Below are positions 1 to 64,000 of a stretch of 64,000 nt of DNA, in pieces. Made by a program: the position numbers and the translations under genes. A model generated the notes under the pieces. It had not been told where the DNA came from, did not search any database, and saw only the letters and a program-made list of their open reading frames with translations. Location of the stretch: positions 38,235-102,234 of the forward strand of contig NW_013657624.1 in NCBI RefSeq assembly GCF_000142905.1, given 5' to 3'. Numbering within the stretch: position 1 is the first letter of the stretch; each line of letters opens with the position of its first letter. This stretch comes from Thecamonas trahens ATCC 50062. Its lineage: Eukaryota > Protista > Apusomonadida.

Positions 1-2152
1 GCGGCTCAGGCTGTTGTTCGGGCGCCACCGCCTTGTGCACCTTCTCCATCTCGCGGACAAGGCCGGGATGGTCCGGAGCGAGCGAGAGGCCACGGCCAAG
101 AACGGCGGCGGCAGCGTCAAAATCGCCGGCCGAAACATGCAGCTTGCCGAGCGCAAGGTATGCCTTGACATACTCGGGGTTGATGTCAAGCGCCTTGCGC
201 AGGTCCGCTGCCGCCAGCTCAGCGTCGCCCATGTGCATGTAGCACGCACCACGGTTGGCGTACAGCGCGTGGTCGAGCGGGAACCCGTTTCCGGCCGCCA
301 GCGCCGCCACCAGGCGCAGCGCCGAGTTGTACACCGACATGGCGTCGACGTACGCGCCCTCGGCAAAGAGCGACGAGCCATCGGCCTTCAGCTCGTCCTT
401 CTCCTCCACAAACTTGGCGAGGAGCTCGTCAAAGGCATCCGATGCCCGCGGGAGCGCAAACAGCGCTGCCGCCGCAGCCTCGTACCGCGCCGTCTCCAGT
501 AGGATCTCGGCCTTGGACGCCGTGCACACCTGCGCAGCCTGTGCCACTTCGGGCTGGCAAGCCTCACCGGCCTCGCCCGCGAGAGCCAACGCCGCGTCGA
601 ACGCGCTGAGCGCCGCGTCGTGGGCCCCTAGGATCGAATGCACCGTCCCGAGCTTGGTCTGCAGCCGGACACGGGTGGCAATCGGCGTGTCGGCCGCCGC
701 CTCGGCCGCCGCTGCGTACGCCGCAGCAGCTGCCTCAAACTGCGAGTCGCGGATAGCGGCATTGCCGGCCTCCTCGGCCTCGGCCGTCGGCGAGATAGTC
801 GGCGCCACCGGAGCCGCCGACGCCGTCGACGCCAGTGAGTCGTTGTGGAAGAGCGACGAGGCGTCGGCCGAGGCATCGACCGACGCATCGATATCCGCGC
901 CGGCGCGGACCACCACGCTCAGCTTAATGGTCCGCCACCCGAGCTCCTCGGCAAGCTGGACTGCGTCGCGGAGTTCCGAGTCTGATCCGAGCTCAATGTC
1001 GTCGTCCTCGTCGTCCTTGTACGCCAGCTCGATGCCAGCGCCGCGCGGAGCCTTGATCCGGGTCCGCACCGACTCGATGAGTTCGATGTACGACTCGCCC
1101 GACGCCGAAGCCCGGAACGTCGAGCCGCCGTGCTTAAACTTGAAAAAGTATGTCGTCGAGACCTCGGCCGAAATGGCCGAGACACCGAGCTCAAAAGGAG
1201 CCGGTGGCGAGGTCGGAAGCGCCGCTCCAGAGGTGGAAGCGCCCGGCGCCGGCGTGCCCGGGCCAGCAGGCGGTGCAAACTCGCGGGCAGGCGTCTGCGG
1301 TGCAAGTGACGCCTCCGATGTCAGCTGCAGCATGTCAAGCATGCCGTACGGCCGCTTACCACGCACAACTGGGAGGTGGCGGTACTTGCCCTCGAGCATC
1401 ATTTCCAGCGCCTCCATGGGCGCGGTCGTCGGCGTGACCGTCGTCGGAGATGCGGTCATAACCTCGGCCAGGGTCGTCGTCGCCAGGTCCTTGCCCGCAA
1501 CAAGGACTCGAGCGAGCAAGTCGCGCTCGGTAAAGATGCCGACCAACGACGAGGTACCCGGCGCTACGACCAGAAGCGCCGACAGCCGGCGGATATCCAT
1601 GTGGGCGACTGCGCGTGCGACGGGCGCGTCCGACGGGAACAGCAGCGACTTGGCCGCCGCGCCACACGCCGCGCCTGCCGTTGCCGTGGATCCAAAGAGC
1701 GACGAGGCCCTCGCGGTCTTGTCATAGACCTTGAGCGCGTGCGAGACGCGCCACTTCATGGCCCTTGCCGACTCTGCCGTCGCGTACGATCCCAGAACAA
1801 GATCGTACGTCACCTCGAGCACGTCATGGAGACCAAGCGGAGCGCCAGCGTCATCTACGACCGGAAGATGGCGATAATGGCCACGATGCATGGCAGCGAG
1901 GACTTCATCAAGCGGCGTCTCGGGCGCCACGCTGTCGGGCTCGGGTGTCATGACCGACTCGAGGGTGGTGCTGTGGAGCTCTGCGCCACGAGCAGCGATG
2001 CGGGTAAGGATATCCCGTTCGGTAAGAATTCCCCGCAGTCGTCCGTCCTCACCCACAATGACCACAGCCGTCGCTCGGCTCTTGGCCATGTATCGTGCCG
2101 CGCTTTCCACACGTGTCGTTCCAGAGAACGCCATCGGCTGCGTCACGGGCAT
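1..2152 (-). CDS. CBS(x4)-PB1-TPR protein, 3' end beyond window start
   Basis: Manual translation from ATG 2152 (in-frame TGA just upstream) stays open to position 1. Two CBS pairs (GILTERDILTRI..VMTPEP..GHYRHLPVVD; GIFTERDLLARV..VMTASP..GKYRHLPVVR), a PB1 with acidic motif (YFFKFK..LAYKDEDDDDIELGSDSELRDAV), then TPRs (LYANRGACYMHMGD..ALDINPEYVKAYLALG). Absent from the ORF track because it has no stop in the window. Confidence 0.85.
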   Translation of the reverse strand, partial: MPVTQPMAFSGTTRVESAARYMAKSRATAVVIVGEDGRLRGILTERDILTRIAARGAELHSTTLESVMTPEPDSVAPETPLDEVLAAMHRGHYRHLPVVDDAGAPLGLHDVLEVTYDLVLGSYATAESARAMKWRVSHALKVYDKTARASSLFGSTATAGAACGAAAKSLLFPSDAPVARAVAHMDIRRLSALLVVAPGTSSLVGIFTERDLLARVLVAGKDLATTTLAEVMTASPTTVTPTTAPMEALEMMLEGKYRHLPVVRGKRPYGMLDMLQLTSEASLAPQTPAREFAPPAGPGTPAPGASTSGAALPTSPPAPFELGVSAISAEVSTTYFFKFKHGGSTFRASASGESYIELIESVRTRIKAPRGAGIELAYKDDEDDDIELGSDSELRDAVQLAEELGWRTIKLSVVVRAGADIDASVDASADASSLFHNDSLASTASAAPVAPTISPTAEAEEAGNAAIRDSQFEAAAAAYAAAAEAAADTPIATRVRLQTKLGTVHSILGAHDAALSAFDAALALAGEAGEACQPEVAQAAQVCTASKAEILLETARYEAAAAALFALPRASDAFDELLAKFVEEKDELKADGSSLFAEGAYVDAMSVYNSALRLVAALAAGNGFPLDHALYANRGACYMHMGDAELAAADLRKALDINPEYVKAYLALGKLHVSAGDFDAAAAVLGRGLSLAPDHPGLVREMEKVHKAVAPEQQPEP

Positions 2153-2702
2153 GACGGGTGGTAGCAGTCAGAGTGTATGAGGGAGGATGAAGATAGCCTT
2201 GGCCGTGGAAGGAGAAGGCGTGACGTCGGTGTTGCTGAGGGTATTCGGGTGGGGCAGAGTGCGGTGTGGCGCGGGGAAGGGGTGGCGGGGCGGGGCGGGG
2301 CGGGGGCGGGGTGAGGGGGGGGGGAAGAGGGCTGTTTTGGCGCCATTTTGTTCAAATTATTCAAAAGTTAATAACGCATGGCTGGTCGGCGGCGGTCGGG
2401 TCGACTCACTCACTCGCCGCCGTGCCAGCACGCCAATTGAAGCCAGCAATTCTCTGCTTGGCTGTGGAATCTTCCTCACACTCTATACCATGACCATACA
2501 TATAAACCCATCTTCGACATCTCTCATCGCGCGCCAGAGATCGTCATCAAGTGGGTATGTGTGGGCTACTGCTCCTCCGGAGCCGACGGTGTCGACCCCA
2601 TCGGAGCTCTAAGCTTTGCATCGCTGAGCCGGCCGCATGTACTAGCGATCCTTTGGCATCCGCCAATGGTAGGTAGCTGACTGGTCAGCAAGCACGTGGC
2701 GG

Positions 2703-5435
2703 TCAAATGTAGGCCACGTTGGAGGCCATGATCATGGCGCGGGCGCGGGCCATGGCATCCTCGACGCCCGGGAAGCTGTACATGAGCCCGCGTTGCTCGC
2801 GCTGACAGAGGACGCGAAGAATCCACTCGGCGTCCTTGTTGATGTACATGTCGTTGGGAAAGGTATTGATGGCGTCGACAAGGATCTTCGACTCGCCCTT
2901 GGTGCGAAAGAGCGGACGGACGTCAGCGAGTCCACAGAGCCTGCGAATGAGCTGGATGAGCTGTGCCATGACGGCTGCGTTCTTCCCGTGCTTGTTGACG
3001 ACCGAGTGGATCATGTCGATGCCACCGGCTGTGAAGAAAACTTGAGGTTGAGTTCGACGTTGAGGACAACCTGGCCCATGGCGGCCAACGCGTACTCTGC
3101 GATGCGCGCGTCGTCAAGGTGGTCGTTGACAGCCTCGATCAGGCCGCGGAGCCCGTCGCCGCCACACCGCTCGCGGACAGACTCGCGGTCGCACACCAGA
3201 TACAGGTACTTGAACGCGGCCTTGAGGATGGTCCGCTCGTTGGAAAATGTGTTCAGCGCACGGATGGCAATCGTATCGCTGGAGGCGTCAGCAAACATGG
3301 TCCGGAACCGCATGTCGTACGCCAGCCACGACATGAGGACGAGAACCACCTCGTTGAGCGCCGCAGATGTCGGTGCCCGTTCTGCGTGCTCGATGATGCT
3401 GGGAATGAGCGGCGACTGGGAGAGCGGGATGAGGATCTCGGAGGAGAAATCGGTCCGAACCGATCTCGCCAGTGGAATGTACACCTGCGCAAGGTTGACG
3501 ATAAGGTCCTGTGGCTTGGACACCTCAAGCTCCATGACTGCTGTGAGGAGGTCGACTGTTGTTGGCGACGCCATGATCGCCAGCACCCGCACCGCGCGCA
3601 GCGACGCCATCAGGGCCAGCAGCTCTACAAAGACCTCGATCGGCCCGAGTGCGGGAAGCGCCCGTGGTCCGCCCGACGCCAGATGCATGTCGAGGAGGGC
3701 GACAACTCCAAAGACCGCCTCGTACTTGGCCTTGGTATGCTCCTGTGCTCGCCGCAGCGTCCGCATCGTCAGCTGCTGCGGTGGCATCAGCCGCTCGTCG
3801 CGCGCATAGTGGCCCACAATCCGGGTCAGCCCACTCGTCAGCCGCCGTCGCTGACTCCCGCTCGTGCTGCCCGCGCCGCCTCCGCCCATTTCGGTGGCCC
3901 CGGGGTCAATCTTGGCTGGCGCCAGGTCACGCTGCGGCGGCATAGCCATCACTGGTGGTGGTGGCTTGGCTGGTGGCACCCGTGACTTGGCCGGCGGTTC
4001 GGGCGTGGGCTCGCCAAGCGCCACCACCGAGTCGCACGATCCCGAGTCCGAGTCGGAGAACGAGCTTTCACACTCTCCCGATACCTCGTCGCCGCTGACA
4101 TTCAGCTTGGCCGAGCTCTCGCCAGTGAGCGAGACATCGACGCCCAGCGCTGTCTGCAGGCTGCTCGGCGATGCGGCCGGCACCGCCGTGTCTGCCATCA
4201 CCGATGCATCGAGGAAGATCTCATCCGACGACGAGTAAGAGTCCGACGACGAGGAGAACGAGAACGAGTCGTCGAGAGTGAGCATTGTCGAGAGCTGGCG
4301 GTCGATCGCCGTCGCGTGCGAGAACTCATCCGAGTCGAGCTCGTCGTCGTCGAGGTGTGACGGCTTGGCCGACCCGATGGTCTGCTTGGTCTTTTTCTTG
4401 CTAGTCTTGCGCTTGACCTTGCCCTTGCCCTCACCACCAAAGGAGCTCTTGAGGATCGAGCTGTACGGCGACGACGGTGATGACTCAATCGCCTTTCCAC
4501 TCGCCGCCGCCAGCACCGACTTGCCGACACTTGGGCTCGACGACGTCGTCGACGAGCCCGTCGACGACGCCTGTCGCCGCGTTGGCTTGCCCGCCGATGG
4601 CCCGTTGCCCTCGAGCGTTCCCAGAATTGCCTCCATCTGCGCCTTGATGCCGTCGAGCGAGCTGAGCATGGTCGACGTGGTGAACGAGATCTCGCCGTTG
4701 TCGGGCAGGTTGACCTTGAGCGTCTCAAACAGTGCCCTCATCTCGGTCACCTGCTTGGCCAGCCCGCGCTTGTCCTCCTCGGTCGCCGGCCGCGCCGCTT
4801 CGGCCTGCTTCTTCGCACCATTTTGGCTCTCCGGAGCCTTCTTCAACTTGGCGTCGACCTCGTCGGCGTTATAGAAGAGCGTGACCGACCGCCGCCACGA
4901 CTTGCTACTGTCGTCAGCACCCACCCCGCCCCATCTCGAGCCGGCCACCACCGGCCCGTACCCGTTCGACGCTGCCGTCTCCAGAATGGCTCCGCGCATC
5001 GTCTGCGACAGTGCCTTGAACTCGTAGGTGTAGATGAGCTTGACACGGACAGCGTGTCCGTCGTTCGGGCTCGGCTCGATGCACAGCACGTCCTTTGCCG
5101 GCACGAACCATTGATCCTTGCCGCCAGGCGCCGCATTGGACACCCCCTCTGCACTCAGCACCAGTTCTCTGCACAATGACGAACGCAATGAACACGATCG
5201 AGCACGAGCGCGACGAACACGATCGAGCACGAATGCGATGAACACGATCGAGCACGAGCGCGACGAACACGATCGAGCACGAATGCGATGAACACGATCG
5301 AGCACGAGCGCGACGAACACGATCGAGCACGACCACAACCACGACCACGACCAACACACACAACCACAGCCACATAAGTCGCTCTCCCCCCCTCCCCCCC
5401 TTCCTCTCACTCTGGCGCCCAAAAAAGGACGCCAT
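2703..5435 (-). CDS. Uncharacterised protein with low-complexity middle and C-terminal armadillo-like repeats; one intron and an apparent frameshift at ~3041
   Basis: ORFs 3011-5530 and 2703-3014 join as ..NVELNLK/VFFTAGGIDMIHSVVNKH if one base is restored. The helical ARM-like C-terminus reads GLRGLIEAVNDHLDDARIAEYALAAMG. Candidate exon 1 MASFFGRQ at 5435, then an intron containing a tandem repeat; exact splice sites uncertain. Confidence 0.6.
5190..5332. repeat. Minisatellite: alternating 25-bp units (GAACACGATCGAGCACGAGCGCGAC / GAACACGATCGAGCACGAATGCGAT), 50-bp higher-order period
   Basis: Directly visible; about 3 copies of the 50-bp period inside the probable intron. Confidence 0.9.
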
Positions 5436-5889
5436 GTCCGTGACCTCAACAACAGCAAAAAAAAACGACATGTGCTAGACCGGTCCGAGGGCGGGCGCGG
5501 GGGGGCAGCGGGACTTTCCCAGAAACTCACTCAATCAGGGGATCGGCAAAAATTCGGTGGACTCGTTCAGTTGGCGTTCAGTTGTGTGAGTGAACGCATA
5601 CACATTGAGCGTGCGTTCAGTTTCTGTTCAGGCTGAGCCCCAACTGAACGAATTTTGAAGGCACACAAGCTCAGCTACGCAGCAGTGACGTGAGTTGGAG
5701 CACCACACTCGACTTACCCTTACGCAAGGTAGGGCACAGTTTCGGCGATATGGCAGCGACATGATGGGGGAGAGACACTTCAGTACGGTATTGCTGGCGT
5801 AGGGGGGGGGGGGTTAGGGGAGTTATACACTCACGTTGGTGTCCTTGTCACCACGCAGACAGCCGGTAGATTCTACCACCACTGCCGCA

Positions 5890-6942
5890 ATGGATCAGGA
5901 CCTCGTGATGCCACAGAGCGACGAAATGCAGCATGCTTCAGCTTCAGAAGCGTCTCATGATACCGCCGAAGAGGTGAATCCCCCTACTGCTGGTTCCGAG
6001 GGCAAACAGCAGGCCTTGCCTGACAACACCAGCAACGTCGAGACGGCAGTCTTGTCCCCACCCGCTGCGCCATGCAGCCAAGAAGTGGACACTACTGAAG
6101 CACGAAGCTCACCTCGCAAGGCAAAGACCACATCGTCACGCTATCGCAAAAAGCGCGTTTGTGTCCGCTGGGGAGAGCCCGGAAGAATGCAGGATCTAGC
6201 CCAGGCGTACTACGACGTGGTGACGAAGTACGACTCCTCCAGCTCCACTGCCGGCAGAATGCACAGGTCCATTGCCAAGATCTTGAACGAGAAGTGGGGC
6301 AATACTGATGACGGTGGGCAAGTGTCTACCCAGACTGTGTCCAAGCAACTCAACCGCCTCCTGTCAAGGGTGCGCGAGCAGGAGGTGTTCTTGACCCAGT
6401 CCGGGAAGCGGGCCGACGAAGGGCCGCTGCCGCCCAGGAACCCACATCTGCATCAGGTGTACATGACTATCACCCAGGCTTGGCAATCATCCGGCCGGCG
6501 CAAGCCTCTCATCAAGCCCATTGACACTTCAGACGACACAAGTGTCCAGTTCGATGTGCTCGAGTCCATGTCCCAGGAGCAGTCGACAAGGCGGAATCGG
6601 ACCTCCGTGCACGTCCCTGAACGAGCCGTCGGCAACACTTCGTCGAGGACGACGTCATCTTGCGATTCAGATCCGGGCACGCCATCTGCTGAAACGCCTC
6701 GCAAGCGGCGTCGTTCTGGCGACAGCAGCGGATGTCCGTCCTCGGCGAAGAAGCGCAAGGTCCACTCCGTGGCCGATTCTCAGAAGCTCGTCGATCTGAC
6801 CGAGAAACACATCATGCTGTTTGAGGCCAGTGCCACTGCCGACCAGAAGCACAAGGATGCCATTCTCAGCGTGGCAACTAGTACTCTTGATGTACTGAAG
6901 CACCTGACCGTGACTTTTGACAAGATTGCAGCTTCACTGTAG
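5890..6942 (+). CDS. Harbinger Myb/SANT-like (trihelix) DNA-binding protein
   Basis: VRWGEPGRMQDLAQAYYD..MHRSIAKILNEKW..VSTQTVSKQLNRL trihelix-like segment, basic NLS-like motifs (PRKRRR, AKKRK) and a C-terminal helix. Lies inside the TIRs opposite the transposase. Start uncertain. Confidence 0.75.
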   Translation: MDQDLVMPQSDEMQHASASEASHDTAEEVNPPTAGSEGKQQALPDNTSNVETAVLSPPAAPCSQEVDTTEARSSPRKAKTTSSRYRKKRVCVRWGEPGRMQDLAQAYYDVVTKYDSSSSTAGRMHRSIAKILNEKWGNTDDGGQVSTQTVSKQLNRLLSRVREQEVFLTQSGKRADEGPLPPRNPHLHQVYMTITQAWQSSGRRKPLIKPIDTSDDTSVQFDVLESMSQEQSTRRNRTSVHVPERAVGNTSSRTTSSCDSDPGTPSAETPRKRRRSGDSSGCPSSAKKRKVHSVADSQKLVDLTEKHIMLFEASATADQKHKDAILSVATSTLDVLKHLTVTFDKIAASL

Positions 6943-6970
6943 TCTACGGCGACGTGGGACAAGATCACGT

Positions 6971-8458
6971 TCAACAGCATCGGCGACCTGTCAGAGAGTC
7001 AGGTCGACGATGTTGATAGTGACGAGTTCGTTCAAGCGTTCCTGGTTCGATTGCTTCAACAAAGGCAGCAAATACATCATCTGAGCTTACATCGATGGTG
7101 GCGCTGAAGTCCGTTGCGTCATCGGCATGAACCCCGGCCATCAAGTAGTTGTGGAGGCGGAATGCAGCGCTGATCATCGAGTTGTTGAGCTGATCTAGTT
7201 CTGTGGTCATACGAAGTAGGTACTGAAAGCGGCTCTTGAGCACTCCAAAGGCACGCTCGATGCAGTTCCTTGCTCTGCACTGTGGATCCCTTCTCTCAGA
7301 CACTCCCGAACGCGGGGTGACAATGTAGGGGAACACCGTACCACGGAATATGGCATCCCCGAGAATGGTGAACCCGGCACCGGTTGGATTGATACCGAAA
7401 CGACGCGGATTAGCGTAGAGGTTGCTCAATTTCAACATGTTGACATCGTTCGTCGAAGCTGGAAACCCCACGACGCAGTTGATGAACTGCACCGTGTCGA
7501 TTGCAACCGTGCATAGAGCACTAATGCGAGGGCCGGACCTTCGCCCGTGAAGCGCAATCTGATCGTCGCCATGTGGATTCTGAGCCAGGCAGAAGTCAGT
7601 TCCATCCACACAAGCAAACGCGCGTCGCAGCTTTGCCTCTTCACTAGCCTCAAAAGGCTGACCGCCGCGCGAGATCGAGTCCGCGATGTCCATATCCCAC
7701 TTTCCTTGGCGAGAACGCACAATGGCTGTGATCTCTGCAACATCCGGCCACTGTAATGGCATCATTTTCATCACGCGCCGCGACACTCGCTCGAGGATGT
7801 TCTTCAGGGACGAGGCGCTTACGTTGAGGAGAAGGGCAGCAGACCGGAGTCGCATTGCACCGTGACCAAGAACAAAGAGGAACACGGCCAACGCCTTCTT
7901 GGGGTGGATAGGGGGCCTCCCAACTCGACCAGCGCGTAGGACAACCTGCATTCGCCCGCGGGTATGGTTGGAAGTGAGATCAATCATCCAATCGTCACCG
8001 AATAGGAGCTGCCCGAGTTGATCGAACGACGACTGCGGCATGCGCAATAGAAAGCGAAACGCCTGATCACTTCCCCCAAGCAGCAGCATCAACAGCGGAT
8101 CACCAAGGAACGGTCTTGGCGTCAATCTACGAGCAGTAGCAGCAGCTTCCGCCGCCATAGCCATCTCGTCCCTGGCCGTGGCGATGGTAGAGACACACGC
8201 ACTGGCGCGGCGGACGGGCCCGCCTTCACCGACCTCCCACATGAATATCTGTGTGACCAAGTTGACAACCAGGTATGCACAAAGCATCCCAAACATCGCC
8301 GCAGCTTTGAGAAGTGACACGCGCTGAGATCGGAGAGCATGACGTGAGGGCACAGCTTCATCTGGCTCGACGCCGTCGTCGATGTCTACATCGGTGTCGT
8401 CGACCCACCGGGGCTCTCCGCTGCTCTGGCGCTCATTAGTGCATTTCCTTGACTCCAT
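6971..8458 (-). CDS. PIF/Harbinger DDE transposase (DDE_Tnp_4/HARBI1-like)
   Basis: FRFLLRMPQSSFDQL, HTH region (KALAVFLFVLGHG..LLNVSASSL), catalytic motifs ACVDGT, ILGDAIF and RARNCIERAFGVLKSRF, and LHNY. Confidence 0.9.
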   Translation of the reverse strand: MESRKCTNERQSSGEPRWVDDTDVDIDDGVEPDEAVPSRHALRSQRVSLLKAAAMFGMLCAYLVVNLVTQIFMWEVGEGGPVRRASACVSTIATARDEMAMAAEAAATARRLTPRPFLGDPLLMLLLGGSDQAFRFLLRMPQSSFDQLGQLLFGDDWMIDLTSNHTRGRMQVVLRAGRVGRPPIHPKKALAVFLFVLGHGAMRLRSAALLLNVSASSLKNILERVSRRVMKMMPLQWPDVAEITAIVRSRQGKWDMDIADSISRGGQPFEASEEAKLRRAFACVDGTDFCLAQNPHGDDQIALHGRRSGPRISALCTVAIDTVQFINCVVGFPASTNDVNMLKLSNLYANPRRFGINPTGAGFTILGDAIFRGTVFPYIVTPRSGVSERRDPQCRARNCIERAFGVLKSRFQYLLRMTTELDQLNNSMISAAFRLHNYLMAGVHADDATDFSATIDVSSDDVFAAFVEAIEPGTLERTRHYQHRRPDSLTGRRCC

Positions 8459-9218
8459 CCACACACAAGAACGTTTCCTACAATGCTTCTGCCACAGTGA
8501 ACTTGGGAGCAGTGTGTAGGGTCAATGCCGAGAGTGTGACGACCGCAGGCGGACTGCGTCCCGCCGTCCCTTGGCCAACCGGTAGAATTGACCACATCGC
8601 ACTGACTGAACATTTTTCTCGAACATGTTGAGTAGGTGAACGTGCCGAAGTTGAAACGACAGCTGAGCGTGTTGAGTTACATCGAGTTTTTGCCGAACCC
8701 CTCACTCATGGACCTGTGCGCCATCCGTACCTGCTCTGCTCCTTGCCCTTTGCGTTTGTTTTGGTCACTGGGTACCTCTGTATCTTTCCTTTCTTGCCTT
8801 TTCCCTTGCCCTTGCGTGGTGGGTGTTCCTTTCGCGTCTTTGGCTTCCACGTACTGGCCTCCTTTGCCGACATGTCGAGAGGTTGGTACCGTGGTGGCGC
8901 TCTTGTTCGAGTTGAGTGCTACAGCGGCGGCTGGGCCGACCCGGTAGTCCCGCACGCGTTTTTTGCTTCGTCATGGTTGCAAATTTGTTTTTTTCGGCAA
9001 CACCATACTATCGCAGCTCTGCACAGATGCTCCACCACCGCGGTAAGCGTACCCAATACGCCATCCAGCCGTCCAGCCAGTCGTCGTCCCCTCACACACT
9101 CACACACACACATACGCCTGACCGCGTGAGCTGCTGCTCCACCGCGTGCCATAAGTCGCGTGTCACATGTTGTGGCAGGGAAGCTCCCCTCCAATTCGGC
9201 GAACCGCACACATGCTGT

Positions 9219-10650
9219 TCAGCAGCAGAAACAGCACTTGATGAAGACCCAGCAGATGATGGCGAGGGCCAAGCCGAGGGCGACCACAAAGTAGACACCC
9301 GAGATAGCGGCAAGAGTGAGTGCCGGCGAGTCGAGCTCCTTGGCGCCAATCGACGAGATAAAGGCCTTTCCAAAGTACTTGACGTTGAGCTCGCGGAGGA
9401 GGCCTTCGCGCGTTAGATCAAGCACAATGCTATTGATCCGGTCAAGGTATGGCGAGCTGTTGGCCAGCAGCATGGCGTAGTCGGCCGAGGAGAGGAGCGA
9501 GCCGAGCAGCCGGATCGAGGCCGTCGAGCTGTCTGCCAGATACTCCAGCGTCGTCGCGTCGGCCATGCACGCCGAAACAGCGCCGCGCTCGAGCGCCCCG
9601 AACGCGTCGGTCACGTTGGCATATCCGTACATGGCCACAGACGGCAGGTGGTCGCGCACAAACCGCTCGCCGTCAGAGCCAAGCACCACCGCCATCGACG
9701 AGCCGCCCAGATCGCGGAGGCCCGCCACGTCCGACCGCAGATTCGCCGAGTTGAGAATGGTCGTCAGCTGCGCTGTGTACGCCGCCACCAGCGTCACCGT
9801 AAACGTCGTCCATCCGATCGAGTACAGCCGCGCCGGAAAGCCCACCAGATCGTTCTCGCCAGTCTCGGAGAGCACGCCCCAGCAGTACCACACGCCCTCG
9901 TTGACACCACGGAGGTACGAGAGTGGGAAGAGCTCGGGCTGGTACGGATGCTCCAGCGCCCAGATGATGTGGCCCGAGAGGTAGAGCGCCACCACTCCAG
10001 TGATCCACACCGTTACTGTAAACGGCGAAAAGAACAGCAGCGGATCTGTTGTCGGCTCCGGCACCGAAATCGCCGCGTCGAGCCCTGTGTGAAAGTACGA
10101 GTACGTAAACTCGCCCGCTGTGTTTCCGTCAAGAGTGATTGCCATCCCGCCGAGCGCCACTGCCAGCGGATCAGCCCTGACCGCCTCGTGCGCCTCGTCA
10201 ACCGATACCACGCGCATCTGTACATCAACCCCACGCACTTGCTGCATCCGCTGCACAACCAAGTGCCACAGCTCTAGATCATACCCGCTCACCTTGCCGT
10301 CCTTCTACACACCCCCGCCTCACCATCCGACGCCCCGCACCTCACCTGTGAGCCTCACATTGCGCTCGTCGCCCACAAACATCGCCCGCCCGCCCGCCGA
10401 CATGGCGTACACTGTCAACCATCACAAATGGCGGTTGTGGCACAAGATACACGTTGATTCTGTCAAAGGCATGTCCGTCGTTGCCAGCTGCCCGCGCGCC
10501 AGTGCTCGCGTACGCCAGCCAAAGGCCAAGCACCGCGAGCAGGAGCCCAGCGCACCGCGGCCGGCGTCGTCCACGTCGCCACAAACGCTGTACACCTGCC
10601 GGGCGCCCTTTGCTCCGCTTCTCGCCCATGACAAGTGATAGCCGCGCCAT
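9219..10650 (-). CDS. Ionotropic glutamate receptor-like channel 1 (S1-M1-P-M3-S2-M4, no ATD); intron 10305-10410
   Basis: Signal peptide, PQPPFVM..SGYDLELW (S1), FFSPFTVTVW, pore helix EGVWYCW, AAYTAQLTTIL (SYTANLA-like), S2 and C-terminal TM. The GTACGC..TAG intron joins MVDS/KDGKVSGYD in frame. Confidence 0.85.
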
Positions 10651-10907
10651 ACCGCTAGACCCTCCCACACACACACACACACCTTGTCGGCGTCCACCAG
10701 CGCAGCGCTGCCAGTCAATCGGTATGCGCCAGAAAATTCCGAAAGGCTCATTTTTCGCACAACAGGCCGCCAGCCCACGGCCAACCTCCTGCCACCAAAC
10801 AGCCATAGCCACACGATGATCACGCGTCCCACGCCCATTGCGCTTTATCTGCCTCCCACTTGCGTCAGCTATCGAGAAAACGGGTGGTTGGACGTGCTCA
10901 CTTGGCC

Positions 10908-12194
10908 TCAACGCTTGAAGAGACCGGGATTGAAGCGGATGACAACGTACGAGACGATGGCGGCGACAACGGCGAGGCCCATGGGAACATACAGGCCCGA
11001 GACGCTAATGAACGACATCTCCTCCACACCTGACGGGAGGAGCGACTTGAACCGCTGGCCGAACCACACTTTGCGCAAATCTTCCAAAAAGCCGTCCTCA
11101 AAGGTCGAGATGATGGCGCCGTTGATGGTATCCACCAAGCTCGAGTTCGACTTGAGCACCATGGCAAAGCGATCGGAAGAGAGCCGCTCGCCGAGAATGT
11201 CGTATCGGTCGTCAAAGTCGCGGGTGTTCTTCAGATACCACAGCGTCGGCGAGTCGAAGAACAGCGCGCCGACAACGTCCGAAGTGAGGGCGGTGAAGCC
11301 GGCCACCACCGATGGGAAGACCACAGTAGTTGCCGCCGGCAGGTTCTGCCCTACCCAGCCCACGCCGTCGGTCCCGTTGACCACGCCGATGATCTCGCCG
11401 TTGAGCTGCGACGCGTCGTTAATGTCGGACCGCAGCTGCTCGACAATGAGGATCGATGCCAAGTTCGCCGTGTACGCCGCCACAAACACAATGGTGAGGT
11501 ACGACCAAGCCACAGAGTACATGCGCGTGGGAAAGCCGCGAAGATCGCGGGTCTGTGCTTTGACCAAGACCGAGAAGCAGTACCACACGCCCTCGTTGAC
11601 GCCGGACAGCAGCGATCGCGGGAAGAGCCGCGGCTGATACTCACGCTCAAAGAACCAGATGACAAAGCCTGAGAAGAAGAGAAGCACAGAGGCAGATGCC
11701 CAGAGCCAGAACGTGAACGGGGCCGTGAAGAGAAAGATGTTGACCTGAGTATTCCTCCGCAGCACAATGGCATCGAGACCCGAGTGAAAGTAGACGTGCG
11801 AGAACTTGACCCTGGAGAGCAAGGCCGGATCAATGGCCACCGACGCCACGCCAACCGCCTCGGCCACCGCCGCAGACTCGACCGCCTCTACCACATCGCT
11901 CTTGTCGATCAGCTGGTACTCAAACGACTCGGCGTCGCCGCTCAGCTGCAGCCTCGTGAAAACCCGATTCCAGAGATCGATGTCAAAGCCCTCGTAACGG
12001 ACGCTCCCACTGCTGTCCACAACCTGGTACACAAACGGCGGCTGCTCAGCAATGTACACCACAAGATGTGTCCCGTTGTTGCTGCTGCCGTTGCTGTTGG
12101 AGCTCGCGCCCTCCGCCGGCGTCACTTGGCTGCACAAAGCGAGCATCGCCACTGCCACCGCCGCCACAACCTCAAGTCGCATGCGGAGCGCCAT
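10908..12194 (-). CDS. Ionotropic glutamate receptor-like channel 2 (no ATD)
   Basis: Signal peptide MALRMRLEVVAAVAVAMLAL, EQPPFVY..YEGFDIDLW, FTAPFTFWLW, EGVWYCF, AAYTANLASIL, S2 and C-terminal TM. Clear paralog of the neighbouring gene. Confidence 0.9.
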   Translation of the reverse strand: MALRMRLEVVAAVAVAMLALCSQVTPAEGASSNSNGSSNNGTHLVVYIAEQPPFVYQVVDSSGSVRYEGFDIDLWNRVFTRLQLSGDAESFEYQLIDKSDVVEAVESAAVAEAVGVASVAIDPALLSRVKFSHVYFHSGLDAIVLRRNTQVNIFLFTAPFTFWLWASASVLLFFSGFVIWFFEREYQPRLFPRSLLSGVNEGVWYCFSVLVKAQTRDLRGFPTRMYSVAWSYLTIVFVAAYTANLASILIVEQLRSDINDASQLNGEIIGVVNGTDGVGWVGQNLPAATTVVFPSVVAGFTALTSDVVGALFFDSPTLWYLKNTRDFDDRYDILGERLSSDRFAMVLKSNSSLVDTINGAIISTFEDGFLEDLRKVWFGQRFKSLLPSGVEEMSFISVSGLYVPMGLAVVAAIVSYVVIRFNPGLFKR

Positions 12195-12459
12195 ACTGAC
12201 TGCAGCACGGGAGGGGAGCGAGGAGAGGAGGACGACAAGTGCACGTGGATGCCCACGGAGAAGGGAAGGGCAGGAGGAAGATGGTGAGGTGAAGTACCGG
12301 GTGGCTTGGGGGGGAGGGAGGGGGGGCGGCGAGAGAGGCGCGCAATGAAAAATGAGCGTTTCGACAATTAGGCCACAGCCAGCCGTCATCTCGCGCGAGA
12401 GCAATGGAGGACGGGGGCGGGGGTAGGGGTGGGGTAGAGGGGCAAGGCGGCCGCGACAC

Positions 12460-13806
12460 TTAGATAGCCTCCATACCGCAAGTATCGACGTTGACCGGCG
12501 CCCAACCGATGCGGTGGTTGGCGCGGTCAAAGACAATGGTATAGCGGACAAGGAGGGTGTCGCCGACAATGACAAGGCCGTTGGGCCCGGTCGGCGAGAC
12601 GGCGAGGCAGGTCTGGCCGGGCTTGCCGATGGAGCCAAAGTTGGCGAGCAAGTACTGCGGCGGCGAGATGACGAGCGAGATGCCCGGGACCTCGAGGACA
12701 AAGTCTGGGTAGGCGGCGACGTCGGCAGGCGAGAGATCGAAGCACTTGCCATCAAACAGGGTCTGGCCCTCCGGCACGTTGCACATACCGGTCAGGTTCG
12801 TGGTCGCACACATGTCGAGCAGGCTTTGCTTAAACGAGGCAAAGGCCTTGTCGTTGAGCAGCAGGTCGTTGGTGCCGGTGTCGATGATGACCGTAGGGAG
12901 GACGCCGGTGAGCGGCTTGCCGCCGACCGTCATGGCGTCGACGGCCATGACGTAGAACGGGGCGTACGGACCGGACGCCGCGTTGGGCGTCCACTGCAGC
13001 TCGCCGTGGAAGAGGTCGTCGTCGACGCCGCCAAACACAATCGTTCCGTTGGAGCGGCCGCCGTTTGGGCGGAGGCAGAGCGACCAGACGTCGGCCGGAA
13101 GGGCGCCGGCGTTGACAAGCTGCGAGAAGACCGAGGTCTCTGCCGGCGGGCCGGCCATGCCCATCACGCCGTCGACGGTCTCAAACTGGTAGAAGCCCTC
13201 GGTCTGGTAGTCAATGGCCCCAACAAGCACCGTGGTTGCTGCCGAGCCGGCCAGCGCCACCTTGTCCGAGTACCACGGGCCCTTGATGGTGCACGGGGCG
13301 GTGGGATCGGTCGGCTTGCACGTCTCGTACGTGTTGGAAAAGCTGCACACATCGCCTGCGCTGGTGTGAGCACACGACGATGACATAATGCCATCACAGG
13401 TGTGCGAGGGGCAGGCAAGCGGAGCCGATGACGACGACGCCGAAGGATCATACGCCTTGTTCGGCGGCTTGGTGATGCAGCCATGGCAGCCAGCGAGCGG
13501 CACGTTGAGGGTAAACGAGCCGGAATCGATGGCGACGGGGAAAAAGACGGGCGGCGAGCCAATTTCCACATTTGTCCAGAAAATGGAAACAGGCCAGATG
13601 GAGCCACCCACGCCCTGCTCCAGCGCCTTGCCGTGGCTGGCGAGCAGTGCCCGATGGCCTGGGAGCAGGTCCTTCGCCTCGGTGCTCCTCTTGCTCTTGT
13701 GGACATGGTGCTTGACGACTCCGCCAGCAGACGCAATGCTCGCAAACGCCATGCACATCACCAAGCCCAGCACAATGGCCCCGAGTGTTTGCTTTGGAAT
13801 GCCCAT
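12460..13806 (-). CDS. Secreted A1 (pepsin-family) aspartic protease
   Basis: Signal peptide; catalytic motifs VAIDSGS and IIDTGT; IVGDTLL..YTIVFDRANHRIGWA. Confidence 0.92.
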   Translation of the reverse strand: MGIPKQTLGAIVLGLVMCMAFASIASAGGVVKHHVHKSKRSTEAKDLLPGHRALLASHGKALEQGVGGSIWPVSIFWTNVEIGSPPVFFPVAIDSGSFTLNVPLAGCHGCITKPPNKAYDPSASSSSAPLACPSHTCDGIMSSSCAHTSAGDVCSFSNTYETCKPTDPTAPCTIKGPWYSDKVALAGSAATTVLVGAIDYQTEGFYQFETVDGVMGMAGPPAETSVFSQLVNAGALPADVWSLCLRPNGGRSNGTIVFGGVDDDLFHGELQWTPNAASGPYAPFYVMAVDAMTVGGKPLTGVLPTVIIDTGTNDLLLNDKAFASFKQSLLDMCATTNLTGMCNVPEGQTLFDGKCFDLSPADVAAYPDFVLEVPGISLVISPPQYLLANFGSIGKPGQTCLAVSPTGPNGLVIVGDTLLVRYTIVFDRANHRIGWAPVNVDTCGMEAI

Positions 13807-13862
13807 GGTCGTACCAGAGTCACGTGTGGCGTCCGGCTGGTGTGGCGACCGGCCGCAATCAA

Positions 13863-13918
13863 GGCCGGCGACCGGTTGGTGGCCGGCGACCGGTTGGTGG
13901 CCGGCGACCGGCCGGCGA
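13863..13918. repeat. 18-bp tandem repeat (GGCCGGCGACCGGTTGGT) x~3 upstream of the protease start
   Basis: Directly visible. Confidence 0.8.
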
Positions 13919-13972
13919 CACACGCGAGCAAACTAGGGGGGGGGTCAGTGGAGGCGACACTGTCTCTGCTGT

Positions 13973-16900
13973 TTACTTGCGACGGACCTTAGTAAAGCCG
14001 TCAGCATCGGTCTCGGGCTCGTTGGAGCGACGGGACGATGAGGCGCCGCCCTGGCGGGTCCGGCCCCAGTCGCGGTCGTCACGGCCGCTATCGCGCGACG
14101 AGTAACCGCCACGCCCGCTGCCGTACCGGTCGCCACCACGGCCACCGCCGTAGCCACGGTCGCCGCCGCGGTCGCCGCCGCGGTCGCCGCCGCGGTCGCC
14201 GCCGTACCGGTCACCGCCACGCCCGCCGCCAAAGCCGCGGTCGCCGCCGCGGTCGCCATCGCGCCCGCCGTTGTACCGGTCGCCGCCACGGCCACCAAAA
14301 CCGCGGTCGCCGCCACGGTCACCGCCGCGGTCACCACCGTACCGGTCGCCGCCACGGCCACCGCCAAAGCCACGGTCGCCGCCGTACCGGTCGCCGCCAC
14401 GGCCGCCATCGCGCCCGCCATCGCGCCCGCCGTCGCGCCCACCGTCGCCACGACCCCAGGCACGGCCGCCGCCGCGTCCGCCGTCGCGGTCGCCATCGCC
14501 ACGGCCCCAGGCCGAGCGCGAGGGTGGCTCGCGGTCGCCACGGTCGCCGCGGGTCGCCGAACCGGTCGCCGCTGCGGGCCGGGGCCGCAGCCGCAGCCGG
14601 GGCCGGGGCGTCCCTCGTCCGCACCGCTCGAGCGGGCGGGCTCGTGACGCGAGCGGCCGCGCCAGGCGCCCGGACTCCTGCTCGTGGTTGAGGGTCTCCA
14701 TTGCCTCGAGGATGCTCGCGGTCTGCATGACGCTGACACGCTCCTCCTCGGCCTCATCAGCCTTCTTCTCCGCCATCTCGGCATCGTAGCGGTCGTGGCG
14801 CTCGGCGTTGCTCAGCGCTCAGCGCGGCGCTTGGCGCGGGCCTTGGCCTCGCGCTCGCGCTTGCGGGTCTCGCCAGCAATAAAGGCCTCGACGCGGTCGT
14901 ACTCGTCGGCGTGGGCCTCACGACGCTTCGCGAGGACCCGGGTGTAAAAGGCGTCGGTGAGCTTGACAACCATGGGGTCAGTGCGGAGAGCCTTGAGCTC
15001 GAGCATCGAGTCGTGCTCGGCCCGGTGCTTGGCCTTGTACTCGTCCTTGGCGGCGTTGTACAGCGAGGCGTTGGTCACCGACTGCTTCTCAAAGGCGTCC
15101 TGGATGAGCGGCCCCTCGACCTCGCGGCGGTACCGCTCGAGGTGGTCCATGCGGCGGAAGAGCGACTCGGTCCGCTCGGCCATGGTATTCTTCTCCTTGG
15201 AAATCTGCGTCACGTACTTGTCGAGCAGCGTCTTCCGATCGATGACCTCGCCGTCGTCGTCGATCTCGACGCCCTTGGCCTCCATCTCCGCCTTGAGCTC
15301 CTCCAGCCGCTTGCGCTCGCGCTCGGCCTTGACCTTCTCCTCCTTCTTGCGCTCGCGCTCGAGCTTGTCGGCCTCGAGCCGCTCCGCGGTCTCGCGCGCA
15401 ATGCGCTCCTTCTCCTCGGCGGCGGCACGCTCGCGCGCCTCGCGCGCGGCCTTGCGCTCGGCCTCCTCCTTCTCCTGTCGCGCCTGGATCTCGGCCTTGC
15501 GCTTGAGCAGCATGCGGTGCTCGTTGCGGACCGACGCCGCCGCCACGGTGGCAACCCGCTGTGCGAGCTCGGCACGCTCCTGCTCCCGAGGCGCAATCAT
15601 CTTGGACGCCTTGGAGAGCGACGACGCGAGGTCAACAAGATGCGACGCGAGTGTCGTGTCGTGCATAAAGCCCGACTTGAAGGTCAGAGTCTGCTCCACG
15701 TGGTTGATGGTGAGCGAGACCCGCCCGAGCCGCACAGACTCGCACGCGAGATCCTCCAGCCGCGCTGCGTCAAGCGTGATGGCGAGCTTGGTCAGCGTCG
15801 AGAGCTGCACCACAGAGTACACCTGCGCGAGCTCCTCAAGCAGGAGCATAAATGCCACCTCCTCGAGGCCGACCGCGTAGTTGGCAAGGTGCGGCTGGGC
15901 GCGGACGTAAGCCAGAATCGGCTCGAGCCGCTCAAACTTGGAGAGCGGCTCAAAGTCGGCCACAAGCGCCGGGTAGAGCTCAGCAAGCTCCGGCGCCGCG
16001 AGCTCGACAATGCCGCGCTCGATGATCTCCGCCACGAGCTGGTCGCGCGTCGGAAGCGACGAGGTGTGCAGCAGCTGGCCGAGACGCACAGACTTGTCCG
16101 ACGAGCCCTCAAGCGTCGTCACAATCGCCTGCGTCCGCGAGTTCTCCGAGAGCGGGATAGAGAGCGCGCCCACAAGCAGCGACGACGCCATCCGAGCCAC
16201 CGTCTCCTGCGTCATCGACCGGTTGTGCTTCTGGTAGAGCGTAAAGACCTTGAGCGCCGCGTACGTGTGCATGACCTTGTAGTCAGCGTGCCAGCAGAGG
16301 AGTGCAACCCGCTCGTAGTACGCCGCCATCATCTGCGGCGCAATCGGCCGCGGCGACATCTCCATCAGCCGGTACAGCTCCTCCACAGTCTCAAACGCCT
16401 TCTGCCACGAGCCGAGCTCCATCGCCGTCGAGAGCTGCACAAACCGCGTCTCCATGTGCAGACGCAGCGACTCGCCGTCCTCGGCGTTGAGCTTCACCGC
16501 GTTTGGCGAGTTCTTGTTGTCCTCCTGGTACTGCACAATCGACTTGAGGTGCGAGTGCAGCGTGTCGCAGAACCGCCGAAAGTCCGACTTGAGCTCGTAC
16601 CGCTTGCAAAAGTCAAACGCCATCCGCGCCAGGTTGTGGTACATCACTTCCATCGTGATCTTGTTCCGCAGGATGTCGAGAATCGCCCGGTACGCGTCGT
16701 ACTCAAACCGCAGCCACGGCTTGACAATAACGCGCTCCAGCCGCTTGCTCAGCGAGTCGCCCGACGAAATCACAAGCTGCTTCTCGAGCGGGTCCTCCGG
16801 GAGGAACTCGCCCGAGTCCGACGTCAGCGCCTCGGCGAGCTTCGCCTGCGCCTCCACCACCTTCTCCTCCGTGTACGACAGCAGGTACTTCATCACACGG

Positions 16901-17153
16901 TCGAGCGACGCAAGCTTGACGTACTGCGTCAGCGTCTTGTACTGGTGCAGGCCATCCTTCATCTCGGCAGCGCGCCGCTGCTCCACGCACAGCTTGATGA
17001 ACAGCATCATCGTCTCCTCATGCGCAGGCGTGAACTCGTCGCGCCGCGACTTGTTGAGGAACTCGTGAAGCGAGTTGAGCGCCTCTGCATTCTCGCCCAC
17101 AGCGAGGAGCTCAGACGCCCGCTTGGCCGCCGTTTCAGGCTTGGTGATACGGA
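13973..17153 (-). CDS. EIF3A: Eukaryotic translation initiation factor 3 subunit A; apparent frameshift at ~14815; first exon not resolved
   Basis: KPETAAKRASELL N-terminus, KDGLHQYK, PWLRFEYDAYRAILDILRN, ETRFVQLSTAMELGSWQKAF, PCI domain, coiled coil, MDHLERYRREVE, RGGD-repeat tail ending DADGFTKVRRK. Confidence 0.93.
14100..14505 (-). repeat. Coding RGGD/DRYGG repeat array of the eIF3a C-terminus
   Basis: 12-bp-based repeats translating to (GGDR)n. Confidence 0.85.
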
Positions 17154-17404
17154 CTGCGCGCGATCAAAGGTCATCAATCAGCAACCACGAGATAGGTCCG
17201 GGTGTGGGTGCGGTACGAGTACGAGTGTGAGTAGAGGCACAACATTGGACGAAATGATTGCGCCCACGAGTCGGTAATGGCGTGATCACAGACATTGCAG
17301 AATGACAAGCCAAGGGTCAAAGCCACACAAGTGCAGCAGGGTCAAGCAGACCACGACCATGACGACCACGACCACAACGACGACGACACGACGACGACAT
17401 GACA

Positions 17405-17630
17405 GCAGCCAAGCCAGCCAACCAGCCAACAACCAACAACCAGCCAAGCCAGCCAACCAGCCAACAACCAACCACCAGCCAAGCCAGCCAAGCCAGCCAA
17501 GCCAGCCAACCAGCCAACAACCAACCACCAGCCAAGCCAGCCAAGCCAGCCAACCAGCCAACCAGCCAACCAACCAACCAGACCAAGTCACACACACACA
17601 CACACACACACATAAACACACACACACGTG
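17405..17630. repeat. Degenerate (CCAA/CCAG)n followed by (CA)n microsatellite, next to an assembly gap
   Basis: Directly visible. Confidence 0.85.
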
Positions 17631-17719
17631 CATACAATTACATGATGGAGACCAGAGTGAGTCACAGTCCACTGTTTGTGTATGTGTTCCATCCATAGTT
17701 GATGATGTGGAGGAGGGGG

Positions 17720-18102
17720 NNNNNNNNNNNNNNNNNNNNNNNNNNNNNNNNNNNNNNNNNNNNNNNNNNNNNNNNNNNNNNNNNNNNNNNNNNNNNNNNN
17801 NNNNNNNNNNNNNNNNNNNNNNNNNNNNNNNNNNNNNNNNNNNNNNNNNNNNNNNNNNNNNNNNNNNNNNNNNNNNNNNNNNNNNNNNNNNNNNNNNNNN
17901 NNNNNNNNNNNNNNNNNNNNNNNNNNNNNNNNNNNNNNNNNNNNNNNNNNNNNNNNNNNNNNNNNNNNNNNNNNNNNNNNNNNNNNNNNNNNNNNNNNNN
18001 NNNNNNNNNNNNNNNNNNNNNNNNNNNNNNNNNNNNNNNNNNNNNNNNNNNNNNNNNNNNNNNNNNNNNNNNNNNNNNNNNNNNNNNNNNNNNNNNNNNN
18101 NN
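17720..18102. other. Assembly gap (N run)
   Basis: Run of N. Confidence 1.
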
Positions 18103-18395
18103 CATATAATCGTTTGTCCCTTCGCCACGCCCCCCCCCCCCCCACACACACACATCTTATCATCACCATCACCATCACCATCACATCCCTATTCCCCGAT
18201 CCCTTCCCGATTCCCAGCCTCCCCCCCTCCCCCACTCCCCTCATAATCAATCACCAACGTTCAAGTAATCGTTGGCCACCTCCTCCCGCCCCACACCCGC
18301 ACCACCTCACTTCCACGCCCTCTCTCCATATCCACCTCTGGCCGACTGCACTGTCGCAGCAGCCTTTCTCCCTTTTACGTATACACGTGGAAGCC

Positions 18396-20176
18396 ATGAG
18401 CCTACCACGCCCCCACACACAACCGGCTCAACCACCACATCCACCCAGCCAGTACGGCAAGGCGTCCACCTACTCGTACTCGTACTCGTACTCCCACTCG
18501 GACGACTCATCACATCTCTCGTCATCATCATCATCATCGTCGTCGTCGTCATCATTACCGTCGCCGCCATCGTCACCGCCACTATCATCCCTCTCCGCAC
18601 ACCGCCATCGCCTCATCCGCCCGCTGACTCCGCCGTCCACCTCGGCTCCATCTGCGCCTCTATCATCAACAAGATATGATGAGTTCGATAGTCCGCTGCG
18701 GATGGGAAAGGCTCGCCTCAAGCTCCGCCTTCCGCCTACCACACCCGCGTTGCCCCCTCCTCCATCTTCTTCCTCAAGCGCAATCCCCCGCGCCCATCGG
18801 AGGCCGCCAGCATCGCTCGTCTCGCCACGCATCGGCCGAACCGCCATCACTCTTCCGCCACTGCCAGAATCGAATCTTGCCCGCCGTGCATCGCTCCCGC
18901 TGCCGCCTGTCGTCGTCTCTCCGCGTGCGGCCCCAGCGAGCCGATCCCGCCCATCCTCACGAAATCGGTCCCGACGAAAGCCCAAAGTGGCGATCCCCAG
19001 TGAGACCGGCCACGCCGCAGGCTACACCATGCTCGACAAGCCGCGTCGCGCCCAGATGACAGAGGCCTGCACTGGGACCCTCTACGGCGACCGCGCAGCC
19101 GCCACTGTCCGCATCGCCGCCCTCGCCTACGTCTCGCTTGTCTCGCGGACCAAGGACCGGACGGTTCTCGTCGACCTCGCCTCGCCCAGCTCGCCGGCAG
19201 CCTGCGTCGTCGCAGTCCCATCCAAGCTTGTCCGCCGTCTCACCCGCAAGTACGCTCGCCCGTCGTATGCGACCCCGTTCTGCATCTCACTCGTCAAGCT
19301 CACTCCGACCATGCGCAAGCTGCCCGGCATGATGGCCTACGAGCTAGCTCTCCGCGCAGAGCTCCTCGAGCGCAACGCCTACCGCAAGTTCTCCCGCGTT
19401 CCGCACACGACCGACGCCACCCTCTTCTCGCTTCGCTACGGCTCGCTCTTCACCACCCGCCACCGCCTCCGCTTCTTCACCCGCGCGTCATCAAGCTCCA
19501 GCTCGCCCTCAGTGACCACATCAACCCACTCACACGCCTCCTCACTGGCGCCAAGCAAGCTCTCGTCATTGCAGGCTTCCTCGGCGTCTACCTCGCCGCG
19601 TTTGTCGACGACGCCCCAGTCCACGAGCCCGCCCAAGACCACCCGCTCCACCTCGCACCGTCGTCGCTCAACGTCCTCCGCCGCACTCTCTCCGATGTCG
19701 AGCCAGGTGCCACTCCGCGCTCTATCGATACCTCGCGGCTCATTGAGCTCCCTATCTCGCGCCAAGATCGCCTCGGTGAGCTCGGCTACGAGGCGCTCTG
19801 CGTCTGGGAGCCTGACATCGATCTCAAGCTCCTCCGTGCCCCGACACTCAGCGCCGGTTCCGAGACAGCATCGGGCCCTGCCGGGCCCATCCGCATCATG
19901 CTCATTGTCGACGTCAACCTCTACCCGCTCGCCACCCCAATCCGCTTCATCAAGCCGCTCGCCATCGACGTCGACGAGCACCGCGCGCCCCTCGGCCCAC
20001 CCTCGCGCGCCGCCATTCCCATCGGCTTTGATACCCTGCACGATCGCCTCATCCATGCCTCGCCACCGATCAACGTCATCAATGCCGACCTCGCTGTCTC
20101 GGCCACAAAATCCGCCGGCAAACTCGCAGTCTCCCACCTCCACCGCCGCCTCTGTGCCACCGACCACCACCTCTGA
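18396..20176 (+). CDS. Hypothetical protein (Pro/Ser-rich N-terminus); apparent frameshift at ~19484
   Basis: The ORF turns Ser-rich and off-frame after RLRFFTR. The -1 frame continues with normal codon usage (RVIKLQLALSDHINPL..MLIVDVNLYPLATP..) to TGA 20176. Confidence 0.55.
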
Positions 20177-20247
20177 CGGCTGCCGCTCTTGGCCATCACT
20201 CCCACTCAACTGTGCGCCCCCCCCCCCCCACCTTACCACTCATCAAC

Positions 20248-21838
20248 ATGGCCATCATCCCGCACGCTGCCGCAAACGCCCTCGATACCGCCCAGACTGC
20301 CCTCGACGCCCTCGCTGCTGATGTCGACCTCCTCTGTGAGCCGATCCTCGCCGCCGCAGGCGACGACGCGCCGCACGCCGCTGACGAGCTTGCCGCCGCT
20401 CGCACAGACCTCCAAGCTGCGCTCGTCGGTACCCAGCGTACGCACCTTCCTTACACACAGACACACCCTCTCTCACTCTCCCTTACCCGTACCCATCGGG
20501 TGCCATTTCCTTCATCTGTGTTCTCTGTACCCTGTTGGCCACCTCACTTTGGCGTGTCGCTCTTTTTGACGCCCTTTTCCGGAGATCGGTGTTTCTCGCT
20601 CATGATCACGCGTGATCAGAGCTCCTCACACAACATGCCCATGTTCTTCTGCGACCTTTTCCCGCTCCTCACTGCCCCCCTCCTTCCCCTATCCGCATCT
20701 AGAGCTCATTCAGCTGACCATCTCTGAGGCCGAGGACTTGCGGATGCACCAGCTGACCACCATCGACAGCCTCCGTGCCCAGCTCGCCTCAAACTCAGCC
20801 GAGCTGGCTGCCGCCTCGGCTGCCGCCGCCTCCGTTCGCTCAAGCCTCACCGCCGCAAATGCTCGCTGCGACGATCTCCGCCGTCAGCTGCAATCCGCCC
20901 GTGCTGCTGCTGCCGCCGCCACCGCTGCTCCTCCTCCTCCCCGGCCGCATCCGGCTGTCACTGTCGTTACCGCTCTCAGCCTCCCCCTGGCGGCTTTGGT
21001 GTGGTCAGCGACTCATGCAAGCGATCTCGATCTGAGCCAGGCGCCCGCCGACGCCTCTGGCTCGCTCCTCGCCACCCTTCCGGCCCTGCTGCACGCAATG
21101 GCACCCGCTGAGCACGACACCCTACCTGGGGCGGCCTTGGCAAGCCTGATCACAGCGGCAGCGGCAGCCGAGTCCGGCGCAGCCCCGGCCCGCGCCCGCC
21201 CGGCAGCCATGACCACCATGCCTGGCTGCACGGCTCTGACCGCCGGCCGTTCTTGCCGAGACCCAGGCCGTGAATCCGGCGTTGACGCACTGCGGATGGT
21301 CCTGGTCGCCGAGGCCGTTCTCGGTGCGCTCGGCAACTCGGCATCGCGGCCAACCGGGCGGCTGGCCATCCTCGAGTCCGACGGCGTCGTTGACGCCCTC
21401 ACTGCCATGCTCCTCGCGCTCGTTGACGCCACCGAGGCAATGCTCACCGCCTCACCGGGCCCATCGTCGTCGACCGGCCTTCATCTCTCTGCTCAAATTG
21501 AGCTCGCTTCGCGCCTTGTCACGCTTGTCCTCATCGCCATGTTCAACATCTCGCTCGGCCAACGCGGCGCACGTGAGCTCGTCGCCCGCGAGCCCGACAC
21601 CCGGTCGGCCCTCTGCTGGATCGCCCGTTCCTGGCCCTCGGACGACATCCGTGTCAAGGCAGTTCACCTCCTCTACTCTTTCCTCGAGTTCAAGGCCTTT
21701 ACCCTCGCCTCTGAGCCCGAGCACGCTTCAGCTCGCGCCTTTTTTGCCGGTCTCGCCGCCGACGACAACGACACCATCCGCAACACCGCACACGCCATTC
21801 TCTCCCACCTCCACGCCAAACCGGCGCCGTCCAAGTAA
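20248..21838 (+). CDS. Coiled-coil plus armadillo protein, HSF2BP/MEILB2-like; intron 20438-20702
   Basis: The GTACGC..TAG intron joins the exons in frame. A coiled coil is followed by AVLGALGNSASRPTGRLAILES..LVTLVLIAMFNISLGQRGARELV..ALCWIARSWPSDDIRVKAVHLLYSFL, which resembles the HSF2BP ARM domain as I recall it. Confidence 0.65.
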
Positions 21839-21857
21839 AAAGGCCTCATGCTACGCC

Positions 21858-24800
21858 TCATGATGATGATGACGACGACGAGTAGGACGACTCGACAGAT
21901 GCCTTCGCCGCCACTTCTCCCGCCAGTGCCTTGGGTCGTGGAGGAGGCACCGGCTTGGGCGGCTTGACAAGCTCCACCGGCGCGGGCTGCGACGGCGCCT
22001 CGCCCGCTAGCAGCACATCCATCTCATCCAGCTCGAGCGAGTCAAAAGTGCCCATCGTTGCCGCGTCATTCGCGCCTCGCACATGCGCCGGCACCGCCGA
22101 GACTATCACCTCGTTCCGCGTGCCACTCTCCACGGCCTTGCCACCCCTGCTGGCCTGCTCTCCAGATCCGACCACGCTCGTGAGCACGTCGACCACCTCG
22201 GGCATCCGATGCGAGTCGACGTCGCGCGCGTTGCGTGCCAGCCACGCCTGCACCCGCTTAGACTGGGGATTCGGCGCCGAGAAGCCCGCCGTCCGATGGG
22301 CGTAGATCTCGCGGACGTCTATGAAGATGAAGTAGGCCGAGAAGAGGAGGAAGGCGACAACAAGGATGACCACAAAGGCCTCGACCACAATCGTCCGCTT
22401 GTCCGACGGCTCGAGATTGCCGGCATGCATCATGTTGGCCGCAAGGAGCACACCGAGAATGCACCCGGTGAGGCACTGCTCCATCTGGTTGTACATCGGG
22501 TAAAAGTACGGCTCATAGTAGAAGAATACCGCCATCGAGACCACAAAGGTGAGAATAAGCAGTGAGATGAGAATGGTCACCGACCGCGAGAGGAAGAGCG
22601 TGAGGATGACAATGAACAGCCGCTTGCCGAGCAGCGGCAGGAGCGCGTAGTAGTACTGCGACCGGTACAGCCGGTAGAGCATGCCATACCGCCGCATCGT
22701 TCGCATCGAGAACAGCACGTGCCGATGGCGGTACAGCGTGTACGCAATGATCCCAGGAATGCCCACAATGTAGCCGAGCACTCCTGCAAGCCCAAACGGA
22801 AAGATCGACCACCACGTCTCGTCAAAACACGCCACAGACAGGTCCGCGTCCAGCATCCACCGCCCATTGCGGAGCTTGGTGCAGTCGAATAGCAGCAGTG
22901 ACGACTGCGAGAGCGGAATGTACAGGATCGCCCCGAGTGTGTACGTGAGGAAGAGTGCCACAGGCTTGAGTGAGATCTGCTGCAGCTCGGCACACGGCCG
23001 GATCACAAACGGGAGGACCGAAAAGAACAGGTACATAAAACCGAGCACAAGCGCAAAGAGCACCGCAGGCAGGAAGAGCGAGACAAGATACGTTGCTGCC
23101 CACGACTTGGTCGAGCACTGCGTGGCGAACAGGTTGACGTCGATCGAGAACACGTTGAAAACGTTGAGCAGCGACCCCGCTGTCGACGTCCACGAAAAGT
23201 TGACAGAGCCAAAGAGGCCCAGCATCTGCGCACCCACAACAGCCAGCGAGATCGACGGCGGGAAGAGCCGTGACCGCCCGCCATTTGGCGTCGCACGCCA
23301 CCGTGCCTCCTGCTCCGCCGCGCTCAGGTTGCGGTCCTCCATCTCCGCCATCTTTCGCCGCACAAACATGACATACAGCACCAGCGCCCCAACCACAGCA
23401 CCAAGCACCACAAGGATCACAAGGAGCGCGAACAGGCCTCCAGAGCTCTTGGGGCACTTTCGGCACGTCTGATCACTCGCAGAGTAGTACCCCTCTGAGC
23501 ACGCAGAGCAGAGAAAGCCCTCATGCCCCGCCGAACACCGCTGACCAAGGCATGCGCCGCGCCGCGGGCACGGCGCAAATGTGTCCGCAGACGTCGCCGC
23601 GTACCCGGGCACCGCTACAGGCAGCTCTTCGCCGCCCGCACACGTCGCTCCCACAGGGCACGCCTTACAAATCGTTCCAGGCCCTTCAAGGCTGTAGTTG
23701 TTGACCAGGCACGTGCAGTTGGCCCGCGACTCCGCGCCTTCCAGCCCATGCGTCGACGTCCCTTCGGGACACTCCTCGCACGTCAGTTGGTTCGGTTCGG
23801 CAGAGTACGTGTCGCGCCCACACGGCACGCAGTTGTCTGTCCGCGTCGGCGAAAACGTGCCTACCACACAATACGACTCAACCGAGACTACAAACGGCGC
23901 ACCTGCGATCGGGTCGCCATTAATCGACACAATGAGCGTGTAAAGCCCGGGAGAACTGAGTACGTACGTCAGCGTGTACTCGCCGTTCCCGTGGTCTACC
24001 AGTGTTGTCGGGAAGCTCTCCCGCAAGTTCTTCAGCACCACAACAGGCCCGTCGCCGCCCAGCAGCCGGCGGTTCGATCCGGCATCGCGCGCCGTCACTG
24101 TCACGTTCGCCATGCGCTCCGCAAACACCGACGATACATCGCCTGATGCCGTCGATGCTGTCGCCACCGTCGCCGCCGGTAGCACTTCCACAACCACAGG
24201 ATTCCCGCCGCCCACCAGACCACCGTTGACACGGACCGTAAAGCTCTTCGGCCCACTCACGTCGCCCACAACCTCGCCTGGGATGCTCACTTCCCACCAC
24301 CCGTTCGTCATGTGCGACGCAACAGCGCTCGGCACTCCATCAACGGTGATCACGTCATGGCTCGAAAGGTCAACAGCGTACCCGCCCGTCGCCATCGTCT
24401 GCACCGCAAAAGTCACAGTCTCGTTGATGAGTGTGTATGGCGGATGGACCACCACGCCCTGCGCCAGGAGCCGCTCCACATCGAGCCTTCCCTGGGTGCT
24501 CATCAGCTCCGTCGTCGCCACCACCGACGACGCCGCCGGGTCCGTCATTGCACACTGCGCCGATGCCGATCCGCTCCAGGTTCCGGACCTCGGGTCGCAC
24601 TCCCGCACCCCCAGCCCCACAATTGCATAGCCCGACGAGCACGAGAACGTGCACGTCTCACCGCCAGTCGTTCCCGAGCACGAGACGCCGCCATTGGCCG
24701 GTGCCGGTAGCGGCCCGCCGCACGACACTGACGTCTCAAGCGTGCATGCAAGACTCGGCGTCGGCGTCCATACCGGTGGACTCGGTCCGTTGGCTACACA

Positions 24801-27217
24801 CTCAAACGAGCGTGGTGCCCCTGCCGCTGAAAAGTAGTTTGGCAAGCACCCAAACGTGACGACCGAGCCCACAGGCGTGTTTGGCTGCGCCATCACCTGC
24901 TGCTGGACTAGCGGTGGTGGAGCAGCATCTGGACACTCGGATGACATGAGCGCGCCACGAATCGTGGATGAAATCGCGCTCACCACATCGTTGAACGAGT
25001 CCGCCCGGGATTAAAGTTGGCCACCGCAAGATCGCGCGCCGTCCCACCACCCAGCAGCAGCAAAGGTGAGGGGTCAAACGTACCCGGCCCAGTGCCTTGA
25101 TGGAGACGGACTGAGTTTCCATTCTGCCCGCCCACAATGAGGTCGACCAGGCCATCGCCGTCCAGGTCAGCGGCATCCATAGAGTTCACGTACCCACCCG
25201 AGCCAATATACTCCTGTGGTGCCTCAAAGACTCCGTTCCCAGGATTGCTGAACACCTTGGCCTGATTCCCGGTCGCGTAGCACCCAACCAGCAAGTCGAA
25301 ATCGCCGTCGTTGTCGATGTCGGCGAGCCGGACCACAATCGGACTGCTGTGCGCCGTCGACACCACCACCTCGGCGCCAAAGTTGCCAGCGCCATCGTTG
25401 GGCGCCCACGCGATGCGGTTGCTGTTCGATCCGCACGCGACAACGTCAATGTGTGCATCGTTGTTGATCCGGCCCACCGCCACGTCCCGGATGTCGTTCA
25501 TGCCCAGAATCGCCGGACTCTGGCTCGCAAACGTCGGGCTAGCCAGCTGCCCGTCGTGCGCGTGCCAGACCACTACCGAGGGCGCGTTGCGCCGACTCGT
25601 CACCATGTCCAAAAACCCGTCGCCGTTCAAATCGGCCAGTCGGACACGTTCCACGTTCGCCACCGCAAACTGGCCGAGCTGCGAAAACCGAGTGTTGGCG
25701 TCGGCGGCATCCGTGTTGACAAAGTAGCGGACGACGTGCGAACTATGCGATGCAACCGCAATGTCGAGCGACGCAGAGCCCGCAAAATGGCCCGCAGCAA
25801 GCCCGCGCGCGCTCGTTGCCACACCAACATCATACGGGCCAACCAGCTCGAGGTACTTGCCACTCGGCTGCACATTCTCGTACCACACTACAGCGTCGCC
25901 CGAAGCAGCCGCCACGTCGGGATCGCCATCGCCATCGGCGTCAAAGGCAATGACCCCATACACCGCTGAAGCTGTCGGTGTGACCTCAAACAGCGGTGCA
26001 AAGTACGGCCGACCTTCTGCGTCGTTGCCCACGTTCATCCGCACATCCACCCTGTGCAAGTTCGAATCGACGAGCACCACGTCCGGCCGCCCGTCACCAT
26101 TGCCATCAACAACCTCGATGTCACGGATCTCAATCACCGAGTCATAAACCTTAACCTGCTCCGCAAACGGCATCGTCCCGCTTCCGCCGTCGTTGATCGC
26201 AAGCACAACGTCGTTCGACTTGCGGAAGACAAGGTCGAGGAGGCCATCGCCGGTAAAGTCGTAAGCCGCCACCTCGCGCGCGTTCGTAGACGTGACAACC
26301 AATGAGGAGAAGACGCCACTGCCATCGTTGACAAGCACAACAACCTCGTTCTGCCCGGCCACCACCACGTCGTCCGGACTGCCATCGCCACCCACGTCAG
26401 CCACCAGAACATCGTTAGGCTGAGTGAGCTCGGCGATGGCAACCGCGTCTAGAGCGTAACCACCTCCCACCGAAGTCGGGTGCCCATAGCACACGTACAC
26501 CTTGCCGCTACTGTAATCGGCAACAACAACGTCAGTCTTGCTCTGATCGCCTTCAAGCGAGCCGACGGCCAGAGAGTAGATGCTGCCAAAGTCACCCATG
26601 ATCTTTCTGGGGTGGGTAAACAGCTCATCGGCCTTTTCACCAGCCAAAAGGCCAAAGTTGTAAGCCACGTATACGGTGTTTGAAGAGGCGTGAACAAAGT
26701 CCAGATGACCATCACCATCCACATCATGAATGATGACAGAACGGATCGAGCTGATCTGGACCGAGAGAATTGTCGAAGTATCAAAGGAAATAATGTTGGG
26801 AATGCCGGTATTCCGGTAGAACCTCACACCCTGGTTTGCAACGTAGGCGGTAAGTAGGTCTGTCGCACCATCGCCATCCAGGTCACCTGCATCCACAACG
26901 ACCGCACTCGACAAGGTATCGACCAACTCCATGGGTCCGTAACCGTTTCCGAGAGAGGCAAAGCAGACGAGTCCATCATAGTACGATGCCACACAAATGT
27001 CCAGTCCAGCATCTCCCGAGTTGTCCGCATCAAGTAGTGCTGCTGAGTAAGGTGCGTTGAGTTGGGAGCTTGTTTGAGTGAGGATAAAGTGGGGCGAGAG
27101 TTGAACAGGACTTGCAGCTGCGAACATTGCAAGCCATAGGCAGAGGCAAAGCGAAAGAGAGAGGAAGCTGCGCCGTGCAAGAACCATGCACCGCCTCACC
27201 ACATCCGTGTATGACAT
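21858..27217 (-). CDS. Giant surface protein: signal peptide, FG-GAP/VCBS repeats, 2 sushi, filamin-Ig, Cys-rich (GCC2/TNFR-like) repeats, ~9 TM helices; apparent frameshift at ~25005
   Basis: Many DxDGDGxxD motifs; CCP motifs (C..P..NG..C..C.FSC..GY..G..REC....W); filamin (DHGNGEYTLTY..GLYTLIVSINGDPIAGAPF). The two ORFs join as VANFNPG/ADSFNDVVSAI, which completes an FG-GAP repeat. Confidence 0.85.
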
Positions 27218-27390
27218 GTTGCGTATGCTTGTGCGTATGACTACTCCTTCAACTGGTGAAGAGAGTCGAATGGCGGTGGGTGCAGTTGCCGTTGCGTGGC
27301 GGGCCGGAAAGGGGGGGGGGGGGGGGGAGTGGTTTTTTTGGATTGGGGCGCCTACATGGCCAGCCCCAGTGGAAGAGAGGATACTACAGG

Positions 27391-29239
27391 TTAGCCCGAA
27401 GTGAAGAAGCCGATGCGGCGGCCGTAGAGCTCGCGGAAGCGGTTGTAGAGCGCAGGCTGGCGCTGCTGAAGGACGTCGGGCGCGGTACAGAAGCAGACCA
27501 TGATGGCGGCGACACCCGAGTTGACGACCTCAAAGACAGTCGAGGCCTCGATGAGGCCGATGAAGAAGCAGATGATGACAAGGACGATGAGGTAGGGCAG
27601 GGCGTGAGCCGAGGTGCCGAGCTCGTAAGCGCCCCAAGCAAAGGCGGCAAGGGCGACCATGAGGCCCGAGACAAAGGACGAGAAGCCGAGGACCGAGCCG
27701 ATGAGGTCATCGTTGACGATCACGTCAAAGCCGTGCGACTTGAACAGATCCCAGGTGTCCGACGCAGCCTCGCGGTAGCCCTTGCCGTAGACAGCGACCT
27801 GGGTAAAGGCGTAGACGTTAAAGTACTGGACGAGCGACTCGATGCAGCCGAGGAGGCAGTCGGCGCAGGCGACAACAAACTGGTTGCGGTTGGCACGGCG
27901 CGCCGAGCGGAGAACAAAGCGGACGGTCTGGATGACGGCAATGATGAGCGAGCCGAAGCAGACTGAGCCGAACGAGTACGTCGTTGCACGCTTGAACGCG
28001 CCCACCGTCGGGTTGGCCGGGAACTCGGCCGAGCCGGCGAAAAAGTACCACGTGGCAAAGGTGCCAGCCGAGGTCACGTGGATCACGTTCTTGATCACCT
28101 GCGCCACCCAGTAAAAGACAAAGACGCAGAGGACGTAGAGCCCAGCGTTGTTGATGTTGGCCGCCGACGAGGCGCCAAAGACCCACATCACCACCCACGT
28201 CAGCAGAGCAAAGAGCGAGAGGAACGAGAAGCCGACCATGGCCGGGAACTCGTGCACCACGCCAACCGTCGTCGCCAGCATCTGCGCCGCAAACGGAATC
28301 CGCCGCCGCCAGAAAAAGTAGAACAGGACAGAGATGCAAGCAAAGAAGAGCCAGATGAGCCCGCCAATGATGATGCCGTACGCAAAGAACAGGATGGCGA
28401 TGCCAAAGCAGATGACCACGTTGGTGATGAGCGCAATGTAGATCATCTGCTTCGGGAACTGCTTGCAGATCTGGAGCCAGAGCGCTGCAAACAGAAGGCC
28501 CAGCCCGGTGCAGTACGCCGCAATCCGGCCCATCTTGCGCAGCAGCTCCGGATCGAGGTCGCTCCCGGATGACTTCTCCTGCCCATCGTTTTCCGAGTGC
28601 TTGTGCTCGTTGAGGAAGTTGCGGTTCCACGTTGCGGCCGAGAAGACGACGAATGCTGCACAGAGTCGCACGTGCGAGGTCACGGGTTGGTGCGTGAGAG
28701 GGGGGGGGGGAGATGGGTGAGTGTGAGCGGAACGGAACAGGGGGGGACGGGGACGGGGATGGGGACGGGGACGGGAAGGCAGGGGAGGGGGAGGAAGGGG
28801 GAGGGAGAGGGGGGGAGTCAGGGAAAGGGCGTGGCGGCCATGACGGCGGGGTTGATCGTGTTCGTGATCGTGATCAAAAGCTGGGAGGCACAGGGAAGGG
28901 GGGCAGGGGAGGGGGGACAGGGGAGGGGAGCAGGGGAGGGGACGGCAAGCAAGACGGTGGGTGTCAGGGGATGACGGCCACCGGAGAGTGGAGGGGGAGG
29001 GCGAGGGCGAGGGGCGTGGCGGAGGGCATGCGCGTACCCACGAGGAGGAGGACAAAGGCGACCGCGAAGGGCACGTCCTTCCACAGCGACGGCGGAGCGG
29101 GCGGCGGGCCCTGTCGCCGGCCATGCTCATTGGCGATGAGCGGAGCTTGATCAGAGTACATCGGAGGAGGTGCGCTACTCACACCTTTGCCCACAGGCTC
29201 GGTATATCCCGGCGGCGGAAGGCCTGACGATGACGACAT
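27391..29239 (-). CDS. Choline transporter-like (CTL/SLC44, PNS1-type); intron 28656-29037
   Basis: WKDVPFAVAF, RRRIPFA, YWVAQVIKNVIHVTSAG, YSFGSVCFGSLI, FNVYAFTQVAVYGKGY; GTACGC..CAG intron. Confidence 0.9.
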
Positions 29240-29289
29240 GCCGTGGTGACTTGCGACGAGTGCCACACTTATCGCCACCACGGCCACGG

Positions 29290-29332
<43 letters not shown>

Positions 29333-29435
29333 TACAACCACAACCACTCCTCTCCATCTACACACACACGCACATACACACACACACACATACACACACA
29401 CACACACATATACTTCCTTCTCAGAAAATCACATC

Positions 29436-30686
29436 ATGTTCTCCATGCTTGGACTCTGCCGTGGAGTGACCATGGGTTGGCGGCGGACGGCTACATCGGG
29501 AAAGGTGGCCGGAGCAGCAGGCGTGGCTGGTCTGGGCAGGCTTCATGAACACATTGCTCAGGCTTCGTCGCAGGCATTTGATTCAGCACGGGCAAAGGTA
29601 GACAGTCTGAACAAGCGGCCGTCGAACGAGACACTGCTCCGGCTGTATGCGCTGTACAAGCAGGCGACGGTTGGCCCGTGCGAGACTGATCGTCCGTCGA
29701 TGCTCAACATGGTCAACCGCGCAAAGTGGGATGCTTGGCACGGACTGAGTGACATGCCGCAGGAGGACGCCCAGGATGCATACATCCAGCTGGTCGATGG
29801 CCTGGTCAAGGAAAATGCCGACGAGATGGCATCGACATCAGACAGCGCCGCCGCCGCTCCGGCTCAAGGCTACCTGCCTGAGTCGTCCAACATGCGGACC
29901 GAGATGCTGGACAACGGAGTGGCGCATGTCCAGCTGACCTCGCTCACTGTGGCGCCGTCGTTCTTTACCGATCTGGGTGCCACCTTTTCGGCGCTCGGGG
30001 CCATGCCCGAGGTCAACGTGGTGGTGCTCTCTGCGGAGCGTGGGGCGCGGGCCTTCTCGTACGGGCTCAACGTCGAGGCTACCATGGCCGAGTTTGGGCA
30101 TGTGCTGATGGACAAGTCGCGCAAGCCGGAAATGTACGCCGAGCTGAAGAAGTGGCAGGCCTCGATCTCGACGCTGGCCACCATCGAGGTCCCGGTCATC
30201 GCTGCCGTCCACTCGCACTGCATCGGCGCCGGCGTTGACATCATCACCGCCGCCGACATCCGCCTCGCCGCCCGCGACGCCAACTTTTCAGTCCGTGAGG
30301 CCCAGCTCGGCATCACCGCCGACATGGGCTCGCTCCAGCGGCTGCCGCACATTGTGGGCCAGGGCCACACACGCCACCTTGCGCTCACCGCTTGCGACGT
30401 CGACGCGCCCACCGCCGCCGCCATGGGCCTCGTTGCGCCACAGCTCGCCGACGACGCCGACGCCGTCATCGACGCCGCACTCGACATGGCCCAGACCATC
30501 GCCGCCAACCCGCGCCCGGCCGTCACCGGCACCAAGCACATCCTCAACCATCTCATCGACAACTCGGTCGAGTCGGAGCTCGACTACGTCGCGCTGTACA
30601 ACACGGCCGTCCTTGACTTTGACGTCATCTCCGAGGCGTACATCAAGGCCCAAAAGGCGCGCGCTGCCGCCAAGGCCAACAACTAA
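29436..30686 (+). CDS. Acyl-CoA-binding domain fused to a crotonase domain (ECH1/dienoyl-CoA isomerase-like)
   Basis: ACBP motifs LRLYALYKQATVG..KWDAW..AQDAYIQLV. Crotonase motif PVIAAVHSHCIGAGVDIITAADIR..FSVREAQLGITADMGSLQRLP. Confidence 0.9.
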   Translation: MFSMLGLCRGVTMGWRRTATSGKVAGAAGVAGLGRLHEHIAQASSQAFDSARAKVDSLNKRPSNETLLRLYALYKQATVGPCETDRPSMLNMVNRAKWDAWHGLSDMPQEDAQDAYIQLVDGLVKENADEMASTSDSAAAAPAQGYLPESSNMRTEMLDNGVAHVQLTSLTVAPSFFTDLGATFSALGAMPEVNVVVLSAERGARAFSYGLNVEATMAEFGHVLMDKSRKPEMYAELKKWQASISTLATIEVPVIAAVHSHCIGAGVDIITAADIRLAARDANFSVREAQLGITADMGSLQRLPHIVGQGHTRHLALTACDVDAPTAAAMGLVAPQLADDADAVIDAALDMAQTIAANPRPAVTGTKHILNHLIDNSVESELDYVALYNTAVLDFDVISEAYIKAQKARAAAKANN

Positions 30687-30850
30687 TACCCGTCTTGAAC
30701 CACGACCAGAATGGGAGGAAAGGGGAGAGAGAGAGAGAGGGGGGGGGGGGGGAGCAATCTGGTCGGCACTCGCACCACATCGCGTGTCGACATCGGGACC
30801 GAGACCAAGCACGACTGCGCCGCACCACTCGACGCACCGACTGACCAACC

Positions 30851-33163
30851 ATGTCCAGTGTACGTATCCGACCGATCACCCACACCTGAGCTAGAGAATG
30901 TTCCCATAGCCTATGGATACATGCTGGGGAAGGGGAAGGCTGGGCTGACTGTCTGGCCCGGCTGTGTGTGGTGGTGGTGGTGCTGGCTGGCGGAGAGGAG
31001 GAGGGGAGGGGGGAGGGGAGAGGGGGAGGCTGTGGTCGTGAAGCCTTCAGTGGCTTCGCGAAGGTTTCGGTCGCCGAGACGGCATGGGTGGGCGCGACTT
31101 GCTTGGCATCCAAGGCCTGCATCATGATGTTTGAGAGCGGGGAAAGTAGCTAGTGAGGAAGATATAGAGCTTCTGGTGGTAGAGGTTAATACTGGTTGTC
31201 CTGAGGGGTGGGAATCGTTTGTATGGGTGGGTAGAAGGGTGACCCGAAGCCGCCCCCTCGTGTCCGAGTGATCGTGATCGCGATCATGATCATGATCATG
31301 ATCACGAACACGATCCTTGGCCAGGGGCTGCGGTCATGCTGCTGCACATGGGCATGGGCATGGATTGGTGAGTCACGACTGTGCACTTGTACACTGGCCA
31401 CACTCAAAGACAGTATGCCATACTCACTTGCTCATTATGGTGGTCAACAGGCTGAAGCGCTCAAGAACGAGGGCAACGCGGCCTTTACGGCCAAGGACTA
31501 CGAGACGGCCGTGGCCAAGTTTACGGCGGCCATTGAGGCCGACGCCAACTACCATGTGGCGTACTCGAACCGCTCGGCGGCGTACTCAGCAATGGGAAAG
31601 TACGACGATGCTCTGGCTGACGCCGAGAAGGTGATCGAGATCAAGGGCGACTGGCCTAAGGGCTACCTGCGCAAGGCCACTGCGCTCCGGTTCCTGGGGC
31701 GGACTGACGACGCGATGGCTGCCTACGACACTGGCCTGGAGGCTACGTCGGGTGCGCAGGCTATTGCCGATGCCAAGGCCAAGTTTGAGGCCGAGGCCGC
31801 GCCTGCCAATCCGCTCGCCTCGCTCTTTGACGAGACGGTGTGGACTAAGATTGCGACCAACCCGCAGACGCGCGAGTACATGAGCCAGCCGGACTTTGTG
31901 CAGATGATCCAGGCGGTGCAGAATGACAAGTCCGGGACTGCCGTCCAGCAGTACATGCAGGATCCGCGGTTCCAGGCCGTCTTCATGATGCTCCTCGGCG
32001 CCAACATGCCGCCCGGCGCCAACAACCCATTTGCGGCCGCCGCCGCCGACGGTGCGGCAGCCGCCGCCGAGTCATCGGCCCCGCCGTCGAGCTCGCAGCC
32101 CGAGCCGGCGCCCGAGCCGGTGCCCGAGCCCGAGCCCGAGGTCGACGAGGAGGCCAAGGCCCGCGCCGAGACCAAGGCCCGCGCCGACGCTATCAAGAGC
32201 GAAGGCAATGCGCTGTACAAGAAGGGCAAGTTTGACGACGCACTCGCCAAGTACCGTGAGGCTGAGTCGCTCCTCCCTGACGAGGTCACGTACATCCTCA
32301 ACCAGGCCTCGGTCTTCCTCGAGAAGGGCGAGTACGAGACGTGCATTGAGACGTGCGAGAAGGCTATGGACGTTGCCCGCGAGACCCGCGCCGACTACGC
32401 CACCCTTGCCAAGATCCTCACCCGCAAGGGCAACTGCTTCCTCCGCCAGAAGATGTACGACGAGGCCATTGCTGCGTTCGAGTCGGCTCAGCGCGAGCAC
32501 CGCACCGCGCCCACGCTCAAGCTCATCAACAAGACCAAGCGCCTCAAGCGCGAGGCCGCCGCCAAGGCGTACTACGACGACGACAAGGCCGCCGCCGCCA
32601 AGGCCGAGGGAAATGACGCCTTCCGCGCCCAGGACTATCCGACCGCTGTCAAGCACTACACCGAGGCTATCAAGCGCAACCCGAAGGACCACACGTTCTA
32701 CTCCAACCGCGCCGCGTCGTACATCAAGCTCGGCGCCCTGCCCGAGGCTCTCAAGGACATCGAGGCCTGCCTCGAGATCAAGCCCGACTTTATCCGCGCC
32801 TACTCGCGCCGTGGCCAGATCGAGTTCCTCATGCGTCAGTACCACAAGTGCATCGACACGTACCAGACCATGCTCGAGCTCGAGCCCGAGAACACAGAGG
32901 CCAAGGAGCAGATGATCAAGGTCGAGAACGCCATCCGCGCCCGCGAGCTCAACCCGCCGGGCACTCCCGAGGAGCAGGAGGCCGAGCGCGCACGCGCCCT
33001 CTCCGACCCGGACATCCAGCGCCTCTACGCCGACCCCAACGTCCAGTCGGCTCTCCAGGCCATGGCCTCAGACCCCGCCGCCGCCAAGGACCTCATGGCC
33101 GACCCGTCCATGTCGGTCAAGATTCTCAAGCTCCGTGCCGCTGGCGTCATCCGCTTTGGCTAA
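30851..33163 (+). CDS. STI1: Hsp70/Hsp90 organising protein STI1/HOP; micro-exon MSS and intron 30860-31450
   Basis: TPR1-DP1-TPR2A-TPR2B-DP2 layout (LKNEGNAAF, YSNRSAAY, KSEGNALYK, YSNRAASYIKL, LRAAGVIRFG). ATG TCC AGT|GTACGT..CAG|GCT GAA. Confidence 0.93.
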
Positions 33164-33295
33164 CGCGGGCAGTAAACATCGCTTCGGCTCCCATCGCCCC
33201 CCAATGCCCACCAGCAGCCGAGCACTGCCCGTCCGTTAGAAGCCACACTTGTCTTGCACCCCGCCCAGCCCGTCTAGCCGGTCTTTCTTGCACTC

Positions 33296-34145
33296 ATGGC
33301 CGCCCACGCCGAGTCTACCGAGCTTGTGGCCCTCCTCCGTCGCCGATGCGGCGATCCCGAGGCTGCGCTTGCCGCCTGCCGCCAGCGCGAGGGTCCCCTC
33401 CATCCAAAGTGTCGCAAGTGTACGTCGATGCCAGTAGCCGAGTAAGGGGGGAGGGGGGGGGGGGGGGGAGCAGGAGCGATGAACTCACGAGGTTTTTCAC
33501 ACGAAATGCGCGAAAAAATGCTGCATGCCGAATGGTGCCCGATGAACGTGACGCGGGCCGGGCTGGCGGGTTGCGGGAGCAGTTGAGACTGCGGTGGGCC
33601 TCTGCAGGGCACGGGCCGGGTGCCCGTCCATCGTAGCCGACTACGAAGCGTGTCTTGAGGTCCATCTCCAGAGCGCTGCAGGCGGCGATGCGGCAGCCAG
33701 CCAGCTGGATCTCATGGCGCAGCATCCCGAGACAGCAGTGTGTCAGGCGGAGGCGAGCAAGCTGTCGACATGCGCCATGGCGGTGGCCCAGCTAGTCGAC
33801 GGCGCACCGGCGCCTGTGCCCCGCGGGGTGGAGGCCGAGCTCACCGCCGCTTGCCGCAAGGTCAACGACAAGCTCGCGGCGTGCGAAGCGAGACAATCAC
33901 GCGGTGTGGTCCCTGCTCAACCTGGGGCGTGTGCCAAGGCCAGGGAAGCCGCCCTCCTCTGCGCAGGCCGGGTCGTCTGCCCGGCCGACACGGCTGCGCT
34001 CTCGGCCTGCCGCACTCGCACCCTCTGGGGATGGCTCCCGTTTGCAGACTGCGAGCCTGCGACCGATGCTGTCCACCGATGCCTTGCCGCCTTTTACGCC
34101 ACTCTGGCCAAGCGGAAGCAGCTCAATGCCGCCGCCGGTCGATGA
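33296..34145 (+). CDS. Protein with eight CX9C motifs (four CHCH-like hairpins); intron 33420-33582
   Basis: Splicing GTACGT..CAG gives 228 aa and recreates an exact CX9C across the junction (C-RKFETAVGL-C). All 16 Cys lie in CX9C spacing. Confidence 0.8.
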
Positions 34146-34456
34146 TGGTTTAGCCCGGGGGCTCGATGAGCGGGGAGGGCTACCAGGGCTACATCGAGAT
34201 GTGAGAGGAAGATGGCCGTCTGCCTGTGTGAAGGAGATCATCCAAAGCAACAGAAAGAGAAAGAACGAGAGCGAGGGCGTGGATGAGGCCAAGCACGCAT
34301 AGACAAGGGCAAGAAGAGCGAGGACAAAGGGGACGAAATCGAGATCGAGAGGCGAGAGAGAACGAGGGCAAGCGAGTGAGCGAGGACGAGAGACGAGGGT
34401 GAGATCGAGAGGCGAGAGAGCGAGGGCGAGCTCAGCGATGTGTACATCTCGACAGT

Positions 34457-34810
34457 CTAGGCAGTGCGGAGGATGATGTGGACGCCCGAGTCAGTGTCGA
34501 CGACATCAGAGAGGTCACCGACAGCCAGGGCAAAGGTAGCATCCTCAAAGGGCTTCTGCATCTGGCCACGGGTAAAGTGACCCAGATCACCACCATTACG
34601 AGCAGAGGAGCAGTCGGAGAGCTCAGTAGCAGCATCGGCAAAGGTCACTTCGCCCGACACAATCCGCTCACGGATGGCTTTGAGCTGAGCAATGGCATCG
34701 CTCTTGTCGGTGGCACGGATTCGCTCGCCGTCCGGGTCGCGCCACGACGCCAGACGCCGCGAGCCAGAGTGCTTGATGAGGAGGTGCGAGGCACGGACAG
34801 AGGAAGACAT
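34457..34810 (-). CDS. PIN1: Pin1-type parvulin PPIase lacking a WW domain
   Basis: VRASHLLIKHSGSRR..SDCSSARNGGDLG.F.RGQMQKPFEDATF.L.VG..S.VVDTDSGVHII. Confidence 0.92.
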   Translation of the reverse strand: MSSSVRASHLLIKHSGSRRLASWRDPDGERIRATDKSDAIAQLKAIRERIVSGEVTFADAATELSDCSSARNGGDLGHFTRGQMQKPFEDATFALAVGDLSDVVDTDSGVHIILRTA

Positions 34811-34924
34811 CTTGCTTGAATGAGGTAGTTGAAAGGTGTGGGGTGTGGGGTGTGGGGGTGAGGGGAAGGGGGGGGGGGGAGGGAGGCTTTTGCCTGCCCA
34901 CTTGCTTTTGGCGCTCTTTGTTCT

Positions 34925-35328
34925 GTCGGTCGGTCGGTCGCCGGTCGGTTGCTGGACGGTCGCAGGTCGCTGGTTGGTCGCTGGTTGGTCGCTGGTTGGT
35001 CGAGATCGGTTGCAGATCGGTTGCAGATCGGTCGCAGATCGGTCGCAGATCGGTCGCAGATCGGTCGCTGGTTGGTCGAGATCGGTTGCAGATCGGTCGC
35101 AGATCGGTCGCAGGTCGGTTGTAGATCGGTCGCAGATCGGTCGCAGATCGGTCGCAGATCAGTTACAGGTCGGTCGCAGATCGGTCGTAGGTCAGTCGCA
35201 GATCGGTCGCAGATCGGTCGCGGGGCAGATCGGTCGCAGATCGGTCGCAGGTCGGTCGCAGATCAGTTACAGGTCGGTCGCAGATCGGTCGTAGATCGGT
35301 CGTAGGTCGGTCGCAGGTCGGCCGGTCG
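34925..35328. repeat. 11-bp minisatellite (GATCGGTCGCA)n, ~35 degenerate copies
   Basis: Directly visible between the RING gene stop and the PIN1 promoter. Confidence 0.95.
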
Positions 35329-35329
35329 A

Positions 35330-36460
35330 TCACTTGGGAACGTCATACTTGCACATTGGACAGTTGGAGACGCGCCGGAGCCACTCGTCGATGCATTGCG
35401 TGTGGAAGACGTGGAGGCATGGGAGCGTTTTGGCTGCTTGCCCGGCCACGAGCTCGGAGAGACAGACGACGCAGGTCAAGGTGTCACCACTGCTGGTCGG
35501 CGGCGCACTCTGGCCGACGACAAAGGTCGGCAGCGCGTCGATGGCCGCATCTGATGCCCCTCGCGGAACCGCTGGGCCCATCCGCTCCTCAAGCTCCATC
35601 ATCTCCTCGTACGACAGCTCACCGGCGCCGCCAAAGCCCGGCGGAAGCACAACCGCAGGCGTGCCGTCGTCACGGAGCCCGCGGATGCGGTTGAACGTCT
35701 GTGGAGTGATGACAAGCCGATCACCGGCCCGCCCCAGAGAGTTGGGCATCCTACTCAGCGGATCGGCCCTTCGCCGCCATCCAGCCACATCCACATCACC
35801 AAAGTCGTCGTCCGGCATCTCCCCCCCCATCTGCCGCAGCTGCCATGCCAACATGGCCGCCGTCTCGCTCCTCCAATCATCGACGACGTCGGAATCTTCC
35901 GAGCTGCTGCCGCCGCCCAGCGCGTCGCGCGCCAGCGCCCGCTCTGCTGCCTCGCGTGCCTCCTGCGCTCGCCGCCTTGACCGCCGCACCTGCTCCCGCC
36001 GGAATGCCTCCTCCTCCTCCTCCTGCAGAGCCCTCGCCAGTGCCTCATCCGACATCACATCAGCGTGCCGAGTCTCCGCCAAAGGCACTTCCGCTTTGTC
36101 CACCGTCTCATACACCGCAGCCCGCGCCGCCTCGCTAGCCGCCAGTGACGCCGCCAGCGATCGCATCAGAGCCTCGTTGCCGTCAATAGTCATCCGACTG
36201 TCACCCATCGTCCGCCCAGAGCTCTGTCTCATGCCTCGCCAACTATTCATCCCCGTCCCCGTCGCCGCCGTCGTCGTCGTCGCCGCCGCCGTCGTCGTCG
36301 TCGTCGCCGCCGTCGTTGTTGTCGTCGTCGTCGTCGTCCGTCTCGAGGCGTCGCCGCCGCGGCCAGCAAGCCCATCACCTGCGCCTGCTCCTCGTCCCTG
36401 TTGCTGGGCCAGGTACCGCTCCCGGGCCGCACGACGGACTTGGGCAAGCTGCTCGTCCAT
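35330..36460 (-). CDS. RING-H2 E3 ubiquitin ligase with UIM-like motif
   Basis: SDEALARALQEEE; LSYEEMMELEERMG; CVVC..LPCLHVFH..CIDEWL....CPMC. Confidence 0.9.
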   Translation of the reverse strand: MDEQLAQVRRAARERYLAQQQGRGAGAGDGLAGRGGDASRRTTTTTTTTTAATTTTTAAATTTTAATGTGMNSWRGMRQSSGRTMGDSRMTIDGNEALMRSLAASLAASEAARAAVYETVDKAEVPLAETRHADVMSDEALARALQEEEEEAFRREQVRRSRRRAQEAREAAERALARDALGGGSSSEDSDVVDDWRSETAAMLAWQLRQMGGEMPDDDFGDVDVAGWRRRADPLSRMPNSLGRAGDRLVITPQTFNRIRGLRDDGTPAVVLPPGFGGAGELSYEEMMELEERMGPAVPRGASDAAIDALPTFVVGQSAPPTSSGDTLTCVVCLSELVAGQAAKTLPCLHVFHTQCIDEWLRRVSNCPMCKYDVPK

Positions 36461-36685
36461 GCTCCTGGGGGAGGGGGGGGGGGGGGTTGGTGACGGGGGG
36501 GGGGTTCGTGGAGGAGGGGAAGGGCAGGAGAGTCAGCCCAGTCAAGTCGGGCAGGTGTGTGACGTGAAGGGGGCAGAGTGAGTGACAGGCATGGTCGACT
36601 CATGGCGTGTTATGGCACTTGGTCACATAGGACGGAGGGGAGGGAGGGGGGGGGGGAAGGGGGTGGGGTCGAGGGAGTTGACGAG

Positions 36686-38069
36686 TTAGATCGACTCCTG
36701 GAGGAGCTTGTGCATGTCCTCCAGGCGAGTGGAGAGCGAGAGGTCGAGGTACTTGTCGCCGATCTCAACAATGTAGCCGCCGAGGATGTCCTTGTCGACC
36801 TGGGTGGTGAGCTCAAGCGACTCGCCCTTGGCGAGGTACTTGGTCTCGAGCTCCTTCTTGAGCGCCGCCACCTCGTTGGACGACATCTCCTGGGCAAGGG
36901 TGACGGTGGCAATGACCTCACCACGCTCGGCGATCATCATGGAGCGGTAGGCGGCGATGATGACATCAGCATCAGCCAGGCGGTTCGACTGAGCAAGGAC
37001 GCCAAAGAACGCCTTGGTCACCTTGGACGCGTTCGAGAGCGCCGCATCGAGAACCTTGAGCTTCTCGTCACCCGACACAAACGGGTTCTTGAGGAAGGCC
37101 GCAAACTTGGCCGACGACTCGATGGCGCCGCCGATCGAGGCCAGGTCACCCTCAACCTGCGCGGTAGCCTTGGACGCCGCAGCAGCCCGGTAGAGCGCCG
37201 TGGCGTAACGCCCAGACACACCAAAGAGCTTCAGCGGAGCACCGCCCGAGGACGAAGCCGCGGCAGTAGCCGCATATGTGCGCTGTGACCAGAGTAACCG
37301 ACCAACACACCGACGAGCAAGCCAACCGAGTCAACAAAGCAAGCCAGACCAGGTAGCCGAGACAACGATAAAAGACAAAGATGGAGACAGAGAAGTAGAC
37401 CGAGATGTGGAGTGAGCGAGAGAGGGGAAGCCAGGCCAGCGAGACCATCACATCAATCCGCGTCCATCCAGCAGCAGCAGCAGCATCAGCAGCAGCAGCA
37501 GTAGCAGTTGCAAACAGCAGCAATAACAGTTGTATGCAGCGTATACAATGGTAGTGAGTGAGTATGGTGGTGGGGGTGGTCGGCTCCGGCTCCCGGGCTC
37601 CCGCTCCCTGGCTGTGGGCTCCGAGCTCGGGTCGGTCATTGAAAAATTGACGCTGTGCTGGCAACGCGACACAGCGACGGGGGATGGGCATAGGGGAAGC
37701 ACAAGACAAGCACATTGTAGACAGGTTGGCTAGGATTGTACACCAGTCTTTGTTCTCTGTAGTAGACATACTTGGGGCATCTCATATAGACTATACGTGG
37801 CGACAGAGCCTTGCCCAACCTGGCCATTCCCTCCCCCCCCTCGCCTCCCCGTCGAACCACCGCCGCCAACCCGCAGCGCATCCAAAAACTGAGCACACAG
37901 CTGGCCCGTTTGAACCCTATGGTACACACGCACACACACCGCCACACACACACCACACCACATCCCGCCCTTCTTCTCTTGTGGCAAGGATACAACGTTC
38001 ACAAGGGACAACACGTACAGTAGCAGTCAGAGTGGCAGCAGCCAGACGGGTCCGAGCAAGGCTAAACAT
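36686..38069 (-). CDS. ATP5PO: Mitochondrial ATP synthase subunit OSCP; intron 37283-38018
   Basis: Presequence exon MFSLARTRLAAATLTAT|RTYAA; PLKLFGVSGRYATALYRAA; VDKDILGGYIVEIGDKYLDLS. Confidence 0.93.
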
Positions 38070-38395
38070 AGTGGACAAGGCGTCGAGTGGTGTCCGAGGC
38101 CAAGTTTCGCCCGCTCGCTCACGGTGCCGGTCGCTGGCTCGCCTCCCCCCGCCCCCCCCTCGATTCGAATGTGACTTTTAGGTTTCGTTCGCTCGCCAAG
38201 CGCCCGCGCTCGCCGCGCCATCATCCATGCACACCACATAGTACGACATACATGGATAGCGGTAGAGATAGCAACACGTAGCGTGAGTATGGGTGTGGGT
38301 GGATGGCCATATGTGGTTCTAGCGACTCACCCGTGCATGATGCGGATGGCGGGACGACTGGCTTGGTTACACTCGTCGCGGATTGTCGTCTGTCA

Positions 38396-39039
38396 ATGGC
38401 CTTTCGTTCGCTTGTGGGACGGGTCTTCCCCTCCATGCTTCCTGCCAGCGCGGCTTCTGCCCACGTTGCACGCGACAGACTTCAGATCATCCTTGCCAAG
38501 TCGCGCATGGACGCATCGTCGTCACTGACAGAAGCTGTTGACATGGCCAAGATGCAGGAGGATCTCCTTGCCGTCGTCCGCGTACGTGCCCGCTGTCGCC
38601 AGCCCGTGATCACGACCGTGATCACCGCCCTGATCGCCACCCTGCAGGAAAAGGCCACCACGCCCTGCACCCCCTCCCCCTCCCCTTCCCCACCGCCAAG
38701 CCCAGGCCCTCCCACCATGGCCATGATACTCACTCTCTATGCCTCCCCTTGCCATCTTCAGAAGCATCTCAAGACCTCTTATGACGTCGCCACCGACGAC
38801 ATTGTGTGCAACAGTACGTTTTGGCGCGCAACTTTGGCTCGGCCGCCGCGGCCTACGCGCCATGGCTATGACCGGTGCCAACTCTGGAGAGGACGAGACA
38901 GAGTAAGAGAGCGGAAGGGGAGGAGAGGCGAGACGGGCAGTACTTACGGAGAATGATGGGGAATGTGGCGTGGGCGGGGGTAGTCCGTCGGGATGGCAGC
39001 CTCGAGGTGTTCGAGCTGCAGATTAACATGAACGCGTAA
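38396..39039 (+). CDS. minE: Mitochondrion-targeted cell-division topological specificity factor MinE (exons 38396-38581, 38762-38813, 38984-39039)
   Basis: Spliced product MAFRSLVGRVFPSMLPASAASAHVARDRLQIILAKSR..DMAKMQEDLLAVVRKHLK..DDIVCNIRRDGSLEVFELQINMNA*. It matches the MinE pattern SA..AK.RLQII.A..R..L..DILEV..KY....I.LELN. Both introns are GTACGT..AG and in phase. Confidence 0.88.
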
Positions 39040-39282
39040 CCTCTTGCCGGCAATGGCGCGGAAGGGTGGGGGCGGGAAGGAGGGCCTGCCGCATACCGTC
39101 TTGGGGCTCGGGGCTGAGCTGGCGTTTCTTGCTGGGCATGCTGGCGATGGTGACACAACTCGTGGCCATGGCCGTCATCGTGATGCTCAAGGATACGGCC
39201 AAGATCGCTAACACACGTGCACGAGCCGTGCCTCATCGCAGCCATACACACACACATACATCCTTCACTATAATCTGCTCTG

Positions 39283-42200
39283 CTAGCCAGTGTAGGAGTC
39301 GCTGTTCGAGTCGATGATCCGACTCGAGGAGGTGCTGACGCTGTTGCTGCCCTCGCTCTGGCTTGAGCCCACAAGCTCGGCGATCTGGGCCTGGCAGCTA
39401 CGGTCATCGCTTGCCGTCGACTTGCTGCTCGATCCGGCCATCATCGCCTCTAGGCTCTCCAGCTCCACATCCTGCGAGCGGGACAGCGGGACCGGGCGCA
39501 TAACCATGCGACGCGACCGCCGAGTCTTGCTCTGGTCATGGACCGCGAGGGAAGCGCGCGGGAGCGAGACCTCAGACACAAGGTCGTCGACTTGGTCATC
39601 GTTGCGCCACATATCGCCCTCAAACGAGCGGCCCATCCGGGATCGTGACTTTGACGATGCCACCGACTCGTCGATGCTCGACTTGGCGCTCCGTGTGTAC
39701 ATAGCCTTGGATGTGCAGGGGGCACCAGCAAGCGTCCGCGCTGATCGCGAGGTACCCGAGCAGCCTGGTGACATTGACATCGACAACGACACTGAGCCCG
39801 TGTCCGAGACTTTGCCCATCATCTCCCGAATCTGTCCGTCGACAAAGTTGCGGTTCATGACAGCGGGCGAGATTGCGAGCGAGAGTGACGATCGCCGCCG
39901 CTTGCCGTTGCTTGTTCGCGACCTCGACCTCGACCGCTCCAATGGCTCGAGCTCCATTGACTGGAGGTGTGCCGGATTGAGCGAGATCGGCCCGCCAGAC
40001 ACAACTCGCCCGTTGCGCCCCAGCGCACGGAGGCTCTTGAGCGTCGACGTCCTCTTCGATCGCTTCGACTTGCTCGCATTCGATCCCGTGCCGTCATCAT
40101 CTTGCAATGACCCCATGTCGGACAACTCGCGCGACCGCTGGCCGTGGGACGACACCGAAATCATTCCCGAGTTCTGCGGTGAGAGCCAGCCCCGCGATCG
40201 CCGCCGATCAAGCTCGCCCGAGTAGACCAAAGTCGACTCGTCTACGCTGATCGCTCCCAAATCAAATGCCACCGAGTTGTTCCTAAGCGCAAACTCGTTG
40301 CCGGTCCGCTCCGACAGAAACGTCTCACCGCCGGCCATCGACGAGCTCCACCTCAAGTCCGACTGCATCTCGGTCTCTCGACGAGATCGCTTTGATCGGA
40401 GCGAGCTGGCCGAGCCCATGTCCGGAAAGCCTTGCCCGTCCAACGAGCGTGATAAAAGCATGCCCGACGAGAGCTCCCACGGCTGCGGGAGAGGATCAAA
40501 CGTCCGCAAGGCCACGACCGAGCCCTGGCTCGACACCGAGTAGACATCAAAGTATGCAGCGCCGTCCGGTGGGCCCTTGGCGCATCCGACGTGCTCGATA
40601 AAGATGTGCGAAGGCAAGGTGGCCGGAAGAGTCTGACGCGTCTCGGCGGTCATCAGCACCTGGCCGGCAGCCGACGCCGACGCTACCGCATCTGCATGCG
40701 ACATGGCCGCCCCGGTATATGCCGCCCGCTGCGTTCGCGTGTCGTGCATAACCACCGGATTGCCGGCGTGGAGCCCGATGCGGACCCGCAGGCCACGCCA
40801 TAGCCACAGCGGGTAGCCGCGGGGTCCAGACATGGTCGCCGCCTCGGTCCGGCAGGTTGGATGCTCGAGCACGGCGTCTGGCCACTCTGCGTACAGCAGC
40901 TGGGTCTGGATCGCCAACGCGGCCTCGACGGCTCGCAGGGCACCCTTGGCGGGGAAGACAGCCACAAATGCATCGCCCTCGGTTCGCGCCACGTACCCGC
41001 CAAAGTCCTTGATGATGTGCGCCACAAGCTCGTTGTGCACATCGATGGCCTTCTCCATCGCCTCGGGAAGCTCCTCCCACAGCCGAGTCGAGCCGACCAC
41101 ATCGGTGATGAGGATCACAGCAAAGCCATTGGGAGCAGCATCTGCCGCCATCGCTGTATCCTCAGCTGCCCAGACCTCCTCGTCGCCAACAGCGTTTCGA
41201 CGTCGCAATCGAAGCGCCACATACAAGCAAAGGATGATGCTGGCACCCAGGCCGACAACAGCTGATGTTGCCATCACAGACTCGACCGGACGTCGGCGCT
41301 CACTGGATGGCGCGCTGCTCTCAGCGCACGATCCTATCGCGCTCCCTCCGCAAACCCCACAAGCATCCAGCTGCGCCCTTGATCCGCGCACAAAGTCGCA
41401 TCCAACGCAGCTGAGACCATCGCCGCCACACACACCGCACGCATCGAGCGTCGCGTTTCCGCCCCAGCACACCCCGCATGCATCACGGCCTGCATCGTGC
41501 CCGCCGCACAGCCCGCATCTGTCCATTGCCTGCCCGCCGCCGTAGCACACACCGCATGCATCCCGCGCTCGGCCGCCACCAAAACACTCTCCGCATGCAT
41601 CACGATGGCTGCCAGGCGTTCGGCCGGTGGTCCCACCGACGCACACGCCGCATCCGTCGACGTATGCCTCGCCACCGCACACCCCCGCGCAGTCGTGCAC
41701 CGCACCAAGACCATTGCACGCGGCAGGACACGTGCCCACGCCAGATGGCCCGCCACACGTTCCGCATCCGTCAAACACCTGCCCGCCGTCCGGCATCGGT
41801 AGGCCGTTGCAGCCAAGGCACGAGCTGCCGTCCCCGCCGCACACGCCGCAGACATCGGGTACTGCGTCCGAGTTGGGCACACCATCACAGCCGACACATT
41901 GGCGGCCATCGCCAAAGCACACACCGCAGACATCGACTGAGCTGTTGTTGCCCCAGCACACGCCGCACGAGTCGAGATCGGCGTTGCCCCCAAAGCACAC
42001 GCCGCAGGCATCGACATCCGAGTCGGCCACGTGCTCGGTTCCAGGCCCAGAGCATACGCCGCACGAGTCGGGGAGGCCATCGCCACCGCACACATCGCTG
42101 GACACGCCTTGTCTCGCACGAGAAGGCGTGTGAATGGAGTCAGCGGTCGCGAGCGAGACCACAACGTCCAGGGCTGCGATCTCGATCTCTGCCGGCGCGC

Positions 42201-42720
42201 TGCTCTCGTCCGTCCCGATCCGCACCACGACATCCAACTCGTCGCCAGCGACCTTTTGTGCGTCTGAGAGCAGTCGCACGAGCTCGAGACTGCGGATCGT
42301 GGCGCGCCGGTGGCCGGGCGCCCACACAAGTGGTAGACGGGCAGCTCCGGTGACAATCATCCCCGGGGCCGTGAGCTTGCCAAGAGGACGAAAGACTCCC
42401 ACATCTACGACAATGGTCTGGGGCACGAGGGGATCATGCCAGATGGTAGAGCTCGCCACAGCGATTGAGTTCGAGCGCGAGACCATCAGAGTTGCGGCGT
42501 GGATGACGATGGCCTGGCTGTGCGAGGCTGGTGGCAGGGTCAAGCCGATGTGGGGGAGGCCATCGATGATTGTTCTGTCTGAATGGGTGGCGACCAATGT
42601 GACAAGATGGAGACTGCCACGATCGTTGCCCGGCTTGCCAGCCAGGGCTAGGGCGGCGATGACGAACCAAGAGAGACATATAAACACCAGAGGCATCCGC
42701 CAAGGATACAATGGTTTCAT
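39283..42720 (-). CDS. Receptor-type class III nucleotidyl cyclase-like protein 1 (signal peptide, DxCGVCxG Cys repeats, TM, cyclase domain, Ser/Arg-rich tail)
   Basis: ILITDVVGSTRLWEE, TEGDAFVAVF, GLRVRIGLHAG. Confidence 0.88.
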   Translation of the reverse strand: MKPLYPWRMPLVFICLSWFVIAALALAGKPGNDRGSLHLVTLVATHSDRTIIDGLPHIGLTLPPASHSQAIVIHAATLMVSRSNSIAVASSTIWHDPLVPQTIVVDVGVFRPLGKLTAPGMIVTGAARLPLVWAPGHRRATIRSLELVRLLSDAQKVAGDELDVVVRIGTDESSAPAEIEIAALDVVVSLATADSIHTPSRARQGVSSDVCGGDGLPDSCGVCSGPGTEHVADSDVDACGVCFGGNADLDSCGVCWGNNSSVDVCGVCFGDGRQCVGCDGVPNSDAVPDVCGVCGGDGSSCLGCNGLPMPDGGQVFDGCGTCGGPSGVGTCPAACNGLGAVHDCAGVCGGEAYVDGCGVCVGGTTGRTPGSHRDACGECFGGGRARDACGVCYGGGQAMDRCGLCGGHDAGRDACGVCWGGNATLDACGVCGGDGLSCVGCDFVRGSRAQLDACGVCGGSAIGSCAESSAPSSERRRPVESVMATSAVVGLGASIILCLYVALRLRRRNAVGDEEVWAAEDTAMAADAAPNGFAVILITDVVGSTRLWEELPEAMEKAIDVHNELVAHIIKDFGGYVARTEGDAFVAVFPAKGALRAVEAALAIQTQLLYAEWPDAVLEHPTCRTEAATMSGPRGYPLWLWRGLRVRIGLHAGNPVVMHDTRTQRAAYTGAAMSHADAVASASAAGQVLMTAETRQTLPATLPSHIFIEHVGCAKGPPDGAAYFDVYSVSSQGSVVALRTFDPLPQPWELSSGMLLSRSLDGQGFPDMGSASSLRSKRSRRETEMQSDLRWSSSMAGGETFLSERTGNEFALRNNSVAFDLGAISVDESTLVYSGELDRRRSRGWLSPQNSGMISVSSHGQRSRELSDMGSLQDDDGTGSNASKSKRSKRTSTLKSLRALGRNGRVVSGGPISLNPAHLQSMELEPLERSRSRSRTSNGKRRRSSLSLAISPAVMNRNFVDGQIREMMGKVSDTGSVSLSMSMSPGCSGTSRSARTLAGAPCTSKAMYTRSAKSSIDESVASSKSRSRMGRSFEGDMWRNDDQVDDLVSEVSLPRASLAVHDQSKTRRSRRMVMRPVPLSRSQDVELESLEAMMAGSSSKSTASDDRSCQAQIAELVGSSQSEGSNSVSTSSSRIIDSNSDSYTG

Positions 42721-42892
42721 ACGGAAGAGAGGGGAGTTACCATGCCTCCTTCTGACGCTTGGCGTGGCTCACCGTGTGGCAATGGGTGCGGAGAAAAACA
42801 ACCTGCGGGCTGGGTGCGGGTGCGGGAAAGGGGTGGGTGTCCCGGTGGAATGCAGGTACATGTCAAGGACAAGGCAATGGAACCGAACAGCT

Positions 42893-45800
42893 TTACGACG
42901 CTTTTGCTGTGCTGATGATATCGAGCGCAGCTGACAAGCGTGGCTTTGGGCTCTTCTTGCGTCTCATCGGTGCAGGCGAGGCTGGGGAGGCTGGGGAGGC
43001 TGGGGAGTGCGACCGCGTGTGCGATCGTGCTCGCGTGCGGGCGCGAGTCGAGTCAGCCACGCCCAGAGAGATATTGCGATACGCAGGGTGTTGCTTGCGC
43101 TTGCGCTTGCGCTTGCGCAGAATCGTGCTCGGGACCGCACATGGGGCAAAGGGGTTGGTCTCGTCCGTGGTCGGCGAGACAAGGGCTTCGATGGTGCCAC
43201 TTGCGGAGGCGGCGGCCTCCTCGGCGGCCAAAGCGCGAAAGTGTGCGGGCGACAAGCCAGAGGTGCCTGGCACACGATCGAGGTCGAGCGAGTCCAGCTC
43301 GGGCGAAGAAAACACCCGCTTCGGAGCTGGGTTGCTGTTCTTGTGGCTCATGTTGCGTTTGGGGCGTTGTGATCGTTTGGGAATGCCGCCGCCGCCGATG
43401 GTCTCGCGGAGATTGTGGTTGGACACATGACCGCGTGACACGATGCGAAGGCGGTGACGGTCAGCAATGGTCGCATTGCCCGAGTTTGACGTATCCCCAT
43501 CCGACGAAGCCTCGATGGCGCCCGATAAGAAAGCGAACGCCGGGTTGGCTGGCGGCTCGGCAAGCGGGGTGATGGCGTGGCTCTGCGAGCCCGAGCGATG
43601 CATGGCTCGCCGGTTGGCGTGTGCTGGCGACGATGATCGTATGGTGCGCCGAACTCGGGTCCGAGCACGCGAGCCCTGTAGCGAGCAACCCCGCTGGTGA
43701 GCGACAGACTCGGCTGTCGGGTCGGCCGATGCTCGGCCGGAGACGCGCGCGTCGACTGTCGTGGCGCGCGCTCGCGGTGCATCCGTTGGCAACATGGAGC
43801 AGTCGGAGGATGTTGAGTCGAGGCGTGACGGTGTAGTGCAGCCAGTATGTGAGGTCCAGAGCATGAGAGGTGCCTTGCGGCCAAGGCCCATCGGGACTGA
43901 GGCCAAGCCGGAGACCGGGCGAGGAGGCGATTGCGGCTCGACGTGGTTGACGGAGATCCCAGTCGCGTGAGTGGCAGACGAACAAAGCTGATGGTTGGAG
44001 CTTGTCGACAGTGGATCGCCGTTGCGGCTCCGCCGCGATCGCGTCGAAGTCTGCCGGAGCATGAGGACCTGCTGGCGGCTCTGGACGCTGAGCGAGTCGG
44101 ATCTGTTGCGCGAAACACCGGCAAAATGACGAAACATGAGGACCGAGCCCTGGACGGCGACATTGAACATGTCGAGCGTCCCGCCACCGGCATCGACGTA
44201 GCCGACGTACTCGAGGTTGATGTGGGCTGGGATGTGGTTCGGCATTCGCTCGACAGCCCGCATTGAGATGGTGACTTGGCCCGGCTCGGTGGCGGCGAGG
44301 ATGTTGTTTCCATGGGCAAGTGCGCTCCCGGTGTACGCCATGCGCTCTGTCCGCACATCAAACGAGGCAATCGGCTTGCCGACGTGGACACAGGTCCGAA
44401 CCCGCAGCCCGCGCCAGGTGTGCCGCAGAGGACCGGGCGCAATGCCTTCCTGCAACTTGCGCAGTTTGGATCGACAGAGTTGATGGCGAAGGATTTCTAG
44501 CGGCCACTCAACCTGGAGCAGCTCCTCTTGGACGGCAACGGCGGCCTCGATGGCGGTGAGGATGTTAGCGGAAGGAAAGATAATAATAAACGAGTCGCCC
44601 TCGTTCCGGGCCTCGTATCCGCCGTACTCGGCCAGCGTTGTGCGGATGCATGCATCGTGGAGGACTACAGCGCGCTTCATAGCATCGGGCTCATCTTCCC
44701 ACAGCACAGTCGACGAGGAAATGTCAGTGATGAGAATGGCGAGCTCGCCGGTGGGTGCAGCGGCTCGGGCGGTGGCCTCCTTGCGAGCCATGAAGCCGAC
44801 TTTGGAGCGCCGCATGCGACGCGGGATGACAATCGTGACCGCGGCGGTAGCGATGAACAAGACAAGGCAGGCCGACGAACCAACCATGACGATGGATGAA
44901 GTCGAGAGCGTGGTTAGGCGGGTAGGCGCGGTTTGGCATGCATTGCTTCCACCGCATACGCCACACGCGTCAAGCTCCTGTCCAGATCCGACAACAAAGT
45001 CACATCCAACGCACGAGCTTCCGTTGCCACCGCACACCCCGCACACATCGCGGCCGGCATCGCCGCCAAAGCACACCCCACATGCATCGCGAAAGGCATT
45101 GTTCCCGTCGCAGATGCCGCAGGCGTCACGGCGAACGTTGTTGCCGAAGCAATCGCCACAGGAGTCGCGTGCCGCGTCGCCACCAAAGCACACCCCGCAG
45201 CTGTCTTTGAACGCATTGGGCGTGTTCGATGTGGAGCCTGCGACGCACATGCCGCACTCATCGATATACGCGGTGCCGTTGCAGACGCCAAAGCAGTCAT
45301 TAACCGCGAAGGAGTCAGGCAAGCACGAGGTCGCGCACGCCGAGATGCCCGATGGCCCACCGCACACGCCGCATCCGTCACACCACACGCCGCCCAGCGG
45401 GATCGGGATAAAGTTGCAGCCGGAGCAGGCCGAGCCATCGCCGCCGCACACTCCGCAGATGTCCGGGACCGTGCCCGAGTACGGGATGCCATCACATCCG
45501 GCACACGTCGCGTTGTTCCCGTAGCACATGCCACAGCCGTCTTTGGCGGCATTGTTGCCAAAGCACACGCCACAGTCGTCAAGATCGGCGTTGCCACCAA
45601 AGCACACGCCACAACTATCAAGGTCCGAGTCGGCAATGTGGCCGGTCCCGTGGCCCGAGCAAATGCCGCACGAGTCGACAAAGGCTGGCAATGCGCAGGG
45701 CGGAGCAGGGGGGGGCGGGGGCGGTGACGGTGGAGGGGACGGTGGTGGCGACGGCGGCGGCGGTGACGGTGGTGGCGATGGTGGCGGCGGTGACGGTGGT

Positions 45801-46753
45801 GGCGACGGCGGCGGCGGTGACGGTGGTGGCGATGGGGGCGGCGGTGACGGTGGTGGCGACGGCGGCGGCGGTGACGGTGGTGGCGACGGCGGCGGCGGTG
45901 ATGGTACCACAGGCTGGCACGACGGCGTGCCTGGCAGATACACGCCAGAGCTGTCGCACGTTACGTTGCCATGGCCATCGACAGTGGTGGCCACGAAACC
46001 GGGATCGCAGTTCAGATGCAGCGAGTCACCGACAGGGGCGACGGTCGTGAGTGTGGTGGGATCGATGGAGAGTGAGCCGTTTTCGACGGAGAGCATGGGG
46101 CAGACGGCGACGTAGTTGATAGAGACCATGGGCACCGGATCGACATGGATTCGACACAAGTCGCCTGCACCACAGGCAGAACCGTCCTGTGCCATAAAGA
46201 CAAGCAGGTGATCGCGGTCAATGGCGCCATAGGAGTAGGCAGAGGTGAGCATGTCAGCCAGCTCGGTGCCCCTGACCAGCCACCGATTACCGGCCGAGTC
46301 CCAAGTACCAACGACCATCGGATTGCCAGCAATCAAATGATCAAAAGAGTCGACAGTGCTCCACGGCCAGTCGTCAAACTCGTTGTCCTCGTACTGTGCC
46401 GTGGCAGACATGACGGCCAGGCGAAGATCGAACGGCAGGTCTGCCTCGACCCTTTGAAAGACGATAGCACTCGAGGGGAGGAAATGGACGAGGCCGGTAG
46501 AGGAGGTGATGGCCGATCCCAAAGCAAAGTTGACTGCCCCGTGCTCGGCATTGTTGGCCACTTCGATAGTGTCCGGCTCCGCCTGCACATAACCGCTCCC
46601 AGGAGCCAGGGCGCCGATGAAATCGCCGTCGGTCGGGCTTCCTTTAACCGTCACCACCGTAGCTGCACGACCTGTGGCAGCCACACTCAAGAGGACCATG
46701 ACTAAGCCAACGAGCATGGCAGCCATTCTGCTAGCATAACGCCGTGTCGCCAT
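42893..46753 (-). CDS. Receptor-type class III nucleotidyl cyclase-like protein 2 (signal peptide, sushi, SPPPP stalk, Cys repeats, TM, cyclase domain)
   Basis: ILITDISSSTVLWED, NEGDSFIIIF, GLRVRTCVHVG. Tandem paralog of the neighbouring gene. Confidence 0.88.
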   Translation of the reverse strand: MATRRYASRMAAMLVGLVMVLLSVAATGRAATVVTVKGSPTDGDFIGALAPGSGYVQAEPDTIEVANNAEHGAVNFALGSAITSSTGLVHFLPSSAIVFQRVEADLPFDLRLAVMSATAQYEDNEFDDWPWSTVDSFDHLIAGNPMVVGTWDSAGNRWLVRGTELADMLTSAYSYGAIDRDHLLVFMAQDGSACGAGDLCRIHVDPVPMVSINYVAVCPMLSVENGSLSIDPTTLTTVAPVGDSLHLNCDPGFVATTVDGHGNVTCDSSGVYLPGTPSCQPVVPSPPPPSPPPSPPPPSPPPSPPPPSPPPSPPPPSPPPSPPPPSPPPSPPPPSPPPSPPPSPPPPPPAPPCALPAFVDSCGICSGHGTGHIADSDLDSCGVCFGGNADLDDCGVCFGNNAAKDGCGMCYGNNATCAGCDGIPYSGTVPDICGVCGGDGSACSGCNFIPIPLGGVWCDGCGVCGGPSGISACATSCLPDSFAVNDCFGVCNGTAYIDECGMCVAGSTSNTPNAFKDSCGVCFGGDAARDSCGDCFGNNVRRDACGICDGNNAFRDACGVCFGGDAGRDVCGVCGGNGSSCVGCDFVVGSGQELDACGVCGGSNACQTAPTRLTTLSTSSIVMVGSSACLVLFIATAAVTIVIPRRMRRSKVGFMARKEATARAAAPTGELAILITDISSSTVLWEDEPDAMKRAVVLHDACIRTTLAEYGGYEARNEGDSFIIIFPSANILTAIEAAVAVQEELLQVEWPLEILRHQLCRSKLRKLQEGIAPGPLRHTWRGLRVRTCVHVGKPIASFDVRTERMAYTGSALAHGNNILAATEPGQVTISMRAVERMPNHIPAHINLEYVGYVDAGGGTLDMFNVAVQGSVLMFRHFAGVSRNRSDSLSVQSRQQVLMLRQTSTRSRRSRNGDPLSTSSNHQLCSSATHATGISVNHVEPQSPPRPVSGLASVPMGLGRKAPLMLWTSHTGCTTPSRLDSTSSDCSMLPTDAPRARATTVDARVSGRASADPTAESVAHQRGCSLQGSRARTRVRRTIRSSSPAHANRRAMHRSGSQSHAITPLAEPPANPAFAFLSGAIEASSDGDTSNSGNATIADRHRLRIVSRGHVSNHNLRETIGGGGIPKRSQRPKRNMSHKNSNPAPKRVFSSPELDSLDLDRVPGTSGLSPAHFRALAAEEAAASASGTIEALVSPTTDETNPFAPCAVPSTILRKRKRKRKQHPAYRNISLGVADSTRARTRARSHTRSHSPASPASPASPAPMRRKKSPKPRLSAALDIISTAKAS
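45708..45903 (-). repeat. Coding (SPPPPSPPP)n extensin-like stalk
   Basis: 27-bp period repeat within cyclase-like gene 2. Confidence 0.85.
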
Positions 46754-47518
46754 GAGAGTCGAGTGTGGCTAACGCCCGTTGATCTCCTCATTGCCATCAT
46801 CAGCAAACGGATTGCTGATAGCGCGTTTGAGGAACATTTCGGCATTTTGGGTGGTTTGCCGCATGTCTAAATTGGCCAAGCTCGTTTGGAGCTCAACGCG
46901 CAGAGCAGGCCACGATATGAGTCCCGCGGCGACGAGCAAGAGAACCATCTCCATGTACCTTGATATAGCATTGTCTCTCCGTCCGAAGGGATTGCTCTCG
47001 TGATGCATAACGGCCAACTGCCGAGCGGGGGGGTTGGACCATGAGTTGCCAGCCAACAAAAAAAGAAAAAAAAAAAGGAGACACAAATTGTCAACCACCT
47101 CTGACCCGGTTCCAGCCAAGAGCCGGTCGCGCGACATGGCCTTTCCCTGGAGCAACCGAGAGCAACACCAACGTCGTCTGTACCCGTCTTCAATTGTACG
47201 TAGCCTCAAAGTGGAGTGCAGATGGTTTATGATGTTGTGCACAATTTGTCGAAGTTGCAGTCGTGAGGGTCGTGTTTCGCGGGCAGTATGGCCATGGGTA
47301 GTACCTGCGGCTTGAGCAGCGACTCAATTTTTGGCTTCCATCCATCGCCCGCCGCACCACCCTGACGGCTATGGGCAAGGACTGGGTGGCTGGGCTGGGC
47401 AATGAGCCAGTTGTGGAGAATGGGAGGCGCGGAGGGGGCGAGAAGCGGGGAGTGCCAAGGGCAGGGAGGACTCACAGTGTTTGGCGGCGTGGCCGGCTTG
47501 TTTGTGCAGCGCAATCTA

Positions 47519-47782
47519 ATGTCGGCTCGCACCTCGATGCTCTCGCTCGCTCGCGCCTCGGCCTCGCTGATGGCGCGCCAGTCGTCGGTCCGCGCTGCGC
47601 GTGGTGGCGGTCCGCTTCCGTGGGGTGTTGAGTCGCATGGCTTCCCGGGCCACGGCTCGTCGGTTCCGTTCAAGGTTGTCGGCGCGTCGAACGCCTCCAT
47701 CGCCGCCCGCGTTGCTTCCCTCATTGCCCTCGGCATCGGCCTTCCCATCTACGGCGTCATCCACTCGAACCGCAACAACTAA
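47519..47782 (+). CDS. COX7C: Cytochrome c oxidase subunit VIIc-like
   Basis: Arg/Ser-rich presequence, G.GSSVPFKV motif, single TM with G...P; 87 aa. Confidence 0.65.
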   Translation: MSARTSMLSLARASASLMARQSSVRAARGGGPLPWGVESHGFPGHGSSVPFKVVGASNASIAARVASLIALGIGLPIYGVIHSNRNN

Positions 47783-48130
47783 GGTCGTCCTTAGCCTCGG
47801 GTGGCCGGCGGCGTGATAAACACTGTTTGCCTGCTGATGGTAGAGTGTATTCCTCCCCCCCAAACACACACACACACCCGCAAGCGGTCCTGCCTTGCCA
47901 CCCTCTGTAACCAAACGATCAATCCAACAACAAGCAATCGTTGCCTTGCCCCCCCCAAACGATCAATCCAACAACAAATAATCGTTGCCCCCCACTTCTT
48001 CCATTCCGCTCCCTCCCCTCCCTCCCCCTCCCCCTTCCCCTTCCCCTTCCCCTCGCTTTCTCCCACCCCCCTCCTCCCCACGCACACACACTCATCGCAT
48101 GGTCACACCCCCGCACACCATCCCCAGATC

Positions 48131-49444
48131 ATGGCCACCCGTCCGCAGCTCTCAGTAGCCATCCCCCAGACACAGGCAGACCACCAGGCCGAAGAAGCCG
48201 CCCTCGACTCCTACACGCCCTCGGCGTACCTCTACTCGGCCGTGCCGAGCCACTTTGCCATCCGCTTGGGCCTCTGTCGCTCACCTCGAGCAAGCCAGGA
48301 GGACGAGAACAGGCACGATCATGATCATGATCATGATCAGCATCATGATCAGCATGGTCCTGCCTTTGGCATCCAGCTCTGCTCCTGCCCCATCTGCGTC
48401 TACGTCGGTGCTGCCGAGTGGGCATCGGCTGCTGCTCACGATGATGGCCATGACGATGATGGTGGTGATGATGGGGGTGAGGGCCCTTCGGAAGGTTATG
48501 CGATTGTGCGCGATGCGGCGGCAGAGGTGGCGCGAAATGCAGCCGACAATGGTGGCGGCGAGTGGGGTTACGGCGATGGCAGTGGCGAGTATGTTGACGA
48601 CGACGACGGATGGGCCGTCGACGAGCTGTACATCTCGCCAACAACTGAAAAGGCCTTCTCGCAGGCGCTCGAGTGGGAGACGTCGCGATCAAAGGCTTCG
48701 CATCCGCGCGGGGCTGGGCGCAAGAAGCGGGAGCCCAAGCGGCGACAAAACGAGCGGTATGACGAGAATCTAGGCCGAGTCATCCACACCAAGAAGACCA
48801 AGATCAAGGCGTCGGTGTACGCCAAGGCCGAGGCCACTCGTGCTGCTATTGTCGAGCAGAACGAGCGCCGCAAGAACAACGCCCGCCTCCGACTCGGCCT
48901 GCTCATCTCGGCCGCCGGCCTCGAGCCATCGTTCGCCGCCGCCGCTGCCGCTGCCGCGGATACACCGCGGTACCACGCGCCGTCGCGGCCTACGCGATCG
49001 CGGCAGCAGCGGCATCAGCGGCAGCAGCGGCAGCAGCCACCGCAGCCGGTCGCCGCCTCGCGGCACGACTACACTCGCCAGCTGATGGAGGATCTGGGAG
49101 TGGAGGAGCGACTGGCGCGTCTGCTGTTCGAGCTGCAAACACGCGACGCCACGCCCGAGGACTACGAGCTGCTGCTCGAGCTGGACGAGACTGTCGAGGC
49201 GCGGACGCTCGACGCCGCCACGGTCGACGTTCTCCCGACGCTCACGGTGGGGTCCGGGCCGGGCGAGTACGATCCGGTGGCCGACGCCGACGCGCTCTGC
49301 CCGGTCTGCATGTTCGAGTACGAGGCCGGCGAGTCGGTGCGGCAGCTGCCGTGCGGACACGCCTTCCACGTCGAGTGCATCGACGAGTGGCTGCGGAACC
49401 ACGCACGGACGTGTCCAGTTGACCGGACCGAGCTCGACCAGTGA
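48131..49444 (+). CDS. RING-H2 E3 ubiquitin ligase
   Basis: [19 protein letters not shown]; [22 protein letters not shown]. Confidence 0.85.
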
Positions 49445-49493
49445 GGAGCAGCCGGTACTGGCAGCGGTTGTTTATCACAAGCCCAGCAAAGGG

Positions 49494-51150
49494 CTACTTG
49501 TGCTGCGACGACGGCGATGGTGACGGCGACGGGGTCGACGCTGCGGCGTCCGAGTTGCGACGCGACACCGCGGCCGACGACGACTTGATGCTCTCGAGGG
49601 CTACGAGGAGGCGACGCGAGATCTCGAAAAAGGCAAACGAGGTCCCACGGCGGCGCATAAAGTCGAGGACGTAGACGCGAGCGCCGATCTCGTAGAGGGT
49701 GATGCCGAAGCGGAGTCCGGCCCGCGGGTCGGCCTGTTCGGCCATGCGGGCGATGATCGAGTACGGGTTCAGCACCCGCCACTCCATGTTGAGCGACCGC
49801 AGCGCGCCGTAGACCTCGTGCATGATGTGCTTGGGTGCACACGACGACTTGATGCCGAGCGTGTAGCGCGAGTACGACGGCAGCTGCTGGCGCCGCGCAC
49901 CGGCGCCAGGCCGCACGCCGCCGGCCCGCAGCGACGGGTCGAGCAGATCCTCCTTAAAGTCCCATGCCGGCGGCGACGCCGCGAGCGCCACGCCCTCGGG
50001 CGCCGACGCCTGTCCGCCCTGTCTACTGCCCTGGCTACTTGCGCCGTACGTTGTGCTTGCATCGAGCATGAGTCGGTATGCGACAACAATGGCCGAGCGC
50101 GCGCCATAAACGCCTGAGCGCGCATCAGCGGGCGACCGCGGCGGCGACGACGCTGACGTTGGTGCAAGCGACTGGGTCAGCGCCGACGGCGAGCCACGGC
50201 TCGCGCCAACAAGTATTGGCGGTGATGAGCCGAGGCGCCCAGGAGCATCGGCTGCTGCGCTTGCAGACGCGCCTGGCGCACCACTCTCGCTGGAAGCGGC
50301 TGCACTGGGAATAGCCTCTAGCAGCGCGGCATAAGCCTCGTCGTACGGCATGTCGAGGCGGGCCGCGACCTGGGCGAGGACGCCCTCGTCAATGGTCTGT
50401 AGATTGAGGACGGCGGTGGGCGGCGCAGCCAAGTACGACGGCAGGTCGACGAGGAACCACGGGTGCTGCTTGATCTGCTCCACGGTGATGCGGCGGAGCG
50501 GGTCGACGACAAGCATCGAGAGAATGAGCGAGCGGGCGCCGTCGGAGAGGAACGACGGCAAGGTGAAGATGCCGCCCTTAATCTTCTTGAACAAGTTGGG
50601 GATGTAGTCGTCGTCAAAGGGGAGGCGGCCGCAGAGGAGGGCGTAGAGGATGACGCCTGCCGACCAGACGTCGACTTCCTCGCCCGAATACGCCTTGCCG
50701 CCGACCACCTCGGGCGCGGCGTAGTTGGGCGAGCCGCACGAGGTCGAGAGGAACGACCCGTCCTCGAGTGTGTTGGAGAGGCCAAAGTCGGCAATCTTGA
50801 CGTTGTTGTTGGCGTCAAGCAGGAGGTTCTCCGGCTTGAGGTCGCGATGGACAACCATGTGGTCGTGGCAGTACGAGATGCCGGCGATGAGCTGCTGGAA
50901 GAATCGGCGGGCCTCGCCCTCGGGCAGCCGGCCGTTCTTGACAATGTACTCGAACAGCTCGCCGCCGGGCACATACTCCATGATCATGAAGATGTCTGTG
51001 GCAGTGTAGATGACCTCGTACAGGCGGATGATGTGCGGGTGGCGGAGGAGCTTGAGCACGTCGATCTCACGCTTCACCTTTTTGTTCATGTCCAGCGCCT
51101 TGATCTTGTCGCGGTTCATGATCTTGACCGCCACACGGTGGCCTGTCAAT
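49494..51150 (-). CDS. PRKAA: AMPK/SNF1 catalytic alpha subunit; 5' exon(s) probably in the gap
   Basis: GHRVAVKIMNR..KVKREI..HPHIIRLYEVI; HRDLKPEN; DFG..FLSTSCGSPNYAAPE; C-terminal KA1-like domain; splice acceptor at 51151. Confidence 0.93.
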
Positions 51151-51167
51151 CTGTGTTGCGCAACTGT

Positions 51168-51530
51168 GAGAGTGAGTGTGAGTGTGAGTGTGAGTGTGAG
51201 TGTGAGAGAGAGGCGGCGAGGTCAGGGGGGGAAAGTAGGAATCAGAGCAGCGAGCACGATCATGGCCACCACCATCATGGCCACCACCATCATGGCCACA
51301 ACAATCATAGCCACCACCATCATGGCCACCACCATCATGGCCACCACCATCATGGCCACCACGATCATGGCCACAACAATCATGACCACAATCATAATCA
51401 CAATGTCGACGACAGTCGCGAGCATAACCATCCCTCCAGAACCAGCACCACCACCATTACGATGACCAGGCGATGACGACAACCAACCACCGCCACCAAG
51501 GCCACCAAGGCCACCAAGGCCACCACGGCG
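51168..51530. repeat. Intronic simple repeats: (GAGTGT)n, (ACCATCATGGCCACC)n, (GCCACCAAG)n
   Basis: Directly visible. Confidence 0.85.
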
Positions 51531-51705
51531 ACCACAGCCAGAGCCACTGCCACACAGCCACTATGGCCACGGCAACCACAACAGAGGGGGGGGGAGAGGG
51601 AGAAGGAAATACCACCCGTAGTCCCCCTTTCCCCCTTCCCCATGGCTGTCCGCCTTTCACCTTCCACCTACCGCAGGTGGGGAACACTGACGGCGGACGG
51701 GGGGA

Positions 51706-51805
51706 NNNNNNNNNNNNNNNNNNNNNNNNNNNNNNNNNNNNNNNNNNNNNNNNNNNNNNNNNNNNNNNNNNNNNNNNNNNNNNNNNNNNNNNNNNNNNNN
51801 NNNNN
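51706..51805. other. Assembly gap (N run)
   Basis: Run of 100 N. Confidence 1.
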
Positions 51806-51819
51806 CCTACACTCTCGGT

Positions 51820-53439
51820 TCACTGCCACGAAATGTCCTCGGCATACTCGTCGTCGTCGTCCTCGATGGAGAGCCGCTCGTACTCTTCGCGGGCAAAGCG
51901 GTCCCACGGCGTGAGGTGCGGCTCGCCATGCTCGGCCCGGATCGTTGCTGGATCCTTCTGCTCATGGTTGATGAACTTGTTGAGGTTAAAGAGCGCGTTG
52001 AAGAAGATCTGCGCCTGCCCGCACCGCTTGAGGTCCGAGAGCGTGATGCGCGACGGGTCCGCCGGCTTGACCAGGTCCAGCAGCTGGCAGAGGAGGTCCT
52101 CAAACGGCACCTCGTCGAGGTTAAGGCAGTTCATCCGGTAGATCTGCTCCTGGAACAGATACTCCATCTCGTATATCGAGATGAATCCGTCGCCGTCCAT
52201 GTCCACGCACCGGAACCAGTACTCGATGGCCGGCGCAGACGACTTGTCCTGCTCCGCCATGAAGAAGACAACAAACTGGTCAAAGTCCATCGTGTCCGGC
52301 GGCGCACCGCCGGCCTCCAGCAACGCAAAGACCCGGTCTAGAATCCGATACGTCAGTGCGTGCGACTCGTGTCGCGCCAGGTCCGACTTGGAAATCCGCA
52401 GGTCGTGGTCCGTGTCGAGCTCCCAGTACGCAATGTACGTGATGTAAAAGTGCTCGTACGAGAAGAACCGCAGGTGCTTGTTGATGTCCGGCTCATCGTC
52501 GAGCGCGCGCACGTTCGCCACCAGGTCGGACTTCCGCAATGCATTCAGCGTGATCGTCGACGACCACGACCGGTCCACCACAAAGAAAATCCGCGCAACA
52601 ACCATCTGGATGTATCGCGCCTGGAACTCCTCAGACCCGCGCAGAAACTCGAGGCCTGGATGCGACGAGACTACAATGTTGAGCCACGGCTGAAAGTCGG
52701 CCCGCCGCAGCACTTGGGCGCCCTCAGGCGCAAGCACATCGAAAAACCGCTTGTGCTCGTCCGCCGTCTGCAAATGTTTTCGCCAGTACCGCCGGAACGT
52801 CGCCGGCTTGATGCTCCCGGCTTTGGCCGTGTCGATCTGGTCAAACAGCAGCGGCGCCAGGTACTTGCTCATCGACAGCGCAGGCATGAGCTCCACCAGC
52901 GCGTTGAGATCCAGCCGCCCGTTCGACTGCTTGGCAAACGCTGCCGAAATCGCCTTGGACTCGGCCTCCAGCAGGTCGTCCGGCAGCGGCCGCCCGCCCT
53001 TAAAGTAAAACTTCGGGATGAGCTCTTTCGCTCGCTCCCGCCGCTGCTGCTCGGCGTCGGCAAACCTCATCGAGAGGTCGACCGACGCCGATGACGGCGT
53101 CCGCACCGTCGGTCGGAGCGCTGCAGCCGATCCCGGCGACCGCGGCCCCAGCGGCGGCGTTGACCGAGTCGTCCCTCCCAAACTCCCAGGGCTTGCTGCC
53201 GCACCCGCGCTCGCCGACGACGGGACGACCGCCGCCGACGGCACAGCCTGTCCCTGCTGAAGCGCCAACAGGACAGTCCGCACAAACTCGGTCGTCGCTG
53301 TCTGCGTCAACCACACCTGGTAGTACTCATCAAGCTTGGGCCGTGCGTCAAACATAACGCCCACCTCTGATTCAAGTACTTGTGGCTGCCGCACAGCGCC
53401 GAGGGCTGACATGGCCACACCAGGCGGGAGCTTGGTCAT
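51820..53439 (-). CDS. PPP2R3: PP2A regulatory subunit B'' (PPP2R3 family, EF-hand)
   Basis: IPKFYF, HPGLEFL, FSYEHFY....YWELDTDHD, IEYWFRCVDMDGDG, WDRFAREEYERL. Confidence 0.93.
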   Translation of the reverse strand: MTKLPPGVAMSALGAVRQPQVLESEVGVMFDARPKLDEYYQVWLTQTATTEFVRTVLLALQQGQAVPSAAVVPSSASAGAAASPGSLGGTTRSTPPLGPRSPGSAAALRPTVRTPSSASVDLSMRFADAEQQRRERAKELIPKFYFKGGRPLPDDLLEAESKAISAAFAKQSNGRLDLNALVELMPALSMSKYLAPLLFDQIDTAKAGSIKPATFRRYWRKHLQTADEHKRFFDVLAPEGAQVLRRADFQPWLNIVVSSHPGLEFLRGSEEFQARYIQMVVARIFFVVDRSWSSTITLNALRKSDLVANVRALDDEPDINKHLRFFSYEHFYITYIAYWELDTDHDLRISKSDLARHESHALTYRILDRVFALLEAGGAPPDTMDFDQFVVFFMAEQDKSSAPAIEYWFRCVDMDGDGFISIYEMEYLFQEQIYRMNCLNLDEVPFEDLLCQLLDLVKPADPSRITLSDLKRCGQAQIFFNALFNLNKFINHEQKDPATIRAEHGEPHLTPWDRFAREEYERLSIEDDDDEYAEDISWQ

Positions 53440-53842
53440 GCCACCACCGCCACCGCCGCTGCCACCGCCACCTCCAACGCCACCGCCACCACCGCCGCCA
53501 CCACCCCGTCCTCCGCTCCGTCCCTCGCTCACAAATGCGCTCGCCACCCTGTTGCTGCTTCTCTTGACACGCTTCTCCGTCAAGCAGTCACCGCTTGGAG
53601 TCGTGTGCCCCCTCACCCCCCGCCCCCTCCCCTCCTTTCCGTGCCCATGCCGACCACCGAGTCTCTCTCGCCGCGGTCCTCGTCGCTCGCTCGCCGCCCG
53701 CCCGTCGCCCGCAACTATTTCGGCCGAAACTGCGACCTTTTTTTGCCATCACGCGCGCTTTTTTGCTCGACGAAAAGAAGAAATGTCGGTCATCTTGCCT
53801 TGCGCACACGCCCGCGCACAGACAAGTGACGCAGACGGAGCA

Positions 53843-55432
53843 TCACGACCGCAGCGGCGTCGCCTCGTATGCAGGCGCAGGCTGTCGGACGCCCGTCCCG
53901 GAAATCACGGCCGTGCGCCCGTTGAGCGAACTGCCGCCGTTCGAGTTGGCGGCAAAGAGCCGCCGGCCGACAACGGCAAAGAGCAAGGTTGTGACGACGG
54001 CCTTGCAGAGTGCCACCACTGATCCCACACCGATGGCCACAGACCAGTTCAAATCAGAGTCGCTGTTGCCCGGTCGAATCGCCGAGTATCCCGGATACGT
54101 CACAGTGAGCCAGACCACAACTGCCATGCCGTCGACCACCAGCGCGTGCCACGCACCAATTGCCGCTCCGAGCTTGGTTGCCTGCCACGAGCTCAGCGAG
54201 CTCCGCCCGAGCACCGCGTCTTGCATCGCGTGGACCATCCTGCCAAGCAAAGCCCGGAGGACTGTGTGGAGCACAACTGCCGTCGCAGCCACCGCGAGCA
54301 CCCCGGGAATGGCGTTGTACGCCGACGGCGTGATAAGTCCAGAGTGCAGAACCACATCCGAGACCCTCAGCTTGATCGTCAGCGACCGCGGTGGCGTTGA
54401 CGCGGGGCTAGTCACTACCGACGTTGGATCAAAGCCGAGCGCAGCCTGCTGATACGGCGCGTTGAACGAGAACGAGTTGCCACCGCCGCAGAGCATCCGT
54501 GCGCCTAGCACGCCGCTCGCCAGGCAACGCCGCCGCACGTTGGCGTTCACCGCAACCGCAAACCCGCTGCCGTCGTCCGGCATATGTAGGCCCCAGTACG
54601 CCATGCATCCGTCCGCAAACACATACAGTCCGCCATCGTCCTTGGCCCACATCAGGTTGTTGTACCTGTTCTTGTCACCGTCGTAAACCGTCGACACAAG
54701 CTCAAACGACGCCTCGCGCACCGCGCTGTTCGCCGCCGTCCCGCTCACCGTAAAGCTCACCTCGGACTGCGTGCCGGTCCCGAAGGCAGGAATCTCGTGG
54801 ATCGTGTGAAAGACGCACTGCAATTCGCCGTACGAGCACGTTGCATTTCCCATGCTCGTCCCCGCTCCGCTCACAGCCAGACTCGCGCCGCATCGCGATG
54901 CTGTGCTCGCATTCTCGTCACACGGCGTCGTAATCCGGAGTCCAAACCGCATGGCTGGCACGTTTGCAGCATCCCGCCCGACAATCGGCAGCGTAGCCAC
55001 TTGCTGCGCGCCCGGAGCGGTAAACCCGGCAGCAATGACAAACATGGCAGCAAAGACAGCTGCGAAAAAGACAGCGCACGACAGCAGGCCACCCGACGGA
55101 TGGCCACGTTGCCACTTATCCGTCGGAGCCGGGATCTGCGTACTCCCGCCTCCACCCACCCATCGCCGAGCCATGCTTGGCGACGAGACATCGAACAAGG
55201 CATACACTCGCTCAATAAGTCTCGGTCGGCCTCCAAACCCGCTGCCATCACCACCTCGGCCGCTTCGAATCGCCCGCCGTGCAGAACAGCAACGAGCCAG
55301 AGACAGTGCTGACGAGCCTGCCACCACCAGCAGGCCGGGGAGGAGGCCAGCCGCGAGCGCCACGCCGGTGTAGGGGAAGGAGCTCTCGTCCACCACCTGT
55401 TGACACACCGTAGTCGACGCAATGTTGCCCAT
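53843..55432 (-). CDS. Hypothetical multi-pass membrane protein
   Basis: 529-aa ORF with ~5 hydrophobic segments around a Cys-containing extracellular loop; no family recognised. Confidence 0.6.
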   Translation of the reverse strand: MGNIASTTVCQQVVDESSFPYTGVALAAGLLPGLLVVAGSSALSLARCCSARRAIRSGRGGDGSGFGGRPRLIERVYALFDVSSPSMARRWVGGGGSTQIPAPTDKWQRGHPSGGLLSCAVFFAAVFAAMFVIAAGFTAPGAQQVATLPIVGRDAANVPAMRFGLRITTPCDENASTASRCGASLAVSGAGTSMGNATCSYGELQCVFHTIHEIPAFGTGTQSEVSFTVSGTAANSAVREASFELVSTVYDGDKNRYNNLMWAKDDGGLYVFADGCMAYWGLHMPDDGSGFAVAVNANVRRRCLASGVLGARMLCGGGNSFSFNAPYQQAALGFDPTSVVTSPASTPPRSLTIKLRVSDVVLHSGLITPSAYNAIPGVLAVAATAVVLHTVLRALLGRMVHAMQDAVLGRSSLSSWQATKLGAAIGAWHALVVDGMAVVVWLTVTYPGYSAIRPGNSDSDLNWSVAIGVGSVVALCKAVVTTLLFAVVGRRLFAANSNGGSSLNGRTAVISGTGVRQPAPAYEATPLRS

Positions 55433-56026
55433 GACGACAGTGAGCGTCCCAGGGAGCTAGGTGTGGCGGTCGTCGTCGTCGTCGTGGCCACAGGCGTCGT
55501 GCGTCGTGTTTTGACAGCGACAGGTTTTGGTGGGGAAAAATATGGGTTACATGCGCGTCTTCTCGGCTCTTTTTCTACCTTTTTCGCACTCTGTCCATTT
55601 ATCTTACCTCACCAGCAGCGGCAACTGGGTCATCAAGCGTAGCTCAAGATGATGGTCCGGCTGACTCCTCCGTTGCACTTGCCTTGGACGGCAGGGAGGA
55701 ATTGCAGTGGAGATGGCGAGGTGAGAGAAGAATCGCCACGCTCGCCGACATGGCCTAGTCGCCATAACACCGCAGAGATGACGACCGCTGGCACCAATGC
55801 TAGTAATGAGCATGCACCAGGCGTTCACACCCGCCACATGTCGGATCACGGCTTCTATCCATGGTTCCATCCTCTTCCTCGCAGGCTTGGCCCGGGTTCT
55901 TTTCCGGCATGTGCGCGAACAAAAGGAGCAGCCATTCCTTCGCGCCGCTTCCGTCTACAAAACGAAGTCACGTTCCAGGACAGGGACGCAGATAGGCGAC
56001 GACACTCGACTCATCGCAGAGGCAAG

Positions 56027-58435
56027 ATGGCCCATACTGCTATTTCTGATCCAGAGTACATGCGCGAGCGGTTCGACAGCCAGGCGACGCTGGCCGGCAA
56101 GATCTCAACGCTCGCCGAGTGGATTCGCGAGGCCGACGGCGAGACAGTAATCTTTACTGGCGCCGGCATCTCGACCTCGTGCGGCATTCCCGACTTCCGA
56201 TCGCCCAATGGGGTGTGGACGCTCAAGGCGCAGGGTCGGAAGCGCAAGGGAAAGACCACGCCGACAACCAAGGCCATCCCATCGGCAACCCACATGGGCA
56301 TCGTGGCCATGCTCCGTTCTGGCACCGCCAAGTTCCTCATCTCGCAAAACTGCGATGGCTTGCATCGGCGATCGGGCGTGCCGCCGGCCAAGCTTGCTGA
56401 GCTCCACGGCAACTCAAACATAGAGTACTGCCGCTCTTGTGGGGCCGAGTACCTCCGCGATTGGGCCTGTCGCCGCATCGTCCGCGGACGCGATCACTTT
56501 ACTGGCCGCCATTGCGAGCGCGCCGGATGCGGTGGCAAGCTCTGGGACTCGACCATCGACTTTGGTCAGAGTCTGCCGGAGGAACCGCTCCGCGCCGCGT
56601 ACGCCGCCTCGCAAACCGCTGCCCTCCACATTGTCTTTGGGTCATCGCTCACCGTCTCGCCGGCGTGTGACATGCCGGCGGAGACCGCAGCCGCTGGCGG
56701 CCGCATGGTCATCGTCAACCTGCAGAAGACCCCGCTCACAGAAAACGCCGATCTGCACATCTACGCCAAGACCGATGACGTCATGTGCGCCCTTCTGAGC
56801 CAGCTTGGCCTCGATCCGCCGCAGTGGCGCCTCCGCCGCTCAATCCGCATCCGCCACGGTGTGCGTGGTGACGGGTACGTCATCTGTGTCTCGGCCGTCG
56901 ATCCCGAAGACAACGCCCTGCCGGCATCCATCTTCCGCGGAGTGGTGGCGAGTCTTGTTCCGCAAGATGCCGATGCTGCGCCGACGACCGTCACGCTGCT
57001 TGAGCCGCCATTTGCAGCCACCATCCCGGTCACCACCACGCCTGACAAGACAGTCGTCGATCTCATGTTCATGGGACACTACGCTGAGCCCAGGCTTAAG
57101 CTGGAGCTCCCGATTGTGCTCGGCAAGCCGCCTGCTCAGCCGGTTGCCATCGAGCTTGCCTACGATCCGTACACTCGCACGTGGACGGTGCTCTCACGGA
57201 CCGATGGCACCGGAGCAGGGCCGTCGGCGACATCGGCGGCTTCGCCGAGTGCAGAGCCGCTCATCGAGCCTACAGCCACACTGGTGCTCTCGCAGGACAC
57301 CTCGCCGGCGTACATGGTGTCGGCAACCCGGATCGCGTCGATGGCCGCCGCCTCTCGCCCGCTGGTGGTCATGTGGCCGGCGGTTAGTCGACTGGTGGTT
57401 CCGGGCGGCGAACAGTATCCGATGGTGGTTCTTGTCGGCGGGCTCCCGTCGCGCGACTCGGGCGCTCGCGATCAGCCGCGGCTTGCGGCGTACCAGATCG
57501 TCGAGCATAGAGTCAACGGTCGGGTCGGCGTCTGGTTCACGCCTTCCTTCGGCAACTTGGCGATCCAGTGCAGGCGGGAGTGCGAGCGAGGAGTGCTTAA
57601 GCGGTGGCTCTCGGCAGCCGCGGCTGTCGATCCGCACACCATGGTGGTGTTTGGTGGATGCGATGGAAGCTCGATGTACAACGATCTGACTGTGGTTCGG
57701 GCGACAAGTGTCCGCGGTGCGCTTCCCACACTCGAGCTGGAGATCGAGGCGCTGGCGGCAGTCCCTGGCGGCAACCGGCCGGCACATCGACTCGGTGCTT
57801 CGCTGACGGCGATCGGCGACGGCCAGTTGGTTCTCTTCGGCGGATCGGTGTGTGAAGGCGGGCCGTATGCGTTCCTCAACGATGTCCACGTCTTTGACAT
57901 GTCGAGTGGCGAGTGGACCGACATGACGCCGCAGATCCGCGGGCCGCGGCCCAGCGCAAGGGCACAACACGCCGCGCACTACTTTGCACACGCCAACTCA
58001 CTGCTTGTGGTTGGCGGTACGGGAGTCGACGCCCACCACGCCGACGGCCATGTCCTCGATCTCGACTCGTGGACGTGGCGGGCAGTGCCGAGCGGACCCG
58101 GTGGGCCGGCTGCAGTGGCGATCGCCGACGACGACAAAAAGCCGTTCCGGATCACGCCCGCACAGTGCGCAATCGTCCCGACAAGCGCGGCCACGCCCGA
58201 CACAGTGCTTGTCTGGGGCCTCCCACACCAGATCTCGCCAGTCCACATTCTCGACGTCTCGGCCGGCTGGCGTCAGCAGGCCGGCGAGTTTGTCCTCCCG
58301 CCACCGCTACCCGCCACCGCTGCCGCGGCCGTCACATTCGACGATGGCATCACAGCGCTGTTTGGTGGCGTCAGCGGCGATGGTGTGCGTCTCGAGGCAC
58401 TCGGCCCGACATGGATCGAAGCGGCGAGCCCGTGA
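56027..58435 (+). CDS. Class IV sirtuin (SIRT6/7-like) fused to C-terminal kelch repeats
   Basis: GAGISTSCGIPDFRSPNGVWT, SQNCDGLHRRSG, ELHGN, CxxC..CxxxxC, GSSLTV, VNLQKTP. Kelch motifs VVFGG..MYNDL, LVLFGG..FLNDVHVFD....W, PSARAQHAA. Confidence 0.88.
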   Translation: MAHTAISDPEYMRERFDSQATLAGKISTLAEWIREADGETVIFTGAGISTSCGIPDFRSPNGVWTLKAQGRKRKGKTTPTTKAIPSATHMGIVAMLRSGTAKFLISQNCDGLHRRSGVPPAKLAELHGNSNIEYCRSCGAEYLRDWACRRIVRGRDHFTGRHCERAGCGGKLWDSTIDFGQSLPEEPLRAAYAASQTAALHIVFGSSLTVSPACDMPAETAAAGGRMVIVNLQKTPLTENADLHIYAKTDDVMCALLSQLGLDPPQWRLRRSIRIRHGVRGDGYVICVSAVDPEDNALPASIFRGVVASLVPQDADAAPTTVTLLEPPFAATIPVTTTPDKTVVDLMFMGHYAEPRLKLELPIVLGKPPAQPVAIELAYDPYTRTWTVLSRTDGTGAGPSATSAASPSAEPLIEPTATLVLSQDTSPAYMVSATRIASMAAASRPLVVMWPAVSRLVVPGGEQYPMVVLVGGLPSRDSGARDQPRLAAYQIVEHRVNGRVGVWFTPSFGNLAIQCRRECERGVLKRWLSAAAAVDPHTMVVFGGCDGSSMYNDLTVVRATSVRGALPTLELEIEALAAVPGGNRPAHRLGASLTAIGDGQLVLFGGSVCEGGPYAFLNDVHVFDMSSGEWTDMTPQIRGPRPSARAQHAAHYFAHANSLLVVGGTGVDAHHADGHVLDLDSWTWRAVPSGPGGPAAVAIADDDKKPFRITPAQCAIVPTSAATPDTVLVWGLPHQISPVHILDVSAGWRQQAGEFVLPPPLPATAAAAVTFDDGITALFGGVSGDGVRLEALGPTWIEAASP

Positions 58436-58868
58436 TGCGATGTAAGCGGTCGATGAAGGCGGGGGTCGGGTGCGATGCGGAGAAATGTCCTGCCGGTGGC
58501 GGGCACTCCATCGCCTTGGCTCACGATCGGGTTACAGGACACAGCCATGGCATGACGCGAGTCAATGCGACATGTCTGTGCGAGGAGATAAACAGCTGCC
58601 AGTTGTCAAGCAAACCACCCAGGCTGGGTAGCCGGTCTGGTTCTGGCAAAGTGTGGGCAACAAATATTGCTGGCCGTCTTTCTACAGCCATTTCGCGGCA
58701 CTTCACTCCCTTCGCCCACGGGCGACGCGAGCACGACGTCGCGAGTCGGACCGATGTCAGAGGGGCAGGCGAGCATCCGATTGCTCAAGACACCAAGTGC
58801 AGAGAGTGTGACTCTTGATGTACGTCATACCGTAGTTATCTTTCTCCATGCCCCCCTCCCCCTCCTCC

Positions 58869-59001
58869 CCCTCGGTGTGATGGCTCGCCATCTTTGCCGT
58901 CCCCGCCGACGGCGATGACCGCCATTGGCCGTGAACGCTTGCAATGGCGTCATTGATGATTAGCCGAATGAGAGTGGAGAGCGGCTGAGCTGAGCCGAGG
59001 G
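58869..59001 (+). ncRNA. Candidate box C/D snoRNA
   Basis: Terminal stem CCCTCGGT/GCCGAGGG flanking C-like GTGATGG (58877) and D box CTGA (58990). Internal CGTGA and TTGATGA boxes with hairpins. Intergenic; no target identified. Confidence 0.4.
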
Positions 59002-59486
59002 TGTGTAGCCGCACAGCGTGTACCACGGAAGTGTGGTACCCCCTATGTTCCCCATACTCTCCATGACCATAGTACATAGCATGATACAGTATGTAGGGTG
59101 GTGTGGTGATGGTGGTGTGGCATGTACCTCCTCTACTTGCCTTGGATGTGCCTGGAGTTGGTAGGCGTGTCACTTCGCCCGAACCGAACCAATTGTTCCA
59201 TGTCCGCAATGCGGGAGGCCGAGGCCGGGTACATGAAGGTGTGTACGGGGAAGCTAGACAGACGAACTAGCTTGTCATGTGGAATACTTACATTGTGATT
59301 GACCTCCTCCCGCTTTGTCTCCTCATCTCATGCCATCTGTCGCCTCGTTCTGCCCCCCCCCCCTCCCCCCTCCCCCCTCCCCCCCCATCGCACCCGTCTC
59401 TTCCACGCACGTTTCTCGCCGCTGTCCTCCCCCCCCCCCTCCCCCCGTCTCCTCCTCCCTCCGCTACGTCTCCCCACAACACCGTC

Positions 59487-60000
59487 ATGGCCACACTGGA
59501 CACAATGGGTCATGGCGCTGGTGGTACTGGTGCTGCCCCTACTCCTGATCATGCTGTTGCCGCTATCCCTGCCGCTGTGCCTGCTGCTGTCTCTGCTGCT
59601 GGTCCGTGGTCATGTTCCTGATCATCCTGCCAAACGCAATGCTGCCCGTGATACACCTGTGGCGGGTATGTGGCTGCAGTTTGCGTCCTCAACCACGATC
59701 GGGGAGATGGCTGTGCATCTGTTGGCAAACTGGCCCGAGAACTTTCCAGACGGCGACAAGGTGACCACGCCCGAGGTAATCAAGTTCCTGTTTAAGGGCA
59801 AGTTCCTCGAGGCGTCGCAGAGCCTGGCGTCGCTTGGCGTGACTTCGGCCAAGCCTGCGACGTTTCATGTCATGATCCGGGCAAACGCGGCAAAGGCCAA
59901 GTCCAAGTCGTCGTCGCCTAAGACAGCGTCGTCCTCGCATGCCAACCGTGCCGGACAGCAGCCACCGCAGCAACAGTCGGCATGCTGCACCATCCTCTGA
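59487..60000 (+). CDS. UBL3: Membrane-anchored ubiquitin-fold protein (UBL3/MUB) with CAAX; 5' part frame-disrupted
   Basis: F..STTIGEMAVHLLANWP..IKFLFKGKFLE..TFHVMIR..CCTIL*. Joining to ATG 59487 needs two -1 shifts (~59606, ~59633) or an unrecognised splice. Confidence 0.75.
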
Positions 60001-60460
60001 TCTGGTCAATACCGCGCTATCGGGCCGCCCTACCTCGGCCGCCCTACTCTCTGCACCTTTGCTCTCGTGCACTCGCTCGCCTGCCGCAACTGCAGCTCCC
60101 ATCACTATGCTGGACTCGCGCTGTCTGACGCATCCAGCCTCGCTCATGCCCCTCGTGAACGCTACCCATACACACCAACACACATTCGCACACACACACA
60201 CACTCTCTCTCTCTCTCTCGCTTGCACTCTCAGTCGTCCTCATGGTGCGCCTGGTTGCGGCTGGTTGCGGCTGCGCCGGCTCACCAGCATGCCCTCACAT
60301 CTGACACGATCCGAGGCCAAGGAACGCCCATTGCCAGGTCAGATGGCCGCCACAACCTTGCGGCTGTCCATTGGAGCCGCGCATCAGTCGCATCAGCTTC
60401 AGTTGCGGCTTGGGTGGGCAGCGCTGACTGGCCCAGGCACCACTCGACTCGTCGGGCCAA

Positions 60461-61927
60461 ATGGCAGCACACCATCCCACGAGTCAAGCGACGGCAGGCG
60501 CCTCCGGGGACGCGAACGGAAGCGGGAACGGATCTTCAGGAGTGTGGCAGCCAGGAGAGGAGCTGAGTCTATGGAGCACCGATGCGCGGGCGAGTGCGCG
60601 GAGTGCTAGCCTGCCTGTGGACGCGCCGCTTGTGTTTGAGGCGAGCGATGAGGCAGGGACGACGGCTCGGGTGACACGGGCGATTTCGGCTGGCGATGTG
60701 CTGCTGGCCGAGCCGCCTGCAGCCGCCATGCATTCTCCGGCCAACGCGATGGCGGGCGTTCTGGCCTGTTCGCGCTGTCTGGCCTTTCTTCTTCCGCCGC
60801 GGCACCACATCGCTGCTCTCACTGCTGCCCTTGATGACCATGCCGCGCCGCCGCCGCTCCCACACGCTGCGCTCCCGTGTCCGCTCGGCTGTGCCGCGGT
60901 CTTTTGCTCGTCAGAGTGCCTGGCCATCGCCATGGCTGGCGGCAGGCATGTGCTTGTGTGCGACGGTGCTGGCGCCGAAGACGGCGATGGCCAAGCCGAG
61001 GCCGCGGCGGCGGGCATCGGCGAGGTCATCGGCCAGCTGGAGGCCTTTGACGAGGCCTTTGTCTTTTCAGCCGGCCTGCTGGCGGGCTTGGCGGCCGAGC
61101 GGGCAGGCGGGGAGCATGCGCTGGCGGACAAGCTCGCCATGTTTACGCAGCCTGCGTGGTCAAAGCTCAAGATCGCGCCCGAGGACGTGCCCGAGGCTGA
61201 ATTCCGGCACGATATGGCGGTGCTGGTGGGCAGCGCAGCGGAGCAGCTGGCGCAGGCGTTTGCGGCGCGGGCGGCGTCGACGCAAGCGATCGACGATGAG
61301 GCTTTGCGTGCGCAGCTGCTTGCAGCCATCGACGAGCTGGTCACACCGGCGGCGTTTGATGCGCTACTCGGCATGGTCCAGGCCAATCAGATGGGCGTGC
61401 GGCGGCCATCAGTGGTGGCGAGCGCACTGGAGTCTGGCGCGCTGGAGTGGGCCGAGGTCTGCGGCGATTTGACGGCGCTCCGCGACGCAGTCATTGCGAC
61501 GCAGGCGTCGTGCGGCGAGGACAGCGACGGCGATGGTGATGACGAGCACGAACACGAGCCGATCGAGGTCATCGCGGCACAGTACCCAGCCGAGTTTGCA
61601 CCCGAGGCACCGGCGGTCGACCAAGTGGTGGCGACGGACATGTTCGTGGCGCTCGACGGAAGTGCGGTCTTCCCGCTCCTCGCCGGCATCAACCACGCGT
61701 GCAGACCCAACGCCAAGGTGACGTACGAGGCCGGCGACGACGGAGCGGCAGTCCGTGGAGTCCTAGTCGCGCTCTGTGACCTGGCGCCCGGCGACGAGGT
61801 GTTCATCTCGTACTTGCCGGACGTCGAGTTCACGGACGCCACCGAGCTCAGTCTCGAGGAGCGGACCGAGATCTTTGCCGACTACGGCTTTGTCTGCGGG
61901 TGCAGCCTGTGCATGGCAGGCGAGTAA
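60461..61927 (+). CDS. SET and MYND domain lysine methyltransferase (SMYD5-like)
   Basis: Split SET (RAISAGDVLLAEPP), MYND-like CxxC..CxxxCxxxxCSxxC, INHACRPNA, EVFISYL, post-SET YGFVCGCSLC. Confidence 0.85.
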   Translation: MAAHHPTSQATAGASGDANGSGNGSSGVWQPGEELSLWSTDARASARSASLPVDAPLVFEASDEAGTTARVTRAISAGDVLLAEPPAAAMHSPANAMAGVLACSRCLAFLLPPRHHIAALTAALDDHAAPPPLPHAALPCPLGCAAVFCSSECLAIAMAGGRHVLVCDGAGAEDGDGQAEAAAAGIGEVIGQLEAFDEAFVFSAGLLAGLAAERAGGEHALADKLAMFTQPAWSKLKIAPEDVPEAEFRHDMAVLVGSAAEQLAQAFAARAASTQAIDDEALRAQLLAAIDELVTPAAFDALLGMVQANQMGVRRPSVVASALESGALEWAEVCGDLTALRDAVIATQASCGEDSDGDGDDEHEHEPIEVIAAQYPAEFAPEAPAVDQVVATDMFVALDGSAVFPLLAGINHACRPNAKVTYEAGDDGAAVRGVLVALCDLAPGDEVFISYLPDVEFTDATELSLEERTEIFADYGFVCGCSLCMAGE

Positions 61928-61931
61928 CTGC

Positions 61932-63224
61932 TTACAGGTCCATGGCGGCAAGGCCGTCGTCGGCAGGGTCGACGGCGACGGGCGGGCCGGGCTCGGAGGC
62001 GACGACCGCGGCAAAGTCCGCAGCGACCGGGAGCGGCCAGGCGACGGGCGTGGCAGTGGCAAAGTCGAGCTCGATGCCGACGGCAAAGAGAGCGTCGACA
62101 ATCCACTGCGGCACGTTTGGCCCGAAGCGAGTCTGCATGTACGCAGTGACAAAGCCCGGAAGGGCGTCGGCCTCGATGGCGGCGCGGATGTCGGCCATGA
62201 GGCGGAGCTGGAAGGCAATGTTGTGGTAGGAGATGAGCTGGGCGCCGGTGTGTGACTTGACCACGGCGTGGAGGTAGGCGCGGGTAAAGGTCTTGCACAC
62301 ATAGCAGCCGCAGTCTGCGTCGATGGGGCTGAGGTCGGTAGCGAAGCGCTTGTGCTTGAGGGCGAGCTCGCCCTCGCGGACAAGCGCCTTGCCGAAGCGG
62401 GCAGTGCGAGTGGGGAAGACGCAGTCGAACATGTCGACGCCGAGGGCGGAGCAGACGACCAGATCTTGGGCATAGCCGACGCCCATGAGGTACCGTGGCT
62501 TGTCAGCCGGCAGGTGCTGGGTGCAGAGGTGGACCATTTTCCAGAACTCGTCCTTGGACTCGCCGCCCGAGAGGCCGCCGATGGCAAAGCCCGGCGTGTC
62601 ACGGGCAATCATGGCGTCGAGGCAGTAGAGGCGGAGCCGCGGATCGAGACCGCCCTGGATGATGCCGAACAGGTTCTGCTCTGCCGGGCGGGCGTGTGCG
62701 GCGATGCAGCGATCAAGCCAGCGGATGGAGCGATGCATGGCGTCCTCAACACGAGGGCCCGAGATGAGGGAAGAGACAACATCGTCAAGAGCCATGATGA
62801 TGTCCGCGCCAATGTTGTTCTGCATGGCAATGGAGAGCTCTGGCGAGAGCAAGACGGTAGTGCCATCGTGAGGCGAGGCAAAGGTCACGCCTTCTTCGCT
62901 CACGGATGAGAGCTTTGCCAGCGAGACCATTTGGAAGCCACCCGAGTCTGTGAGCATGCCACCATGCCAGCCCGAGAAGGCATGAAGACCACCCATGGCA
63001 GCGACGGTCTCTGCACCGGGCCGATGGCCCAAGTGATACGTGTTGCCCAGGACGACTTGGCAGCCGAGTTGAACCATTTGAGGCGGCGTGAGGCCCTTGA
63101 GTGAGCCCTGGGTACCCACAGGCATGAACATAGGTGTGCATGCTGTCGTGTGCGGGAGCGTAAGTCGCGACGACCGCGCCTTGGTCACACTGCACTCAGC
63201 CTCCACGACAAAGGTGAGGGCCAT
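61932..63224 (-). CDS. QTRT1: Queuine tRNA-ribosyltransferase catalytic subunit
   Basis: [54 protein letters not shown], CxCxxC..H zinc site. Confidence 0.95.
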
Positions 63225-63694
63225 GGTGGTGATGACGGTGACACAGAGAGGCTGACTGAGAGTGCGGTGATGGATGCTGTGGCTGTGGCTGTGGTGGCAG
63301 GGGGGGGGGGGGGGGATGATCATGGGGCTGGAGGGGGGGTGGGTATCATCGGCTGTGGGCATGGGCATGACAACTTAGGGATGGGAAGTGTGGAGGGGGG
63401 AGGGGGGGGATCGGAGGTAGGGGGGAAGGGATGGGAGGTGATGGCATCGGTGGAGGAGGTCGGGGCGGATGTGAGGGGAAAGAGAGGGTAGCCCAGCAGC
63501 CCGCCTGCCGCCACCAGCCGGCCGCGCCACGCCCACCACCCGCCAACCCGCCCATGCCTGCGACCAGCTGGTGCTTGAGCCTTTTGCCTATATGTATAGG
63601 TATACGGCACGTGACTTCCCCACCCCCACCCCCCACCTTCCCCACCACTAGCCCCATACCCCCCCCCCCCTCCTCCCATCCCCCCCCTGCCACT

Positions 63695-63862
63695 ATGTCC
63701 TCCAATGATGCTGCGCAGACGGCCGAGTGGGTGTTCGACTCCATCGTGGCCTTTCTCAAGTCCCCGCTGTGGTCCACCCCCATCCTGACCTTTATCGATC
63801 GCCACTGTGCCATCTTTGACACAGACGAGGAGAACCCGCTCTCATTCACCACATGCCACAAT
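63695..63862 (+). CDS. CFAP36: CFAP36/CCDC104 (BART domain), first exon
   Basis: MSSNDAAQTAEWVFDSIVAFLKSPLWSTPILTFIDRHCAIFDTDEENPLSFTTCHN followed by a GTACGT donor; absent from the ORF track. Confidence 0.85.
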
Positions 63863-64000
63863 GTACGTTATGTCATGCATATAGAGGGGGGAGGGGGAGG
63901 GGGAGGGGGGAGGGTTCTTTCGTCCGAAAAAGGTCGCATGACCTGCCAATGCAACTTGGCGCCAAAGTCGCTGGGTGGGATGGGGAAGGCGACAGGAGGG

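What the first reader, a model, noticed from the sequence alone, without database searches (positions are those of the whole stretch)
38396..39039. Intron-split, mitochondrion-targeted MinE: a bacterial division-site selector in a non-photosynthetic eukaryote
Seen: three exons joined by two in-phase GTACGT..AG introns give ~97 aa with an Arg/Ser-rich presequence, the MinD-contact helix (SAHVARDRLQIILA), the MQEDLLAVVRKHL helix and the terminal strand LEVFELQIN. No single ORF shows it. Known: MinCDE with FtsZ positions bacterial division, and mitochondrial Min/FtsZ systems have been reported in several protist lineages, including apusomonads, but are lost in animals and fungi. Inference: a relic alphaproteobacterial Min oscillator governs mitochondrial fission in this organism.
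Basis: partly seen in the sequence, partly recalled or inferred. Interest (0 to 1): 0.78.

Follow-up and report, generated by a model that had tools for sequence, protein, structure and literature searches.

The report
Known mitochondrial-type MinE gene, apusomonad
This is a real, already annotated three-exon nuclear gene for the bacterial-type division protein MinE in a non-photosynthetic protist, and it likely helps place the division site inside the mitochondrion, as a system already described in several protist groups is thought to do.

Summary
Exons 38396-38581, 38762-38813 and 38984-39039 splice to 97 aa, identical to a public protein named MinE of Thecamonas trahens. It passes Pfam MinE (42.2 bits, cut-off 25). 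Intron 1 is joined in an RNA contig. Intron 2 rests on homology only. The protein groups with Andalucia 'mitochondrial MinE' and stramenopile MinEs (100/97.8) and keeps the MinD-contact helix (9 of 19 residues identical to E. coli). Three corrections. Exon 1 alone already passes Pfam. The N-terminus is not Arg/Ser-rich (2 Arg, 3 Ser in 20 residues) and sits where bacteria carry their membrane-binding helix. An alphaproteobacterial origin is neither shown nor rejected (p-AU 0.168). MinD, MinC and FtsZ in this genome, import and oscillation were not testable. Verdict: an already annotated member of the published mitochondrial FtsZ-MinCDE system. One open idea: the N-terminal helix may serve both as import signal and as membrane anchor.

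The parts
38396..38581 (+). minE exon 1 (codons 1-62): N-terminal helix, MinD-contact segment, first helix of the topological specificity domain
   Evidence: Pfam MinE 31.1 bits on its own; covered by an RNA contig from 38379
38396..38452 (+). N-terminal 19 residues: basic, acid-free, amphipathic; likely import signal, possibly also the membrane-binding helix
   Evidence: net +2 in the first 12, hydrophobic moment 0.46, 7 residues longer than E. coli; 12 of the first 14 identical to relative P0002
38453..38509 (+). MinD-contact segment (about residues 20-38; E. coli 13-31)
   Evidence: 9 of 19 identical to E. coli MinE from L121; helical in the model
38582..38761 (+). intron 1, 180 nt, phase 0, GTACGT..CAG, branch-like TACTCAC at 38727
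   Evidence: RNA joint 38581 to 38762 in 1 of 4 RNA runs; relative P0002 stops matching at the same codon
38762..38813 (+). minE exon 2
   Evidence: first 35 nt in the RNA contig; best-scoring model
38814..38983 (+). intron 2, 170 nt in the window (171 by three read sets), phase 1, GTACGT..TAG, branch-like TACTTAC at 38941
   Evidence: homology ranking and reading frame only; no RNA cover
38984..39039 (+). minE exon 3: last beta strand and stop codon
   Evidence: extends the Pfam match to position 67 of 68; strand 86-93 in the model

Best explanation
This is a nuclear, spliced gene for MinE whose product is likely imported into the mitochondrial matrix, where it would bind membrane-bound MinD, trigger its ATPase and so likely confine the FtsZ inhibitor MinC away from the future division site. 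Shown: the gene, intron 1, the family, the conserved contact helix, and the grouping with other protist MinEs. Inferred from orthology: import, and partners MinD, MinC and FtsZ encoded elsewhere in the genome. Inferred from E. coli: dimer formation, the latent-to-open switch and pole-to-pole oscillation. The gene most likely came with the mitochondrial endosymbiont, was kept since early eukaryotes and gained its introns in the nucleus.
For: Pfam over cut-off. Identical public record named MinE. RNA joint for intron 1. All 19 named eukaryotic rows, this one included, fall in one group of a 93-row tree (SH-aLRT 95), and 23 eukaryote-type rows get 100/97.8 in a 62-row tree. One member is named mitochondrial MinE of Andalucia, which also has MinC, MinD and two FtsZ (PMC7050145, passages and supplement rows). 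Contact segment 9 of 19 identical to E. coli. Best structural rows are MinE in both searches, though weak. The host is an apusomonad, a group with no plastid (recalled). The E. coli mechanism is from passages of PMC6803595.
Against: MinD, MinC and FtsZ were not shown in this genome (no whole genome; no tblastn hit for bacterial MinD or MinC queries in the 64 kb window). No targeting predictor was available, and the N-terminal charge and amphipathicity do not separate it from alphaproteobacterial MinEs. All three NCBIfam MinE models score under their cut-offs (52.5/58, 46.8/108, 40.3/49.3). Fold matches are not significant (E 0.12; Z 5.2). Intron 2 has no RNA support. The trees rest on 80-82 columns, and this protein was flagged as a long branch in the first.
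Confidence: 0.8

Rival explanations
1. Mitochondrial MinE that does not oscillate: it regulates MinD or FtsZ statically, or acts in a reduced system without MinC, while dynamin does the actual fission.
For: Under bacterial equivalog cut-offs. E. coli E28 and R29 are replaced and the loop after the contact helix is longer. No paper showing Min oscillation in mitochondria turned up in my listings.
Against: The core contact residues and the equivalents of E. coli D45 and V49 are kept (their roles are recalled). Andalucia and Stygiella keep all three Min proteins.
Confidence: 0.12
2. A separate, later horizontal transfer from a beta- or gamma-type bacterium (for example prey), domesticated with introns and working outside the mitochondrion or not at all.
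For: The nearest bacterial row to the eukaryotic group is P0009, in a cluster with Thermithiobacillus MinE (97/96). The best 80 genome hits are nearly all beta or gamma by record title, though the search pattern came from such sequences.
Against: It groups with jakobid and stramenopile MinEs, not among bacteria. A relative keeps the gene and the intron 1 position. It is transcribed and spliced.
Confidence: 0.05
3. Bacterial contamination, chance splicing or a decaying pseudogene.
For: Intron 1 is in frame and free of stops, and the intron 2 acceptor is atypical.
Against: Spliced RNA contig. One independent contig runs unbroken from the OSCP gene through minE. Flanking genes are OSCP, a RING protein and a nucleotide cyclase. 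The frame is intact and ranks first of 10,304.
Confidence: 0.02

Closest known systems
Thecamonas trahens MinE, KNC54311.1 / XP_013753772.1 (P0001)
   Same: Letter-for-letter the spliced product, already named cell division topological specificity factor MinE.
   Different: Nothing. The record gives no location or function test.
Mitochondrial FtsZ-MinCDE system of protists (Leger et al. 2015 PNAS, seen only as cited in PMC7050145, PMC4989108, PMC8321541, PMC5377515); Andalucia godoyi mitochondrial MinE AKB90673.1 (P0017)
   Same: Nuclear gene, same clade, basic amphipathic N-terminus longer than in bacteria.
   Different: The Andalucia gene has no introns and 145 aa with a long C-terminal tail; this one has two introns, 97 aa and no tail. 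Its leader is 19 residues against 25. Partners were not verified here.
E. coli and Neisseria MinE (PF03776; PDB 3r9j, 1ev0, 6u6r)
   Same: Contact segment 9 of 19 identical to E. coli; helix plus two strands in the C-terminal domain.
   Different: Stands alone rather than behind minD as in the bacterial loci; spliced; leader 7 residues longer; below NCBIfam equivalog cut-offs.

Membership tests
MinE (PF03776) | Profile score above the curated cut-off over the whole domain | tested here: met
   42.2 bits against 25, positions 1-67 of 68
MinE (PF03776) | NCBIfam bacterial equivalog cut-offs | tested here: not met
   52.5/58, 46.8/108 and 40.3/49.3; these models are built for bacterial genomes, and they were still the top three hits
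MinE (PF03776) | MinD-contact segment (E. coli 13-31) | tested here: met
   9 of 19 identical, including A18, R21, L22, Q23, I24, I25 and R30
MinE (PF03776) | Topological specificity domain fold | tested here: inconclusive
   Model pLDDT 73, pTM 0.42; top rows are MinE but weak: Foldseek E 0.12, VIA Z 5.2, rmsd 3.4 over 51 residues
MinE (PF03776) | N-terminal amphipathic membrane-targeting helix | tested here: inconclusive
   Basic amphipathic segment at that place; cannot be told from an import signal by sequence
MinE (PF03776) | Homodimer; stimulates MinD ATPase; forms patterns | not testable with these tools
   Needs biochemistry; no complex prediction was run
Protist mitochondrial FtsZ-MinCDE system | Nuclear-encoded eukaryotic gene | tested here: met
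   Spliced intron 1; eukaryote-type neighbours on contiguous DNA
Protist mitochondrial FtsZ-MinCDE system | Groups with known mitochondrial MinE | tested here: met
   no cyanobacterial or named plastid MinE was in the trees
Protist mitochondrial FtsZ-MinCDE system | Mitochondrial import | not testable with these tools
   No TargetP or MitoFates; composition only
Protist mitochondrial FtsZ-MinCDE system | MinD, MinC and FtsZ in the same genome | not testable with these tools
   No whole genome held; no MinD or MinC hit in the window; FtsZ not searched
Protist mitochondrial FtsZ-MinCDE system | Alphaproteobacterial (endosymbiont) ancestry | tested here: inconclusive
   Not sister to the 13 alpha-type rows; constraint not rejected, p-AU 0.168

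The most novel reading that the evidence does not exclude
Mitochondrial MinE has no disposable presequence: the bacterial membrane-binding helix itself became the import signal and stays on the mature protein, so one helix first drives import and then anchors a working Min oscillator on the inner membrane in a close relative of animals and fungi.
Probability: 0.3. Interest if true: 0.5.

Novelty: already known. Interest (0 to 1): 0.2.

Why it matters
As a discovery it adds little: the protein is annotated and the mitochondrial Min system is published. It has some use as material. The protein is small, has no C-terminal tail and comes from a lineage close to animals and fungi (recalled), which lack these genes (10.1101/2020.01.24.917146, passages). 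It would suit a test of whether mitochondrial Min proteins really form patterns, and of how a bacterial membrane helix can become an import signal.

Tried and rejected
Whole-genome search for MinD, MinC and FtsZ: no genome held. tblastn of 176 ORFs of 200 aa or more lying upstream of bacterial minE (72 with the MinD Walker A motif) against the window: no hit at E 0.01; this says nothing about the rest of the genome. Two metagenome scans for relatives' loci found none (594 and 595 pattern matches, 0 confirmed), so the synteny with OSCP and intron 2 could not be checked in relatives. No RNA contig covers intron 2 or exon 3 in 4 of 4 RNA runs; contigs show presence, not absence. Word-index homolog searches with the single protein returned only itself. 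Leger et al. 2015 is not held. 'Thecamonas' plus 'FtsZ' gave 2 papers: PMC5953543 has no FtsZ in its main text and PMC4202323 was seen as a listing only. Alternative intron 2 acceptors (38911, 38917, 38932) are open in the window but score lower, and once the extra base seen in 3 of 4 read sets is allowed for, 1 of 7 in-frame acceptors stays open. An upstream in-frame Met in the same ORF was rejected: it would add an acidic leader, and relative P0002 starts at the annotated Met. The branch-like heptamer is only weakly enriched (10 against 4.6 +/- 2.8) and is not counted as support. The Atlas hit (0.85, a mostly eukaryotic MinE cluster) is a lead only. F-actin capping protein hits in the PDB sequence search were treated as chance.

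Full report
Observation. The window holds the gene as described. Splicing 38396-38581, 38762-38813 and 38984-39039 gives 97 aa. Intron 1 is 180 nt and phase 0; intron 2 is 170 nt and phase 1; both start GTACGT, a hexamer seen 34 times in the window against 13.6 +/- 4.1 in 30 resamples. The product equals stored protein P0001, which NCBI, UniRef and EukProt list as MinE of Thecamonas trahens (KNC54311.1, XP_013753772.1), an apusomonad. The gene is therefore already annotated.

Splicing evidence. In 1 of 4 RNA runs laid, a 238-nt contig covers 38379-38581 and continues at 38762-38796 with no mismatch. None of 4 DNA or unlabelled runs shows a joint, and one contig runs unspliced from 36949 to 39300. 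No RNA contig covers intron 2. For it I ranked 10,304 distinct products of 10,602 GT-AG models against a profile of 28 homologs that left out this protein and its closest relative: the annotated model was first (96.5 bits; next 90.5; unspliced 54.1). Three of the 4 read sets show one more base in intron 2; with it, only 1 of 7 in-frame acceptors gives an open frame. A relative, P0002, matches residues 1-62 at 69% and then runs off into unrelated sequence at the intron 1 position.

Family. Pfam MinE scores 42.2 bits (cut-off 25) over 67 of 68 positions. The three NCBIfam MinE models are the top hits but all lie under their cut-offs. Against E. coli MinE (L121), the contact segment 13-31 is identical at 9 of 19 places, and D45, V49 and E76 have their counterparts. 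The review PMC6803595 (passages) defines residues 2-12 as the membrane-targeting helix, 13-31 as the MinD-contact helix and 32-88 as the dimerisation domain. The model is middling (pLDDT 73, pTM 0.42). Its best matches are MinE in both searches, but weakly (E 0.12; Z 5.2).

Kinship. A full profile search gave 30 proteins at E 0.001 or better. I looked up 20 of the 29 others; named ones include Andalucia 'mitochondrial MinE', diatoms, a raphidophyte, a brown alga and a Thermithiobacillus cluster. A eukaryote-weighted alignment added many oomycetes. In a 93-row quick tree all 19 named eukaryotic rows and 14 unnamed rows formed one group (SH-aLRT 95); one named row (Plasmopara) was dropped for missing my motif, and this protein was flagged as a long branch. 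Limits: about 80 columns; 9 unnamed rows were labelled eukaryotic and 2 alpha after the first tree; alpha is 11 plasmid-borne Hyphomicrobiales and Rhodobacterales; beta and gamma rows were partly chosen by likeness to the query; no cyanobacteria. So membership in the protist MinE clade is supported, and the alphaproteobacterial label is open.

The N-terminus. It has 2 Arg, 3 Ser and no acidic residue in 20, with the first acid at 27. The stretch before the contact helix is 19 residues, against 10-13 in 11 alpha rows, 12-15 in 13 of 15 beta or gamma rows measured, and 16-59 (median 25) in 19 named eukaryotic rows. Alpha N-termini are just as basic and acid-free (0 of 11 with an acid in the first 12), so composition cannot tell an import signal from the membrane helix. 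The first 14 residues are 12 of 14 identical to P0002, about as conserved as the contact helix, while the linkers on either side differ. That fits a helix kept on the mature protein better than a fast-changing cleaved presequence (my inference, one comparison only). The Andalucia ortholog has only a moderate targeting score (P 57; supplement row and methods passage of PMC7050145).

Mechanism. Most likely the protein is imported, dimerises, opens on meeting MinD on the inner membrane, displaces MinC and triggers ATP hydrolysis, leaving a zone where FtsZ can assemble. Only the gene, intron 1, the family and the clade are shown. Import and partners are inferred from orthology; dimer, switch and oscillation are carried over from E. 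coli. MinD, MinC and FtsZ could not be sought genome-wide; bacterial MinD and MinC queries found nothing in the window.

What is known. PMC7050145 (passages, supplement rows; one picture-only supplement file was not searchable) and PMC4989108 (passages) describe FtsZ with MinC, MinD and MinE in jakobids and cite Leger et al. 2015. PMC8321541, PMC5377515, PMC12699882, PMC7314023 and 10.1101/2020.01.24.917146 (passages) treat the system as a known, patchily kept ancestral trait; PMC13650779 (passages) covers plants and red algae only. Leger et al. itself is not held. My searches (listings) showed no study of Min oscillation in mitochondria. Earlier notes of this scan report similar MinE, MinD and FtsZ genes in other genomes; I did not check them.

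Verdict. Real and correctly identified, but already known: interest 0.2. The boldest reading left open is that the bacterial membrane helix doubles as an uncleaved import signal (probability about 0.3).

Noticed in passing
window 36686-38069, minus strand: The ATP synthase OSCP gene (Pfam OSCP 142 bits) lies head to head with minE, start codons 326 nt apart. A 736-nt GTACGT..CAG intron (38018-37283) separates a short first exon that encodes an Arg- and Thr-rich, acid-free leader; spliced length 215 aa. One RNA contig joins it, with only 27 nt on the short side. Two likely mitochondrial genes may share a promoter; conservation in relatives could not be checked.
   Followed up: partly
window 38243, 38975, 37423, 39067 (also 38241, 38289): Independent read sets differ from the window by single bases at these non-coding places; the insertions after 38243 and 38975 appear in 3 of 4 runs, so they are likely assembly slips.
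   Followed up: partly
window 38582-38956, plus strand: Intron 1 is a multiple of three and has no stop, so retention would give a read-through product of 186 aa with a Pro-rich insert and no final strand. No RNA support for it was seen.
   Followed up: partly
window 39283-42768, minus strand: A 1161-codon open frame with many Cys-Gly repeats, a likely membrane span and an adenylate/guanylate cyclase domain (E 6e-12); it ends about 240 nt from the minE stop.
   Followed up: no
window 35330-36532, minus strand: A 400-codon frame ending in a RING-H2 finger (E 2e-13).
   Followed up: no
runs X2, X9, X12, X13, X14, X18: Contigs nearly identical to parts of this locus occur in estuary, marine, seawater and subsurface metagenomes and metatranscriptomes, so this organism or a very close strain is found in the wild.
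   Followed up: partly
P0016, P0021, P0004, P0003: Unnamed MinE homologs with long N- or C-terminal extensions fall in the eukaryote-type group; they may come from unsampled protist lineages.
   Followed up: no
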